Origin: Zancudomyces culisetae HAW-14-8
Lineage: Eukaryota > Fungi > Kickxellomycota
Assembly: GCA_052426225.1 (NCBI GenBank)
Contig: JBNJNM010000011.1
Span: 2,790,001 to 2,854,000 of the forward strand
Length of the DNA stretch: 64,000 nt
Direction of reading: 5' to 3'
Shown: one piece after another, positions 1-64,000 of the stretch
Position numbering within the stretch: the first letter of the stretch is position 1
Layout of the letters: the number at the start of each line of letters is the position of its first letter
The notes under the pieces: generated by a model
Told to the model about the DNA's origin: nothing
What the model saw: the letters and a program-made list of their open reading frames with translations, nothing else
Database searches by the model: none
Program-made: the position numbers and the translations under genes

Positions 1-434
1 TATTACTAACTTGGTCTATGTTCGTGTGAGGTTTTAAAAAATGATAAACATATGAAAATAACACAAGGTAATAATATATACAAACAATCATATATTCAAA
101 AAAATAACAGAAAAGCTCATATTCTAAACAATGCATTTAATACTCGTACAGAATATAAGATCTATTCAAAGAAGTGTCTTATTTGGAACATTCTGTATGA
201 AGTAAATATATCTGCTGGGATGGATAGTATAGTTCGCAGTTTTAAATAGTGTCATCTCTACGCCAATAAATGGATAGTCTGACTAGATTCGCCACTAATG
301 CAAGAATCATACCTTATAATCATAGTATTCCTTTTGTTGTTTAAGGCTAGATTTCTCTTACCTAAATGACATGTGGGTCAGCAATAAAGAGAAGATAAAC
401 AGAATTCAAAAAAAAAATATTCTGGGATTTCAAG

Positions 435-673
435 AAATCAAGTTAACAATAGCAATAACAATAACAATTGTCTATTCGAGCAGATTACTTTAATATCCCT
501 TACTCATTTTTGGCCTTTTTTCTGGATTTCATTTTATCCTATAGTGTTTTTTTTCTCACGTAAGCACTTTTTGAGCATGTTTGAAATAAAATACGCTCAA
601 TACTTTTTTTTCTACATAGAAGCGGAAATCCTGATTACTAAGTTCTATAAACGCTATGGGATGAGGTTGTGAC
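435..673. repeat. Diverged inverted repeat, copy A (pairs with about 4291-4518)
   Basis: About 566-617 'cactttttgagcatgtttgaaataaaatacgctcaatacttttttttt' aligns by eye to the reverse complement of about 4347-4399 'gtgccttttgaacatgctttagataagatacgctcaatgcttttttttt'. Colinear similarity continues on both sides; ends are approximate. Confidence 0.7.
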
Positions 674-3600
674 TAATTTATTCCGTTGCTGCATTATGGA
701 TAGAGGCACCTTTATTAAAAAAAATAGTGCTCAAATATTTTGAACTGCGGCATAATGTGAGTAGACACGTTGTACAAGAGATGCGCTAAACATGAATGTG
801 TGGCTAGTTCCGATTAGCTATATTCCCTGTGTTTTAGGGTTCTAGATAACTAGGTCTAGGAGATAATTGCATTGAGTTGTATAATTACGTTGAATTTTTA
901 AGCAAAACCTATATAGATTTTTAACTAGTTTAAAATTTAAAGCTTCAAAAAAAACTTCAAACAAATGTTTACATTTTTCCTTTTCCATGAAGTATAAAAT
1001 TAAGAGGTATAAATATCTACAATCCCATAAAAATGAATTGTTCTTTTTTATTTTTTTTTACCCATAAACGCATGTATGTAGTATGAAATATCAATCGGCA
1101 CAAAAAACTATCAATTGTACCCATATAATTAGTCATTCAAGAATTATCACAATTTGTTGGGGTTCATCTATTAGTGCTTGGTTAGTATATCATTAAAAAA
1201 TACACATGCTTCATTCTTTTTTATAAAATAATAGTATTTCTGTATGTAGAGTTCGCTAAAACAACAGTAAATTTGTTTACTGAGAAAATTACCTCATCGA
1301 ATTAATCATACTTTGGTATCAGCAGGTGTTTAACACGGTGCTGTACAACAAAATCGTGTATTACATCCGAATAGCTAAATGCATTGCAGTATTTTGGGTA
1401 AATTAAATACAATTAGTACAAATTCAAATTACAAAACGTTTTAGTTTACAAAAATTCTCTATATTGGCAAGCTTGGATTGGATTATAAAGAAGATTTGCA
1501 TGTCTTCTATTTATATCACAAGGTGTTTCAAAAATTACTGAGAAAGGTTAAACTTATTTTTAATGCATAATCTGCCGATATCTTAGCATAGGTTACTTTT
1601 GCACTCGTTTGGGGTGTTGTTTTACCACGATTGTTTTTTTTAGAGGTGTTACACAAACCCCATTCAAAAACTACGCTTTCAGGTTTACATTCAGTTGATT
1701 TTTTCTGAAAACAATTTCTAATGATGTATATATATGCTATTAGCCCTGAGAAATAAATAGACACTTTTTTATGTTTATGAACACCCACTTGAAGGAGTTA
1801 TGTAAAGGCTTGTAGCAGCACCAAAAATTTTTGTATAATCTTTAAAATTATAGGTAAATTGGAAACGCCTATTTTTTGGGCTATGGTAGAGTAAATATTT
1901 ATATAAATTTTCTTCAGACACAACTAAACTTGTGGACAACAAAAGTCAATAAAAAATAGTTCCAGTAACTGCAAATCCAATGTAGTTCATAGAAGAATAA
2001 CAGCCTGTCCAGGACTATGATGGTTAGGTACACTAATTACTATACGTATAACCGATATTTTATATTACACACATAGTTTGGGTCGCTTTACAACCACAAA
2101 TTCTGGTAAGCATCAAAGGCACCACATCCAGAAATGTTGCTATTTGTGAGATGGTGTTGAAATTTTATTTAGTTACTAAAACTGTAGGCTATCTATTAGC
2201 CTATCTTTATAGAGCATTATATTAACAAAGGTAATGTAAAACACAAAATTATAGTAGCTGTTTTATATAAATGTTGACATGCCTTTTACCTGAAGAACTG
2301 ATTCAAAAGTAACAACGTAGTGATTTTGACTTATATATTTGGCACTTCATGTGTTATAACACTCACAGCCAAAAGTGAGGTGAGGTGATTTATGCGGTGG
2401 GGGAGGATTATAGTCATCGGTGTAAAACTAGAAAAAGCGTTTATGCCAACGTATTCGCACATTTACCTTAATTACACGGCTTTATGTCTACATAAAAACA
2501 TACATTAGCAACGGATAAAGCCATGCCCTACATTTTCTTCAAAACTAAGGATGTTGTCTGTACGTATAGGGAACGCGCAGGAAAAAAAAACATACAAAGG
2601 GTAGACGGCTTGGTTATCGACCTGGTTTGCACAGATTTTGCCAACAGAATTTTTTTATTTAAGCAAACTGAAGTTTTTGTTACTTTGCAAACTGGGGTAG
2701 ACACTACAAGGAGGAGACAGTAATTGCAGTTTGCATTTTAAGAGCAGTATGCTTGCTATAGGCTAAAATACACATCCATCCTCCTCCTACTCTTTCTCCC
2801 ACAGACGTGCTGCTAATCCATGTATTATGAGCTAATTCAAGATATGCTATCATTGTTTAGTTTATAGCTTCATCATATCTTTGTAGTTGCTGGTAGTACA
2901 TGTTCTCAGCTTACCTAATTTCGGCCCCCACATATCGCAATATCATCATTGAATATAATGGATTTTTGTTTTGATAGGGCACAAACTACACCAATAAAAT
3001 TATATCAGTTTGTTTTGATTATCACATGTGTATTTAAAAAAAATCAGACCATAGTAAGGATTGCAAACTTTGAAAAAAAAATTATGACCTGATTTATTTA
3101 CAAAAAAACGTGCTACACAATCTGAAAGCAGCACTAAAATATACAGCAGATCAAAAAATAAAAGAGAAATGGGAACAGGGAAAGTTGATACAGATGCAAT
3201 CATCGGATTGCAGAGCTAGATATATTAATGATAAAAAACAGACATATTTATCGTAACTGTAACGAAGGCTTAACTAAATACGAAATAGCCCAGAAGGAAT
3301 ATATTTTATCCATTTCATAGCTTGCTATATTGAGTTAATGGTAATTTGAATAAGGAACTAAAGGAAATCAATGGGCACATTTTGTATGAACAGTGTTTTT
3401 AGTAGCTTGAGCATTAACATTCGCATTAGCATAGGTTTAGTTGAGAAGGATTAGCCAGAACACAACAACCAAAGTAGCATTGAAATAGTCTAAGACTCGA
3501 GAACATTTTGTAAGATTTGTGTAATGTGGTTTATGTTGCATTTGTTGACACATAACAAATAGCCGCTAAATCATCAAAGAATTGCAGAGATTTACAAAAT

Positions 3601-4290
3601 TATTTTTGTTTCCATAAAAAATATTAGAAATTAATAATAATGAAGTTTTGATATTATTAGCAACAATGATAAATGACTAAAATGCTGAAAAATCACTGAT
3701 GAAATGTTCTACCAGTATTACAACGCGGAAGATAAAAAAAGAAATTCACCGGTTAGGTAATGATTATATTATCAATGTTAACCAAAGGCAACCCCATCTT
3801 CTGCCCCCTCCAACACTAAAAAAAATCAAGTTTGGAAAATAAGTGAAAATACATATACATAAAGCTTCACTAAACCAAAAGCCAGCCAATGCAAAGTGGG
3901 AAAAAATCTATAAAAAATTGAGATATATCACACCATTTTTTTTGAAAGAAGGGAGGGATGAATGTGGTGTGCTACCAATCACAGTGACTTCCAAAGGTTC
4001 TCACGATCGAGCATATCTGCAATTGTTAAAATATACGAACATTTAATTTACATAATTTAAATTAAACACTTACTAAACATCAATACAAGCACCATCTGGA
4101 TGTTTAACCGCGAAAATACACGTGCGAAGCTTGTGTATGAAAAGGTGCTCTAAACACCATGCTTATCTTGTAAGCAAATCCTGTAGCCACTAAATAGCAC
4201 TTGGTTGTCCCAAAGCCTTTACATAGAAATATCGTACGATCTTATAGAAAAAAATATTGAGGTCTATCTCGCTGATATGACGTATGCAAC

Positions 4291-4518
4291 ATCATAACTC
4301 TATTTCAAAGCGTGTATTGAGCCTGGTAATAAAGTTTTACGCTACGATGTAAAAAAAAAGCATTGAGCGTATCTTATCTAAAGCATGTTCAAAAGGCACT
4401 TTAATGAAAAGAAGACTATGAGATCAAAAGAAATCAAGATAAAACACCAAAAGCGAGTAGTTAATACAATTGTTCTCATTACTATTATTTTTATTGCACC
4501 CGTTTTAATTTTGATTTT
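4291..4518. repeat. Diverged inverted repeat, copy B
   Basis: Its reverse complement is colinear with about 435-673 (shared blocks atacgctcaat, aacaattgt, gatttc, acgct). Confidence 0.7.
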
Positions 4519-7500
4519 GGTAGTACAATTTACACTTCACAAACAAAACAAAAAATAAACACAACACAGGTTTGTGTCTTATAAACGGTAATTACATCTA
4601 TTTACATTCTCATAATACATGTGGTGTATGTAAACGCATATATACATTTTACACCACTCCACAGACTGAGATAAATGAAAATACAGACTATGTGCTACCA
4701 ATGCTTGTATTGTTGTTTTTTAACCATTTTTTTATACCAAAAAAACGCACGATTTTCTTGAAAACCTGCTACCCTTTCCTAGCCACAAAGACACCTAGTC
4801 TACAATAAATACACGGCGCTGCTGTGCCTCTAAAAAACATATTACCTGTGCAAAAAATTTATTTGTGTATTAGCTTGGGAAGCTAAAGTCCTTAAGCTGC
4901 ATTTTTCAAACATACGTATCAGAATTATACTCTTTTAGTGGTTGGGCTTTGGATTAAGGAAGTGCAAGTTAGTGGGTTTTGAGTTACATATAGTGTTTGG
5001 CTACCGAATAGATCGTTTTCAAGAAAAAGTTTCAGGTGCTATTTCCCGAGCAATACTGGTGTTTTTGTTTTGATGTGTGCATATTTATACACTAGATGAT
5101 TCTTCTCGATATATGCTTAAAAAAATACCCTCAGTTTAATTACTCGCAAACTACGTAAAAGTATTTCAGTTTGTATCTCGAATAAAAAGCATTTAAAAAC
5201 TCAACATTTATATCATACTACCTCAATTATTAACTGCAAGGGTGCTCAGTAAATATTAGATCGGATTCGTGGTAAAAAAAAAGCAGTTATCTTTATTTAT
5301 TTTATTTTATTGAAATAAGGAGCATTATTTGAGTCGGGAATACCCACCCCCCAAAAGAAAGTAGTAGCAACAAAAAGTGGCTTAGCTATTGGACTTAATT
5401 GTGCCTGTTTTCTAATTTTTGTCTAGTTTCCTTGTTGGTTAGCTAATAGCGTCTAAATAGGTCAGAAATATGTAATGGTAGTTCGAACATTTGGGTTGGG
5501 AATTAAAGTGAATACCAGTTTTTTGCTTTAGCAAAAAAAAAGCAACAATTATACCACAGAAAGTTGTATTCAAGATATTTGACGGGACCAGCAAACGTAT
5601 ATTGCAGGATAAAAATACGTGTCATTCACAGAGCATGTTTTCTGGTTAGTGTAAGCCTCAAAGAAAAGTAGATGTAAATATAATAAGGGGTTACAACCAA
5701 TCTATTTATCTTTTATTTATCAAAGCATTTTCTCTGCACCATAGCCATTTGAGGCTTAACGGAATGCCAAATTCACTGTTAGCATGTTAGAAACGTAATT
5801 TACCACATAAAAAGCTGTCATAATCTTAAGGGAAACCATTTTTGCACGGATAAGGAGACAGCAAAAGAGAAGGGATCGATAGAGAGGATTCAAAATAATT
5901 TTAGTTACGAAGCGGCAGTGTCAGAATGATAGCATTTATTCACGCTTAATGGAGGTTTTTAGATTTTAGATTTTAGATGCTGGATATTAGTTTCACCTTT
6001 TGAATTACCACTTTTTACTGTTCACCAAGTTTCCGATTGTATTCTTACTATTGAGGCGGTTTGCAGTTTAAAACCTATAGTTGAGCCTCTTTTTCGTTGT
6101 TACTTCTAACGATAAAAAACCAGAAAACAATGTCTTTGCTAGTTTAAAGAAATGTGTTTTATATAACTCTATAATGCGTTTTGTCTAGAATATGTACTGA
6201 TAACTTCCGCATAGGTTTTGATCTCATTTCTAATATTTAATATAGGGGGTTTCCAAAAAAAATCGAACAATAGCAAGTGCAAGTAAAGTACTAATAGACA
6301 AAATAAAAAAAACCTCCCCAATGAGTTTCCAAAAATTCAAAAACGAGGCCTTCGGTTTATAGGCAATGCACAACCCTTTCCAAGCTTTCTTGAAGAAAGA
6401 GACAAACCAAAATAGTGTATTATGGGGCAGTGGACGGTTAAGCGCTAACCAACGGATCTCAAAATAAAGGGTTTTGACTACTTGTATTGATTATGATAGG
6501 CAATCTTGTGGTTGACCTTTTTGTTGCAAAAGACATGTAATTACCTGCTCTATTATTTGTCATCTATAGCCAGATTGATGGCCCATATTTATCGCGACTT
6601 TATAGAGATTGCCTTAAAAAAGCCCAGTATAACAGCAAAAAACAGATTAAAAAAAACTGTGTACGTAATAGCGATTAGGCAGAAGACGCAAGTTTCAAAA
6701 GGTCTTATGATTTTTTCTAATGCAGATTACAAATAAAACTAAAAGTGTTACAAATATAAATGAACTTAATAGAATCTTTAATAACTCGCACATTTTAATT
6801 AGGATAAAAAAATCACGATATTTATTTTTACTGAAATGTGCTGGTAATACAAGCAAATAAAAGTTCGAGTTAATTTGCGGCTTTTAGATTTGGCAAATGG
6901 GTTTACAGTTTTATAAAGGCTGATAGTATGATGTATATATAGTACAAATAGACCAGAGAAATGTCCTAATTTATTATTCTTTTTTTTAGGGAATCGGTGG
7001 AAAATGCGTTTGCGAAAAACAGCTACAATGGTATCGGTCCTATCTTGATAAGATTGTACTGTGATTTTATTACAGCTGTAGAACTGAACTCCTTCTAATA
7101 CTAAAATAATTTTTCAGACAGATATTTTAGTGCTTATATCACACTGTTAACTGTATAGTTAACGTTGTAACAAAGCAAGTTCACTTTTTTTTATTGCAAG
7201 ATAGCGGGACGGTTTTACAAATAATTCATGTAAAATGCCAAAATACTGTTTGTGAAAAAAACTACAAAATGATGATACTAGCAAATCTGCAATATGAAGT
7301 AAAATCCCAGTATTTTAAGAAGTGAAAAATAAAGCGCAACCGGCATATGAAAAAAAACACTGGAGAAGAGACACGAAGCCTAAACCCTTCTTTATCATAA
7401 TTTTCCTCCGGTTGAACATACACGCAACGTCTTGCTTGAGTTTATTTCGGGAATTTTTCCTACCTTTCAACCAGCAAAAGAAAAAAACTTTTTTTTTGCT

Positions 7501-8156
7501 GGTTAATATTGGGGGATATGAAAATTTTTTTGATAGCTTAAATAAATATCCCATTACAAAAAATTAGATAATAGCGAATCAAATAATTCATCTCGAACCA
7601 AATATTTCACTTGGTTTATTTTTTTTTGTGTTTCGCACTTATTGTTCTTTAGGCTTTCACGCTCTTCATTTTTTTCCAGGGTTTTCTAGTAGCTGGGAGG
7701 TCCACAGGCTGAATTATTTCAGGAAACATGCTTAGAGAAAAAATTCCAAATCCTATAAAACATAGATATTCCCTGTACTATATCAAATCAATCGACCTGT
7801 TTAATAAGCCTATATTCCAAAAATATATAGTGAATACAATACATCAGTTTTATGTAGCAGTTATAATAGACGGTATATTACACTACGAATAGTTCTGGGG
7901 AGCGTAAATAAAATAATACTTGAACACATAAATCGAACTAAAATTTAAGCGAAGGTACTTGAGCTAACGAATACGCTAATTTCTTTTGCGCTGTAATGCA
8001 TGAAGCTGTATCATAACTCCAAAACAATCGCAATACCTTATAAAAATTAGAGGCGTGCCTCAGTCAAGCAAGTGGATAAATAGCTAGAGGAAAAACGAGT
8101 GGTGAAAAAAACACAACCAAAGGCTAAATATAAGTTACATACACAAAGGGAAAAAA

Positions 8157-10400
8157 ATGAAAAGGGGAGCCACGGACAGTTACTACGAGACACTAAGAAC
8201 ATATTTATCTGGGACTGAAAGTAGGAGTTCCGAGGCACAACAAGGAGGGTTAGTCACAGAAATGAATCAAAAGTATGCCGCACAAAACATGAGAGATAAA
8301 ATGGGCAGAGTAGGCCGGTGGGAGCCCACTGAGGGGGTAAACGGAGATCTGAAGGGGGGGATGGTAGGTATGGGTAGTGGCGGTATAGAGTTGCTTCCAA
8401 AGGGTACAGATATGCAGTGGGATAGATTTAGTAAGGGCAGGGAGATAGACAGACAGGTACAAGGTGAACGAAGCCTAGGAGGATATGACGAGATTTTTTC
8501 AGACTTAAAGATGAACATGGGGAATGTGTATGACGGGGCTTCGGCGCAATTCGGAAAGGATAATGGTAGTAGAAGTCGGTTCAGCGAAGTGAACAATCCA
8601 GGTGGAATTGCATTCAGTGGAAGTTTTGGATATGGTGATGACGTGCTGAGTAAAATGAACGTAGAGAACGCAGAATCGAGCGGCAAGGATGAGGAGACAT
8701 TCCTAAAACATCTTGAAAGTAAAGTAATTCGACATTTGGACCGAAAACTCGCATTTGGTAGCGGTGGAGAAAGCAGTAAAGCATTAGATACTGGTCTCGA
8801 AGCCAACAACCTCAAGCAAGACAATGGTAGTGGCGATGGAAGCAATTTAGTATCAAAGTTTAATGGCTTTGGAACTGCTTTGCATGGGGGTCAATTTGAT
8901 GTGCTAAATAGCGGTATTCAGCAGACTAATCACAATATCAATTCAAATATCAATTCAAATATCAATCCCAATCTAAACACCAGTCTCAATTCCAATTTAA
9001 ATCCCAGTCTCAATTCCAATTTAAATCCCAGCCTCAACCCCAGTCTGAATCCCAGTCTTGATCCCAGTCTGAATCCTACCCCAAACCCCAATATAAACGG
9101 ATCGCAGTATTTATATTATGGGAGATATAAAATGGATGAGATGTATGAAGATAGCAGTAAAAGTGTTAATAATAATCCCAACAACATAAAAAATGGTACC
9201 AGTGTAAATTACAATAGTAACTTGGAGACAAACTTTGGAAACACGCAAACCGATCATGCGTCGCAATTCTTCAAATACAATTTTGGTTCTAATAATAACA
9301 GCCTTGGATTTGGTATCTCTAATATTGATAACAGTGGCTTGAATGCACTCGGTACTGAATTAAAGGATGCTAATATCAATAATAGCATCGACCCCGGAAA
9401 CAACACTAATACAGGTTTTCAAGACTCCAACCTGGTTTCCAGCGTATACATGAACTACGATTTTGGAAATGGCATAAACTTGCAGAATCTATTTGAACAT
9501 CTTTATTCTCCTGACTTGTCACCACCAAATATGACGGAAATGCCTGTTTTAAACAGTAGTGAAAATAGCAGTGCCAAGAACGAACCTATCGGTGGGAGTA
9601 GCCTAGTAAACGCGTTTTTTGGAGAAAATCCAGATTCTGCGCTTCCTGAAGAAGCACCTGCTACCCAGGCGAAACAAAAGCGAAACAAAACCACCTCAAC
9701 AAGAAAGGGAAAAACCAACGTTGGACTTGGGAGTGATGTAAATGGTCGGGAGATAAGAAAAGCTGCAAAGACAGAGTCTGCAAAAATTCCATTGCAAATG
9801 CAGATTCCAATATCGGCATCAACATCATCTTCACTGTCACTAGCAGATTCTGCGGTGGGCTTGAAAACACAAGCGTCTTCGGGTGGCCAGGTGATAATTC
9901 AAAAGAAGAGAAAGATCTCCCATAATGAGATTGAGCGAAGGTATAGAAATAATATTAACAATAGAATTAAAGATCTTAAGGAAGCAGTTCCAGATTTAAA
10001 CACATCCAAGAAAACCACCTCTGGGCTCGGGGGAAGAGGTCCAAATAGAGTGGATCGCGATGATGGTGATAAAAGCACAGGTGGTAGTGATTTTGAAGGC
10101 GAAGGGGATCTGGGGGAGGAGGGTACCGCAGATGGTGCCAAAAAGTTGAACAAAGCAACTATTTTAACTATGGCTACAAAATATATTTACGAGCTAAGGC
10201 ACAAGCATAACCTACTATCAAAGCAGATTAGTCTATTGGAAGATGAGATGTTGAAATACGGAAATATTGGAGAAAGTCGTGTTCATGCCATTCAGAGCTT
10301 TATTAAATCTATTGAAGATAAGGATCTTCCCGAATACCTGACGCGTCCTGACACTAAGAAAAAAAAGAAGTCTACAGGTTCATACCAAAAGAAGAGGTAA
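8157..10400 (+). CDS. SREBP-type bHLH(-ZIP) transcription factor with no transmembrane or regulatory C-terminus (Tye7/Hms1/Cph2-like), 747 aa
   Basis: Basic region KKRKISHNEIERRYRNNINNRIKDLKEAVP has the SREBP-diagnostic Tyr. Helix 2 is KLNKATILTMATKYIYEL, followed by a short zipper. Single exon. Confidence 0.9.
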   Translation: MKRGATDSYYETLRTYLSGTESRSSEAQQGGLVTEMNQKYAAQNMRDKMGRVGRWEPTEGVNGDLKGGMVGMGSGGIELLPKGTDMQWDRFSKGREIDRQVQGERSLGGYDEIFSDLKMNMGNVYDGASAQFGKDNGSRSRFSEVNNPGGIAFSGSFGYGDDVLSKMNVENAESSGKDEETFLKHLESKVIRHLDRKLAFGSGGESSKALDTGLEANNLKQDNGSGDGSNLVSKFNGFGTALHGGQFDVLNSGIQQTNHNINSNINSNINPNLNTSLNSNLNPSLNSNLNPSLNPSLNPSLDPSLNPTPNPNINGSQYLYYGRYKMDEMYEDSSKSVNNNPNNIKNGTSVNYNSNLETNFGNTQTDHASQFFKYNFGSNNNSLGFGISNIDNSGLNALGTELKDANINNSIDPGNNTNTGFQDSNLVSSVYMNYDFGNGINLQNLFEHLYSPDLSPPNMTEMPVLNSSENSSAKNEPIGGSSLVNAFFGENPDSALPEEAPATQAKQKRNKTTSTRKGKTNVGLGSDVNGREIRKAAKTESAKIPLQMQIPISASTSSSLSLADSAVGLKTQASSGGQVIIQKKRKISHNEIERRYRNNINNRIKDLKEAVPDLNTSKKTTSGLGGRGPNRVDRDDGDKSTGGSDFEGEGDLGEEGTADGAKKLNKATILTMATKYIYELRHKHNLLSKQISLLEDEMLKYGNIGESRVHAIQSFIKSIEDKDLPEYLTRPDTKKKKKSTGSYQKKR
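8928..9095 (+). repeat. In-frame 12-nt tandem repeat (about 14 units; N-x-[N/S]-[I/L] tetrapeptide)
   Basis: aattcaaatatc/aatcccagtctc/aattccaattta units encode NSNI, NPNL, NSNL and NPSL. Confidence 0.9.
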
Positions 10401-10568
10401 CAGGAACGAAATGATTTCCAAACTGTTTAACGACGTGATTCTAACTCTTGGATTTTATAACACTGCCTCGATCTATAATATATATTAAAAATACAAAACA
10501 GAAAACGAAGAGCAAAGAATTATAATCCAGAAAAATCTCTTCTACTTCCAAAAAAAAAGGAAAAGAAT

Positions 10569-12545
10569 TTATTTACGGTAAAAGTATCTTTTAAACTTAA
10601 AGTATAGCTGTAAAACATTTTTATCAAAAGAATTCCGAAATCCCCTTTTTCTTGACATCTCCCACTCCTTATTGACAATTCTGAACGCAACATCTGAATA
10701 AGGAGCTCCAGCGATAAAACGAATTATTACTGTATTTCCCGAATCATCCAGTGGGTCCGGCTCAATCTTGTATGTAGGGGCTTTGGATTTGTCATTTAGT
10801 TCTGGGTAGAATATGTTAAACTTGTATCCTTGTATAACCTTTGGCGGTGGATTGTCAAAGTCATAGTGAGTTTGGTTGTATTTATTCCATTCATATCCTG
10901 TATGGACCTTGTTGAAGTATCTGGGCTTTTTCTTTAACGGATCCTCCTCTCTTCTCTGTTCTCGGTTGGTTATGCTACCACCATTCGCTTCTGTTAATGT
11001 GCCCGCTGCGCTGATGACCTCCGCTGACCTGTCCATATTTACCAGCTCATCACCTTCTTCAGCTTCCTCATCTTCACTTTCTCCATGACCCCTCTTTTGT
11101 CTCTTGTAGTTTTGCTCATTAATCTGCCTTAGGAACTCCTCCTCATATACCGAGTCCTCATTTGGCTACATCAGTTTTTGCATAATTATGTTAAATTAAC
11201 CACATGTGCTTATCTTATATAATCGTGTTATTTTTTTTTCCATCCACTTAATCTTACGCAATTCTGCCAAACAGATATTAACACAATAATCTCGCATCTT
11301 ATCCTGATGGCAACTGCAAATAATCATAAAAAATAAAACGGCTTTTATATCACTACTTACCTTTGAATTGCTTAGAACTTGGTGCTCATCCAAATAACTT
11401 TGTGGAATATTATTTTTACTCAAAATATAGTCTTTACAAAAACACTCATACACATGACTCACGCTTAATGCAGCCTTAAATACTTTTATCTGTTCTAGAA
11501 CTTGCTCCCAGTAATCACGATCGATAACCACAGATTTTTCGCCAATCTTCCGCAATACCATTTCTTGTAGCTCGTCTAGTTTTTCCGCGCTCTTCCCTTG
11601 CATCATATCTTTAATTTCGTTGTTTACCTTTATCCCACTTCTATTGTGCTTTTTGACACTATCAATGCGGTCTTGGCAGAGAATCCCTACCCCCTTCCAG
11701 TATTCCTTGTTACTTTGTGTTATCTCGGCTTTTCTATATTCTTTGATTTTCATTTTGATGCGTTCTAATTGTTCTACATCTGCAATTCCTGAAAAGGCCT
11801 TCCAGGGATCCAAATATATCGAAAGTTCGTCGGTTACATCCGCATTGCTATATCGACTCCTCTTTTCTCTTAGAATCCCCATCAACTCCAGCTCTAGCCC
11901 AAACCTACCCCCTTGTCCCAACTCAATCCTCTTTCTCCTCTCTGCTTCCGTCTCCTGGTAATAATGTAGATATACTATAAATAGATCTACAGGTCCATGT
12001 TCATCCCTACCAATTTTTTTGATGGCCTTAAGAACCAAATTGGTTAGATGCAGCTGTTGCTCCTTTTGCTCCCAATTCTGGCCCATCATGGCCTCCTCGT
12101 TTTCTCTTATCATGAGTATTTTCTGACGCTCCATATACTCTTGTTCTTTAAGCTTGGCTTCTTTAAGTTTTTGAAGTTTTTCTAATTCGTACTCCTGCTC
12201 TTCTCGTATTCTTTCATTCTCCTCCTCCGTATCTACTTCGTCCTCTCTACCCCTTTTACCCCTTTTCCTACCCTCTTTCCTATTCTTCTCAACTTTCTTT
12301 TTCCAAACAAATTTGTCAGAGACCTTTGAATTTGTCAATTGAAGAGCCGCATTGTCAATTGTTTTATACATCTGTGAAGAATTCCCCTTTTTATGTGTAA
12401 TTTGGTCACCTGAGCGTGATTTGTGGTGCTTTTTCGAAGATTCTCTACGGTTACGGCTATACCCCTCACTACCAGAGTCACTGGAATAGCTTCTATCGTA
12501 TTTCTCCCTCTTATTTCTTTCATTATGATTCTTTTCCTTTCCCAT
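10569..12545 (-). CDS. CACTIN: Cactin (spliceosome C*/P complex factor), about 593 aa
   Basis: Exons 12545-11361 and 11165-10569 (GTAAGT donor, TGTAG acceptor, phase 0); possible 6-nt microexon at 11263-11258. Motifs: FVWKKK, mid-domain DYWEQVL, CactinC domain KKPRYFNKVHTGYEWNKYNQTHYDFDNPPPKVIQGYKFNIFYP. Confidence 0.95.
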
Positions 12546-12845
12546 GATTAGTACAATTCACCTCAATTGGTACATTGTTACTACTATGTTTTGTTAATAA
12601 TTAACAAATAATTACTGTAAAAAAATGAATATTGGGAATCACGTACCATCTTAAAAAAAATTTTCTAGCCACACATCAGCAAAGAAAAAGTTAACATTTT
12701 CGCGATAATTCTGTTGATTAAATACAAAACGGCCACCATCGCAGCTAATTGAATTGCAATTATTTTACGCTGTTTAAATCTAGGACTGGGCGTTTCAATA
12801 CTGATATGTTATTCTTGTTGAGTTAAAGCAGAGAAACACTCAGAA
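12546..12845. promoter_or_regulatory. 300-bp bidirectional promoter between cactin and FAM50
   Basis: Divergent ATGs at 12545 (-) and 12846 (+); contains an A8T4 tract at 12653-12664. Confidence 0.65.
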
Positions 12846-14257
12846 ATGGAGTACATAAATCCGAATATTGATAAAAGAAGGCAGCAAAAGCTTGCAAAGC
12901 AACGAGAGAAGCAGCAAAATGAATTTGAACAGCAAAAAAAGCAAATATTAGAGGTATTTACTCCCTATTTCTTGCAAATATATCGTTTTTATATATCATA
13001 TATGGACATAAATCAGAGCACGATTTACAGATTTACAGCGAATGACACACAGTTGTAAAAATAAAAAATAGGATTCGAGAATCAGTATAGGTTCAGAGAA
13101 ATTTGTTTCAGAAAACAACAGCTTTGAAAACAAACTTAAAAACTCGACAGTTGGCTTGGTCAAGTTAGAGGATTTCCAACGGATACACAAGGAGATTGAA
13201 GAAGAAAAGTTAAAAGCGGCTGTACATGCACGCCTGGAAAAGTAAAATATTCTATATATCAAAGCAACACATTATTCTTATCTTGTATTTTCGATATATG
13301 CTAAATACGTATTACTGGTGTTAGGCAAAAGAGAAGCAAGACCAGAGCAGCTGTAAAACAGAAAAAGGGGAAAAAGCTAAAACTAAGTTTTGAAATTGAA
13401 GAGGAAGAGGCAGAGGAAGGAGAGGGAGAGGGAGAGGAAGGACAAGGGGAAGAAGAGGGCGAGCGAGAGGAGAGCGAAGGCGAGGGAAAAAAGGCTCAAA
13501 ATATTAGTGGAGAAAAAGCGGAGGAATTAGAATCGAAAAAAAACAGAGGTATGCACAATAGGAGCCGAAAATCCCCTTTTACCATATCATTGAAATGGTT
13601 CTGCTAATATTTATACATTTTTAATGCTTTAAAAGCCTATTTTTCAACTATATTTGTTTATACTTATGTATTAAAGCGATAGAAAAAGATACAAACCAAA
13701 AAGGCAGCTTAGGAAAGAATCCTTTTGCAGATACCAGTTTTTTACCAGATAAGGAGCGCGAAGCACAAGATGTAAGATTGAGAGAGGAGCTAAGGAAGCA
13801 GTGGTACGTGGAACAAGAAAGGTTGAAGAACGAGGAAATCACGATAGTTTACAGCTATTGGGATGGTGCTGGACATCGAAACCGCGTAAAGTGTAAAAAG
13901 GGAGATACTATACAACATTTTTTGGAAAAATGCAAGGTGCAATTGAAGAAAAAGTTATCTCTAACATTGAGTGTAGATAATCTAATGTATATAAAAGAGG
14001 ATTTGATTATACCAACACACTATACGTTTTATGACTTTATAATCAACAAAGCAAGGGGGAAATCAGGGCCATTGTTTAGTTTTGGTGAGCACGAAGATGT
14101 AAGACTTGTGAATGATGCAACTATTGAAAAGGAGGATGTACATGTTGGAAAGGTATGTGAGCGTAGCTGGTACGAAAAAAACAAACACATCTTTCCTGCT
14201 AACCGATGGGAATTATATGATCCACAAAAAGATTATGGTGGATACGCTGTCAAGTAG
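12846..14257 (+). CDS. XAP5: FAM50/XAP5 family splicing factor
   Basis: Exons 12846-12953, 13072-13241, 13325-13548, 13677-14257 give a continuous frame. Motifs: [75 protein letters not shown]. Confidence 0.95.
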
Positions 14258-14376
14258 GCAAAGTTTCACACATCTATCTTTGTTAATGGTATTGTTATTA
14301 TAGTTTTAGTTGGTCTATAAAATATGTTTTGGAAGTTTTACAAAAGCAAATATACAGAAAAACTTAGACATTTCAT

Positions 14377-17351
14377 TCATTTTGAAAGGCTATGTAGATG
14401 TAATGACCAAGCAAAAAGTTTATATAACACCAAAAACATATTCTGAAAATCAACGCTTTCACTATCAAGTTCAGACTCATCAACAGTAAAAGTGTTCTCA
14501 TGAGAGAGATTGACGGAGTCGCTTTCTGTTGAAGTAGCATGGATGGCATTGTGACCAATTTCTGGGGCTGAACTCGACATCAGGGCTGTGTGAGAGCTTT
14601 GTTGTGACTCGATGGAGTCGGTATCTGATATCACCCGAGTTATTTCAGGAAATAGAGATAATATATTCAGCAATGCGTTGTATACACCTGGATTTGGCGG
14701 GATCACATTGAAATTGCTAGGAACAACAATTGCGTTTGAAAGAAAATCAGTAGTCGGTGGCGGGTTATGGGCATCATTGCTACAGAGATTGCTAGCACTG
14801 GCGAGCGCGTTGTTGTCACTACTTCTGCAACTATCAGTGTTTTCTGTAGCAGTTAAAGTGACAGCAGAGCTAAAGGCGTCTTTATCATGAAATGGAATAG
14901 GTGGTGGCGGCAGTGGCTCTGCTGCATTTTTTGGATTTAAGAGACCATATCTACCATGCGGACCAGTTATAAGACATGAAAACAAGCTTTTGTAGTAGTT
15001 CACTAAATAAGGACTAATTGTTTGGGCATCATCTATCCTGAGCTGATTTCGGGCAGCCGCTCTTGGCAAAGGCTGCGATGTTTCGGTGGGATTTTGAGTT
15101 ATAAAATCCAGTTGTTGGTTGGTTATATTCGTTTCTACTCTTCTCCACAGCCGCTTAGTAGAGCTGGAAAGGCCCTGTGAAATTGCGCCAATGCCACTGC
15201 TACTACTACCAGTGAGTAGTGTGTTTTTGATGGTGTCTGTGATAGTGTCTGTGTCAGTGTTGGCGTTGGCGTTGGCGTTAGCTTTGACTTCAGAATCCAT
15301 GCTGCTTAAGATTCCCCGACCAAAATCAGAGGCTTTGGCTATTTTAGGGATAGAAAAGGTGGTTGTGTCATCTACGTTGACACCATCATCGTTCAAGTTA
15401 AGATATGCTTGAGAGTTGTTGAGTTTATATAAAAACAAAGACTGGCCTCTCTGTTTCGAACTCGCCCTGCCTCTTTTGCTACCAGAGGCCTCGGCACCCT
15501 TGGGATTCACTGTGATCTGAACGCTTCCCTCGTCCTCATTGCTAATATCCTGAGGCGGGAGATGTGCCATCCCGCGCTTGTGTAGTATCTGCCAGTGTTT
15601 CCAGCATTGATTGTCACTTCGGTTTCCCATTAAATAGCTTACATAAGACCATTTTCCCACGCCAACGCGATTTACTATCTCTATTAATTTATGATCTTCC
15701 TCCCGAGTCCATTTGCTATGGTTAACATTTGGGGCTAAAACATTAACATATCGTTCGCGACACTTAACATCTGTTCGACCAGGAACATGTTGTGATATTT
15801 TAGTCCATTTCCCTACACCGTACAACTTTACGGCCTCCAACAGTAATGCATCTTCATCTTCTGTCCAACGCCCTGATTTTATCATTGGATGAAGCACTTT
15901 ATACCATCGATGCAACACCTGTTGGCTTGTTCGCCCCTCAATGCAACTTGAGATCGACTGCCACTGCCCCTCCCCATAGTAGCTTACTAGTTGCCTGACC
16001 ATCTCATCTTCATCTACATTCCAGTGCTTTTTTGTTAGTTTATTGTTTAACTTCCTTTGGTAATACTTGAAGCACTGTGCCGCCGTTCGATTAGTGTTTA
16101 ATTTTCTTGCGATATCCACCCAATCATACCCTCCGTTCTCTTCAACTATGCCTTTCAGCGCTGCTTCCTCTTCCTTACTCCACAATCCTTTATTTATCAT
16201 TGGATGCCCGTGTGTTGCCCATTGTATCGCACATGCCGTTGGCTTTTGTGTTAGCACGTACTTTCGCGATATTTCATCCCAACTGATTCCATCAATGTTG
16301 TATTCTAGCTCTTTGTTATACCGTTTACTTTGGAGTCTATTGATTTTTTCTATTTTCTGTTCCGTGGTTCCCTCACTATCGTTCATTATTTTTTCAATTA
16401 TTAACTCCTTATTCTGTTGCCTAACGCCATATGCTAGTTGTTTTTTCTCTCTTTCTGTCCACCTACATGCCCGGGTAATAATCAGCTTTCGCTGCTTTTT
16501 CCTTCTTTGTGTATCTAAATTTTCTGGAACGTCTTCATGATACATTTCTCTGAAATAACACTGGATCTTTCTCTTGTTGCCGTAACCTTTATTTCTATTT
16601 CCATTTTTTGTCTTCTCTTCGACATTCCCTATTCCTCGTATTGTGCTCTCCAGCTTACTGAGCCTTTTCAGAATATTCTCTATCTCTTTGGCCCCTTCCT
16701 TCTCCTCCGAAACTCCCATAATACTAGCCCACCTCTCTTTTTCCTCGGTTTTTTCTCTATATTTTCCTGAAACCAACTCCGTTATTGCTGCTTTAACTGC
16801 TATTGCGTTCTCAATGCCTCTGTTCACATTTCCTATGTTCTTCTCTATTTTTTTCATGACTTTGTAGTTGTTTCGGTAGGCCAATATGGCCTGGTATTTA
16901 ACCTCTTCGAATGTGGATCTATCGAGATCGAGTCATAGTAAAGTAAAGATATTTACATGTCTAATATTTGAGCAACATTTGTATTTAAACTGACTTACTC
17001 TGCCTTTATCTCTTCCTCTTCATCGCCATTCTCCATACTTTTTGTACATTTTTTATCATTACCCTCATCTTTACTTTGTTCGCTATTCATCAATAAAGTA
17101 AACTGCTCTTCTTTTAGTTTTTCTTCGGTTTTGATAGCAGCAATTAACCTCTTCTCGTATTCTGCCCCGACCTCAATGTTCGACTCTATTCCAAGTCTAA
17201 ATATCTCCTCTTCGTATTTGGTTATTTCCTTCTCCAGATTTTCAACAATTTGGTTTTGATCAACTTGACTAGAATTTGCTTGGGCGCTGTCATTATGAAA
17301 TTGTACTTCACTAATGGATCCTTGCCCGTCTATGTGTACATCTCTTGCCAT
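14377..17351 (-). CDS. SNAPC4: snRNA-activating protein complex subunit 4 (SNAP190-like, multiple Myb repeats), about 964 aa
   Basis: Exons 17351-16999 and 16918-14377 (80-nt GT-AG intron joins the two ORFs in frame). YF..P.N.DT motif, half repeat ISWDEIS..., then HPMINKGLWSKEEE..L..DW..IA..L..NRTAAQCF and three more Myb repeats: the SNAPC4 architecture. Confidence 0.85.
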
Positions 17352-17810
17352 TCTCTCGATTGTTTTTCATTATACTCTTTAGCTCTCCCACTTTTACGAC
17401 TTTTTTTTCGACACGAGTAATGTATGCACGTTTACAGAATTGAAAATAGATTTAATTTTACGCTTTTCCATAAAATTTTCACTTGAAAAAAAAAAGTTTG
17501 AATGATCATTTTTTTATAACCTAATTATTGTCCTTCATCAAAAACAAAGAAGGAAAGCAAGCTTTGCCATTTAAAGATGAATACAACCCCTACTATTTCA
17601 TGATATACTTTATTTGTACTTAAGTGTAGAATAAAATATACCAAACTAAAAATATATAAGGTTTGATAACCGAGTAAACGTCAAAGAGTACATAGAAATG
17701 CTAAGTAGCCGCATTCATTGTTAGAACGGAAAGTTTATTTAACTCAAGAAATCCTCCGTTGTAGATGAAACTGGTGCTGGTCTTGGCTTTGGAAAAGAAA
17801 ACCCCGCCGA

Positions 17811-18134
17811 TTAGACTAGCTTGTTTTTTTTGGGTTGGTTCAGACTTGTACCTATGCCTCCAGGCCCAGCACTTGGGTTCTCCTTGGCGGCACTCATATT
17901 GTTGTTGTATATAATTTTGCTGCTTTCTAGGCCTTGGAAATGGTTGTACTTCTTGGACTTATTGGTTCTCATTTTATCTTCATGGCACGTGTCAGAATCA
18001 CAGGATTCATCCTCTTTATCTCTACCGGCATGAGCACCAGCACCTGAGATATATCCAGTACTACCAGGTATTCTTATTCCGCCAGCCTTTCTTGCAGGAC
18101 TACGCCCTCCCTTTAATTCACATGGTGAACTCAT
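17811..18134 (-). CDS. Death-associated protein 1 (DAP1/DAPL1)-like small disordered protein, 107 aa
   Basis: N-terminus MSSPCELKGGRSPARKAGGIRI resembles animal DAP1 MSSP...AGHPPAVKAGGMRI. Acidic RDKEDE patch; near-terminal LNQPKK resembles IQQPRK; length about 100 aa. Confidence 0.7.
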   Translation of the reverse strand: MSSPCELKGGRSPARKAGGIRIPGSTGYISGAGAHAGRDKEDESCDSDTCHEDKMRTNKSKKYNHFQGLESSKIIYNNNMSAAKENPSAGPGGIGTSLNQPKKNKLV

Positions 18135-19984
18135 TGTCGCTAATTACTTTTTTGAGTACTTTGTTTTTTCTTTGCTAGGTTCGCAGTTTTAATCTTAGTC
18201 ACAAGTATAATGCCAGGTTTATATCCTTTGAGTTAAGGTAAATATGCATACATATATATACGTATTCTGAGGGAATACAAAATATTCTACAATATTTGAA
18301 CTGGTTAGCTGACTTAATTGAAAGGAAAATCGCTTTAGAGCTCCAGTCCCATTTATGTTTCCAGAATTATCCAGCTTAGCAGAATCTGGATAGTTTGGTT
18401 ATAAAGAGTAGAATCTAATACGCTCTCGCTCGCAATCTCTGGGATATGAGTGTCGTCAGGTGATCAAACAAAAACCGTTTCCAATCAAAATACCCGCCAT
18501 TCTGGACTGAATGCCACGTGCACTTGCAGATTCCAAACACCACCATTTGTGATGATTTCCCGCAGCTTTTGAATTGACGCTAAAAATTAGGATATACTTT
18601 TTTATTGGAATATACGGGTGCATGACACACATTTCTGCTCAAAAACTCAAAATGAGGACAAACAATGCAAAAATAAGCAGCCAATTATCATATACACTGT
18701 TTCCGCAGGCGATAGGCTCAAGGAAGGAGCTGTTGAGGAGAAACAGCTCAACAATGAGATGTAAAAATAGCCACCACCATATTTATTGCCGAGCATTTAT
18801 TAAAGAAAAAGTTTACGGACAAATAGTGGTGGGATGTATAAGCAGCTTCTTCGGCTTAGGAAAGTATCAAAAAAAATGAAGGAAAGTGGCGATATGTATT
18901 ATTGAAGGTACATCAGAACGAGTTGAAGTTCAATGGCTATTACTTGTCAAAAAGATGAACAATCCCAAAAGCGCTTTACAGCTATCAAAATAAAAAATAA
19001 AAAATACAAGTATCACCCATGTGTATCTTTTCTCACCCCGCACCCCTAAATTCTTCTCTCTCGACTCCTCCCTAAAAAGGGTTAATATGGAAAATACTTG
19101 GAAAATTGTGGCTCTTACTAGCCTGATTACACATTTCTGTGATTGTATGTAGAATGGGGGGGGTTAGGCAGGAATTAAAGTGTCAGCTCATTTGCGTTGT
19201 TTTTATTCCTTAATTGCTTTTACGCACTATCAACGTGTTCATTTGGGCAGGTATTTCATTGTCACTTTTTCTCATCATTTAAAGATAAAATATGCTGTGT
19301 AGCTATGGTATTTGTTGGGAGCTATGGTTCTGTTTATAGGTTTGTACCCGAGTATCTTTACTTCTTTTTTATGATTTTTATTTACTTTCAATTTTCCCTT
19401 TGAAACTTACTAACTCTATTCTTCAAAATGCTAACTAACCTAATGATAATGTATTCTCATCTTCTTGGGATCGCCCTAATGCTAGTAATCCCCAAAATAA
19501 CACAATAATAATAACAATAACAATAATAATAATAATTAAAATAATCTTCACCCCCCTCTTCCATCCTTCCCGTCTTCTGCCTTCTATATGTGTAAAACTT
19601 ACATACGAATCGTTTGTATAAAAACCACAGTAGACTATTTCGGCACAACCGAACATAAAACTAGGGGTATTTTCTGAATGTGTATAATCTCACATTCACA
19701 GTATTCACTATTGACTACTAAAAAAAGATAAACTCACCAAGTTCTTTGGCTGGGAAATTGTATGCACATTTAGCGAATAATTTAATGCTGCCATATAAAC
19801 ATTTAAAGTGCACTAATATACATATTGCATTTGAACATCATCGCTAATAATGGTTCTAATGTTTAGATGAGTTCTAGTGATGAATGTCCGCTATATTATC
19901 TTTATTCCCATCACCTCTCCTACAAAACATACTCTAGATAAGTATAAAAAAACAACTAAATGAAATGAAGATTGATAAAACTCA

Positions 19985-22388
19985 TTATTTGCCAATAGAT
20001 GCGTAAAGTCCATCAATTTTGCTTTTGTAGTATTTCATCGCATCAAATCTCTTTAGCTTTAGCGTTGGTGTGAGAAGGGCATTTGTCTCGACATCAAATG
20101 GAGTGGGTTCCAAATGAACTGCTTTCAAAGTCTCATAACCTAGCAACTTGTTGTCTCTGAAATGACTTTCCATGCTACTAACAAACTCTTCGTTGACTAT
20201 ACTGTTCTTAGTCAGTTCGACGTAAGTCATATTTGAGATGGTTTCATTACCCAGCACTTTTCGTTTTTTTAATTTATCTCGCGCCCATTCAACAAAAGTT
20301 TCGGGATCGGGAACAATAATGCCAACCAGGCAGTCCTTGGATGGATATCCTGTAACAAATGACTGAAGCACAAGCGGGTGTTTTTGAAGAATGTTCTCAA
20401 GCTTTTCAGGGGCAACGTACTCGCCCTGAGCAAGCTTGAATATGTTTTTTTTTCTGTTTATAATTTTTATGTTTCCGTCGGGGCAGAATTCACCAACGTC
20501 ACCACTTGCCAGCCAACCGTCACCTACTAGAGTCTCCTCTGTATTTTTTTTGTCTTTTAAATAGCCAGCAAAGATGTTAGGACCACGGATCAGAATTTCA
20601 CCCCGGGGGTTTGGCTTATCCGTTACATAGAATTCCATTTCAGGAATATCACGCAGCCTTATCTCGACGCCAAGGAAGGGCCTGCCGATGTTTCCGTGTG
20701 TAAGAGATCCTTGTTGCTGTGAACACGCTATTCCGGAAGTTTCAGTCATTCCATATCCCTCCCCAAATTCACAAAGCATAGTAACTTTAATGAAGTTTTT
20801 AACTTGAGGGTCTAGCGGTGCGGTCCCACATCCAATGCTTTCCAATCTGTTTGATATGATTGCTCGTGTTTTCTCAAAAATCAGAGGATCCCAAACAGGG
20901 TGACGGTTGCCCTTTCTAGCCATGAGATTGTCCAGTTTCTCTTTAACCGCTCTTCTGCATATTTCACCCATTTCCCCTGGGGCATTGACGGTTCTTGCTG
21001 ATATTATGTCGTAGAACCTATTTACCAGCCTCGGAACTGCAGAAAAGGATGTTGGTTGTAGCGCTTGGCAGTCTTCAAATATTTTGGTTATGTCGCCACA
21101 AGAATATCCAACGATCCCACCCGTGACAGCAACCGAGTTTTCTGAAAACCTTCCGTATGCGTGTGCAAGTGGAAGATAGGATAAGAGAACTCTAATAGAT
21201 GTAGGATCAGGTATTGCCGTAGTGGTAGCAGTAAATGTGTAGTTGGCATGGGTTCCAATGGCACTCTTGGGGTCACCCGTGGTCCCACTTGTATAGCACA
21301 GTGTGTAGACATCTTCTGGCTTTGGAGGGAAATGTGGAATTGGGTTTTCTCTACCAAGCTCCTTAACCTGGTCAAAATCATACAGTCCGATATTCTTAGA
21401 TCTGGCCCATCTTTGTAAGATCTCGATGCTATTTGGGGTGAATGAACTTAAAACCCTGTGATCCCCGGTAGAAAGTGTGCTTTTAAAGTTTGCAAAACTA
21501 TCCATAGCTATAATAACTTTGACAGTAGGGATCTTATCTACTATTTCCAGTAACAAAGGAACCTTATCCAACCCACATACCACTATAGGTATTTCAGCAT
21601 GTTTTATGATATACTCTGTGGATGAATGTCCTAATGTATCATACAGTGCAACAGAGTACAGCGAATGTGTTACACCAGCTTTCTCTACGATTGTCCATTC
21701 TGGTCTATTTGCGGCATATATACCGAGCGGAAAATTTCTTTTGGTCAGCATGTCTTGCTCCTTTTTGTTGTTTGGATCAAAGTGCTTTTTCAGCAGATGA
21801 ATCACTCCAGAACCGAACTCTTCTACGCTCTTTCCAACCTCTTTATATCTCTGATAAACGAATGGCAGGTACTTTCCTGTCAGTCTATCGTATGGCCTAT
21901 GTCCCAAGTAGTTACGTTCTGGATATGTTTTAACGGCTATTTATTTACAATTTCAGATAAAATTAGACTTAAAAGGTCCTGGAGTGTTATATTTTGTGAA
22001 TAAACAAGTATTGGTATGCTAATGAAACCTTACCATCCCAAAAGATGTCATACACTGTTTTCAGGTGAGGGTATTGTCTTGTGTATTTACCATCAACATC
22101 CTCAAGATTTTTGCGAATTGCTATTGTGATGAGTGCATTATTGTTGATGCTGTTTTATTCAGATACTCATTAATATTAATATCCCTTATACGAAAATCTA
22201 ATCAAATATGTCTTACTAAAATGGTAAAGTAGACACTCCTAAAAGTAAAGTAAACAAAAGAAAAACAACTAAGTGTGTTGGGAAATGGAAAAATGCGACG
22301 ACCTACGTGAAAGCCCTGGCTCTGCTGAGTTAGGAACATCATATGATACAGGTGATGGTTCCAAGTTTGTGTATTCAATGTCTTTCAT
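19985..22388 (-). CDS. Long-chain fatty acyl-CoA synthetase (ACSL/LACS family)
   Basis: Exons 22388-22307, 22120-22034, 21936-19985 in frame. Motifs: CYTSGTTGDPK, SYLPLAH, EGYGMTET, RGEILIRG, KNIFKLAQGEYVAPEKLEN, LLTPTLKLKR. Confidence 0.95.
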
Positions 22389-25113
22389 TTTTTCTTTTCG
22401 CTACTGTCTTCTGCGCTATAGTCCTATCAATATACTTGTTAGTCAAATAAATTCAGAATAGTTTGGTATATTTCTGTCAAAGCTTTTTTTTTGAGAGCCG
22501 CGTTCTAACGTTTTATATAATGATTTTACAACCATAACTGATCAAATTAAAAACAGAGGCAAAACGGTGTATGTTTCATGTTGGTTCTGCAGACGTTGCT
22601 ACCTAGTCGATTTAATGCAGGTTTGATTCACGTGTCAAATCTCTGACAATTTCAAGGTAAGAAAAACTATAGTAAAATGCGAAAATTGGCTTTCCAATAA
22701 AATACAAAACAGAATAAACTGTAGTCCTTTTCAGCAATTGTGAGTTCACTGTTTCATCTGTTTTACTTTCAAAGGCAAAACACGATCCGATTTTATGACT
22801 GTACTTTTTTTTCAAAAAAAAAAACACCCATGGTTCCAAGCGTTTTCCTGAGTTTCTGAAGTCATAGCTTTACGAATCCAGTTAAGCGCAAAGGCACTTT
22901 TATGCTTCAAGTTTGTTTCTCAGTTTAATTTTAAGTATACATTTTCTCACAATCCAACTTACTATTACAAGATATAAAAAAATAACCCAGATATACACGA
23001 TACAGTACCTTTATATTTACCATATATATAAATGAAAGGGGTATAACTCGCATTTTCGGCACCATAAAATATCTTTACCTATGAATAGAAATACACGCTT
23101 TACCTTAGCATATAAAAGGTCCTTTTTCAATGCTATTCTAACTCTTGTGTGTATTTCCCGATCATAAACCACAAGAAACCTCAGTATGTACTTATCCTGG
23201 AATGTGTATACTTCGATACTCGTACTGTATAGCTATTATTCCCTTAAGGCACAAAATACATACATCATATGTGTGGTCTAAATGCTTTCTGTCTGTGAGC
23301 TGCAAACTTCAACCAGATAACTTGATGTCTATCCTGTAAATGCCCTATGCAATATACACATAAACCACCATAGACCCAAGATAGATCCTATATTGATCTT
23401 CGACGCCATATAATTCATCCCCAGGACAGACTGGTCATTCAATCACATCTTTCCCTCTCATTTTTTTATCTTGTCTATCTAATCGACACTCCAATCGGGT
23501 ACAACTTTATACCTTTCAAAAAAAAGTCATGACTGGAGAGTGAGAAGCATATGATGACTTTTGCTGAACATTTCTCATATTTAAGTGAAGCTAGTGAGCC
23601 TTAGGGGTTTCAAACAACGTCTCAGGTATGTCCAATCAACAACTAACATCCTTCCTAATCAGCTGACAAAATCTGTGCTCTAAAACTTCATTGGCATATG
23701 AGGAGAACAAAAAGACTTCAGATTCACATATTTTTTGTCATGGAAAGCTCCCCTATTGAGTCTTATAGAAAGCACCAGATAGCTTATTACATAACATGTA
23801 CAGGGACACGTGCCCTGATAATTATGTAACTATATCTGTTTAAACTGGTGAGAAAAAAATAACCTGGTGAAATACGGGTTTTTCTAAAAAAAAATAAATG
23901 TATTTGAGATGGGTGACTGATTTTTTGCCCTATTTTTTTGACCAACTACGCTCGCTTGTTTCCAAGAGCGGCTTGTATACTCAAAATACTCAGAGCTGGG
24001 CTTCCTAATTGTGACTGTCTATTTTTGGAAGCCTCCACATTCTATTATAAAAATAGGCTAGATCAATATTACGTAAACCTGGGTGACCCCGCATATCTTA
24101 AAAACCGCCATCACTAAATGGAAAGCATAAGGGTGATATAGTACTGGAAATAAAACCCCGATAAATGACTTCATGACATCGTTTCTTTTTTCTTTTTCTT
24201 TTTGAAAAAGCTGCATTCGGAAAAGTGATGTGAGCCAGGATACAGTATCATCTTTTTTTAACACCTCTTCCCCCCTCCTTTGTTTGAATGGCAGGTCCTG
24301 TATACATGAGAAATGCGGCGCCAATAGTGATACATCTGGGCAACATTCTCAGAGACAATTGGTTTTTTCTCTTTTGGAAGGGGAGTTTCCCTAGTTTTGA
24401 CTGGTATGTGCGGAAATGTATAGTTCTGAAGTACACCCAACACTAAAATCTCCATCTCTTGTACACACACCCTCTATTTCATGTAGATGTCATTCTATTC
24501 ATAATTTTGAATTTAGACCTATAGAATCGGATATTTGAGTTTTTATATGACCTGATGACAAATGCAGGGAGGTAAAAAATCAGAAGTGACTAAAATATGG
24601 ATCCAATCGAAAGCAATTGTTACAAGCAATGGAGTACCTTGACTAATTACCGGTACGCCACCAAAATTGCTTTAACGATCATTGCCGCCAAGATTAATGC
24701 AAAGTCAAGAGCCATTCGCTATACAATCTTATTCGATGCTCGCTTGAAGGAAAATAAACAAAAGGTCAAATATTGCTTCAGTGGTTAGCTAAGCAGCCTA
24801 CTTTTTTTTTAGTGGGTGTGAGGCTAAAAAGAACATCGAGCAGAGACAAAACGAGATGTGTTATTGCGTCGAGAAGTGATAGTAAATGCAACCCTATTAG
24901 CCAAAATGGCAAAGAGTTTGGTTTTAGTTAGTAAAAGATAGGGAAAAATAGGCCATGTAGCTGCGATATTTTCTACGTTGCCTTATGGAGACAGGGGGAG
25001 GGGGGGGGTTAAAAGTGGAGAAAAAAATATAAACGTTGGGCTAATGTCTTATGCATATATACGCTCCGAAAGTATCACATTCCTATGAAAAGGGAAATCG
25101 TGAATTGGGATAA

Positions 25114-25160
25114 ATAGATAGATAGATGAATGAATGAACAAATAAATAAATAAATAAATA
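25114..25160. repeat. Compound tetranucleotide microsatellite (ATAG/ATGA/AAAT)
   Basis: atagatagatagatgaatgaatgaacaaataaataataaataaata. Confidence 0.8.
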
Positions 25161-26090
25161 CGCGCCAGAAATACTAGTGCATTACTATTGTTTGAAATAA
25201 AATTCGTGCCTACTTATTTATATCCATAATACGTATACACCATATAAATATACACTCTTTGGATAGAGCCTTGTTTAAAAACGGATAAATAGTGTTATCT
25301 AAGCAAGGAAATATACTCGGTGTTGACTCGGATACAATCTACGCATAAAGGTAAGAACCAAGTAGTAAATAATAAAGTTCATAACCAGCATCAGCTTAAT
25401 ATTTGTGTTCGGTTGAACCATGTTGTTACCAACTCCTCTTTGGATACATCAGTCTATTTGCAATTCACATCATTTGGACTGGCATGGAAAAGTTCATTTG
25501 TTGTAAAATAAGGGTGTGGTGGTATATTCTTTTAAGATACTACCAGAAAATATTAATACCACTAATACCGGTTCATAGCAATTAAGTGTCTGGCTATCAA
25601 TTGGTTATGTTGATACATTTTTATCATCATCATCATCACCATTATTATCGTTGTTGTTGTTGTTGTTTCATATACTCAGTACGGTTAGGAATCTTACCTT
25701 AGAAATCCCTTTTGGTATCCGATTTGTAATATTTCAACTTCTACATCTAACATAGGGCTCCCTTCGACTTTCATTAGCTGTAAATATATAACCATTTGAA
25801 GGGTAAAAAATCAAATACACACTACTGATAACAGAGATATCTCAGGTTAAAGTACGCTGAGATTCAATTTTGTAAGTCAAATAGTAAAATAGCCCACTTA
25901 GAGCATTGGGTGCGTAATAAATAGCGCCACAACACTATTTGCGTTTGTACAGTAAAGCCTACTTGAACTCTCGAATTAGTCCAGGTTTACTTGAAGAAAA
26001 AGGAAAGGCCCACCTCCTTGTGAAGCCGGATGAAAGACGGTTATTAGCACTTGATTGATATCAATAATTTAACTTAAAGTAACATAAGAA

Positions 26091-28595
26091 ATGGTGCTAA
26101 TGTCGAACACAGTAGAGAAAAGTGAAGATATGAGTTGCGAGATAAAAAATTTTCCTATGGATTCTCCTCGAAATTCGCTAGATTTTCTTAATTCGGACAA
26201 GATGTTAGCTAAGGGGGCTGGCTTAGGAAATTTTCTGGAAGATATAAATCTCAATCTATACAAAAATCAAAATATTGATGAAGCTCAAAAGTCAGTCAGC
26301 CTGCTAACTCCTGAGGGAAATCAGACTGGTTGTGGCCTGGGCAGTAAGACAGACACAGATGGAGAAGCAAGTAGAAGAAAGTCCGATTCTATTCTCGCAT
26401 CTAAAACTCAAGGAGTGAATGGAAGTGCTCAGCTCTCGCGCGCTTCATCTAAAAGGAACCGCAAGGGATCAATGGACAGCAACATTCCTTCACAAAGTGG
26501 CGCAAAAAGTAGATCATATAGTGGAAATACTGGCGCAGGAGCTATAGATATAGCATTTTTACTTGATGGATCTGCACCACTGAAGACTCACACTTCAGGA
26601 AAATTACCATATTCTTACGCTACTCTGATAACATATGCTATTCTACATCATCAAAAGAAGCGAATGACTTTGAATGAAATTTACCAATGGATCCTCGAAA
26701 AGTACCCGCACTTCAAAACTGCAGGGTCTGGTTGGAAAAACTCGATTAGACACAACCTTTCGCTGAACAAGACGTTTGTTAGAATACCCCGACCAATAAA
26801 TCAACCAGGAAAGGGTGCATACTGGGCTGTGGATCTGAATGTACTAAGTGAGTCGATTTTCTTAAAAACTAGAAATAGGAGAATTTCTTCAGATATTTTG
26901 GCGCCAATGAATATGTGGCAACAGGCGAATAAACTTCAAAGGCTGGGTGCTACAGGTCTAAAACCAAATATTAGCATTCCAAATCAGCTTCAGATACCCA
27001 TTGCGCCATACTCGATGAAAAGCGCACTGAGGTATTCCGAGGGGCATCATCCTATGAATTCAGGTCCAGCTTCGGCCTATGGCTATCGCGACCAGTTTTC
27101 TACATTCGGTACTGTGGGCCAGTTCTCTAACTTAGGGAACAACCAGGGGTTCAATTTGCAGCTCGGAAATTCACAACCTCCAATCCACAACTACAACTCC
27201 GAGTACGGAGTTTCAAATTATCTGGGTATTTCTTCATGTAAAAACAGCATTTCATCTTCAGATATGTTGATCAATAATTACAACTTCCCTATGAACACCA
27301 ACTCTAGTAAAATTGGAGGAATGGAAACCGGGTTTTTACCCAATGGTGCTGAAAGGGTTGATATAAAAGATATGGACAATGTAAAAATGCCATTCAACCT
27401 GTCTGAAGGCTTTTCAAACGAAAAAGATTACTCTGCTGTTACTCCTGACGCTCGGAACCCGCACTTCAATCTAGGCCTCGGTCCCATGGCTCAAGCATCT
27501 TCTAATGACTTTACAAATTTTCACCAAAACACCACTTCCCCCACTTCAGTCAAATCCTCGGAGGAACAGAGGAACGTGTCGGACGTTCCTGTAAACTTGA
27601 ATAGAACAGCTGGTCATAAAAGAAAAATGGAAAATCAGAACACATCAACTGAACCAGCCAAAAATAAAAAGAAAAAAAGCAAGTCGGTTAAAGGTGTTAA
27701 GCTATCTGGTAATGCTTCTCAAAAAGAAGGCGGCAAAAACGGTAACTCCGTAGAACTTGGAGGGAAGCTCCAAGATACAGGAGTATCTGAGGAAAAGCAC
27801 AATACCAAGGTCGATGAAGCTTTGACAAAAGAAATGGAGTATCTTTTATCTTGTGGTAGCTATGCTTTGAAAGCATGTGGTACTGACACTAGCGTAGATG
27901 AGCTATTAAGCTGCCCAGAGGCTCTTGATTCTGAGAAAATGACTCTTCCTACTATCGATATTTTGGGTAAACAATTCCAAGCCAATGAGGCCAATAACAT
28001 GGACAGTATAATAACATCTGGTGGGTTGGACTTGGTTAACAGCAACACCTTCAAAATTCTAGTTAACGGAAATGAGCTTTTTGAAGGTTTCGAGGACAAT
28101 ACAGGCGCAGCAAGCAATCAAAACAATGAGATTGGATACTTCAAAAACAGCGTAAATTGCTCTGGGGTTACACTTGGTGATTTGAAATTTGAAGGAAATG
28201 GGAATAACGTGCTGGGAATGTATAATAATGGGAACTGCGATACCTCCAGCATCCTCGATACACATTTCAAAATGGATAATGGCTCTAACAACATTTCAAG
28301 CACCATGATCAATAACGCTTATGGAAAACAGGAATCATTTAGCTTTGGAGCTACTACCGAGGAACTCTGTGGTGGGATCCGATCAAATAGTTGTGACACT
28401 ATGGAAAACAAAGAGAATACTGTAAGAGCTAAGGCTAGCACCTCTTCAGATCCGAGAGATTTAGGGAGTAACGTTAATGGCGCTAATAGCGATGATTTCT
28501 TGTCAACGCTCACTAATATATTTTCAGTCAACACTAGTCATAATGGAAGCTCTGTGAGCTTAAATATTCAAAATAGCGTAGGGCACAACCACTAG
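26091..28595 (+). CDS. Forkhead-box transcription factor, FoxJ2/J3-like, no FHA domain, 834 aa
   Basis: KLPYSYATLITYAI...MTLNEIYQWILEKYPHFKTAGSGWKNSIRHNLSLNKTFVRIPR...PGKGAYW; NLS-like KNKKKKSK. Confidence 0.92.
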   Translation: MVLMSNTVEKSEDMSCEIKNFPMDSPRNSLDFLNSDKMLAKGAGLGNFLEDINLNLYKNQNIDEAQKSVSLLTPEGNQTGCGLGSKTDTDGEASRRKSDSILASKTQGVNGSAQLSRASSKRNRKGSMDSNIPSQSGAKSRSYSGNTGAGAIDIAFLLDGSAPLKTHTSGKLPYSYATLITYAILHHQKKRMTLNEIYQWILEKYPHFKTAGSGWKNSIRHNLSLNKTFVRIPRPINQPGKGAYWAVDLNVLSESIFLKTRNRRISSDILAPMNMWQQANKLQRLGATGLKPNISIPNQLQIPIAPYSMKSALRYSEGHHPMNSGPASAYGYRDQFSTFGTVGQFSNLGNNQGFNLQLGNSQPPIHNYNSEYGVSNYLGISSCKNSISSSDMLINNYNFPMNTNSSKIGGMETGFLPNGAERVDIKDMDNVKMPFNLSEGFSNEKDYSAVTPDARNPHFNLGLGPMAQASSNDFTNFHQNTTSPTSVKSSEEQRNVSDVPVNLNRTAGHKRKMENQNTSTEPAKNKKKKSKSVKGVKLSGNASQKEGGKNGNSVELGGKLQDTGVSEEKHNTKVDEALTKEMEYLLSCGSYALKACGTDTSVDELLSCPEALDSEKMTLPTIDILGKQFQANEANNMDSIITSGGLDLVNSNTFKILVNGNELFEGFEDNTGAASNQNNEIGYFKNSVNCSGVTLGDLKFEGNGNNVLGMYNNGNCDTSSILDTHFKMDNGSNNISSTMINNAYGKQESFSFGATTEELCGGIRSNSCDTMENKENTVRAKASTSSDPRDLGSNVNGANSDDFLSTLTNIFSVNTSHNGSSVSLNIQNSVGHNH

Positions 28596-29536
28596 ATAGT
28601 CATATATTACTTTCTGCTGCACTAATGAGGAAACCCACGAGTTGATACCCGTTTGACATATAGAAACAGTCTCAATCATACAAAAAAATAATGATCAAAA
28701 AAATATATAGATAAAAAAAAAACGCATGTGGTGTTAATACTAGAGCTCTTGGAAAATTTGTAAATGGGAGGGAGTGTATTATACAATGCAAGACGTCCAC
28801 TATCCGTATATAATCTTCCTACTAGTAGACAGAAACACCTTGCCAACACAAACACAGCAATACATAGCATTCTCTCCCCCCCCCCCCCTCCACTTTACAT
28901 TCATGTAAATTATTTTAATTTTTTATTATCCCTTTATTCTTAAAGTCTTTTTAGTTTCGCTTTATTCTCATGTATTGATAGCAACCTTGTAGTAAATAAT
29001 ACATATTTGTAAAATAAGAAAAGCAAAGCGTTCGAGTGGTATGTAATAGGGAGGGCCATGAGCTTGATATTTCTAGTAAATAAAATAGCGAATACAATAG
29101 TGCACCATTAATGAGCCAACATTTGGCGAGTTCTGAATACATAACCTAAAAAAGCAACATGAGAGATGTAATGCAATCCGAGAAATACCTACCATGAAAG
29201 GCGTTAAAACATTAGAAAGGTTAAATGAGTGGTACATTTTAAAGGTGTACATATATACACGCATAAGTGTATAGGGAGCGCATGTGAAAAACTCAAACCT
29301 GTTTACGCGTTGTGTCACAACATGTTAACAATATATACCTAAATCCATAATGTAGATAAACACGCAAATAGTACTGCACTATTTCTGTGTATTTTTCCAA
29401 AGATGAATACCTTTATTGAAATAACATCAATCGTTTTATAAGTTAAAGTATCTCGAGTGCGATAGTAAAAAAGAGTAGTTGTTAGCTCATTAGTATGTAG
29501 GGGCAAGTGGAGCCTTTTTACTGGGTGGAGATGCAT

Positions 29537-30796
29537 CTAGTTTTTGCAGTGCTTTGCAATAAACTTTTTTGCAAACTCCAGGAAATACAAAACATCGTCG
29601 ACAGTCACGGCATTGTATACGGATACTCTGATGCCTCCGACGGAGCGGTGTCCATTAATTTCGAAAATGTTGTATGATTTCGCCTCATTCACAAACAAAG
29701 TATCAAGGGCTTGGTTTTTAAAGTTGAACACGACATTCATTCTGCTTCTGTATCTTTTACACACTGGGGCAAAGAATATGGATGGGTTTGAGTCAACAAA
29801 ATCGTAAATCAACGATGATTTCTTCTCAGAAAGCTGCTCCATTCCATCAATACCACCATTCTCCAAAATATAATCAAATACCAAGTTGCAAATATATATG
29901 GAAAATGTTGATGGGGTGTGGGGCATAGGTCCTTTAGAAGAAAAGTAGTAGTAGCTAAGCACAGAAGGAATACCTGGTGGTGGTGGCAATGTAGGAGATC
30001 CAGCGGGTTGATTTTCTGGACTATCACGAACCAATAGATCGTTTCTAATGATCACAACAGTAGCACCAGATGGTCCAATATTTTTTTGGACACCCCCGTA
30101 AATTATTCCAAACTTGCTGACATCAAACTTTCTAGTTAGTATGTTCGAAGACACGTCGCACACCAGAACAACTTCATTGGTATCAACTGCAGATGTGATT
30201 GAATCTACGTTCATTTCGAATCCACCGATGGTCTCGTTATCACAGTAGTATATGTAGGCTAGTTCATCGCTTGGTGGCAAATCCCATTTTTCAGTAGGAG
30301 GTAAATCAAAGTATCCTTTCTTTATCTGTGGAACCCCAGCATCCGAGGCGTTGTCAAGCTCGACGGTCGACTCACAGTTTACAACGACATGGGCATTTCC
30401 CCCTAAATCTACGCATTCCTCATATGCGCTTTTCGACCATATACCACTAACCACATATCCACACTTCAATGTCTTGCCTTGGTTGTGTATCTTTCTTTGT
30501 TTGTCTCGCACTACTTTTGAGGACATGAGATTGAGGTAGGTAGCAGCAAAACCGCCGGTTCCACCACCATGCATGAAAAACACCGAGTATCCTTCCGACG
30601 GGATGTTTAGTAGCTTTCTCAGCTTCTGCTCGGCACCAGTAATAACGTCACCGAAAAGCTTTGAACGATGGGAAAGCTCAATTACAGACATCCCAGAATC
30701 TTGATAGTCCAAAAATTCGTCTCTGGCCTTTAGGAGCACTGGGTAAGGCATCATTGAAGGCCCTGCAGAAAAATTCACTGCTCTGTTTTTGTTCAT
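29537..30796 (-). CDS. SER1: Phosphoserine aminotransferase, 419 aa
   Basis: NFSAGPS, ELSHRS, YYCDNETIGG, QKNIGP (PLP lysine), RSRMNVVF, GHRSVGGIRVSVYNA. Confidence 0.95.
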   Translation of the reverse strand: MNKNRAVNFSAGPSMMPYPVLLKARDEFLDYQDSGMSVIELSHRSKLFGDVITGAEQKLRKLLNIPSEGYSVFFMHGGGTGGFAATYLNLMSSKVVRDKQRKIHNQGKTLKCGYVVSGIWSKSAYEECVDLGGNAHVVVNCESTVELDNASDAGVPQIKKGYFDLPPTEKWDLPPSDELAYIYYCDNETIGGFEMNVDSITSAVDTNEVVLVCDVSSNILTRKFDVSKFGIIYGGVQKNIGPSGATVVIIRNDLLVRDSPENQPAGSPTLPPPPGIPSVLSYYYFSSKGPMPHTPSTFSIYICNLVFDYILENGGIDGMEQLSEKKSSLIYDFVDSNPSIFFAPVCKRYRSRMNVVFNFKNQALDTLFVNEAKSYNIFEINGHRSVGGIRVSVYNAVTVDDVLYFLEFAKKFIAKHCKN

Positions 30797-31867
30797 GGCG
30801 CTGTTGTTCTCCTGTTTGTGTACCGCTTCGGACTGATACTACTATCAATATGTTGGTACTATTATCAAGTAGTACTGCTGATAAACTAAAGTTTACTGAG
30901 TTTATTTCTTTTATATCTCACTATATAAGTTTGGATTTATTGCCTTGAGATGCACATGAAATTACTCGCCAAAAAAATTTTCCCCCGGTTTTATCAGCTC
31001 AGCAATTGGATTTCTAGGGTAGAACCTGGAAACCACCAATAAAATGGAAAAAAACCCCCGCTATGATTTTGAAGTGGATTTGCCCTTATTATTCAGCAAT
31101 AAAACATATAAAGTTAACTATGAAATGCAATGCAGAAAATAAATAGTGCTCAAAACAGAAAATCTTAATGTATCACTAAGTGCAATTATAGGGAAAGAAA
31201 ATACCAATTGACTAACCAAAATCGCGCTATCTTGGAATGATCAAAAAATGATTTGAAATGGGCAGTAAAACAACACAGCAACGGGAATGCACCTGGTGGT
31301 ATCTGTTTTGTTAACAGTTTAAATAAACCAGGCAAGCTTCTCAACAGCAAATTGGTGTATAAATAGAAGAGTTGGCTAGTGGGTGACAGAGCTCGCTGGT
31401 TCAAGATGATCAGATAACTTTTACAATCCCTTATTTTTTTTGTTTCAGCAAGTTCAAACTACCATCACCATGATTTTCCACATGTAGAGAAAGCTCTCTT
31501 AGGTCTTACAGAAGAAAAAAAATTTTTTTTTGTAGGTTTCTAGGAATCTGCGTATTGATTTGCGTGAATTTTTTCAAGCCAACTCTAAAATATTCGATTA
31601 CTAATACAATACACAGAGAAAAAAGTCGTGGTTGATTAGTTGGCAAATAGCCAGCCAGCGTGCAATAACCGGGAGGGTAAAAAAAATATTAAAAAATGCT
31701 TTGTTCACAGTTTTGATCAATAGTATTGAATTTCTTAGCTAGAATAAAACACTGTTTTCAATTCATCTTTTAATCTGAATCAACTAACACTGGCTTATTC
31801 TTTGTCAACTAGTCTGTGGAAGAAAAAATAAAAACAAGAGGATATACAAAGGCTAAGGAAAAGAAAA

Positions 31868-33148
31868 ATGAAAATAGACTTAAATTTCGAATTAACACCG
31901 ATTCAGTTATTGGAAGGTAATTTGATAGCATTACAATGTTAACTATGAATTTGGAGGATTATTCAAGGCGTGTTTTTTTAGTATTAAGGAAATAAATGAC
32001 ATAATTTTATTTATTTACATTGTGTCGGCTTAAAATATCTCAATAATAATAATACTAAAGGTCACGGAGGAATGGTATGGCAAGCCAATTGGAATAGTGA
32101 GGGAACAAAAATAGTAAGCTGTTCGGGGGATAAGACCATAAGAGTATGGGAGTGCAAGAAAGTAGGGGAGAGCATGGAATGTAAAAATACACATGTGGTA
32201 AAGAATTCGCATAGCAGATCGATAAGATCGGCGGTATTTGAAGAGAACAATAAACAGGGAAATGAAAGAATAGCAGCAGCAAGCTTTGATGGAACTATTT
32301 CGATCCATCAATACAGTGAATTAAGCGATAGCTACAAATGTGTTTGCACGCTAGAGGGGCACGAAAACGAGGTGAAAAGTGTGAGCTGGTGCAAGGACAA
32401 AATAGCGAGCTGCGGAAGAGACAAAAGTGTTTGGATATGGCAGAATATATTAGATAATGACGAAGACGATGAGTTCGAGTGTATAGGTGTGTATATAGAA
32501 CACGAGCAGGATGTAAAAAGCGTCAAATGGAATAAAAAATACAATATTTTGGCATCAGCGTCTTATGATGACAGCATAAGGATATGGAGAGGAGCAAATC
32601 AACCAAACAACGGCGAGTACTACGAGGAGGAGGAAGAGGAAGAAGATGAGTGGTATTGTAGTCAAGTGCTTAATGGGCATGAATCTACAGTTTGGGATAT
32701 AGATTTCGATGGAAGTGGTAAATATATGGTTAGTTGTAGCGACGACTTGACAATTAGGATCTGGGAGTACAGCAATGGGGCAAATGGGGAGTTTCCAGGG
32801 GCAGAATGGAAATGGAACTGTGTGTATAAGGGTGGGAAAGAGGTGCATAAGCGTGCGATATACTCGGTATCATGGAGCAAGAACAATATTAACGAAAATG
32901 AAACAAATGGAGACATGGGATATATAGCAACATGTGGGGGAGACAATACAATTCGTATATTCAAAGTAACAAGCAACCTATCACAGGAGAATAAGAGAGA
33001 GATAAAAGTAGACTTAGTTATTGAAAAGAAAAATGCACACGGCCATTATGATCTCAACAGTATAAGTTGGAATCCGAAGGATAATGGATACTTGACAACA
33101 GCGGGAGATGACAAACTTGTAAAAGTATGGAAATTTACAACCTGTTGA
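31868..33148 (+). CDS. CIA1: Cytosolic Fe-S assembly WD40 protein Cia1/CIAO1
   Basis: Exons 31868-31916 and 32061-33148 (LEG/HGGMVW). Motifs: LEGHENEVKSVSW, SCGRDKSVWIW, EHEQDVK, LASASYDD, GHESTVW, SCSDDLTIRIW. Confidence 0.95.
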
Positions 33149-35803
33149 AGAAGTAGACATAGGCGAGGCTTGCGGCTTCGACAGGATCTGGGTGTTCAAC
33201 TACGCGGTCATCATTAAACATTATCCAGCGACTAGCAGAGCTACTGGGCGAGACATCCACATGCGAGACGTAGTGACCAGAGTGCAGTGAAGATCCTTTG
33301 TGCGAGATGAACGATTTGAGCCTGTATAGAGCAGGACTCAAGTCAGGCGTGGAAGGCAGTTGTGTAGAGGCTTCCTCAACTGCAGGGGATGATGGATAGT
33401 CTTCGATTTGATCGGGATTATTGAATAGATACTCGACCGCAGCAGCCATATCGCCACTGGATTTTTTCAGTGCTCTGTTCGCCTGTTGTGTGGTGAATCC
33501 CATCTCACATAACTGGTCGACTTGAGATTGGTCAAAGCTGGAGATCTCCGTCGTCTTTTTTTGTATCCTGGGCGCAGCTGGGGGTGTGTCGGAAGAAGTA
33601 ACCAGCTCAATATTGGAAATAAGATACTCAAGAGCCGCCTCAACATTTCCTTCATTGAGCTGGAGGGCATATTTACACCAAGGTTCTGGAAACCCTTGCA
33701 CTATCAACATATTTAGATCACCTTCGTTGACAGCCACCTCGACCTCAACCTCACCTTCATCGTCGCCATCAGGCATTAACTCTTCATTGTTACTTTTTCC
33801 TTCGACCTCCCATGGAGCTCTCAGCTCGTCGAGACTAGTCTCATCGGTCAGAGATACACTCATTGGATCATTGATTTTTTGGGGGACCCAGTCGACAAGC
33901 TCAAATCTTCTAACCTGTATAGCTAGCACCTTTGGGAACGTTACAAAGCGCATAGTTTTCTTCACTTTTCTTTTGGTTTTGCAATAGCTACATGCATAGT
34001 TGTCAATTAGCTCATCCTCACAAAGTGTTTTTATACAGTCAAAGATTGAAGCTGGCTGCTGACCCTCTTTATTCGCTAAAATAGGCACCGTAAGCGATGA
34101 TGTGCTGTATTTATTGTACCGGACTCTCAGACATTCTTGACACTGAATCTTTTCCTCAACCATAAACTCGTATATTTGACAGCTTTCCTTGTTTATACGT
34201 CCTATGCTGTCAACCATAAATTGGAAAAACTCAAAAGAATCTTGCTGTCGGGCATTTCCAAATACCACACTGTCTCTGCACAAAACATCCTTAAACATTC
34301 TTGGTGCAATCCCATATTTTGACCTCTGCTCCTCCGACCCGGCGTTTTCGTACCTTCCACACCATATTCCCTCTGCGAGTTTGTGTGTTTGGCATTCAAG
34401 ACACTTTGCCGTTCCGCTGGCGCTTCTACACTTGCCAAAATGGTCTGATGCAGTTTTGTAAAATTCAGCCTTGAATGCATCGCTAGTAAACACACACTGC
34501 ACAGCTGCAGATAGATAGCACGAGTTTCCCATATTCCTTAACCCTGTTGTCCCCTCCCCTTTGACTACCGCTTTCAGCATGGTTCCATCGTCTGACGTCA
34601 TTCCAAAATCCATTTTAAGGTTCTGTTCCAGCTGCAACTCCATCATTCCCTTTTCTGTCTTGCTTTGCTCCTTAACTTCAATCCCGAATGTTTTAAGATG
34701 TCCTTCCAGGTTATCATCTACTCGATTTTCATCGCACTTGTAACAATAAACATCCGCTGCCCCTGTTGTCGGCTCTATTGTTCCTAGCTTCACACTGCTT
34801 TCGTGTCCTGTGCTCGCATAATGCTCTGACGCATGATTGTTACCCCCGCTCCCATCATACTGCCGCCGCCCACACCCTACATGGCCACATACTAAACACA
34901 TCCATAGATTCTCTTCCTTGTCACATTTTCCACACTTTTTAGTTTCTATTTATGAACACAATTATTAATTTTTTGTTAAATACTCTCTTTCAAAACGACA
35001 CCTCGCCTCTTGTTATAGATCCTAAACCACATTCTTGTTACCTTTAATGTCGAATCCTTCATCGGAAATCCTTTGTTCTATGTTGTTTGTATGTGCACAA
35101 CTTATCACCTCCTCTCTCCACGCCTGTACTTCGCTCTTTTCCTTTGAGCTCATTGCGTCAATTATCCCCTTAATTGTGTCTCTAACCTATTTTTGAATTT
35201 ATATCCTTTTCTTACAAATTTTCCTCAAAATATACATTTTCTTGTTTGTCTCGATTTGCACACGGAATTGTGTGTTATTCATCTTACATTTTCAGGGACT
35301 GCTGTCTCATAGTTGTGGATTTCCCCACACTCTGCGCAATTGAGCTTGTAATATTTTTCGTATTTTTTCTCATTATTTCTTTCCTCTTCACATTCGTCGA
35401 TTTCGATTCTACTAATCTTCTTTGGTCTTTCATCCTTTTCCTGATCTTCAACGACGGATTTTCGAACCTTATGTACCTTCAAACTCAAGAAATGCCCTGT
35501 GTTGAATGCATGTAAATACCCGTGCTCACGTTCGCTACCCACACACCCACCATTAAAACATGTCAGACACACGCCTATTCCCTGGTTCATATCCTATGTA
35601 TCCGATATTGACTTTTTTTAAATATTCTTCCCCTCTTCTTTTTCGCCTTTTACACATCCTTGTAAAAAAAAACAAATGATAATGAAGTTACGTTACTTTA
35701 CCTCTGTATCGAAACACATGGTACATTCATCTTTGTATATGAATGTGTCTTTTCTGGCGGGCTTTATAGCCGGATTATTCAAATGTACACAAGAAACATT
35801 CAT
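33135..35803 (-). CDS. UBP14: Ubiquitin C-terminal hydrolase 14 / isopeptidase T (USP5/13 family)
   Basis: Exons 35803-35702, 35593-35288, 35186-35042, 34945-33135 in frame. Domains: YKDECTMCFD N-terminal ZnF, ZnF-UBP (NLWMCLVCGHVGCGR), Cys box GLRNMGNSCY, two UBA domains, His box ISHKGSSLHSGHYV. Confidence 0.95.
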
Positions 35804-36216
35804 CTTGTACTATTTTAACTGCTTTATTACCCAGCTGTTCGCTGTATTTTTTAATTTCGGTGATTGTTATTTTAGTATATTAAAGCAAACTAAACATCCA
35901 AGCTGGCAAAGTTTTTATTTAAAATCCGAAATACCTAACTAATTGCTGAAAAAATGTGTTGCTCCCACTGGACAAATTTCTAATCCAAGTTTAGTTTTAA
36001 AACCATTTTTACTAAACCAAGTTTTTATTTTGGACTCTGTCACCTTTATAGGTTTGAAGTCAACTAAACCAACCCCCCCCCCCCCCTTCCCCGCACTTGT
36101 AAATTCTGTTGTACTAAATAAACTAAAAAAGAGTAGGCAATGAAATATTTAGCGGCACGGACCTATTAACTCCGATTCCCAATTAGAAACGGAAATATTT
36201 TTCAGGGCAACTCTTC

Positions 36217-36247
36217 TCCCCCTCCCCCTCCCCCTCCCCCTCTCCCC
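36217..36247 (-). repeat. (GGGGA)n run with G-quadruplex potential, upstream of UBP14
   Basis: Repeated ctcccc/cccct units on +; a poly-C14 tract lies nearby at about 36073-36086. Confidence 0.6.
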
Positions 36248-37357
36248 TTCATATTCAGTTGCCTTTGCTTCGATTATGACTCCGTATTAGTTAGCATTTT
36301 CGTTCTGGGCACGGTTTAAAAAATATTACAACAACTATCTCCCACACTCTTAGTATACCTGTTCTTTCTAGATAATTTCCACAATGATGGTACCAAGTAA
36401 TCAGGATGTGACATACAATATGCTATAATGCTATTTAAAAAAATTTGGATATAAATTTTCAATACTATGTTTTCTCTTTGTTTATACACTTTATCAAAGC
36501 ACTTACTCTAAGCTGGCCCTCGATACCTGTATCTTTGGTCGTAAATATACCTTTCGTAGTCTCTCATTGTATTCCAAAAAGTGTTTCAGTACTAATATAT
36601 CTCGAATTTCCCCTCCTTGGTCTTCCCTTTTCGCTAAAATTCTTTTATTTCTCATTCTTCTTTGTTATTAGAAACCAGATACTTTGGGTACTTTTTTTAC
36701 GTTGACTGTTTGATATGTGATCTAGTTATTTGAAGTCAAAAAAATGAATGTATATGTATATGTATATGTACACATATATTAGCTGCTGATGCCTGGATTG
36801 ATCTATGTAATACCGGGTTCTATTTTTGCAAATTTTGCTTATGTGGTTTTCTGTACGTGAAAAACTACACAGAAAATAAAAGACAAAAATCTTTACAACA
36901 CATGCTGCTTAAATATACACATCCTTATTTTATTTTTTGTATTTTGTATTTTGTATTCTGTGTTTAACAAGTTTGTACAATCAAACTAGAATGATACTCA
37001 AGATGGTGAGCGTCAAACTTTGATAACATACCCTCTTTACAATGGAACTTTCTATTCGCAAGTCCTAAATAACAATTTTCCCGCGTTATACTTTAAAAGT
37101 AATTGTAACCTAGATTTACAACTACTCATAAAAATCAATGTCAATATTCAAGGGTTCACCATGTTCAATACACTTGTTCTTGGAATGCGTAATTCAGGTG
37201 TATATAAATTGATGCTTCAAAGAAAAGGGTGTTTCTAGGGTTCTTTTTCAATAACATCCATATCTATTCATTCCTGTATAAAGGCTATTTATGTTATTTA
37301 GGTGATCCGTAAAATGGCTTTTAAATCAAACAAATCAAAGCAATCAAACCATCTCAA

Positions 37358-37393
37358 ACTCCACTCAAAGCTCCACTCAAAGCTCCACTCAAA
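37358..37393. repeat. 12-bp tandem repeat (ctccactcaaag) x3
   Basis: ctccactcaaagctccactcaaagctccactcaaa, preceded by degenerate aatcaaa units. Confidence 0.85.
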
Positions 37394-37695
37394 TTGATTA
37401 ATTAAAATATAAGAAAAACGACGAAATGAATATATATACTGGTAATAAAAAGAAATCAACCAAGTTTTTAGTTGTTCAAATCTGTATTGGTCAAAAGACC
37501 TGTTAAAAAGCAATAAATGTAATGTTTATTTGTTAAAGGAAAATATAAAACATTGTAAGGCTAGGTTGCGAAATGTAAAAAGTAAACTAGGTTTGACTGT
37601 AAAAATTTTATGCGAAATGCACATGCATTAGCGTATTCTTTGTGTAGATGATCCACAATAAAACTAGCTATTTCTGGTACTTTAGAGAAACTCCA

Positions 37696-38499
37696 CTAAT
37701 TACACCAAGGCAATTCAGTACTTTTTGATGCTGCTGTAGCACTTTTTTTGGCACTAGCACTTTTTTTGGCGCTAGTACCCTTTGCTGTGGACCGCTTCTG
37801 AGGACCACCAGCTGCTGGGTTGGCGCCTGTTGAAGATCCAGTAACGGTTATCTTGGGTCTCTTGTTAAATAGATCAATACCTGTGTTGTAATTTCCCATA
37901 AACTCTCCAACTCTTGGTGTTCCTGGACCATAGTTAGCTACAAGCATTTTGGATCCTGTAAAGCTCTTTGATGTACCTTCAATTTCTACATCCGCACAGT
38001 TCATGTAAAACTCACGGTTTCCACTTGCATTTATCCAGGACCATGCAAAAACGGCACTTTTACTTGATGGTAGACCTGCAGGTAACTTAAAGCTATATGA
38101 AGTCACTTGAGCAACGTTACTACCCTTATTTCCCTTCATGAAACAGTATCTCAAGACATCATTAACTACAACAAAGTTTTTCCCACCGTCATAAGAAAGC
38201 GCAAACTGACAATGTCCACCACTATGAGCGGCACCGCTAGGGTCAAATTTAACAGTAACAGTACTTCCTGCCTTCCATTTTGCTACATTTTTAGAGCTCT
38301 TTTTGCTTGTTTTACATAGGGGTTGCCCTATCTTGTCTGATGTTCCTATAGGTGCCTTTATGCTGTAGTCAACTGGATCGCCTGCTGGGCATTTAGGATT
38401 GTTTGGAGATAAACGTGGACAGGGCTCTATCATAGCCATGTGTGCAGTTGCGCTAGATGCCAAAAGCGAAACCAATGCGATTTTCAAAATGCTAGCCAT
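37696..38499 (-). CDS. Secreted AA11-family (chitin-active) lytic polysaccharide monooxygenase, 267 aa
   Basis: Signal peptide ends SATA/H, exposing an N-terminal His. Second His in AAHSGGHCQFALSYD; FAWSWINASGNREFYMNCADV; low-complexity basic tail. Confidence 0.85.
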   Translation of the reverse strand: MASILKIALVSLLASSATAHMAMIEPCPRLSPNNPKCPAGDPVDYSIKAPIGTSDKIGQPLCKTSKKSSKNVAKWKAGSTVTVKFDPSGAAHSGGHCQFALSYDGGKNFVVVNDVLRYCFMKGNKGSNVAQVTSYSFKLPAGLPSSKSAVFAWSWINASGNREFYMNCADVEIEGTSKSFTGSKMLVANYGPGTPRVGEFMGNYNTGIDLFNKRPKITVTGSSTGANPAAGGPQKRSTAKGTSAKKSASAKKSATAASKSTELPWCN

Positions 38500-38650
38500 T
38501 TTCTACAAAAATTGTTGTTATATGTGTGTTGTTTATTTAGCGAATCTAATGTACGGAATTGCTATGCTTATTGCAATATTTGCTGTTAGTGTGCGTTTGT
38601 CGATAAGTGAAACGATAAAACTACTGTTATATCATAAGCATACCCTTGGG

Positions 38651-38659
38651 TTTTTATAC
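38651..38659 (-). promoter_or_regulatory. TATA box candidate for the LPMO gene
   Basis: GTATAAAAA on the minus strand, about 155 bp upstream of the ATG. Confidence 0.45.
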
Positions 38660-40441
38660 TTTTCCGATTGATTCCTAGTTGTAGTTTAGTATATCATGTA
38701 CTGCATGTTTGAGCTATAATTCTAGCAAAGTCAAAGATACACCAGAAAACTTTTGTAAATATACAGTAGAGCGCTAGGAAAGTCCGTGGCTTGGCCACAA
38801 TAACTGAAAGTAGCTAAAGTATATGGTATAAAGAGTGTGTATATTGGACTGCTATTTAGACTACTCTTTTTACCTTTTCAAAAAAAAGGTTTGCCACAAA
38901 GACCTACAACCCCTATATCCATTCTAAAGCTTTCTTGTGATGCCGAATTGACTGAGTGAGTTGTTTTTTTTTTTGTAGTGCTCCCAGGTATGTGCTACAA
39001 AAGGGCAAGAAAAAATTGGCTAATCGATCCTTATGTTTCCTATTTTTTTTTCAGTGCAAGTAACCTGTCTTTGCACCCCTCTCTAGGCATATACTGCCAG
39101 TATGATCGACGCCTTTAAGTATCAAAGAGTGCTACCAAAAAGAAACACGTAATAGAGCCCGCAATTTATGGATTACAGGCTGGTACTGGGCTTACAATCA
39201 CTACGCGGATCCTGATGGGTTATTAGTGTAAGTCAAAAAACTATTTTGTCTGTTAAGCGCCACCATCACTGATTGCGCGGGGGAGGGGTGGATGATAGGT
39301 AGAGTGCGCGTATTAACGATGTGTCCTCACCCCAGGTATTTTTGTGCTGGTTTACAAACCAATGTTTCGTTCCTAGATCCGAAGTGCTAAAGTGGCCGTA
39401 ACTTAGCGTGTGCATCTACCGCATACAGTACGAACAGAAACGGGTAAGCCAAGCCACGGAAAATATTTTACTGCTTTTTTGCAGTTTTTCATTGCTAATA
39501 GCAAGCAGAAGACCCCAGTACTAAAGCCAGTTGTGTTGTGACTAAATGTTATATGCTAAAGCTTTGTGGTTAGAGTTTGAGGCTACGAGGCTTTTTATTT
39601 TTTTTTCATCCTATAATTGGACTTTTATTCCAATAAAAGCGCCTGCATAAATGTATAATTACTTTAGCAACCCAACGCTTTTATTGAAGCATATCAGTAC
39701 CACATAGAGAGGTAGAGCCTGCTTGCAGTGTTTTTTATACATTGACCACCAGAAGCGTTCTATTGAAGATAGCAAAAAATAATATCCAGATAATAAACAG
39801 GAGCATGGTTCTTTCTGATACATAGCCTTTATTCTATCTCTTGTTCACATCTGGATGTAGCAATTTTCACGCAAATAGCCTTTTGACCATTTTACTCTTG
39901 TCGATGTTTGTAAATAAGCTTCCAAACATCGGCCATTTCATTTCAGTGTGGCTAGGAAATACAATGGTATTAAAATCTACAGATGACACAAATTGAGCTT
40001 AAACTTTTTTTCGTTCTCAATATACCCAAACAACCTATTTTCATTGATACCTTGACATGATTAGTTAACACTACGAAAAAGTACCATGTTTGTCGTTCTC
40101 TTCGATTGAAAATTCAATATATTTGTAGTCACACTAGAATACTGATCGAGTTAAAAGGGCGTTGTTCTGAGTTAGCTGTTTTATATATACAAAACAAAAC
40201 ATAGCCATCATTACTACAAGTAATGTCTACCGCCCAGGAACTTTCACATAGTCCCCACAAAATATCATATACATACAAACCCCCATATGTAAAAAATGAA
40301 TTGATTCAAACTATGGTCCTGTGCCTATACAGTTAACACATTTACTTTTAAACGTATAAGCCCATTTAGCCTTCAAAAAAAAACATTTTTTATTGAAAAG
40401 GTTGCTACAATAACGAAATGAGATACTACGTAGAGAAGAAT

Positions 40442-40936
40442 CTAGAATTGACCACAGTCATCAATGGTGACACGCTTTGAGGTTCTTCCTGATTGGCTTC
40501 CAAAAGATTCAATGGTCTTTACAACATCTTCTCCGGCGATGACCTTTCCGAATACGACGTGCTTTCCATCGAGCCATGAGGTTGGTGCAACAGTGATGAA
40601 GAATTGTGATCCGTTGGTGTTAGGACCAGCGTTGGCCATAGACAATAGGTATGGTCCGGTGTGCTTCAATGTGAAGTTTTCGTCTGGGAACTTGGCACCA
40701 TAGATTGATTTTCCACCAGTTCCGTTGTGGTTGGTGAAGTCACCACCCTGGAGCATGAAACCTGGGATCACTCTGTGGAAGATTGAGCCTCTGTATCCGA
40801 AACCCTTTTCACCTGTACACAAGGCACGGAAGTTTTCAGCGGTTTTTGGTACAACGTTGGCGCTGAGCTCGAATTCTATGCGGCCCAATGAATTGCCATC
40901 GGCTGATACTTCAAAAAAGACTCTTGGGTTTGCCAT
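40442..40936 (-). CDS. CPR1: Cyclophilin A peptidyl-prolyl isomerase, 164 aa
   Basis: [64 protein letters not shown]. Confidence 0.97.
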
Positions 40937-42425
40937 TGTGATTGTAAGATTTTCCTATTGATAAAACCAATTCTGAAAGGAAAGGATATGAGAGAAAAGT
41001 TTCATACGGAATTCGATGATTTCCTTTTTATACCAAAAATTCCATCTCAAACATGTTTTCCAAAAGTAAATATTGATTTATTGGTATTTGTGACCAATAC
41101 ACTTCTTATTGCCATTGATTCGCATACTCTTTATTCATTTGCTGAATATTTAGCAAGAAAAAGCATGCTTTTACATAAAATCCTGCAATTTTTTTTCCTT
41201 TGGGATAGTTTTTACCCTTCACTTAATATCTACCAATGGTGCTTAGCTTCACAAATTTATCGATAAATTTTGTTTGACTCTGTAATGACGTCTGGTTTGC
41301 AGCTAGACTTAATAAAGAAAAATCCAGACTTTGCAGAATGCAGATAAAAAAAAGTGATAGGCTTACCTATGATTGACTTATTCGCATAAATTAAAAGCAT
41401 GCCTGGCAAATTAAAGCCCCGATGTTCTAAGGCACATAAAAAAATTTTCCGCTTTACACAAATGAGTAACTGCATTTTTCGTTAGGAATTTTTGTGGGTG
41501 TTTGGCAGATAACTCTGGTGTATTTGCCAAAATTGCCCAGGCAGAAATTAGAGCCCATGCTCCGGTCAGCATTTAACAGCTGAAGAGTGCGGTCTCTGAT
41601 ATTTTGGGCTACTGATATGTCATTCCTGCTATGATCCAATGACAAATGGCATACATTCAAATAGCAAAATAACGCCAACATAGAATTGGTTACACACGCA
41701 CAATGTATGCGTGCTTCTTGGTTCTGCCTAGCTAGCTCCATATTAATTATGTATATAGTGAATACTCAGGCTGAATAACACTGAGGCAAGTATAATTTAA
41801 TACAACCAAAGTTAGAATACATCTTGACACATGTGTCCCATAAACAACCCCTCCCCCTCCCCTAGGATTTGATGGCCGCATCTTAATACGCAAGAACTGG
41901 ACCATATCTACTTTTATACTCAAAAGAATGTGTGGAACTTGCACTCAGAACCTTTTCACACCACCACTTTCGCGCCAGTGGTTTATCAAATGCTATATTT
42001 TGCATAAAAAACCGAGAGAAGAAAAAAAAGCATACACCGCTGCTAGTAAAAGTGTGCTGAGTGCCGCGTACCTCCCTCTTTACTATTTGCTTACCTGGCC
42101 ATCAAAGATAGCTGTATTCTCTTACACCTGTCATCAAGTTATTCCCGCTCTACTCTGAATACAAACTGTAACGTCTGACGATTGGTGGCTTCTTATTGAT
42201 AGGATATTTCCGCACTTGGTACCTAAGACTTCAGTGTGTTGTTCTCACGTATAGCTTAGAGGTGTCTGGTAATGTACAAGTATGTTGGTACTGCACAATT
42301 TAACCGTGATACACACTCAAAAAGAAAGGTGCACTAACATAATGGCGCATTTTATTAGAAAGATTCTCTTGCTTCAATAGCGAGAAAACAAGGCAAAACA
42401 AAACATAAGGTATCAAAATAGCTTA

Positions 42426-42800
42426 TCAGAGGTTATTCATGAGTTTATACTCTCTGTAGCCCTTGTAGTAAACAAATAAATTTTCTGCACGACCACCAAG
42501 CTCTGCCGCTACCGCAGCAGTCTTACAGCGAGACCCCCCACCACAATAAAGTACAAGAGGCCTATCTGTGTTATTTTGCTTAGGTTGTTCAAATCCGTAC
42601 TTGGTTTTAAATTCATCTGGCTCAAGCTTCAAGGCAGCAGCGAAATCTGCAGAGGGTAGATTGTGTGCACCTGGAATGAACCCCGCTGCAAATTCATCGG
42701 GACGCCGAACATCGATGAGCAAAGCATTTTTATGTTCGCCACTGACCAGCTCAGAGATGTATTTGTAGTCGACTTCTTTCGCAAAAGCAGGTGTTGACAT
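42426..42800 (-). CDS. Single-domain rhodanese / thiosulfate sulfurtransferase (Rdl1/TSTD-like), 124 aa
   Basis: Likely start MSTPAFAKEV at 42800. Motifs: LLIDVRRPDEFAAGFIPGAHNLP, F..KYGFEQP, active-site loop YCGGGSR, YYKGY.EY. Confidence 0.88.
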   Translation of the reverse strand: MSTPAFAKEVDYKYISELVSGEHKNALLIDVRRPDEFAAGFIPGAHNLPSADFAAALKLEPDEFKTKYGFEQPKQNNTDRPLVLYCGGGSRCKTAAVAAELGGRAENLFVYYKGYREYKLMNNL

Positions 42801-43451
42801 GTTCCCAAATTTAGCTATACTGTGTTTGATTACGCCTAGATTACGAGTGCCTTTTTGAATACTATAAAGCATGATAACAGTTCCAATTTTTTGGGGGTGG
42901 TGTAAATAACAGGACAAATCTGGTGTTTCAACATAGGCTGATGTTTGCAATTCTTGAAACGTGATATTTTGTCAGTTGAACCAGAATAATTGCAGCTAAA
43001 TAGCCACAGATTATAATGACAGTGTAAAATGGTGTTTTAGTACGAGTGAAAACGCAAAATCGTGAGAAAGCTGCAAGGTTTGCCACCAAAAAGTAACTAT
43101 AACTGTAGTGATAGTAGTAGTGGCTGAGACTATATATAGTTCTTGCAGGAATGAAATATTCCAACAAGACCCAAAGCCTAAAATCTTATATTTCAGCATT
43201 TATTTCTTACAAAAAAGGGGTTATACATGTTACTTTATAATCTTAAGTAAAATAAGGGTTACTAAAAATGGTGGTATTCAGCAAACAAATCAAGAACAAC
43301 AAAAATGCGTTGCAAATCTTAGTTGCTGTGTAGTTGACAAGAGTTTGGACCGTCTACATACTTATTATATAAATATGATATATTGGTGGATATGAGTTGT
43401 TTGTAGTATTACACTCAGCTTATGTTTACCAGACCTAGTGGTGGAAATTCT

Positions 43452-44606
43452 TCAAAAGTAAATCTGTGCAACCAATGGGAGTATTGCAAAGATAACATAC
43501 TTTAATAAGTGAGTTCTGTTTATTTCTTTGGCACTAGCTGCACTGTCTGTAACAGTAGGTACTGATAGCACATTGCTGTCGGTCCCAATAGCTGCAAATG
43601 ATTGGGCCGTTTGATCACCTGCAACTGTGGATATGGGACGAAGAGTGAGAGTGCTGGTCAACATATCATTTAGATCTCGTGTCTCCACATCTATCAAATT
43701 GGCTACAACCTTTACAGTAGTATTGACATCAGCCTTTGCTTTGGCGCTGTTTTGACTGTGCTGGCTTGTATGCGCTTCACTGCTTTCATGGGTCTGGTTT
43801 GCCTTCTGGCTTATCTTGCTTTGATCACTTTCGCTGCTCTGTTGGCTTTTATCACTCTTGCTACTTTTTTGTGCTTGAGAAACTTGTTGAGTTTTTTGGG
43901 TACTTGTGCTGGCCTTGGATGATTTATGATCAGCTTCGCTTGCGGTTTTGTGCAAAACTACAGTTTTAAGAGTAGAAACTTTGTTTTTACACCCATTAGC
44001 ATAACAAACTGTTCCTCTGACTGTACAGATACAGAGAGTGCACCCATCGCTCTTGTAAAAGAATTTTTCTCCATGAACTTTCACACATTTGCTATATTTT
44101 TCAAGTGCCTGTGTGCTTGTCACACTTTCAATTGAGGCCTTTTCCTGTCTGTCTGCTTGTTTTGAAGCTTTTATTGTGCCACAAACCATTCCATCTATAG
44201 TGCAATAACACATGGACAAGTTGTTAGTGCTGTTAAAGACGCCATATCCGTTGGTTAACGCACATGCGTTGTATTTTATCCATGACTCAAGTGAGATATC
44301 ACCAAAACTTTTGTTTTTGTTTTCCTTTGACTCAGATGGCTTGCATGATCCCTTCTTGGGGCAATATACTCCGGTTCTACCACAGTAGCATTTTGTACAT
44401 CCATCGCTGTCCAAAAATATACCATACCCGCGCTTTGCGACACAAGAATTGAATAGTGCTCCCTCATCTAGATCAACAATCTTTACAGCTGGCAACCTTA
44501 TGTTACCTAAAGGTGCAAGCCCTACTTCGCGTTTATTCACATCGGCTGCGCTGGTGACGGTAATGGCCAATTTTACTAAAATGGCGTACTTTGCAATAGA
44601 GAACAT
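43452..44606 (-). CDS. Secreted, probably GPI-anchored protein with three pacifastin/VWC-like Cys modules and an S/Q/T-rich stalk, 384 aa
   Basis: N-terminal signal peptide plus KR. Modules C55-C88, C115-C142, C174-C206 (C-x14-C-x2-C-x-C-x3-G-x2-C-x4/5-C). C-terminal small-residue site (DSAASA) followed by a hydrophobic tail. Confidence 0.8.
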   Translation of the reverse strand: MFSIAKYAILVKLAITVTSAADVNKREVGLAPLGNIRLPAVKIVDLDEGALFNSCVAKRGYGIFLDSDGCTKCYCGRTGVYCPKKGSCKPSESKENKNKSFGDISLESWIKYNACALTNGYGVFNSTNNLSMCYCTIDGMVCGTIKASKQADRQEKASIESVTSTQALEKYSKCVKVHGEKFFYKSDGCTLCICTVRGTVCYANGCKNKVSTLKTVVLHKTASEADHKSSKASTSTQKTQQVSQAQKSSKSDKSQQSSESDQSKISQKANQTHESSEAHTSQHSQNSAKAKADVNTTVKVVANLIDVETRDLNDMLTSTLTLRPISTVAGDQTAQSFAAIGTDSNVLSVPTVTDSAASAKEINRTHLLKYVIFAILPLVAQIYF

Positions 44607-47384
44607 AGCTTCAGAATTTTTTTTATAAAACTGTTTCTGGAAATATTGGGATATATTTCTATCGATTCTAATAGCTTTGTGAAGTTATGTTGTTTTAAGT
44701 TTTACTATTTATATCAGTTAACTATCCTAGCTAAAGTTAATAGTATGGCAGGATATATAAAAGAGATTAAGCATAATACTATATGGTTGGTTTTGGAAAA
44801 TATTCGAATATATATATGTACTATTAATAGTACCACTATTTATTGACCATACATAAATATACTATTATGATCCTTATTATTGATACACTTGAACTAGTGT
44901 AATACTAGTAAGCACAAATAATAGTTAGTTTATTAAAGGGATGTGCAAAAGGCAAATTGGAACTCGAAGGTGCAAAATTCGCAGAAAAGTATTTGCAGGT
45001 CTTGTGAGAATACATAAAAACTTTTCTCTAAGCATTTCAATTAAGCCTGAAAATAAATATAATGAAGACGAATTATTCAGACAAAGAATAACAGTGTAAT
45101 CACAATTATATATTTGCGTCGAAAAACCTAGTGCTTTTACCATTGTATCCAAAGAAACAAAAAATAAACCTCGGTACTTTGTATTTCGAGTTGGGATTTT
45201 GTTTTTTTCCAGTTATATTTTGTATCAATTATATAGAGACATTATGTATTACACGTGAAGGCTGAATAATGTTCAGATAAATTGCTAGTTGTTTATGGTA
45301 CAAAAGACGAACCGTCTATTATATAGATCAAATATAAAATTGAAAACCGGCTGACACTAGACACAGTATTGATGTTTGTAAGCTGACTATATTTGTCTGT
45401 ACTGGCATTGTATAATTGCCACTCATGATAAGAAAATCAATCGTTAAATTTTCTTTGGTGGCTTCATTCTTACAGTTAGTCTCAATGTTTTCATACCCAT
45501 CTACAAAGTCGTCAGTTTTTATTACGAATTTATTAAAGAGCGAGCCTCTTCATTTTTATGCTGTTTTCCGGAGGTAAAAAACAATATAAAAGGGAAAGAG
45601 AAGAACAAAAGACATGAAATATTACTCAAAACGAGCGAGGGAAAATAAGAGGGGGGGAATAAATAGCAAACAACCACGGCTCAGATATAGCTGGGATGGC
45701 ACTATTAATAATTTCACACATCATTTAGAACTCTTTCCCAACTATTTTACCGAAAAGAGCCAAAATAAAAAAAAGCATAAATGCAACAGACAAAAGACAA
45801 AGCATGACTGTTCATTCTTTTGTGCAAAATATGATTTATTCGACTCCAAATGGTAGTACACCCACGGTTAAATATGCTAGGAGGGTCTAGCCAAAAAATC
45901 TTTTCCGACTTTTCCCTCGAATACCACCTCTATTCTTTTTTTTAATGATAGCGTTGTTAATTGTAAGGTCAAGATTATTTGCAAATATAAATGAGTGGGA
46001 CCTTAACCGCAAAAAGGATAAAAAGCCTTGGTAAGAGATGGAATTGGTGTGTTTGGTAGTTATATTCACTCAAGAAATCGCAAAAATGCATACTTTAGTG
46101 TGCGATTTGAACAAGGTGAACCAAACCATTGTTTACAGCAAATTGTGTAAATGTACATGTTGCTTTAGAAGGGACTTTTTATTTGTTTGTTTACTTTGTT
46201 TTTACTTTTTTTAAAAAAATGGTTCAAAATTCCCTTGCCTTTGGCATATTTTGGTGTGTACAATATAGACACAGGCAAAGTTCTTATTGGGCAATTTTAT
46301 AGCAACAATACACTTCTGGAACTATGAATAGAGTGTTATGGCTTCAAAGGACGTTTTCAGCATAGAAAAGTTGTAGATAGTAATGAAAAGTGGAGTAGAT
46401 AAAGAGTACTTCTTGAGCGAGAATATAGAGACTAAAGCCGAGGATGGACCAGTGAGGTGTTGTGAGAAATAGTACGATAGAAACAAAGGGTTATAAAGAA
46501 GTTTAAAAAGTGACAACATAGGCTGTGTAAGTGTGAGATGTAGCAGATGAGAGAATATTTCTACAGCTAACCACATGTTTGTTGTGCTTTATCCTTATAT
46601 AAACACACGAGTAAATAAAAAAGATGTTTTGCCAATTTATGAATACTTGAAGCACATGAATAAAAATAATGAGAAAGGGGAGGGAAGGGGAAATAATATT
46701 GAGGATACATACACAAAAAAAGTCATGCCCAAAACATGAATCGGCACTTTTGATTTTCGATGTTGTGCAATTGCCATGTAGTTATTCGCAATACAGTTCT
46801 TAAAATTCTAGAGAGCAATGATTATCAAGATAATACACAAATAGTAAGCTGGTCAATCATGATGCCATTTGATAAAAAATGTTTCTTAAAAAAGAAAAAA
46901 AAACGTTTCTTCTGAAATTTAGAGATGACACAAGATCCACTCTTTTTCATTTGTACTTTAGTAATTCGGTCCATTTTGTGTGAAAAAAAAAAGGTGGTAC
47001 CAGTGGTAATGTGTCAATATATAGTGAGTCGTTGGTGTCGATGTTAGTTTTTGATAGCTATAGAGTATAGATGTTGTGGTTTTACACAGATTTGTATGAG
47101 AATTGGTGAAGGGTGGTACGTGAATGGGTATAGAGAAGAAAGCGTTCTTTTTCATGTATTGTTTTTATCCGGGATTATTATTTCCGAACATAAAGCTGAG
47201 ATGTTACTATCTGGGATATTATCATTATTTGTATACTCACAGCTAACCATGTGGAACATTTGCCTAAAGTGGATACGTCAAGAGGTAGAAAAAAAGACTT
47301 TACGCTATGCTCATGGTGTTGTATTTGAGTAAGAAAAGCGAGGAGGAAAGGATAGGAATCAACAAAAAATGAATCAGCGGTAAC

Positions 47385-47461
47385 AAAAGTCAAAATCAAA
47401 TTCAAAGTCAGAGTCAAAGTCAAAACCAAATGTGGACTGTGGGTTGTGGGTTGTGGATTGT
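47385..47461. repeat. Degenerate 6-mer (gtcaaa) and 7-mer (tgtgggt) tandem repeats
   Basis: aaagtcaaaatcaaattcaaagtcagagtcaaagtcaaa followed by tgtggactgtgggttgtgggttgtggattg. Confidence 0.7.
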
Positions 47462-50406
47462 ATAAGAGCCGAAAAAAATCGGTGCAAGTTTATGCGTTCT
47501 TGATAAAAGATGGCAAGCGGCCAGTAGTTTTGTAGCATGCAGCATTTAATATTATCTTCCAAATTGTCATTTTTCTCAGAGTATTTTGCGTGTATATTTT
47601 TAAAATGGTTATAAAAACATGTGAACAAATGGTGTAAGTGTGTCTAGATAACATAAACCTGTTCAAATTCAAAATGAAGTTCTTGGGTAAAGTATACAAA
47701 CATACTCAAAAAAATCTAAATAGTACTTTGAAAACCTGTGAGAGGAGCAACGGTCGAAGCAAATAAGGAAAAACGTTACAAGGCCATTAACAAAGCAGCC
47801 AGGCCACACCCAAATCATTGAAAAGATATCCATGCCATAGATGACGAGAAAAATTTTTTTTTCGTTATGTTTCAACACTACAGCCTTTTCTAGGCAAAAA
47901 CAAAGAAAAAAGTTTGCGGAGCGAATTGAATGGTTTACCGTATATTGATTCCTTTTGGTTTTGAATCAAAATGTATCACCCTTTCTTCCTCCCTATCATG
48001 AGTTTTTGTTATTTTGCATTATTGCCACTTGGTTGCTTAGTAACTTGTATTGTTTTAGTACAACCCTTTCACACTTGCTTAACCACAACAATATTCAGAG
48101 TCTGAATCAATGTTGGAAATAGAAAAGTCAGAATAAATGCTAGAACCCAAAAGAATAAAAATGCAATAATATGATTTAATCCAATTCTGGCCAAACAAAA
48201 GGTTGCAACATGGCAAAAAAAAGAGGCTTAATAATCCAGATAAAAAAGCAAACATTGCAGATTTTTCGTTTTTGCAAGTTTGTTCGATATTTGTCCACAA
48301 ATCAAGCATTTTGGTAGAAATTTTTTTCTAATTTTCACTTAATCACAATACTTTCTAAACCAAAATATGCAATTAAATTGGGATAAAAACAATAGAAACC
48401 AAGAAAAAAAATTTTTTTGTCAGATAAAATTTACTTGACTGGGAGGGGGGTTTTTGGGTTGGAAAAAAAGCAATGGGAAAAGGGGATGAAAGATGGGGGA
48501 GTGGGGAGTGGGAGTGGGTGTTTTTGTAACCTACCAACATGTAACAGTTGTCATAAAAAAGTGCATGTATGTCTTAAATGGCCACTACCAAGAAACTACA
48601 AGAGAAACACATTTCATTTTTATAGGAAAAAGGCTCCAGGGCATTTTTTCACTTGTATTTTTTAATTTTTTTTAGCAATTTATCACAATCAGATTTAGAA
48701 AAAAAAAGTCATCGTCTTTTTTTTTGGTTTTTTTTTAAATGGAAGGTTTTATCCTATTGTTTAGAATGGACGGAATTTTCACCAGATACTTTACCAATAG
48801 CAAATTAACAAAGCGATAAAAAAATTGGAGCTAAATTTGAGAAATTTAAAATAAAAAGGCGATACATGAAAAAAAGATAAATGTAGTCGAGAAAAAAAAA
48901 TTTTTTTACAGCTTTTGCTCTATTTTTCTATGCTGATTTTGCCCTTAAACTTTATTTTTTCGTTTAATCCTTCATCCCAAAGGTCGTATCAAAAAAAATT
49001 TTTTTTTTTTACAGAGAAATTAACCGCAAAATTACTGAAAATTCCAAACCTGGTTGGGTTTTTTTTTCTAAATATGTTACTAAATGACATTTAATAAAGC
49101 ATCAACTGGTGCTAGGCAAATAAAATATTTTCATTTGTAAAAGGAAGGTATATTAGATAAAAAGTAAAAAGTATTCGCTTTCAATAACGTTTCTAGTATT
49201 TTGTATTTTTTGTATTTTAGAATCATAACTTTGCAAGAAAAAAAACGAATATATATACGTAATCCATATTTAAAAGTTTAACTCTTTTTCACTGACGACT
49301 AGGAGTTTTATTTTTATTTTGAATAGTAGTTTTGATTATCAAAACGTAATATGCAAAGTAAAAAAACAAACTGATTGATAACAAGGGATTAGTATCATAG
49401 TTGTAAGATTAGCTTTAGATTTTGCTCTTTACTTTTATTCTTACCAAAAGGAGGAAAACGGAACATAGGGTGTATACTTTGTTAATCCGGAACAGAAAAA
49501 AAAACGTGAACCTATAAAAGATTTGTCTCGCTTTATCTTGATCGAGTGGTCGAATGCACTAAAATTATATTCCTATTTAAACACGCAACACATTCCGAAT
49601 TAGAAAAATAGAGGGTGAAGGTTTAAAGAAACAATAGGCGAGGGACAAGTGGATGTTAAAATTTCAATTCCGATGATCAATGTATGCATGTATTATTAAT
49701 GGTATTAGTATTGTAGAATTGGATTTTTAATAGAATATTGTGATTTTAGAACGTATTTATTAGCTATAGACTGGGAGGCAAAAAGAGAAAAGCAATAGTG
49801 GTAGTGGTAGTTGGTCATAGCTATTGTAATTCTAATCGTATTTTATTTTTATTTTTTGAGATTTTTAAGCATTTTCTACGTGTTAAAAAGTATTATATTA
49901 GTATATACTTTTTTCTTTTTTTAAATCTGCGATTTGGAAGGAAAAGGGTATTGTAAGAACACTACAGGCTACTTCGGGAAGAGAAAACAAATAGAAGGAA
50001 AGGAACGTACTAAGTAGGCGTAAGAAGCAATAGACAGATTTCGGTAGGAAAAGAGGAGCGCAAGCGGTATAAATACTTTATCAGTGGCACTAGTGAGGCA
50101 TATCGAAGTAGAGCTATAGAAAAGCAGAAAAACGATAGAAAAGCAACTGTGTAAGAGGTTTTCTTTTTCTGAGGGAAAGGTATATATACAGGACAACGTG
50201 GAAAAACTCAAGGTTGGACATCCTGTATTAAAAAGAAAAAAACGAACAAACGTGAAAGGAACTGAGCAGAAAAGGAAAATAAAGTTTTCTGAAGAGAGAG
50301 ATAGGTATTGGTTTTGGATGTCCATGTAAGAAATAAGTCAGAGAGGTAAAGATAGAACAGAAAAAGTGTACTTTTATCGGGAACCAATTGGGGAGATAAA
50401 AAACAA

Positions 50407-53400
50407 ATGGAAAGTAGAATGGGAAGCGCAGAGCTAGGAATGGACTCTATGGAGTATGTTAACAATCAAGAGATCAATGAGCAGTACTATTACTACCAGC
50501 CACAGCAGCAAGGGCAGCAAAATCAGCAGCAGCAGCAGCAGTCCAGACAGGTGATGTATCATGGACAGTATTCAGGAATTTACGGAGCAGGAGCAGGAGC
50601 AGGGAATCGGGTGGTTGGAGCAAAGGATAGAATGGATCAGAAGGGGTACGACATGTTTGGAGGATACGGGCGACCAGCATTTTATGGGGGAGCCAAACAC
50701 GTGATGGAACTGGAGGGGATGGGGGCAAGAGCGGTGTCAATGGTTGATATGAGAGACATCAAAACACCAGGAGCGGGAGCGGGAGCTGGAGCGTTAGGAT
50801 CAGAGTGGAGACAAGGAGCAGCGGGAGGAGTAGGAGGAGGAGTTAGTGGACTTGGAGGGAGCGGTAATGGAGGGTTTTTTGAGTCGTTTCAAAGCCAGCC
50901 AGGAACCCCGCAGAGAAAATCACCACTAGGATTTGCAGAAAAGGCAGCGCTGAACAAATCCGTTCCATCGAGCAGGAGAAACTCTCAGGAGTTGTATGGA
51001 GGGCTGTGGGAGGAGATTGGAGCATTTACGTTGGGGGACAGTATCCGAGCAACACCACCATCAGCAGCAACAGCAACCAACAATAATTGTGTAGGAATGG
51101 GGCGTATGGGAAGTGGTGGTAGCACAGCAACGCTGAAGGGAAATGTTGGAGAAAATGTAGCTTCGGCAGGAGGAGCAAATGTGGCAGCAGGAGGGTCAGG
51201 AGTGATTGGAGGGAGAAGAGCAGAGTTTTTCATTACAGGAGGCAATGGGGGTGGAGCGGGAGGAATAGAGGACGGGGAGATAGGTGCACGGCTGCCGGTT
51301 GGGTTGCTAGAAGATGAAGGAATTCATATTGGACTTGGTACCCAGCAATCACAAACCCAGCTGCACAACCAAGGCCAGGTAATGCTTGATGGCAGTGGGA
51401 TGATGTTTGGATCAGGATTGAGTATGATTGGGTTGATGGGACAGCAACAACAGCAACAACATCCAGCTCAACAAACGCAACAACAATCTCAGCCACAACT
51501 GCAGCAACAACAACAACAGTCGCAACAACAACAACACTCACAACAAACGATCCAGCAACAGCAGCAGCAACAAGTTCAGCAGCAGCAGCAAGGAGTGAGG
51601 ATGGTGGGAATGGGGATGAATATGGCAGGCATGAATATGAATATGGGGATGTCAGGAATGAACATGGGGATGGGGATGGGTATTGGAGGAGTTAATACAA
51701 ATATGAACATGGGAGGAATGAATATGGGAATGACAGGGATGAATATGGGAATGAACATGGGAATGGCTGGAGGAGGCTTGGGGTTAGGAGAGTTGAGAGG
51801 TCCACCGGCTTCACAACAACAACAATCACAGCAACTGCAACACCAATACCAGACAGTCCAGCAGCAACAACAGCAACAGCAGCCACCACAGCTGATGATG
51901 GGTTCGTTGTCATCATCCTCGTCTATGCATAGACATTATGGACAGCAGTTTGGTGTAGATGTGATGGGAGCGAGGTTTGTCAATGGCAGCACAGCCAACA
52001 CCAATGTATCTAGTACAAAGATAAACACACCAGTGTCCAGACCAATTAGTTCATTATCAGCCACAGCTTCTAATGCTGCCAACACAGGTAGTGCCAACAT
52101 CAACAGTGAGGGTAGTAATATCGATGGTAGTGAAAATAATATGAATTCTGGTGTGAAGGGAAGTGGAGATGGAAATAAAGCTGATACACCAACACATTCT
52201 AAGAACCAGGGTACTGGAGTCGGGCTGGGGATAGAAATGGAAAAGAATTTGGTGGAGAATCAAGATAAATCTATTAAAGGTTATGGTAGAAATGGTAATG
52301 GCAACGGAAATGGTAATGGGAATGGAAACAACGGGAATGGAAATGGAAATGGTAGGAAAAAAGTGGCCAACAGAGGAGTAAACGTGAACAATAATGTTGC
52401 AATGAAAAACAACCGCAAGGACATAGAAGCCAGTAACAAGTACAGCAACACCAGCATGGAGGAGCTGAAGGGACACATTTTGATGGCGTGCAAGGACCAG
52501 CACGGATGTCGGTATTTCCAAAAGCTAATTGAAGAAGGTCATAAGCAAAACATTGACATGATATTTGAGGAAATCAAGGGTAGTTTCAGCGAACTGATGA
52601 TGGATCCGTTTGGAAACTATTTGTGTCAAAAGCTGCTGGAGAGTATTGACGAGCCACAACGCACTGAATTGGTGGAGAGGGTTAGAGACTCGTTTGTGAC
52701 TATTTCGCTTAACATGCATGGCACCCGGGCGGCCCAGAAACTCATCGAGAGTCTGCGTACTCAGGAGCAGATTGATGTGATTATTGCTAGTCTGCGCGAC
52801 AGCGTGGTTGTGTTGATCCGCGATCTCAACGGTAACCATGTGATCCAGAAATGTCTCAACAAGCTGAGCTCTGCCAACATCCAGTTTATCTATGACAGCG
52901 TAGCCAAGCACTGCATCCAGGTAACAACTCACCGTCACGGCTGTTGTGTGTTCCAGCGGTGTATTGATGTGGCTAGCGAACGACAGCTGAGCCAATTGGT
53001 TGATGTTGTGACCAAGAATGCATTGGTGTTGGTACAAGATCCGTTTGGCAACTACGTGGTGCAATATATTCTGGATCTGAAGCGCGATGTGTTCAATGAC
53101 AAGATGATTCGCCAATTTGTGGCACAGATTGTTGGGTTGTCCAAGCAGAAATTCAGCTCCAATGTTATGGAAAAGTGTATCCGACTAGCCAGCAATTCTC
53201 TGCGTAAACAGTTGATCCATCAAATCCTGTTTTCTGATCCTTCATCACCAAAGGACTCTGCGTCTAACTTGCACGATCTGATTCGTGACAGTTATGGCAA
53301 CTATGTCGTTCAAACCATGATTGAATACATCGACGACCCGGCTCAACGCACCGAGCTGCTCGATGCCATCAAGCCTATCTTGCCTCTTATCCGCCAGTCT

Positions 53401-53454
53401 GCTCATGGCAAACGTATCTACACTAAACTTCAACAGCGTGTTTGGTTATCTTGA
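50407..53454 (+). CDS. Pumilio/PUF RNA-binding protein, Puf4-type, with a long Q/G/M/N-rich N-terminus, 1015 aa
   Basis: Eight PUF repeats: DQHGCRYFQK, DPFGNYLCQK, NMHGTRAAQK, DLNGNHVIQK, HRHGCCVFQR, DPFGNYVVQY, QKFSSNVMEK, DSYGNYVVQT. Confidence 0.95.
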   Translation: MESRMGSAELGMDSMEYVNNQEINEQYYYYQPQQQGQQNQQQQQQSRQVMYHGQYSGIYGAGAGAGNRVVGAKDRMDQKGYDMFGGYGRPAFYGGAKHVMELEGMGARAVSMVDMRDIKTPGAGAGAGALGSEWRQGAAGGVGGGVSGLGGSGNGGFFESFQSQPGTPQRKSPLGFAEKAALNKSVPSSRRNSQELYGGLWEEIGAFTLGDSIRATPPSAATATNNNCVGMGRMGSGGSTATLKGNVGENVASAGGANVAAGGSGVIGGRRAEFFITGGNGGGAGGIEDGEIGARLPVGLLEDEGIHIGLGTQQSQTQLHNQGQVMLDGSGMMFGSGLSMIGLMGQQQQQQHPAQQTQQQSQPQLQQQQQQSQQQQHSQQTIQQQQQQQVQQQQQGVRMVGMGMNMAGMNMNMGMSGMNMGMGMGIGGVNTNMNMGGMNMGMTGMNMGMNMGMAGGGLGLGELRGPPASQQQQSQQLQHQYQTVQQQQQQQQPPQLMMGSLSSSSSMHRHYGQQFGVDVMGARFVNGSTANTNVSSTKINTPVSRPISSLSATASNAANTGSANINSEGSNIDGSENNMNSGVKGSGDGNKADTPTHSKNQGTGVGLGIEMEKNLVENQDKSIKGYGRNGNGNGNGNGNGNNGNGNGNGRKKVANRGVNVNNNVAMKNNRKDIEASNKYSNTSMEELKGHILMACKDQHGCRYFQKLIEEGHKQNIDMIFEEIKGSFSELMMDPFGNYLCQKLLESIDEPQRTELVERVRDSFVTISLNMHGTRAAQKLIESLRTQEQIDVIIASLRDSVVVLIRDLNGNHVIQKCLNKLSSANIQFIYDSVAKHCIQVTTHRHGCCVFQRCIDVASERQLSQLVDVVTKNALVLVQDPFGNYVVQYILDLKRDVFNDKMIRQFVAQIVGLSKQKFSSNVMEKCIRLASNSLRKQLIHQILFSDPSSPKDSASNLHDLIRDSYGNYVVQTMIEYIDDPAQRTELLDAIKPILPLIRQSAHGKRIYTKLQQRVWLS
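51441..51770 (+). repeat. PolyQ (CAA/CAG) tract followed by a Met-Gly-Asn repeat inside the PUF gene
   Basis: QQQQQQHPAQQTQQQ... then MVGMGMNMAGMNMNMGMSGMNMGMGMG... An NG repeat also occurs at about 52290-52353. Confidence 0.9.
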
Positions 53455-53498
53455 TTATTTTTAAACTAATTCTTTATTTAGTAAATAAACTATATAAT

Positions 53499-54704
53499 TT
53501 AAAGGAACTGGCTAATATCTTGTGGCATTTCTGCTATTTCTGTGTTGTAGAATGTTTCCAACTCCTTGATTGTCTTTCTATCCTCGAGGGTTACCATGTT
53601 CAATGCTACTCCCTTTCTTCCATATCGTCCACTTCTTCCGATTCTGTGGATGTAGCTTTCTCGGTTGATTGGCAAGTCATAGTTGATTACCAATGATACC
53701 TGTTGTACGTCAATTCCTCTAGCCAACAAATCTGTACTGATCAATACTCTGCTTGATCCTGACTTGAATTCCCGCATAATTGCATCTCTCTGTGACTGTT
53801 CCATATCTCCGTGGATTGCTGATACGGTGTAGTTGTTTTCGCGTAGTGCCTCTGTTAACATATCTACCTTTCTGCGTGTGTTGACAAATATTACGGCTTG
53901 TGTAATTGTAATAATTCCATACAAATCCACCAATGTTTCGAATTTGAAGCTCTCCTCGCTGACATCAACGTAGAACTGTTTGATACCTTCCAATGTGATT
54001 TCCTCCTTCTTAACCAATATCTGTACTGGATCACGCATAAATTTGCCTGTTACATCCATCACTTCCTTTGGCAATGTTGCACTCAACAACACTACTTGGA
54101 CATCTGATGGCATGTACTGGAACACTTCGTATATCTGATCCTTGAACCCTCTGCTCAACATCTCGTCTGCCTCATCCAAAACAAACATCTTGACGTTCTT
54201 GACTACCAACTTTCCACGCTTGATCATGTCAAACACACGTCCTGGTGTACCAACAACAACATGTACTCCCTCCTCAAGTGCTCGTACATCTTCCTGTACA
54301 TTGGTTCCTCCAATACATGCGTGTACCTTTGGCTCGCAGTACTTTCCGAGTGCCCCAAGTACTCCTGTGATTTGCTGTGCAAGTTCACGGGTTGGTGCGA
54401 GCACAAGTGCTTGTGTAGCTGGTATGCTCTCGTCCAACTTTTGCAGAATACTGATTGAAAACGTAGCTGTTTTACCTGTTCCTGACTGTGCTTGTGCGAT
54501 AACGTCACGTCCGCGCAAAGTTGGCATAATTGCACGTTGCTGGATTGCAGATGGCTTTTCAAAACCATAACCATAAATACCGCGCAACAATAGATCCTTG
54601 AGGTGCATGTCATCGAACTTTTCAATGACCTCCTCTCCCTCTCCTTCTACCTCGATGTTGATATCTCTAGCCTCGAGTATTTCCTTAGGTTCTATGTCTG
54701 CCAT
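53499..54704 (-). CDS. TIF1: Translation initiation factor eIF4A (DEAD-box helicase), 401 aa
   Basis: [78 protein letters not shown]. Confidence 0.96.
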
Positions 54705-57102
54705 CTTTTTTCTTGATTAATAACGATTTTGTTGTTATTTTTCTGACTCTTTTTTTTTCTTTTCCTGGTTATAAGGATATTTTATTTTTTTGCGCTCACT
54801 GGTTTCGCCCTTGAAAAAAAAATTTTTTTTCTCTTTTGTTTTTTATTAGAGCTTGTTCCTTTATTCCATTATTTATTTTTATTTAATACCCTACAATGAT
54901 ATAATAGGCCAAACACCCCCATGTAAAAAAAATTTTTTTATTTTATTTTATTCTTTTAAATTTCTTTTAATTGTATTCCATTACTTTTTATCTTATTATT
55001 TCCAATACAATAAAAACTTTGTAATTATCATTTTGCATATAAAAATTAAGGTTAATGAACAAATTATTTGGAATTCCTAAAATAAAAAAATTTTTTTTTG
55101 CATTTACTACATTGGAAATGTATACAGATTTTCCCAAGAGAAAAGTGGAATTATTTCTATGAAAAAAAATAGGCAAAAAAATTTTTGCCTTGTAAAAAAA
55201 AGAAAAATAAGAATACACACTTGGAACATTTTCTATTTTTTATTTCTTTTCATAATCAAATTTCTGGTATGACTTTCCTTTTGCCCATTATGTTTTTACA
55301 TCATTTTCTAAAGAAAAAAAAAGTCAAATTATTAAACTATTATTTACAAACCCTTTCCCAAATATACTACCCTACCGATTTTACCATCATCGCTACCACA
55401 ATCTTATCCAAAAAAGTTTACTACCCTCGGCATCTCTTTTAAAAACCAATGTTATTTTTCCTTTATTCATAGTCTATTTTTTTTTTACCTGCTATTTTTC
55501 AACAACTTGCATAATGCAGTAACATGCTTGATTAGTTGATTTTATCTTTTAAACATTGCTTTTTAAAAATCTTGTATTTGCGCATCATAATCTTCATACA
55601 ATTTCGAAAAAAATTAACAACCCACTTTTATCCACTATATTCTCGTAGTGCATGTATAATGTAATATGGATTCAGTACCATCACTTTTTCCCTCCGCATA
55701 TATATAATAATGGTGAATGATGTGAAGTTAAAAAAATAAAACACCCAAATCAATAGCGCATTGTTTTCATTTTTAAAAATAATAAAAGGTAGGGTTTGAA
55801 ATGATATGTATACTATGTTTTAATGCAATCAATCCTATCATAATAATAACCTAGATAGTTGGGCGAGGAATGAGGAGGGGGAGGAGGAGGTAAGCGTCAG
55901 TCTAAAAACTGAGTCTTGCTCAATGCACCCCACACCTATTTTCTTTTTGCTCAGGCCTACTAAAGATGTCCATTTCACCAAACCGTTATCATGACACTAT
56001 TCCATCCTCGCATGATCACTATCCTCGTTTCTAACCTCACTCTAAAGGAAAACTAAACTTATTAAAACAAAACTATTTGATTAAAACATTTACGGTCAAG
56101 AGGAAGAGGGCATAGGATTGAGATGAATATCTTGTTGGGTGTCTAAGTGGGCCTTGGTGCAAGCAAAGTGCGGTTTTATTTTTATTTTTTGCCCAATAAA
56201 AAAACAGCATAACTCTACCTGACTATTAAAAGACAGAATCATACTCAACTGACAAATGTTTTCAGTAAAATTTTTTTTGTTCCTGTATCCCTCTCCCTCT
56301 CCCTCTCCCATGTTTCCTCACTTTTTTTCTTTCTCTTCCACACTTTCTTCTCCCCAAATTTATATATAAAATGATAATTTTACTTGCAAACTTTCTCTTT
56401 GATTACGAGAATATCAAAAAAAAAAATTTCCCCTCCCCAACTGTTTGCAAGTTAAAAGTTCAACAAAATAGTTGGGTTTTGCTCCCATTTATTTCTCTCC
56501 CTTATCCCCCTTCCCTTACCTGGCTGCAGAAGTAATGATGGAATAGGTTGGGAAAAGAATAATATATATAGCAGCCATCTAACAAAACCTTATTATTTAT
56601 TACAAAGTCAAAGTAAAGGTATAGTAAACAAAACAAATGTAAAAACACCATCCTACCCATCTTCTTCACACCCAGTCATCATCATCCTTCTCTTTCCTGT
56701 TCAGTCCTGGACACTTTTTATTATTATATATAAATCACATTTTCAAGAAGCTTCAGTTTAATTTGTTTATTATTGAGTTTCAACCTCCAAAACCCAATTT
56801 TCTTTTCTCGACTTTTTTTTTTTTCCATGTTCAATTTAGCTGCATATTCGCCCAAATAAACATAATTTGCTAAAGATTATTTTCTCTTAGCCAGTGTCTT
56901 TTTTCTACTTATCTGAGCAAAACAAAATCCTAATCAGTAATTTGTTTTATAATACCAGTTTTTTTATATCCAATTTATACTTTATATTTGAATTTTTTAT
57001 TTTTTTACTACAAGCTTCCAAAAAGCAAAATAAATATCTAATTTTATTTTTATTTTAGGTATACCAAAATCTTACTCTTGTAAAATTTATAAAGTACTAA
57101 AA

Positions 57103-57847
57103 ATGGCTTTCACCTGGAGAAACGCTGGTCTAAAGTAAGTTTGTTTTATTCAAATTTCTACTTTTGCATTCTGATCGAGTAATTCATCCTCCCCCCTCCC
57201 CTCACTCCTTTTTTTTCTTGAATTGAAAAAATGATCAAGCCAAGAGTTAATTGAAAAGATAGATAACATTGAGATGTGGCGTTTTAATGAAGTTAGATTT
57301 TGCGTATTCTTTGATTTATTTTTGATTTATCTTGAATTGAATCGAGTTGGATCAACATGTCGAAATGAAAAAATTCGCACTTCGCATTTTAGAACTTGTA
57401 AAGGAAAAGATGATCAATGAAAGGAAATAGAAAAAAAAGAGAGAGAAAGAGGGTTCAAGTTCAGTTTAACATATATCCAGATTTCAAATAATACCAATTA
57501 TCTAACATTTAATTTTCCAATTTAGCTACTTGCAATACTGCAACATTGCCGCAAAGGCCCTCAGAAGAGCTCTTAAGGATGAGCCAGCCGCAATTGCTTC
57601 AAAGCGCGACCAAATGTCATTGAAGTTTGCCAACTGGACTTCCGGAAAGCACCCCGAACCAGTAAGTATTTTCTTTTCTCATCTACTTGTTTTCATATAT
57701 TGCGTATATAAAGATAGAGCTAACAAGTGCCGCCACTTAGTTGCGGCTATAAAAAAAAGAAAGTTCCGGACTTGTAATATTGATATGAATACATGAATAA
57801 TTTAGAAACCATTGACATCCTTGAACATCAAACCAAAGGCTCAATAA
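57103..57847 (+). CDS. ATP15: Mitochondrial ATP synthase F1 epsilon subunit, 69 aa
   Basis: Exons 57103-57134, 57526-57661, 57806-57847 give MAFTWRNAGLNYLQYCNIAAKALRRALKDE...KFANWTSGK. Both introns are GTAAGT...TTAG. The ORF track shows only a fragment. Confidence 0.93.
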
Positions 57848-58365
57848 ACGAATTGATCTTGTATCTTGGTCGTTGTTTTTCCTTTCTTTTTATAAAAGTG
57901 GCAGCTCTATAGCTTGGCTGCCATCTATTCACTCCTTTTTTTTTCTACTGTTATTTTTTAAAATGACATTTCAAGTATCTTTTTTCTTACAACACCATCC
58001 AGATATACTAAAATAAACATCACAAGAGTATATTATACATTTAATCGTATATATGACCTCCAAGTTATGTAGCTCACATTCGAGTTTAGACTTAATGCCA
58101 ACATGCTGGTACCCTCCAGGTTTGTAACCAATGCTTACTATTTGGAGTGACAGTATGGAATACTTGTGATACCTTATAAAAAACAAAAACGAACTAGACT
58201 TGATTAACTACATACGCCGTACACGCAGCACCACGCAGCATTCGCGTTATGCTAATAATAACAGTTAGTATGTAATTTTATATAATGGTTCTGCGTCAAA
58301 ATTTCGTTTTGATTTTTTTTCTTTCACGTCCTAAGCTCAAATTTGCTCACCTAAAAAGATTTTTT

Positions 58366-58387
58366 ATTAAAAAAAATTTTTTTTAAT
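58366..58387. promoter_or_regulatory. Perfect 22-bp A8T8 palindrome (RRPE-like) upstream of PRP43
   Basis: attaaaaaaaattttttttaat, about 165 bp upstream of the ATG. Confidence 0.55.
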
Positions 58388-58536
58388 CGATTTTGCAGTT
58401 TACGAATTGCTGCATTTTACGCAGTAATAAATAACAAGAAATATATTATTTAAACTTGTATATAAAGTGGTAAAGGTGTTTTCAGAATTGAATAGTAAAA
58501 AAAAATAGATCGGGTTGTAAGAAATTAATAAAATAA

Positions 58537-60876
<2,340 letters not shown>

Positions 60877-61320
60877 CTTGGTTGTTAAGAATCTGCTTGT
60901 CTATATTGGACCAGCTGCTCAACCAGCCACATGCCCCTTCCCCCCCTATCCTCCAAGGATTTTTCTTCTTCATTTGTATATATTGCCACGGAATCTCCTA
61001 TGTTTATTGAAACGGTGGAAAAAATAACAACTACCTATTGTGACTTCACTTATACCTCTTTTATTTTCTTGGTATTAGCTGCTCATTGATATATTCATAT
61101 TAATACTAAATTTTTTCAAGTCATACGCTATTCTGTTTGACATTTATTAGTACTATTGATTTTTCTTTTTTAAAAAAAAATTAATATCTAGAAACACACT
61201 TCCCCTCTCCCCCTTCTAAAAAAAATATAATATAAGACAATATAATATAAACAATAACCCCCAGTTTAAGTGTGGTGAGTATACACTGTTAATATAAAAA
61301 ATATGAACCACCGATTTATA

Positions 61321-64000
61321 CTACATCGCATAAGCTGCCCCAGTAGTTGTTGATATGTTTTCTGTACCTGTTGTACCCAGTGTACCGGAACCACTGACGC
61401 CACCACCTGTGCTACCACCTGTTGGGGGTGTTATGCTTGGGTACAAAGATAATATCGGCATCGACCCTGTGTTTGTATTCTTATTCATGCTTGTATTCGT
61501 ATTCGTATTAAAGCTTGAGATTCCACTGCCTCCTGTTGATTTCGGTTTTATCTTGAGCAAAAAAATCACAGCATTAGGTCTACCAGTGCCGGTACCAGTA
61601 TTAGTGGTACTTGGTCTTGAGCCTGTTAGAGTTATTGTATCCATCCCATTGGCATTTATTGCTGGTGTAAGTGGGTTTGTAGTTTGCATGTTCATTCCCT
61701 CTGTTCCCAAAACCGGTCCTAGTCCTGATATTATCGATGCTATTCCACTACTTGAGCCACCATTTATTGCATTATTTGTTTCTGTTGCCATCTCTGTTCC
61801 TGATCCTGTTCCTGATCTCATTGTTGCACGTGGTTGTGTTAGTGATCCAAATGTCGATGAAGAAATACCGTCTAATGGTTCTCTCATATTCTGCCCAAAA
61901 GTACCGCTATTAGTAACAAGCTGTGATGAGGGTGATTGCTGTTGCAGCTGTTGCCCACTCAGACTAGGCGAGAGTAAACCTGAATTATTTGTAGTACCTG
62001 TAGTGCTTGTATTGATTGGTGTGCTTGGTGTGCTTGGTGTCGTTGAAGATCCAGGCGATATACCCAATTGCGTTAGTAGCGACAAAAGCAATGGGTTGGA
62101 TTGTAACGACTCTGGTGTTGGTGTTGACACCAATAGTTCCGACGGCAGTGATTGCTGGTTAGTGCTAGAGGCAGCACTTGAGCTAATACCCTGAGTGCTT
62201 CCTGGGGTTGCACCACTCTTGACAATTGAATCAGACACCAATTCTGCTAGACGGTGTAGGTTCACGTTTGTTTGTGGAGAAAGGTTGTTGTTATTGGGAT
62301 TTACTGGAACAAGGTTCCCATTCTGAGTAAATACACCTTGAAAATTTGGAGACCCTGGAGGTGGGGCATTAGGGTAGTTGCTAAATAACGATGAAGCAAC
62401 CTGGCCCAGTAGTTGACGCTTTTGAAGGGCTTCTGACTCAGAGCCTGTCTCCGCACTTTTGTATCCGTAGATCGGTATGACAATCTTCGGGTCATTTACG
62501 CCATAATATTTGTTCGGATCGCTATTTGGGGGAGCAAAGTATGTTCTTGATTCATTGAGTATCTCCTCGTTATTCAAGCTTATAATTACGGTCAGGTTCG
62601 ATAGTGGCCCAGTTACGTCGTTTGTTTCCGTATCACTGGTAATCAATACAGGAACTTGGTATTGCTCAGCAAGATAGTTATTACTGTTGGCACTTCCGGG
62701 ATCAATATACACAACTTCAGTTCCAGTGAGGCTGGGTGTATTCGCTGAGCTATTGCTTGAATCAGAAGGCTGTATATACAGATTAAGTCTAAGCTTGTAG
62801 TTAAATGAGGCGGGTACTATACTTAGCATGTTTGCGGCTTGAAGCTGTTCGATCTCTATTGCTGCGTTTTGCTTTCTCAAGTAATCGATTTGTTGCTGTG
62901 GTAACGCGTATTCTCGTTCGTTCCTGTAAATTATAATACCTTCTTTCTTAGTAACTACAGTAATATTCAATGTACTTGTGCCTTGAGTCACTTGGTTCAC
63001 TGTAGATGTGTAAGGTTTAGCCACTTGAGCTACATTTGTTCCTTTTGGTACAATATCTGTAGAGTTTAGAGTATCAGTAACCTGTGTAATTTCAGTACTC
63101 ATCTGTTGTTTAGCATTTTGTATGTTCTGAATTCCAGTCATAAATTGGTTAAACTCGTTTGGGTTTAAGCTGACATAAGTATGGTTATTTGGTGTGGCAA
63201 CTACCTGTGTATTAGGCTCGTTTGTAGTTGTGGTAGTATTATTTCTACCCCCATTAACCAATATCACTGTCGCGTTCTGTATTGGTGTCTCTTGTGAAGG
63301 AGATGTACTACTGGTATCAATGGATAACACATTCGGAATGTAGCCCTGGGATGATACAGTTGTTGCATTTGGAATTTGATATTCAGGCTCAGTGGTCACT
63401 TGGGTTGGTGTAGCTATAGTAGAATTGGTGTTAGGTACAGTTGTATTGAACACTATTTTTACACCTTTTTCAGATACAGTATTGGTACTTGGCATTTCTG
63501 TGTTTTTTTGATATGCATACTGGGAGGTTGAGTAAACAAAGGTCTGTTGTGAATCTTGGGTAGGATACTCGGCATTAACTTGCGTAGAGGTTATTGTGCT
63601 TTCAGCAGCATAGTTCTCTTCTGGACGCGCGGGGTATATTGCAGTACCATAAAATACTTGAGAGTCACTGTTGTTGTTAGAAAGAGGAGAGATACTGTTG
63701 TTCATATCCGGCTGTGTAGTGAGTGTTTCACCAATAGCATCCTGAATTGCTTGGTTTATCTCACCTTGATCTAGCACAGCCACTGTCTTATTTTTTCCGT
63801 CAACCACATATATATTGTTACTCTTCGATTCGTTCTGGCTTTGTGAAACTGGTACAAGTGTAGTAGTGTATTGTGATGCGGATTTCACACTTGAGTAAGG
63901 TTCGGATGGGTTCTTTGGAGCTTCTGGAACAACCGTAACCTTGAGGTTAACTTGGCATGTTTCACTGGATGCATTTGGGATGGGAATACTAGTTCCTACA
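61321..64000 (-). CDS. 5'-truncated Ser/Thr/Asn/Gln-rich low-complexity protein, probably secreted or cell-wall associated (>890 aa)
   Basis: The frame stays open from the window end (VGTSIPIPNASSETCQVNLKV...) to the stop at 61321. Mucin-like composition; internal Kex2-like LQKR/Q site; no recognised domain. Confidence 0.75.
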   Translation of the reverse strand, partial: VGTSIPIPNASSETCQVNLKVTVVPEAPKNPSEPYSSVKSASQYTTTLVPVSQSQNESKSNNIYVVDGKNKTVAVLDQGEINQAIQDAIGETLTTQPDMNNSISPLSNNNSDSQVFYGTAIYPARPEENYAAESTITSTQVNAEYPTQDSQQTFVYSTSQYAYQKNTEMPSTNTVSEKGVKIVFNTTVPNTNSTIATPTQVTTEPEYQIPNATTVSSQGYIPNVLSIDTSSTSPSQETPIQNATVILVNGGRNNTTTTTNEPNTQVVATPNNHTYVSLNPNEFNQFMTGIQNIQNAKQQMSTEITQVTDTLNSTDIVPKGTNVAQVAKPYTSTVNQVTQGTSTLNITVVTKKEGIIIYRNEREYALPQQQIDYLRKQNAAIEIEQLQAANMLSIVPASFNYKLRLNLYIQPSDSSNSSANTPSLTGTEVVYIDPGSANSNNYLAEQYQVPVLITSDTETNDVTGPLSNLTVIISLNNEEILNESRTYFAPPNSDPNKYYGVNDPKIVIPIYGYKSAETGSESEALQKRQLLGQVASSLFSNYPNAPPPGSPNFQGVFTQNGNLVPVNPNNNNLSPQTNVNLHRLAELVSDSIVKSGATPGSTQGISSSAASSTNQQSLPSELLVSTPTPESLQSNPLLLSLLTQLGISPGSSTTPSTPSTPINTSTTGTTNNSGLLSPSLSGQQLQQQSPSSQLVTNSGTFGQNMREPLDGISSSTFGSLTQPRATMRSGTGSGTEMATETNNAINGGSSSGIASIISGLGPVLGTEGMNMQTTNPLTPAINANGMDTITLTGSRPSTTNTGTGTGRPNAVIFLLKIKPKSTGGSGISSFNTNTNTSMNKNTNTGSMPILSLYPSITPPTGGSTGGGVSGSGTLGTTGTENISTTTGAAYAM

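What the first reader, a model, noticed from the sequence alone, without database searches (positions are those of the whole stretch)
17811..18134. Fungal homologue of the animal ribosome-dormancy factor DAP1/Dapl1
Seen: a 107-aa intronless ORF whose two ends match the conserved ends of the DAP family (MSSP...GRSPARKAGGIRI vs MSSP...GHPPAVKAGGMRI; LNQPKK vs IQQPRK), with a DAP-like acidic patch and length. Established: vertebrate Dap/Dap1b/Dapl1 insert their C-terminus into the ribosomal exit tunnel of dormant egg ribosomes, and DAP1 is an mTOR-regulated autophagy brake phosphorylated at the N-terminal SP site. Budding yeast has no recognised DAP. Inference: this fungus may silence ribosomes in resting spores with a DAP-type plug, inherited from the opisthokont ancestor or acquired from an animal host. 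Four extra residues (NKLV) after the QPxK motif could change tunnel binding.
Basis: partly seen in the sequence, partly recalled or inferred. Interest (0 to 1): 0.78.

Follow-up and report, generated by a model that had tools for sequence, protein, structure and literature searches.

The report
Fungal copy of animal ribosome plug
A fungal genome encodes a small, predicted-unstructured protein whose two ends match, at the family's spacing, the animal Dap proteins that plug resting egg ribosomes, so it is likely a divergent Dap that would help silence ribosomes in this fungus, a role not yet tested.

Summary
The 107-aa ORF (17811-18134, minus strand) is real: host-like codon use, its own intergenic slot, and the exact sequence is already in NCBI/UniRef. 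It is very likely a divergent Dap/DAP1 (PF15228) protein. DAP is its only Pfam hit (E=0.0075, below the curated cut-off), Xenopus Dapl1 its only PDB hit, and the top three Atlas hits are DAP. An animal-type profile scores it above 5000 of 5000 shuffles. The C-terminal LNQPKK, with the eIF5A-binding Gln, sits 84 residues from the N-motif Lys (animal-type median 84; 46 of 200,000 shuffles). Against: the central family motif is eroded, three N-motif letters differ from all 141 animal-type sequences, proline is low, and 7 residues follow the Gln (2-4 in 118 of 119). No fungal orthologue or RNA run was found, but the single-sequence searches were too weak to see even true DAPs. The tree cannot tell inheritance from animal-to-fungus transfer (AU p 0.41 and 0.18). 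A second divergent, long-tailed Dap-like group of unknown origin turned up in metagenomes. Tunnel plugging and any spore role are inferred only. I found no paper on fungal Dap.

The parts
17811..18134 (-). Dap-like gene, single ORF, 107 aa (P0001), predicted disordered
   Evidence: exact sequence in NCBI/UniRef/nr as a one-member cluster; AlphaFold2 pTM 0.13, mean pLDDT 56; Atlas model pLDDT 0.27
18123..18128 (-). Ser3-Pro4, positional match to the DAP1 Ser3 mTORC1 site
   Evidence: sequence; SP at positions 3-4 in 48 of 142 animal-type DAPs; Ser3/Ser51 named in PMC7161711 (passages)
18069..18119 (-). N-terminal Dap motif, residues 6-22. In fish and frog this region crosslinks to Rpl31 at the tunnel exit
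   Evidence: 13 of 17 positions carry the commonest or second-commonest animal-type letter; S12, R15 and I20 occur in 0 of 141 and R11 in 3 of 141. Crosslink: bioRxiv 10.1101/2021.11.03.467131
17976..18020 (-). Acidic linker, residues 39-53; no Ser-Pro here, so no counterpart of the DAP1 Ser51 site
   Evidence: sequence; 123 of 142 animal-type DAPs have an SP in residues 39-68
17904..17954 (-). Eroded central region, residues 61-77; Phe67 may be the remnant of the family's D-F-P motif
   Evidence: motif present in 135 of 142 animal-type DAPs; its Phe lies 29-31 residues before the key Gln (5-95%), against 33 here; alignment A1
17826..17843 (-). C-terminal Dap motif LNQPKK, residues 98-103, with Gln100 at the invariant hypusine-binding position
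   Evidence: Gln and Pro invariant in 141 of 141; spacing 84 from Lys16, animal-type median 84, 5-95% 81-88, n=141; role of the Gln: bioRxiv 10.1101/2021.11.03.467131
17814..17825 (-). C-terminal extension NKLV (7 residues after Gln100 in all); the codons run through an 8-base A tract at 17824-17831
   Evidence: 2-4 residues follow the Gln in 118 of 119 database DAPs
18218..18223 (-). TATA-like hexamer 84 nt upstream of the ATG (consensus match only)
   Evidence: common by chance in 33% GC DNA
17609..17739 (-). Two AATAAA hexamers downstream of the stop (17734-17739 and 17609-17614), possible polyadenylation signals
   Evidence: consensus match only

Best explanation
This gene encodes a 107-residue, predicted-disordered protein with both end motifs of the Dap family at the family spacing; it is likely a divergent, natively inherited Dap that would act as a ribosome-dormancy plug in this fungus. 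By analogy with fish Dap1b and frog Dapl1, the N-terminal motif would dock near eL31 at the tunnel exit, the C-terminal part would thread up the exit tunnel, and Gln100 would take the place of the last residue of a nascent chain and bond the hypusine of eIF5A, holding empty 80S ribosomes idle in starved or resting cells. Release would likely follow TOR-type phosphorylation at Ser3-Pro4. Shown here: the ORF, its coding character, both motifs, their spacing and the invariant Gln-Pro. Inferred only: expression, ribosome binding, the dormancy role, the phosphorylation switch and vertical origin. My odds: Dap homologue about 0.9; acts at the exit tunnel about 0.55; vertical rather than transferred about 0.7.
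For: DAP is the only Pfam family at E<=10. Xenopus Dapl1 from an egg ribosome (7oyc) is the only PDB hit at E<=10 (E=0.26). The top three Atlas hits are DAP clusters (0.90-0.91, 193-198 of 256 features), with 12 hits carrying that family set. Shuffle tests: 0 of 5000 and 46 of 200,000. Motif spacing equals the animal-type median. The Gln whose mutation abolishes ribosome binding in zebrafish is kept. GC3 0.38 and codon use match the neighbours. A second, very divergent Dap-like group of unknown taxon exists in metagenome contigs (L007, L117, P0126, P0130; Pfam DAP E 2e-4 to 9e-4, also under the cut-off). An Atlas cluster that is mostly Basidiomycota scores 0.82, a lead only. Both fit a family older than animals.
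Against: The Pfam score is under the curated cut-off, and only the N-half scores. Three N-motif letters are absent from 141 animal-type sequences (that set is biased to canonical arthropod-like proteins). The central motif is eroded. Proline is 5.6%, against a mean of 12.3% and a minimum of 7.5% in 142. Seven residues follow the Gln, against 4 in both solved structures, and may not fit the peptidyl-transferase centre. Even true family members differ: zebrafish Dap did not repress translation in rabbit lysate and fly Dap did not bind rabbit ribosomes. No fungal orthologue was retrieved. The ends resemble animal DAPs more than the other divergent group (best phmmer 22.7 against 6.4 bits), which fits transfer as well as retention. 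Fungi already have a tunnel-capping, eIF5A-contacting factor, SNOR.
Confidence: 0.5

Rival explanations
1. The gene is a Dap taken from an animal, such as an arthropod host, and since ameliorated to fungal codon use; it would be used on the fungus's own ribosomes.
For: The ELKGG element before the N-motif and the QPKK end are animal-type: E 84, L 110, K 117, G 55 and G 122 of 141. The other divergent group differs at four of these five positions and has QPGG. All named sequences among the top 120 of 1208 profile hits are animals. A tree that holds it with hexapods is not rejected (AU p=0.41). An insect-to-gut-fungus transfer has been reported for polyubiquitin (PMC5026252, passages).
Against: Its end branch is 8.4 changes per column and it does not fall among insects in the free tree. 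Grouping with the divergent group is not rejected either (p=0.18). Highest identity to any row is 29%. Lack of introns says little, since many neighbouring genes read as long single ORFs. That this fungus lives in insects is my impression from recall and was shown by no call. No sequence named as Diptera was in my set.
Confidence: 0.2
2. It is a true Dap descendant that has lost or changed the plug function. It would bind the ribosome surface weakly through the N-motif, or act in TOR and autophagy control as human DAP1 is described to, without blocking the tunnel.
For: Eroded centre, low proline, three unusual N-motif letters and a long tail. Zebrafish Dap and fly Dap bind rabbit ribosomes poorly or not at all. 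Ser3-Pro4 is kept.
Against: The Gln-Pro and its spacing are kept while the centre has drifted beyond recognition, which points to selection on the tunnel-inserting end. Changing Dap or Dap1b tail length by one residue did not alter binding.
Confidence: 0.22
3. It is an unrelated small disordered protein, or an unexpressed ORF, whose ends resemble Dap by chance.
For: Sub-threshold Pfam and PDB scores. The N-motif pattern alone occurs by chance often in large collections: 97 of 122 pattern loci were not DAPs. Shuffled proteins reach an Atlas score of 0.9 in 4-10 of 100 cases.
Against: Two motifs, in order, at the right distance and at the right ends of an ORF of family length: 0 of 5000 and 46 of 200,000 shuffles. 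Coding-type codon use.
Confidence: 0.08

Closest known systems
Zebrafish Dap1b / Xenopus Dapl1 (PDB 7oya, 7oyd, 7oyc; Leesch et al., bioRxiv 10.1101/2021.11.03.467131)
   Same: About 110 aa, disordered; N-motif near the start and x-Q-P-basic motif at the end, with the hypusine-binding Gln position kept; Dapl1 is the only PDB hit.
   Different: Likely fungal host; 7 rather than 4 residues after the Gln; N-motif has Arg and Ile where vertebrates have Val and Met/Lys; central motif eroded; half the proline; no binding or inhibition data.
Invertebrate Dap1 and human DAP1 (Pfam PF15228)
   Same: MSSP start with Ser3-Pro4, ELKGG element and motif spacing as in arthropod and mollusc DAPs.
   Different: 17.6 bits against a cut-off of 27; no central Ser-Pro matching the Ser51 site; 19-32% identity to the 24 other rows of A1.
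Fungal exit-tunnel and dormancy factors: SNOR/Rtc3 (PMC13345908) and microsporidian MDF2 (PMC11102965)
   Same: SNOR inserts a C-terminal tail in the tunnel and contacts eIF5A in dormant fission yeast. MDF2 is listed as a hibernation factor of microsporidian spores.
   Different: No Pfam or PDB match to either was reported for P0001 at E<=10. SNOR has a folded SBDS domain; this protein has none predicted.
Unnamed divergent Dap-like group (L007, L117, P0125-P0128, P0130)
   Same: Both motifs, sub-threshold Pfam DAP hit, no animal-type centre, long tail after the Gln.
   Different: QPGG with a 12-residue tail; no ELKGG element; at most 6.4 bits against P0001; taxon unknown.

Membership tests
Dap/DAP1/Dapl1 (PF15228) | Pfam DAP score at or above the gathering cut-off (27 bits) | tested here: not met
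   17.6 bits, E=0.0075, residues 8-52; the only family at E<=10
Dap/DAP1/Dapl1 (PF15228) | N-terminal motif P-A-V-K-A-G-G-M/K-R (as given by Leesch et al.) | tested here: met
   7 of 9 positions match; Arg for Val and Ile for Met/Lys; 0 of 5000 shuffles reach the profile score
Dap/DAP1/Dapl1 (PF15228) | C-terminal motif I-Q/H-Q-P-R-K/R-x with the invariant Gln | tested here: met
   LNQPKK; Gln-Pro invariant; L in 2, N in 33 and K in 28 of 141 animal-type sequences; 46 of 200,000 shuffles
Dap/DAP1/Dapl1 (PF15228) | Length about 100-115 aa and conserved distance between the motifs | tested here: met
   107 aa; spacing 84 against a median of 84 (range 75-95, n=141)
Dap/DAP1/Dapl1 (PF15228) | Chain ends 2-4 residues after the Gln | tested here: not met
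   7 residues; 118 of 119 database DAPs have 2-4; depends on an 8-base homopolymer not checked against reads
Dap/DAP1/Dapl1 (PF15228) | Central D-F-P...H motif of animal-type DAPs (derived here from alignment A1, not a published criterion) | tested here: not met
   present in 135 of 142; only a possible Phe67 remnant here
Dap/DAP1/Dapl1 (PF15228) | Unstructured, basic and proline-rich | tested here: inconclusive
   no fold predicted; Lys+Arg 15.9% against a mean of 15.2%; Pro 5.6% against 12.3%
Dap1b/Dapl1-type exit-tunnel dormancy factor | Binds 80S in the exit tunnel with eIF5A and represses translation | not testable with these tools
   needs ribosome pelleting, in vitro translation or cryo-EM
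Dap1b/Dapl1-type exit-tunnel dormancy factor | Expressed in dormant cells | tested here: inconclusive
   no RNA holder was listed, which is no evidence either way
DAP1 as mTORC1 substrate | Ser3 and Ser51 phosphosites | tested here: inconclusive
   Ser3-Pro4 present; no central Ser-Pro; phosphorylation untested

The most novel reading that the evidence does not exclude
An early-diverging fungus took the animal egg-ribosome plug Dap from an animal host, kept only its two working ends, lengthened the tail that reaches the peptidyl-transferase centre, and uses it to park ribosomes in its spores. That would be a transfer of a translation regulator from animal to fungus. The milder novel reading, which I hold more likely, is that Dap is a hidden, pre-animal family of ribosome hibernation factors whose non-animal members fall below the Pfam cut-off.
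Probability: 0.15. Interest if true: 0.82.

Novelty: new variant of a known kind. Interest (0 to 1): 0.52.

Why it matters
Dap1b/Dapl1 is described as conserved across animals and as the first native protein found plugging mature eukaryotic 80S ribosomes (Leesch et al.). [quoted passage not shown] A fungal Dap that keeps only the two end motifs and their distance marks what the plug likely needs. It makes two questions testable in a microbe: whether Dap-type dormancy predates eggs and animals, and whether a longer tail can pass the peptidyl-transferase centre. It would also add a candidate beside SNOR, Stm1 and Lso2 for spore dormancy. The weight is limited by the lack of orthologues, expression and function, and by the chance that domain databases already list some fungal DAP proteins (my recollection; not checked).

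Tried and rejected
Relatives of P0001 alone: the word-index search gave only itself among 2 candidates. The exhaustive phmmer of 1.84 billion representatives gave itself and one repeat protein, P0002, rejected as a low-complexity match. These blanks are uninformative, because true DAPs score at most 22.7 bits against P0001. The 25-row profile found 1208 hits, but only the best 120 are shown and all the named ones are animals, so fungal members may lie among the 1088 not shown. A profile of P0001 with the two divergent proteins found only P0126 and P0130 besides itself, among 42 candidates. No DAP relative was confirmed in viral contigs (63 pattern stretches) or prokaryote genomes (87 stretches). 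No RNA holder was listed, so no reads could be laid and the homopolymer in the tail is unchecked. No whole genome is held, so copy number, eIF5A, SNOR and Stm1 could not be looked up. The Atlas search of unnamed clusters gave no usable hit, and its structure matches are meaningless at pLDDT 0.27. Hidden intron: of 267 possible GT-AG excisions the best rose from 20.6 to 27.0 bits, but the top 12 all have non-consensus donors and gain by deleting unmatched middle sequence; the other reading frames score 0.3 bits or less; rejected. Frameshift-prone assembly: the split cactin and Myb ORFs are explained by ordinary GTAAGT...TAG introns; my first guess at the cactin intron was out of frame. Tree of 36 rows: P0001 has a branch of 8.4 and odd composition, and neither constraint is rejected. 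The control '0 of 97 chance motif loci have a C-motif' is partly circular, since the 25 DAP loci were picked by that motif; I rely on the shuffle tests. Literature: of 10 paper searches, 9 were aimed at Dap and 1 at gut fungi; none listed a paper on a fungal Dap of this family. Yeast 'Dap1' is damage response protein 1, a heme-binding protein with the same name. Supplement term searches in 5 papers found no DAP-family row. Earlier findings of this scan: nothing relevant. No complex prediction was run: the partner is the ribosome.

Full report
Observation. It sits alone between a long-chain acyl-CoA synthetase gene (ends at 19985) and a Myb-repeat gene (first exon starts at 17351), all on the same strand. 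Its codon log-odds (0.286) lies within the range of 17 neighbouring long ORFs (0.11-0.38, which trained the model) and above all 60 intergenic ORFs of 50 aa or more; GC3 is 0.38 against 0.32-0.49. The exact protein is in NCBI, UniRef and nr as a one-member cluster, so annotators already called the gene; the tool hides its name. The genome uses GTAAGT...TAG introns, but there is no consensus donor in this ORF.

Host. The window is a gene-dense eukaryote with few introns. An AA11-type lytic polysaccharide monooxygenase (E 4.5e-11 to a chain named AA11) and a Prp43 that scores higher with chains named Prp43 (1027-1046 bits) than with DHX15 (984-986) point to a fungus. That the Prp43 chains are fungal and AA11 is a fungal family is recalled. 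eIF4A scores higher with eIF4A-I chains (587 bits) than with the yeast chain (539), which does not contradict an early-diverging fungus but does not show one. My impression that it is an insect-gut fungus of the Harpellales type comes from recall and from no call.

Family. Three libraries name the same family without being told. Pfam gives DAP (PF15228) as the only hit at E<=10, at 17.6 bits and E=0.0075, below the cut-off of 27. The PDB gives only Xenopus Dapl1 (E=0.26). The Atlas gives DAP clusters as its top three rows at 0.90-0.91. To get a reference set I scanned metagenome contigs for the N-motif (120 loci returned of about 150 estimated) and viral contigs (2 loci). Of these 122 loci, 26 were flagged for a Gln-containing end, one (L060) was dropped as a chance flag, and 25 were Dap-like ORFs; L058 was left out of alignments as identical to L032. 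Of the 25, 23 are animal-type (3 tested, all above the Pfam cut-off) and 2 are divergent (both below it). A profile of 22 animal-type proteins scores P0001 at 19.2 bits, and 0 of 5000 shuffles reach that; the first half gives 19.6 bits and the second half 0.5. The second motif is therefore judged by position. In 141 animal-type sequences the distance from the motif Lys to the invariant Gln is 75-95, median 84; here it is 84. A motif of that form lands in that range in 46 of 200,000 shuffles of residues 23-107. The reference set (120 database hits plus 22 loci) is partly redundant and biased to arthropods.

Departures. Of 17 N-motif positions, three letters (Ser12, Arg15, Ile20) occur in 0 of 141 and Arg11 in 3 of 141. 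The central D-F-P...H motif, found in 135 of 142, is reduced to a possible Phe67. Proline is 5.6% against a mean of 12.3%. There is no central Ser-Pro, so only one of the two mTORC1 sites named for DAP1 (Ser3, Ser51; PMC7161711, passages) has a counterpart. Seven residues follow Gln100. In 119 database DAPs with a Gln-Pro, 118 have 2-4 and one has 12; both solved proteins have 4 (chain lengths, Gln numbers). Longer tails do occur: 6 in L069 and 12 in the divergent group. The tail codons cross an 8-base A tract. Tracts of 8-9 occur 4 times in 26.8 kb of neighbouring ORFs, so the tract is not suspect in itself, but no reads were available.

Mechanism. From the Leesch preprint (abstract, Discussion in full, and passages of the Results): Dap1b/Dapl1 inserts its C-terminus into the exit tunnel; the invariant Gln takes the position of the last residue of a nascent chain and bonds the hypusine of eIF5A; mutating it abolishes binding; the N-motif crosslinks to Rpl31; changing tail length by one residue has no significant effect; zebrafish Dap does not repress rabbit lysate and fly Dap does not bind rabbit ribosomes. 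P0001 keeps the two elements that touch the ribosome and the chain length between them, and no fold is predicted (pTM 0.13). I therefore infer a tunnel plug that holds eIF5A on idle ribosomes in starved or resting cells. Every functional step is inferred. The main rival is a Dap that no longer plugs. The extra three residues would have to be accommodated near the A site, which I could not model.

Origin. In a 36-row tree P0001 has an end branch of 8.4 and no supported neighbour. Holding it with hexapods (p=0.41) or with the divergent group (p=0.18) is not rejected. The tree used 23 named hits, 9 animal-type loci and 3 divergent proteins chosen by me; none was named as Diptera. For transfer: its ends are animal-type, and an insect-to-fungus transfer of polyubiquitin is on record (PMC5026252, passages). 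For inheritance: extreme divergence, host-like codons, a second divergent group of unknown taxon, and a mostly Basidiomycota cluster of 72 proteins at Atlas score 0.82, under the tool's bar of 0.9. No fungal orthologue was retrieved, but the single-sequence searches could not have seen even true DAPs, and 1088 of 1208 profile hits were not displayed. No relative was confirmed in viral contigs or prokaryote genomes.

What is known. The preprint calls Dap proteins conserved across animals and has 0 occurrences of 'fungi' in its main text; its extended alignment is a figure I could not see, and bioRxiv supplements are closed, so non-animal rows there cannot be excluded. The 2024 hibernation review (passages) and the two SNOR papers (passages) mention Dap1b only for fish and frog eggs. 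Nine paper searches aimed at Dap listed nothing on a fungal member, including zero papers for the Pfam, InterPro and PANTHER numbers, the last two recalled. Of PMC5954228, PMC12611240, PMC6792448, PMC10079182 and PMC6040629 I saw only the search listing, where there was one, and term searches of the supplements, with no DAP-family row; of PMC10386755, passages. The library lacks most subscription papers. I recall that domain databases list some non-animal DAP entries; I could not check this.

Verdict. It fails three family features that I tested (Pfam cut-off, central motif, tail length), so I file it as a divergent Dap-like variant and not as a standard member. It likely works like Dap1b, at about even odds. 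The spore role and the origin are open. Interest 0.52.

Noticed in passing
L007:147-509 (+), L117:15-377 (-), P0125-P0128, P0130: A divergent Dap-like group from metagenome contigs and Logan assemblies, taxon unknown: both motifs, Pfam DAP under the cut-off, a conserved 12-residue tail after the Gln that contains a Cys, and no animal-type centre.
   Followed up: partly
Atlas row 13 for P0001: A 72-member, 127-aa 'hypothetical protein' cluster, mostly Basidiomycota, scores 0.82. It did not appear in the search of unnamed clusters, which may mean a few members carry some Pfam family. It is a lead for fungal Dap-like proteins; no sequences were available.
   Followed up: no
window 14377-17351 (-): The 118-aa ORF at 16995-17351 is likely exon 1 of the Myb-repeat gene: an 80-nt GTAAGT...TAG intron (16998-16919) joins them into one frame of 964 aa.
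   Followed up: partly
window 10569-12545 (-): Cactin appears as two ORFs; a 195-nt GTAAGT...TAG intron (11360-11166) restores one frame.
   Followed up: yes
window 35279-35590 (-): A 103-aa ORF with UBP zinc-finger hits, likely an upstream exon of the USP5-like deubiquitinase gene at 33135-34901.
   Followed up: partly
window 37696-38499 (-): A 267-aa protein with a hydrophobic start and similarity to AA11 lytic polysaccharide monooxygenases.
   Followed up: partly
window 43452-44606 (-) and 61321-63705 (-): Two ORFs without a clear family: 384 aa with a Cys-rich, VWC-like stretch (E=0.0077), and 794 aa with no Pfam hit at E<=1.
   Followed up: no
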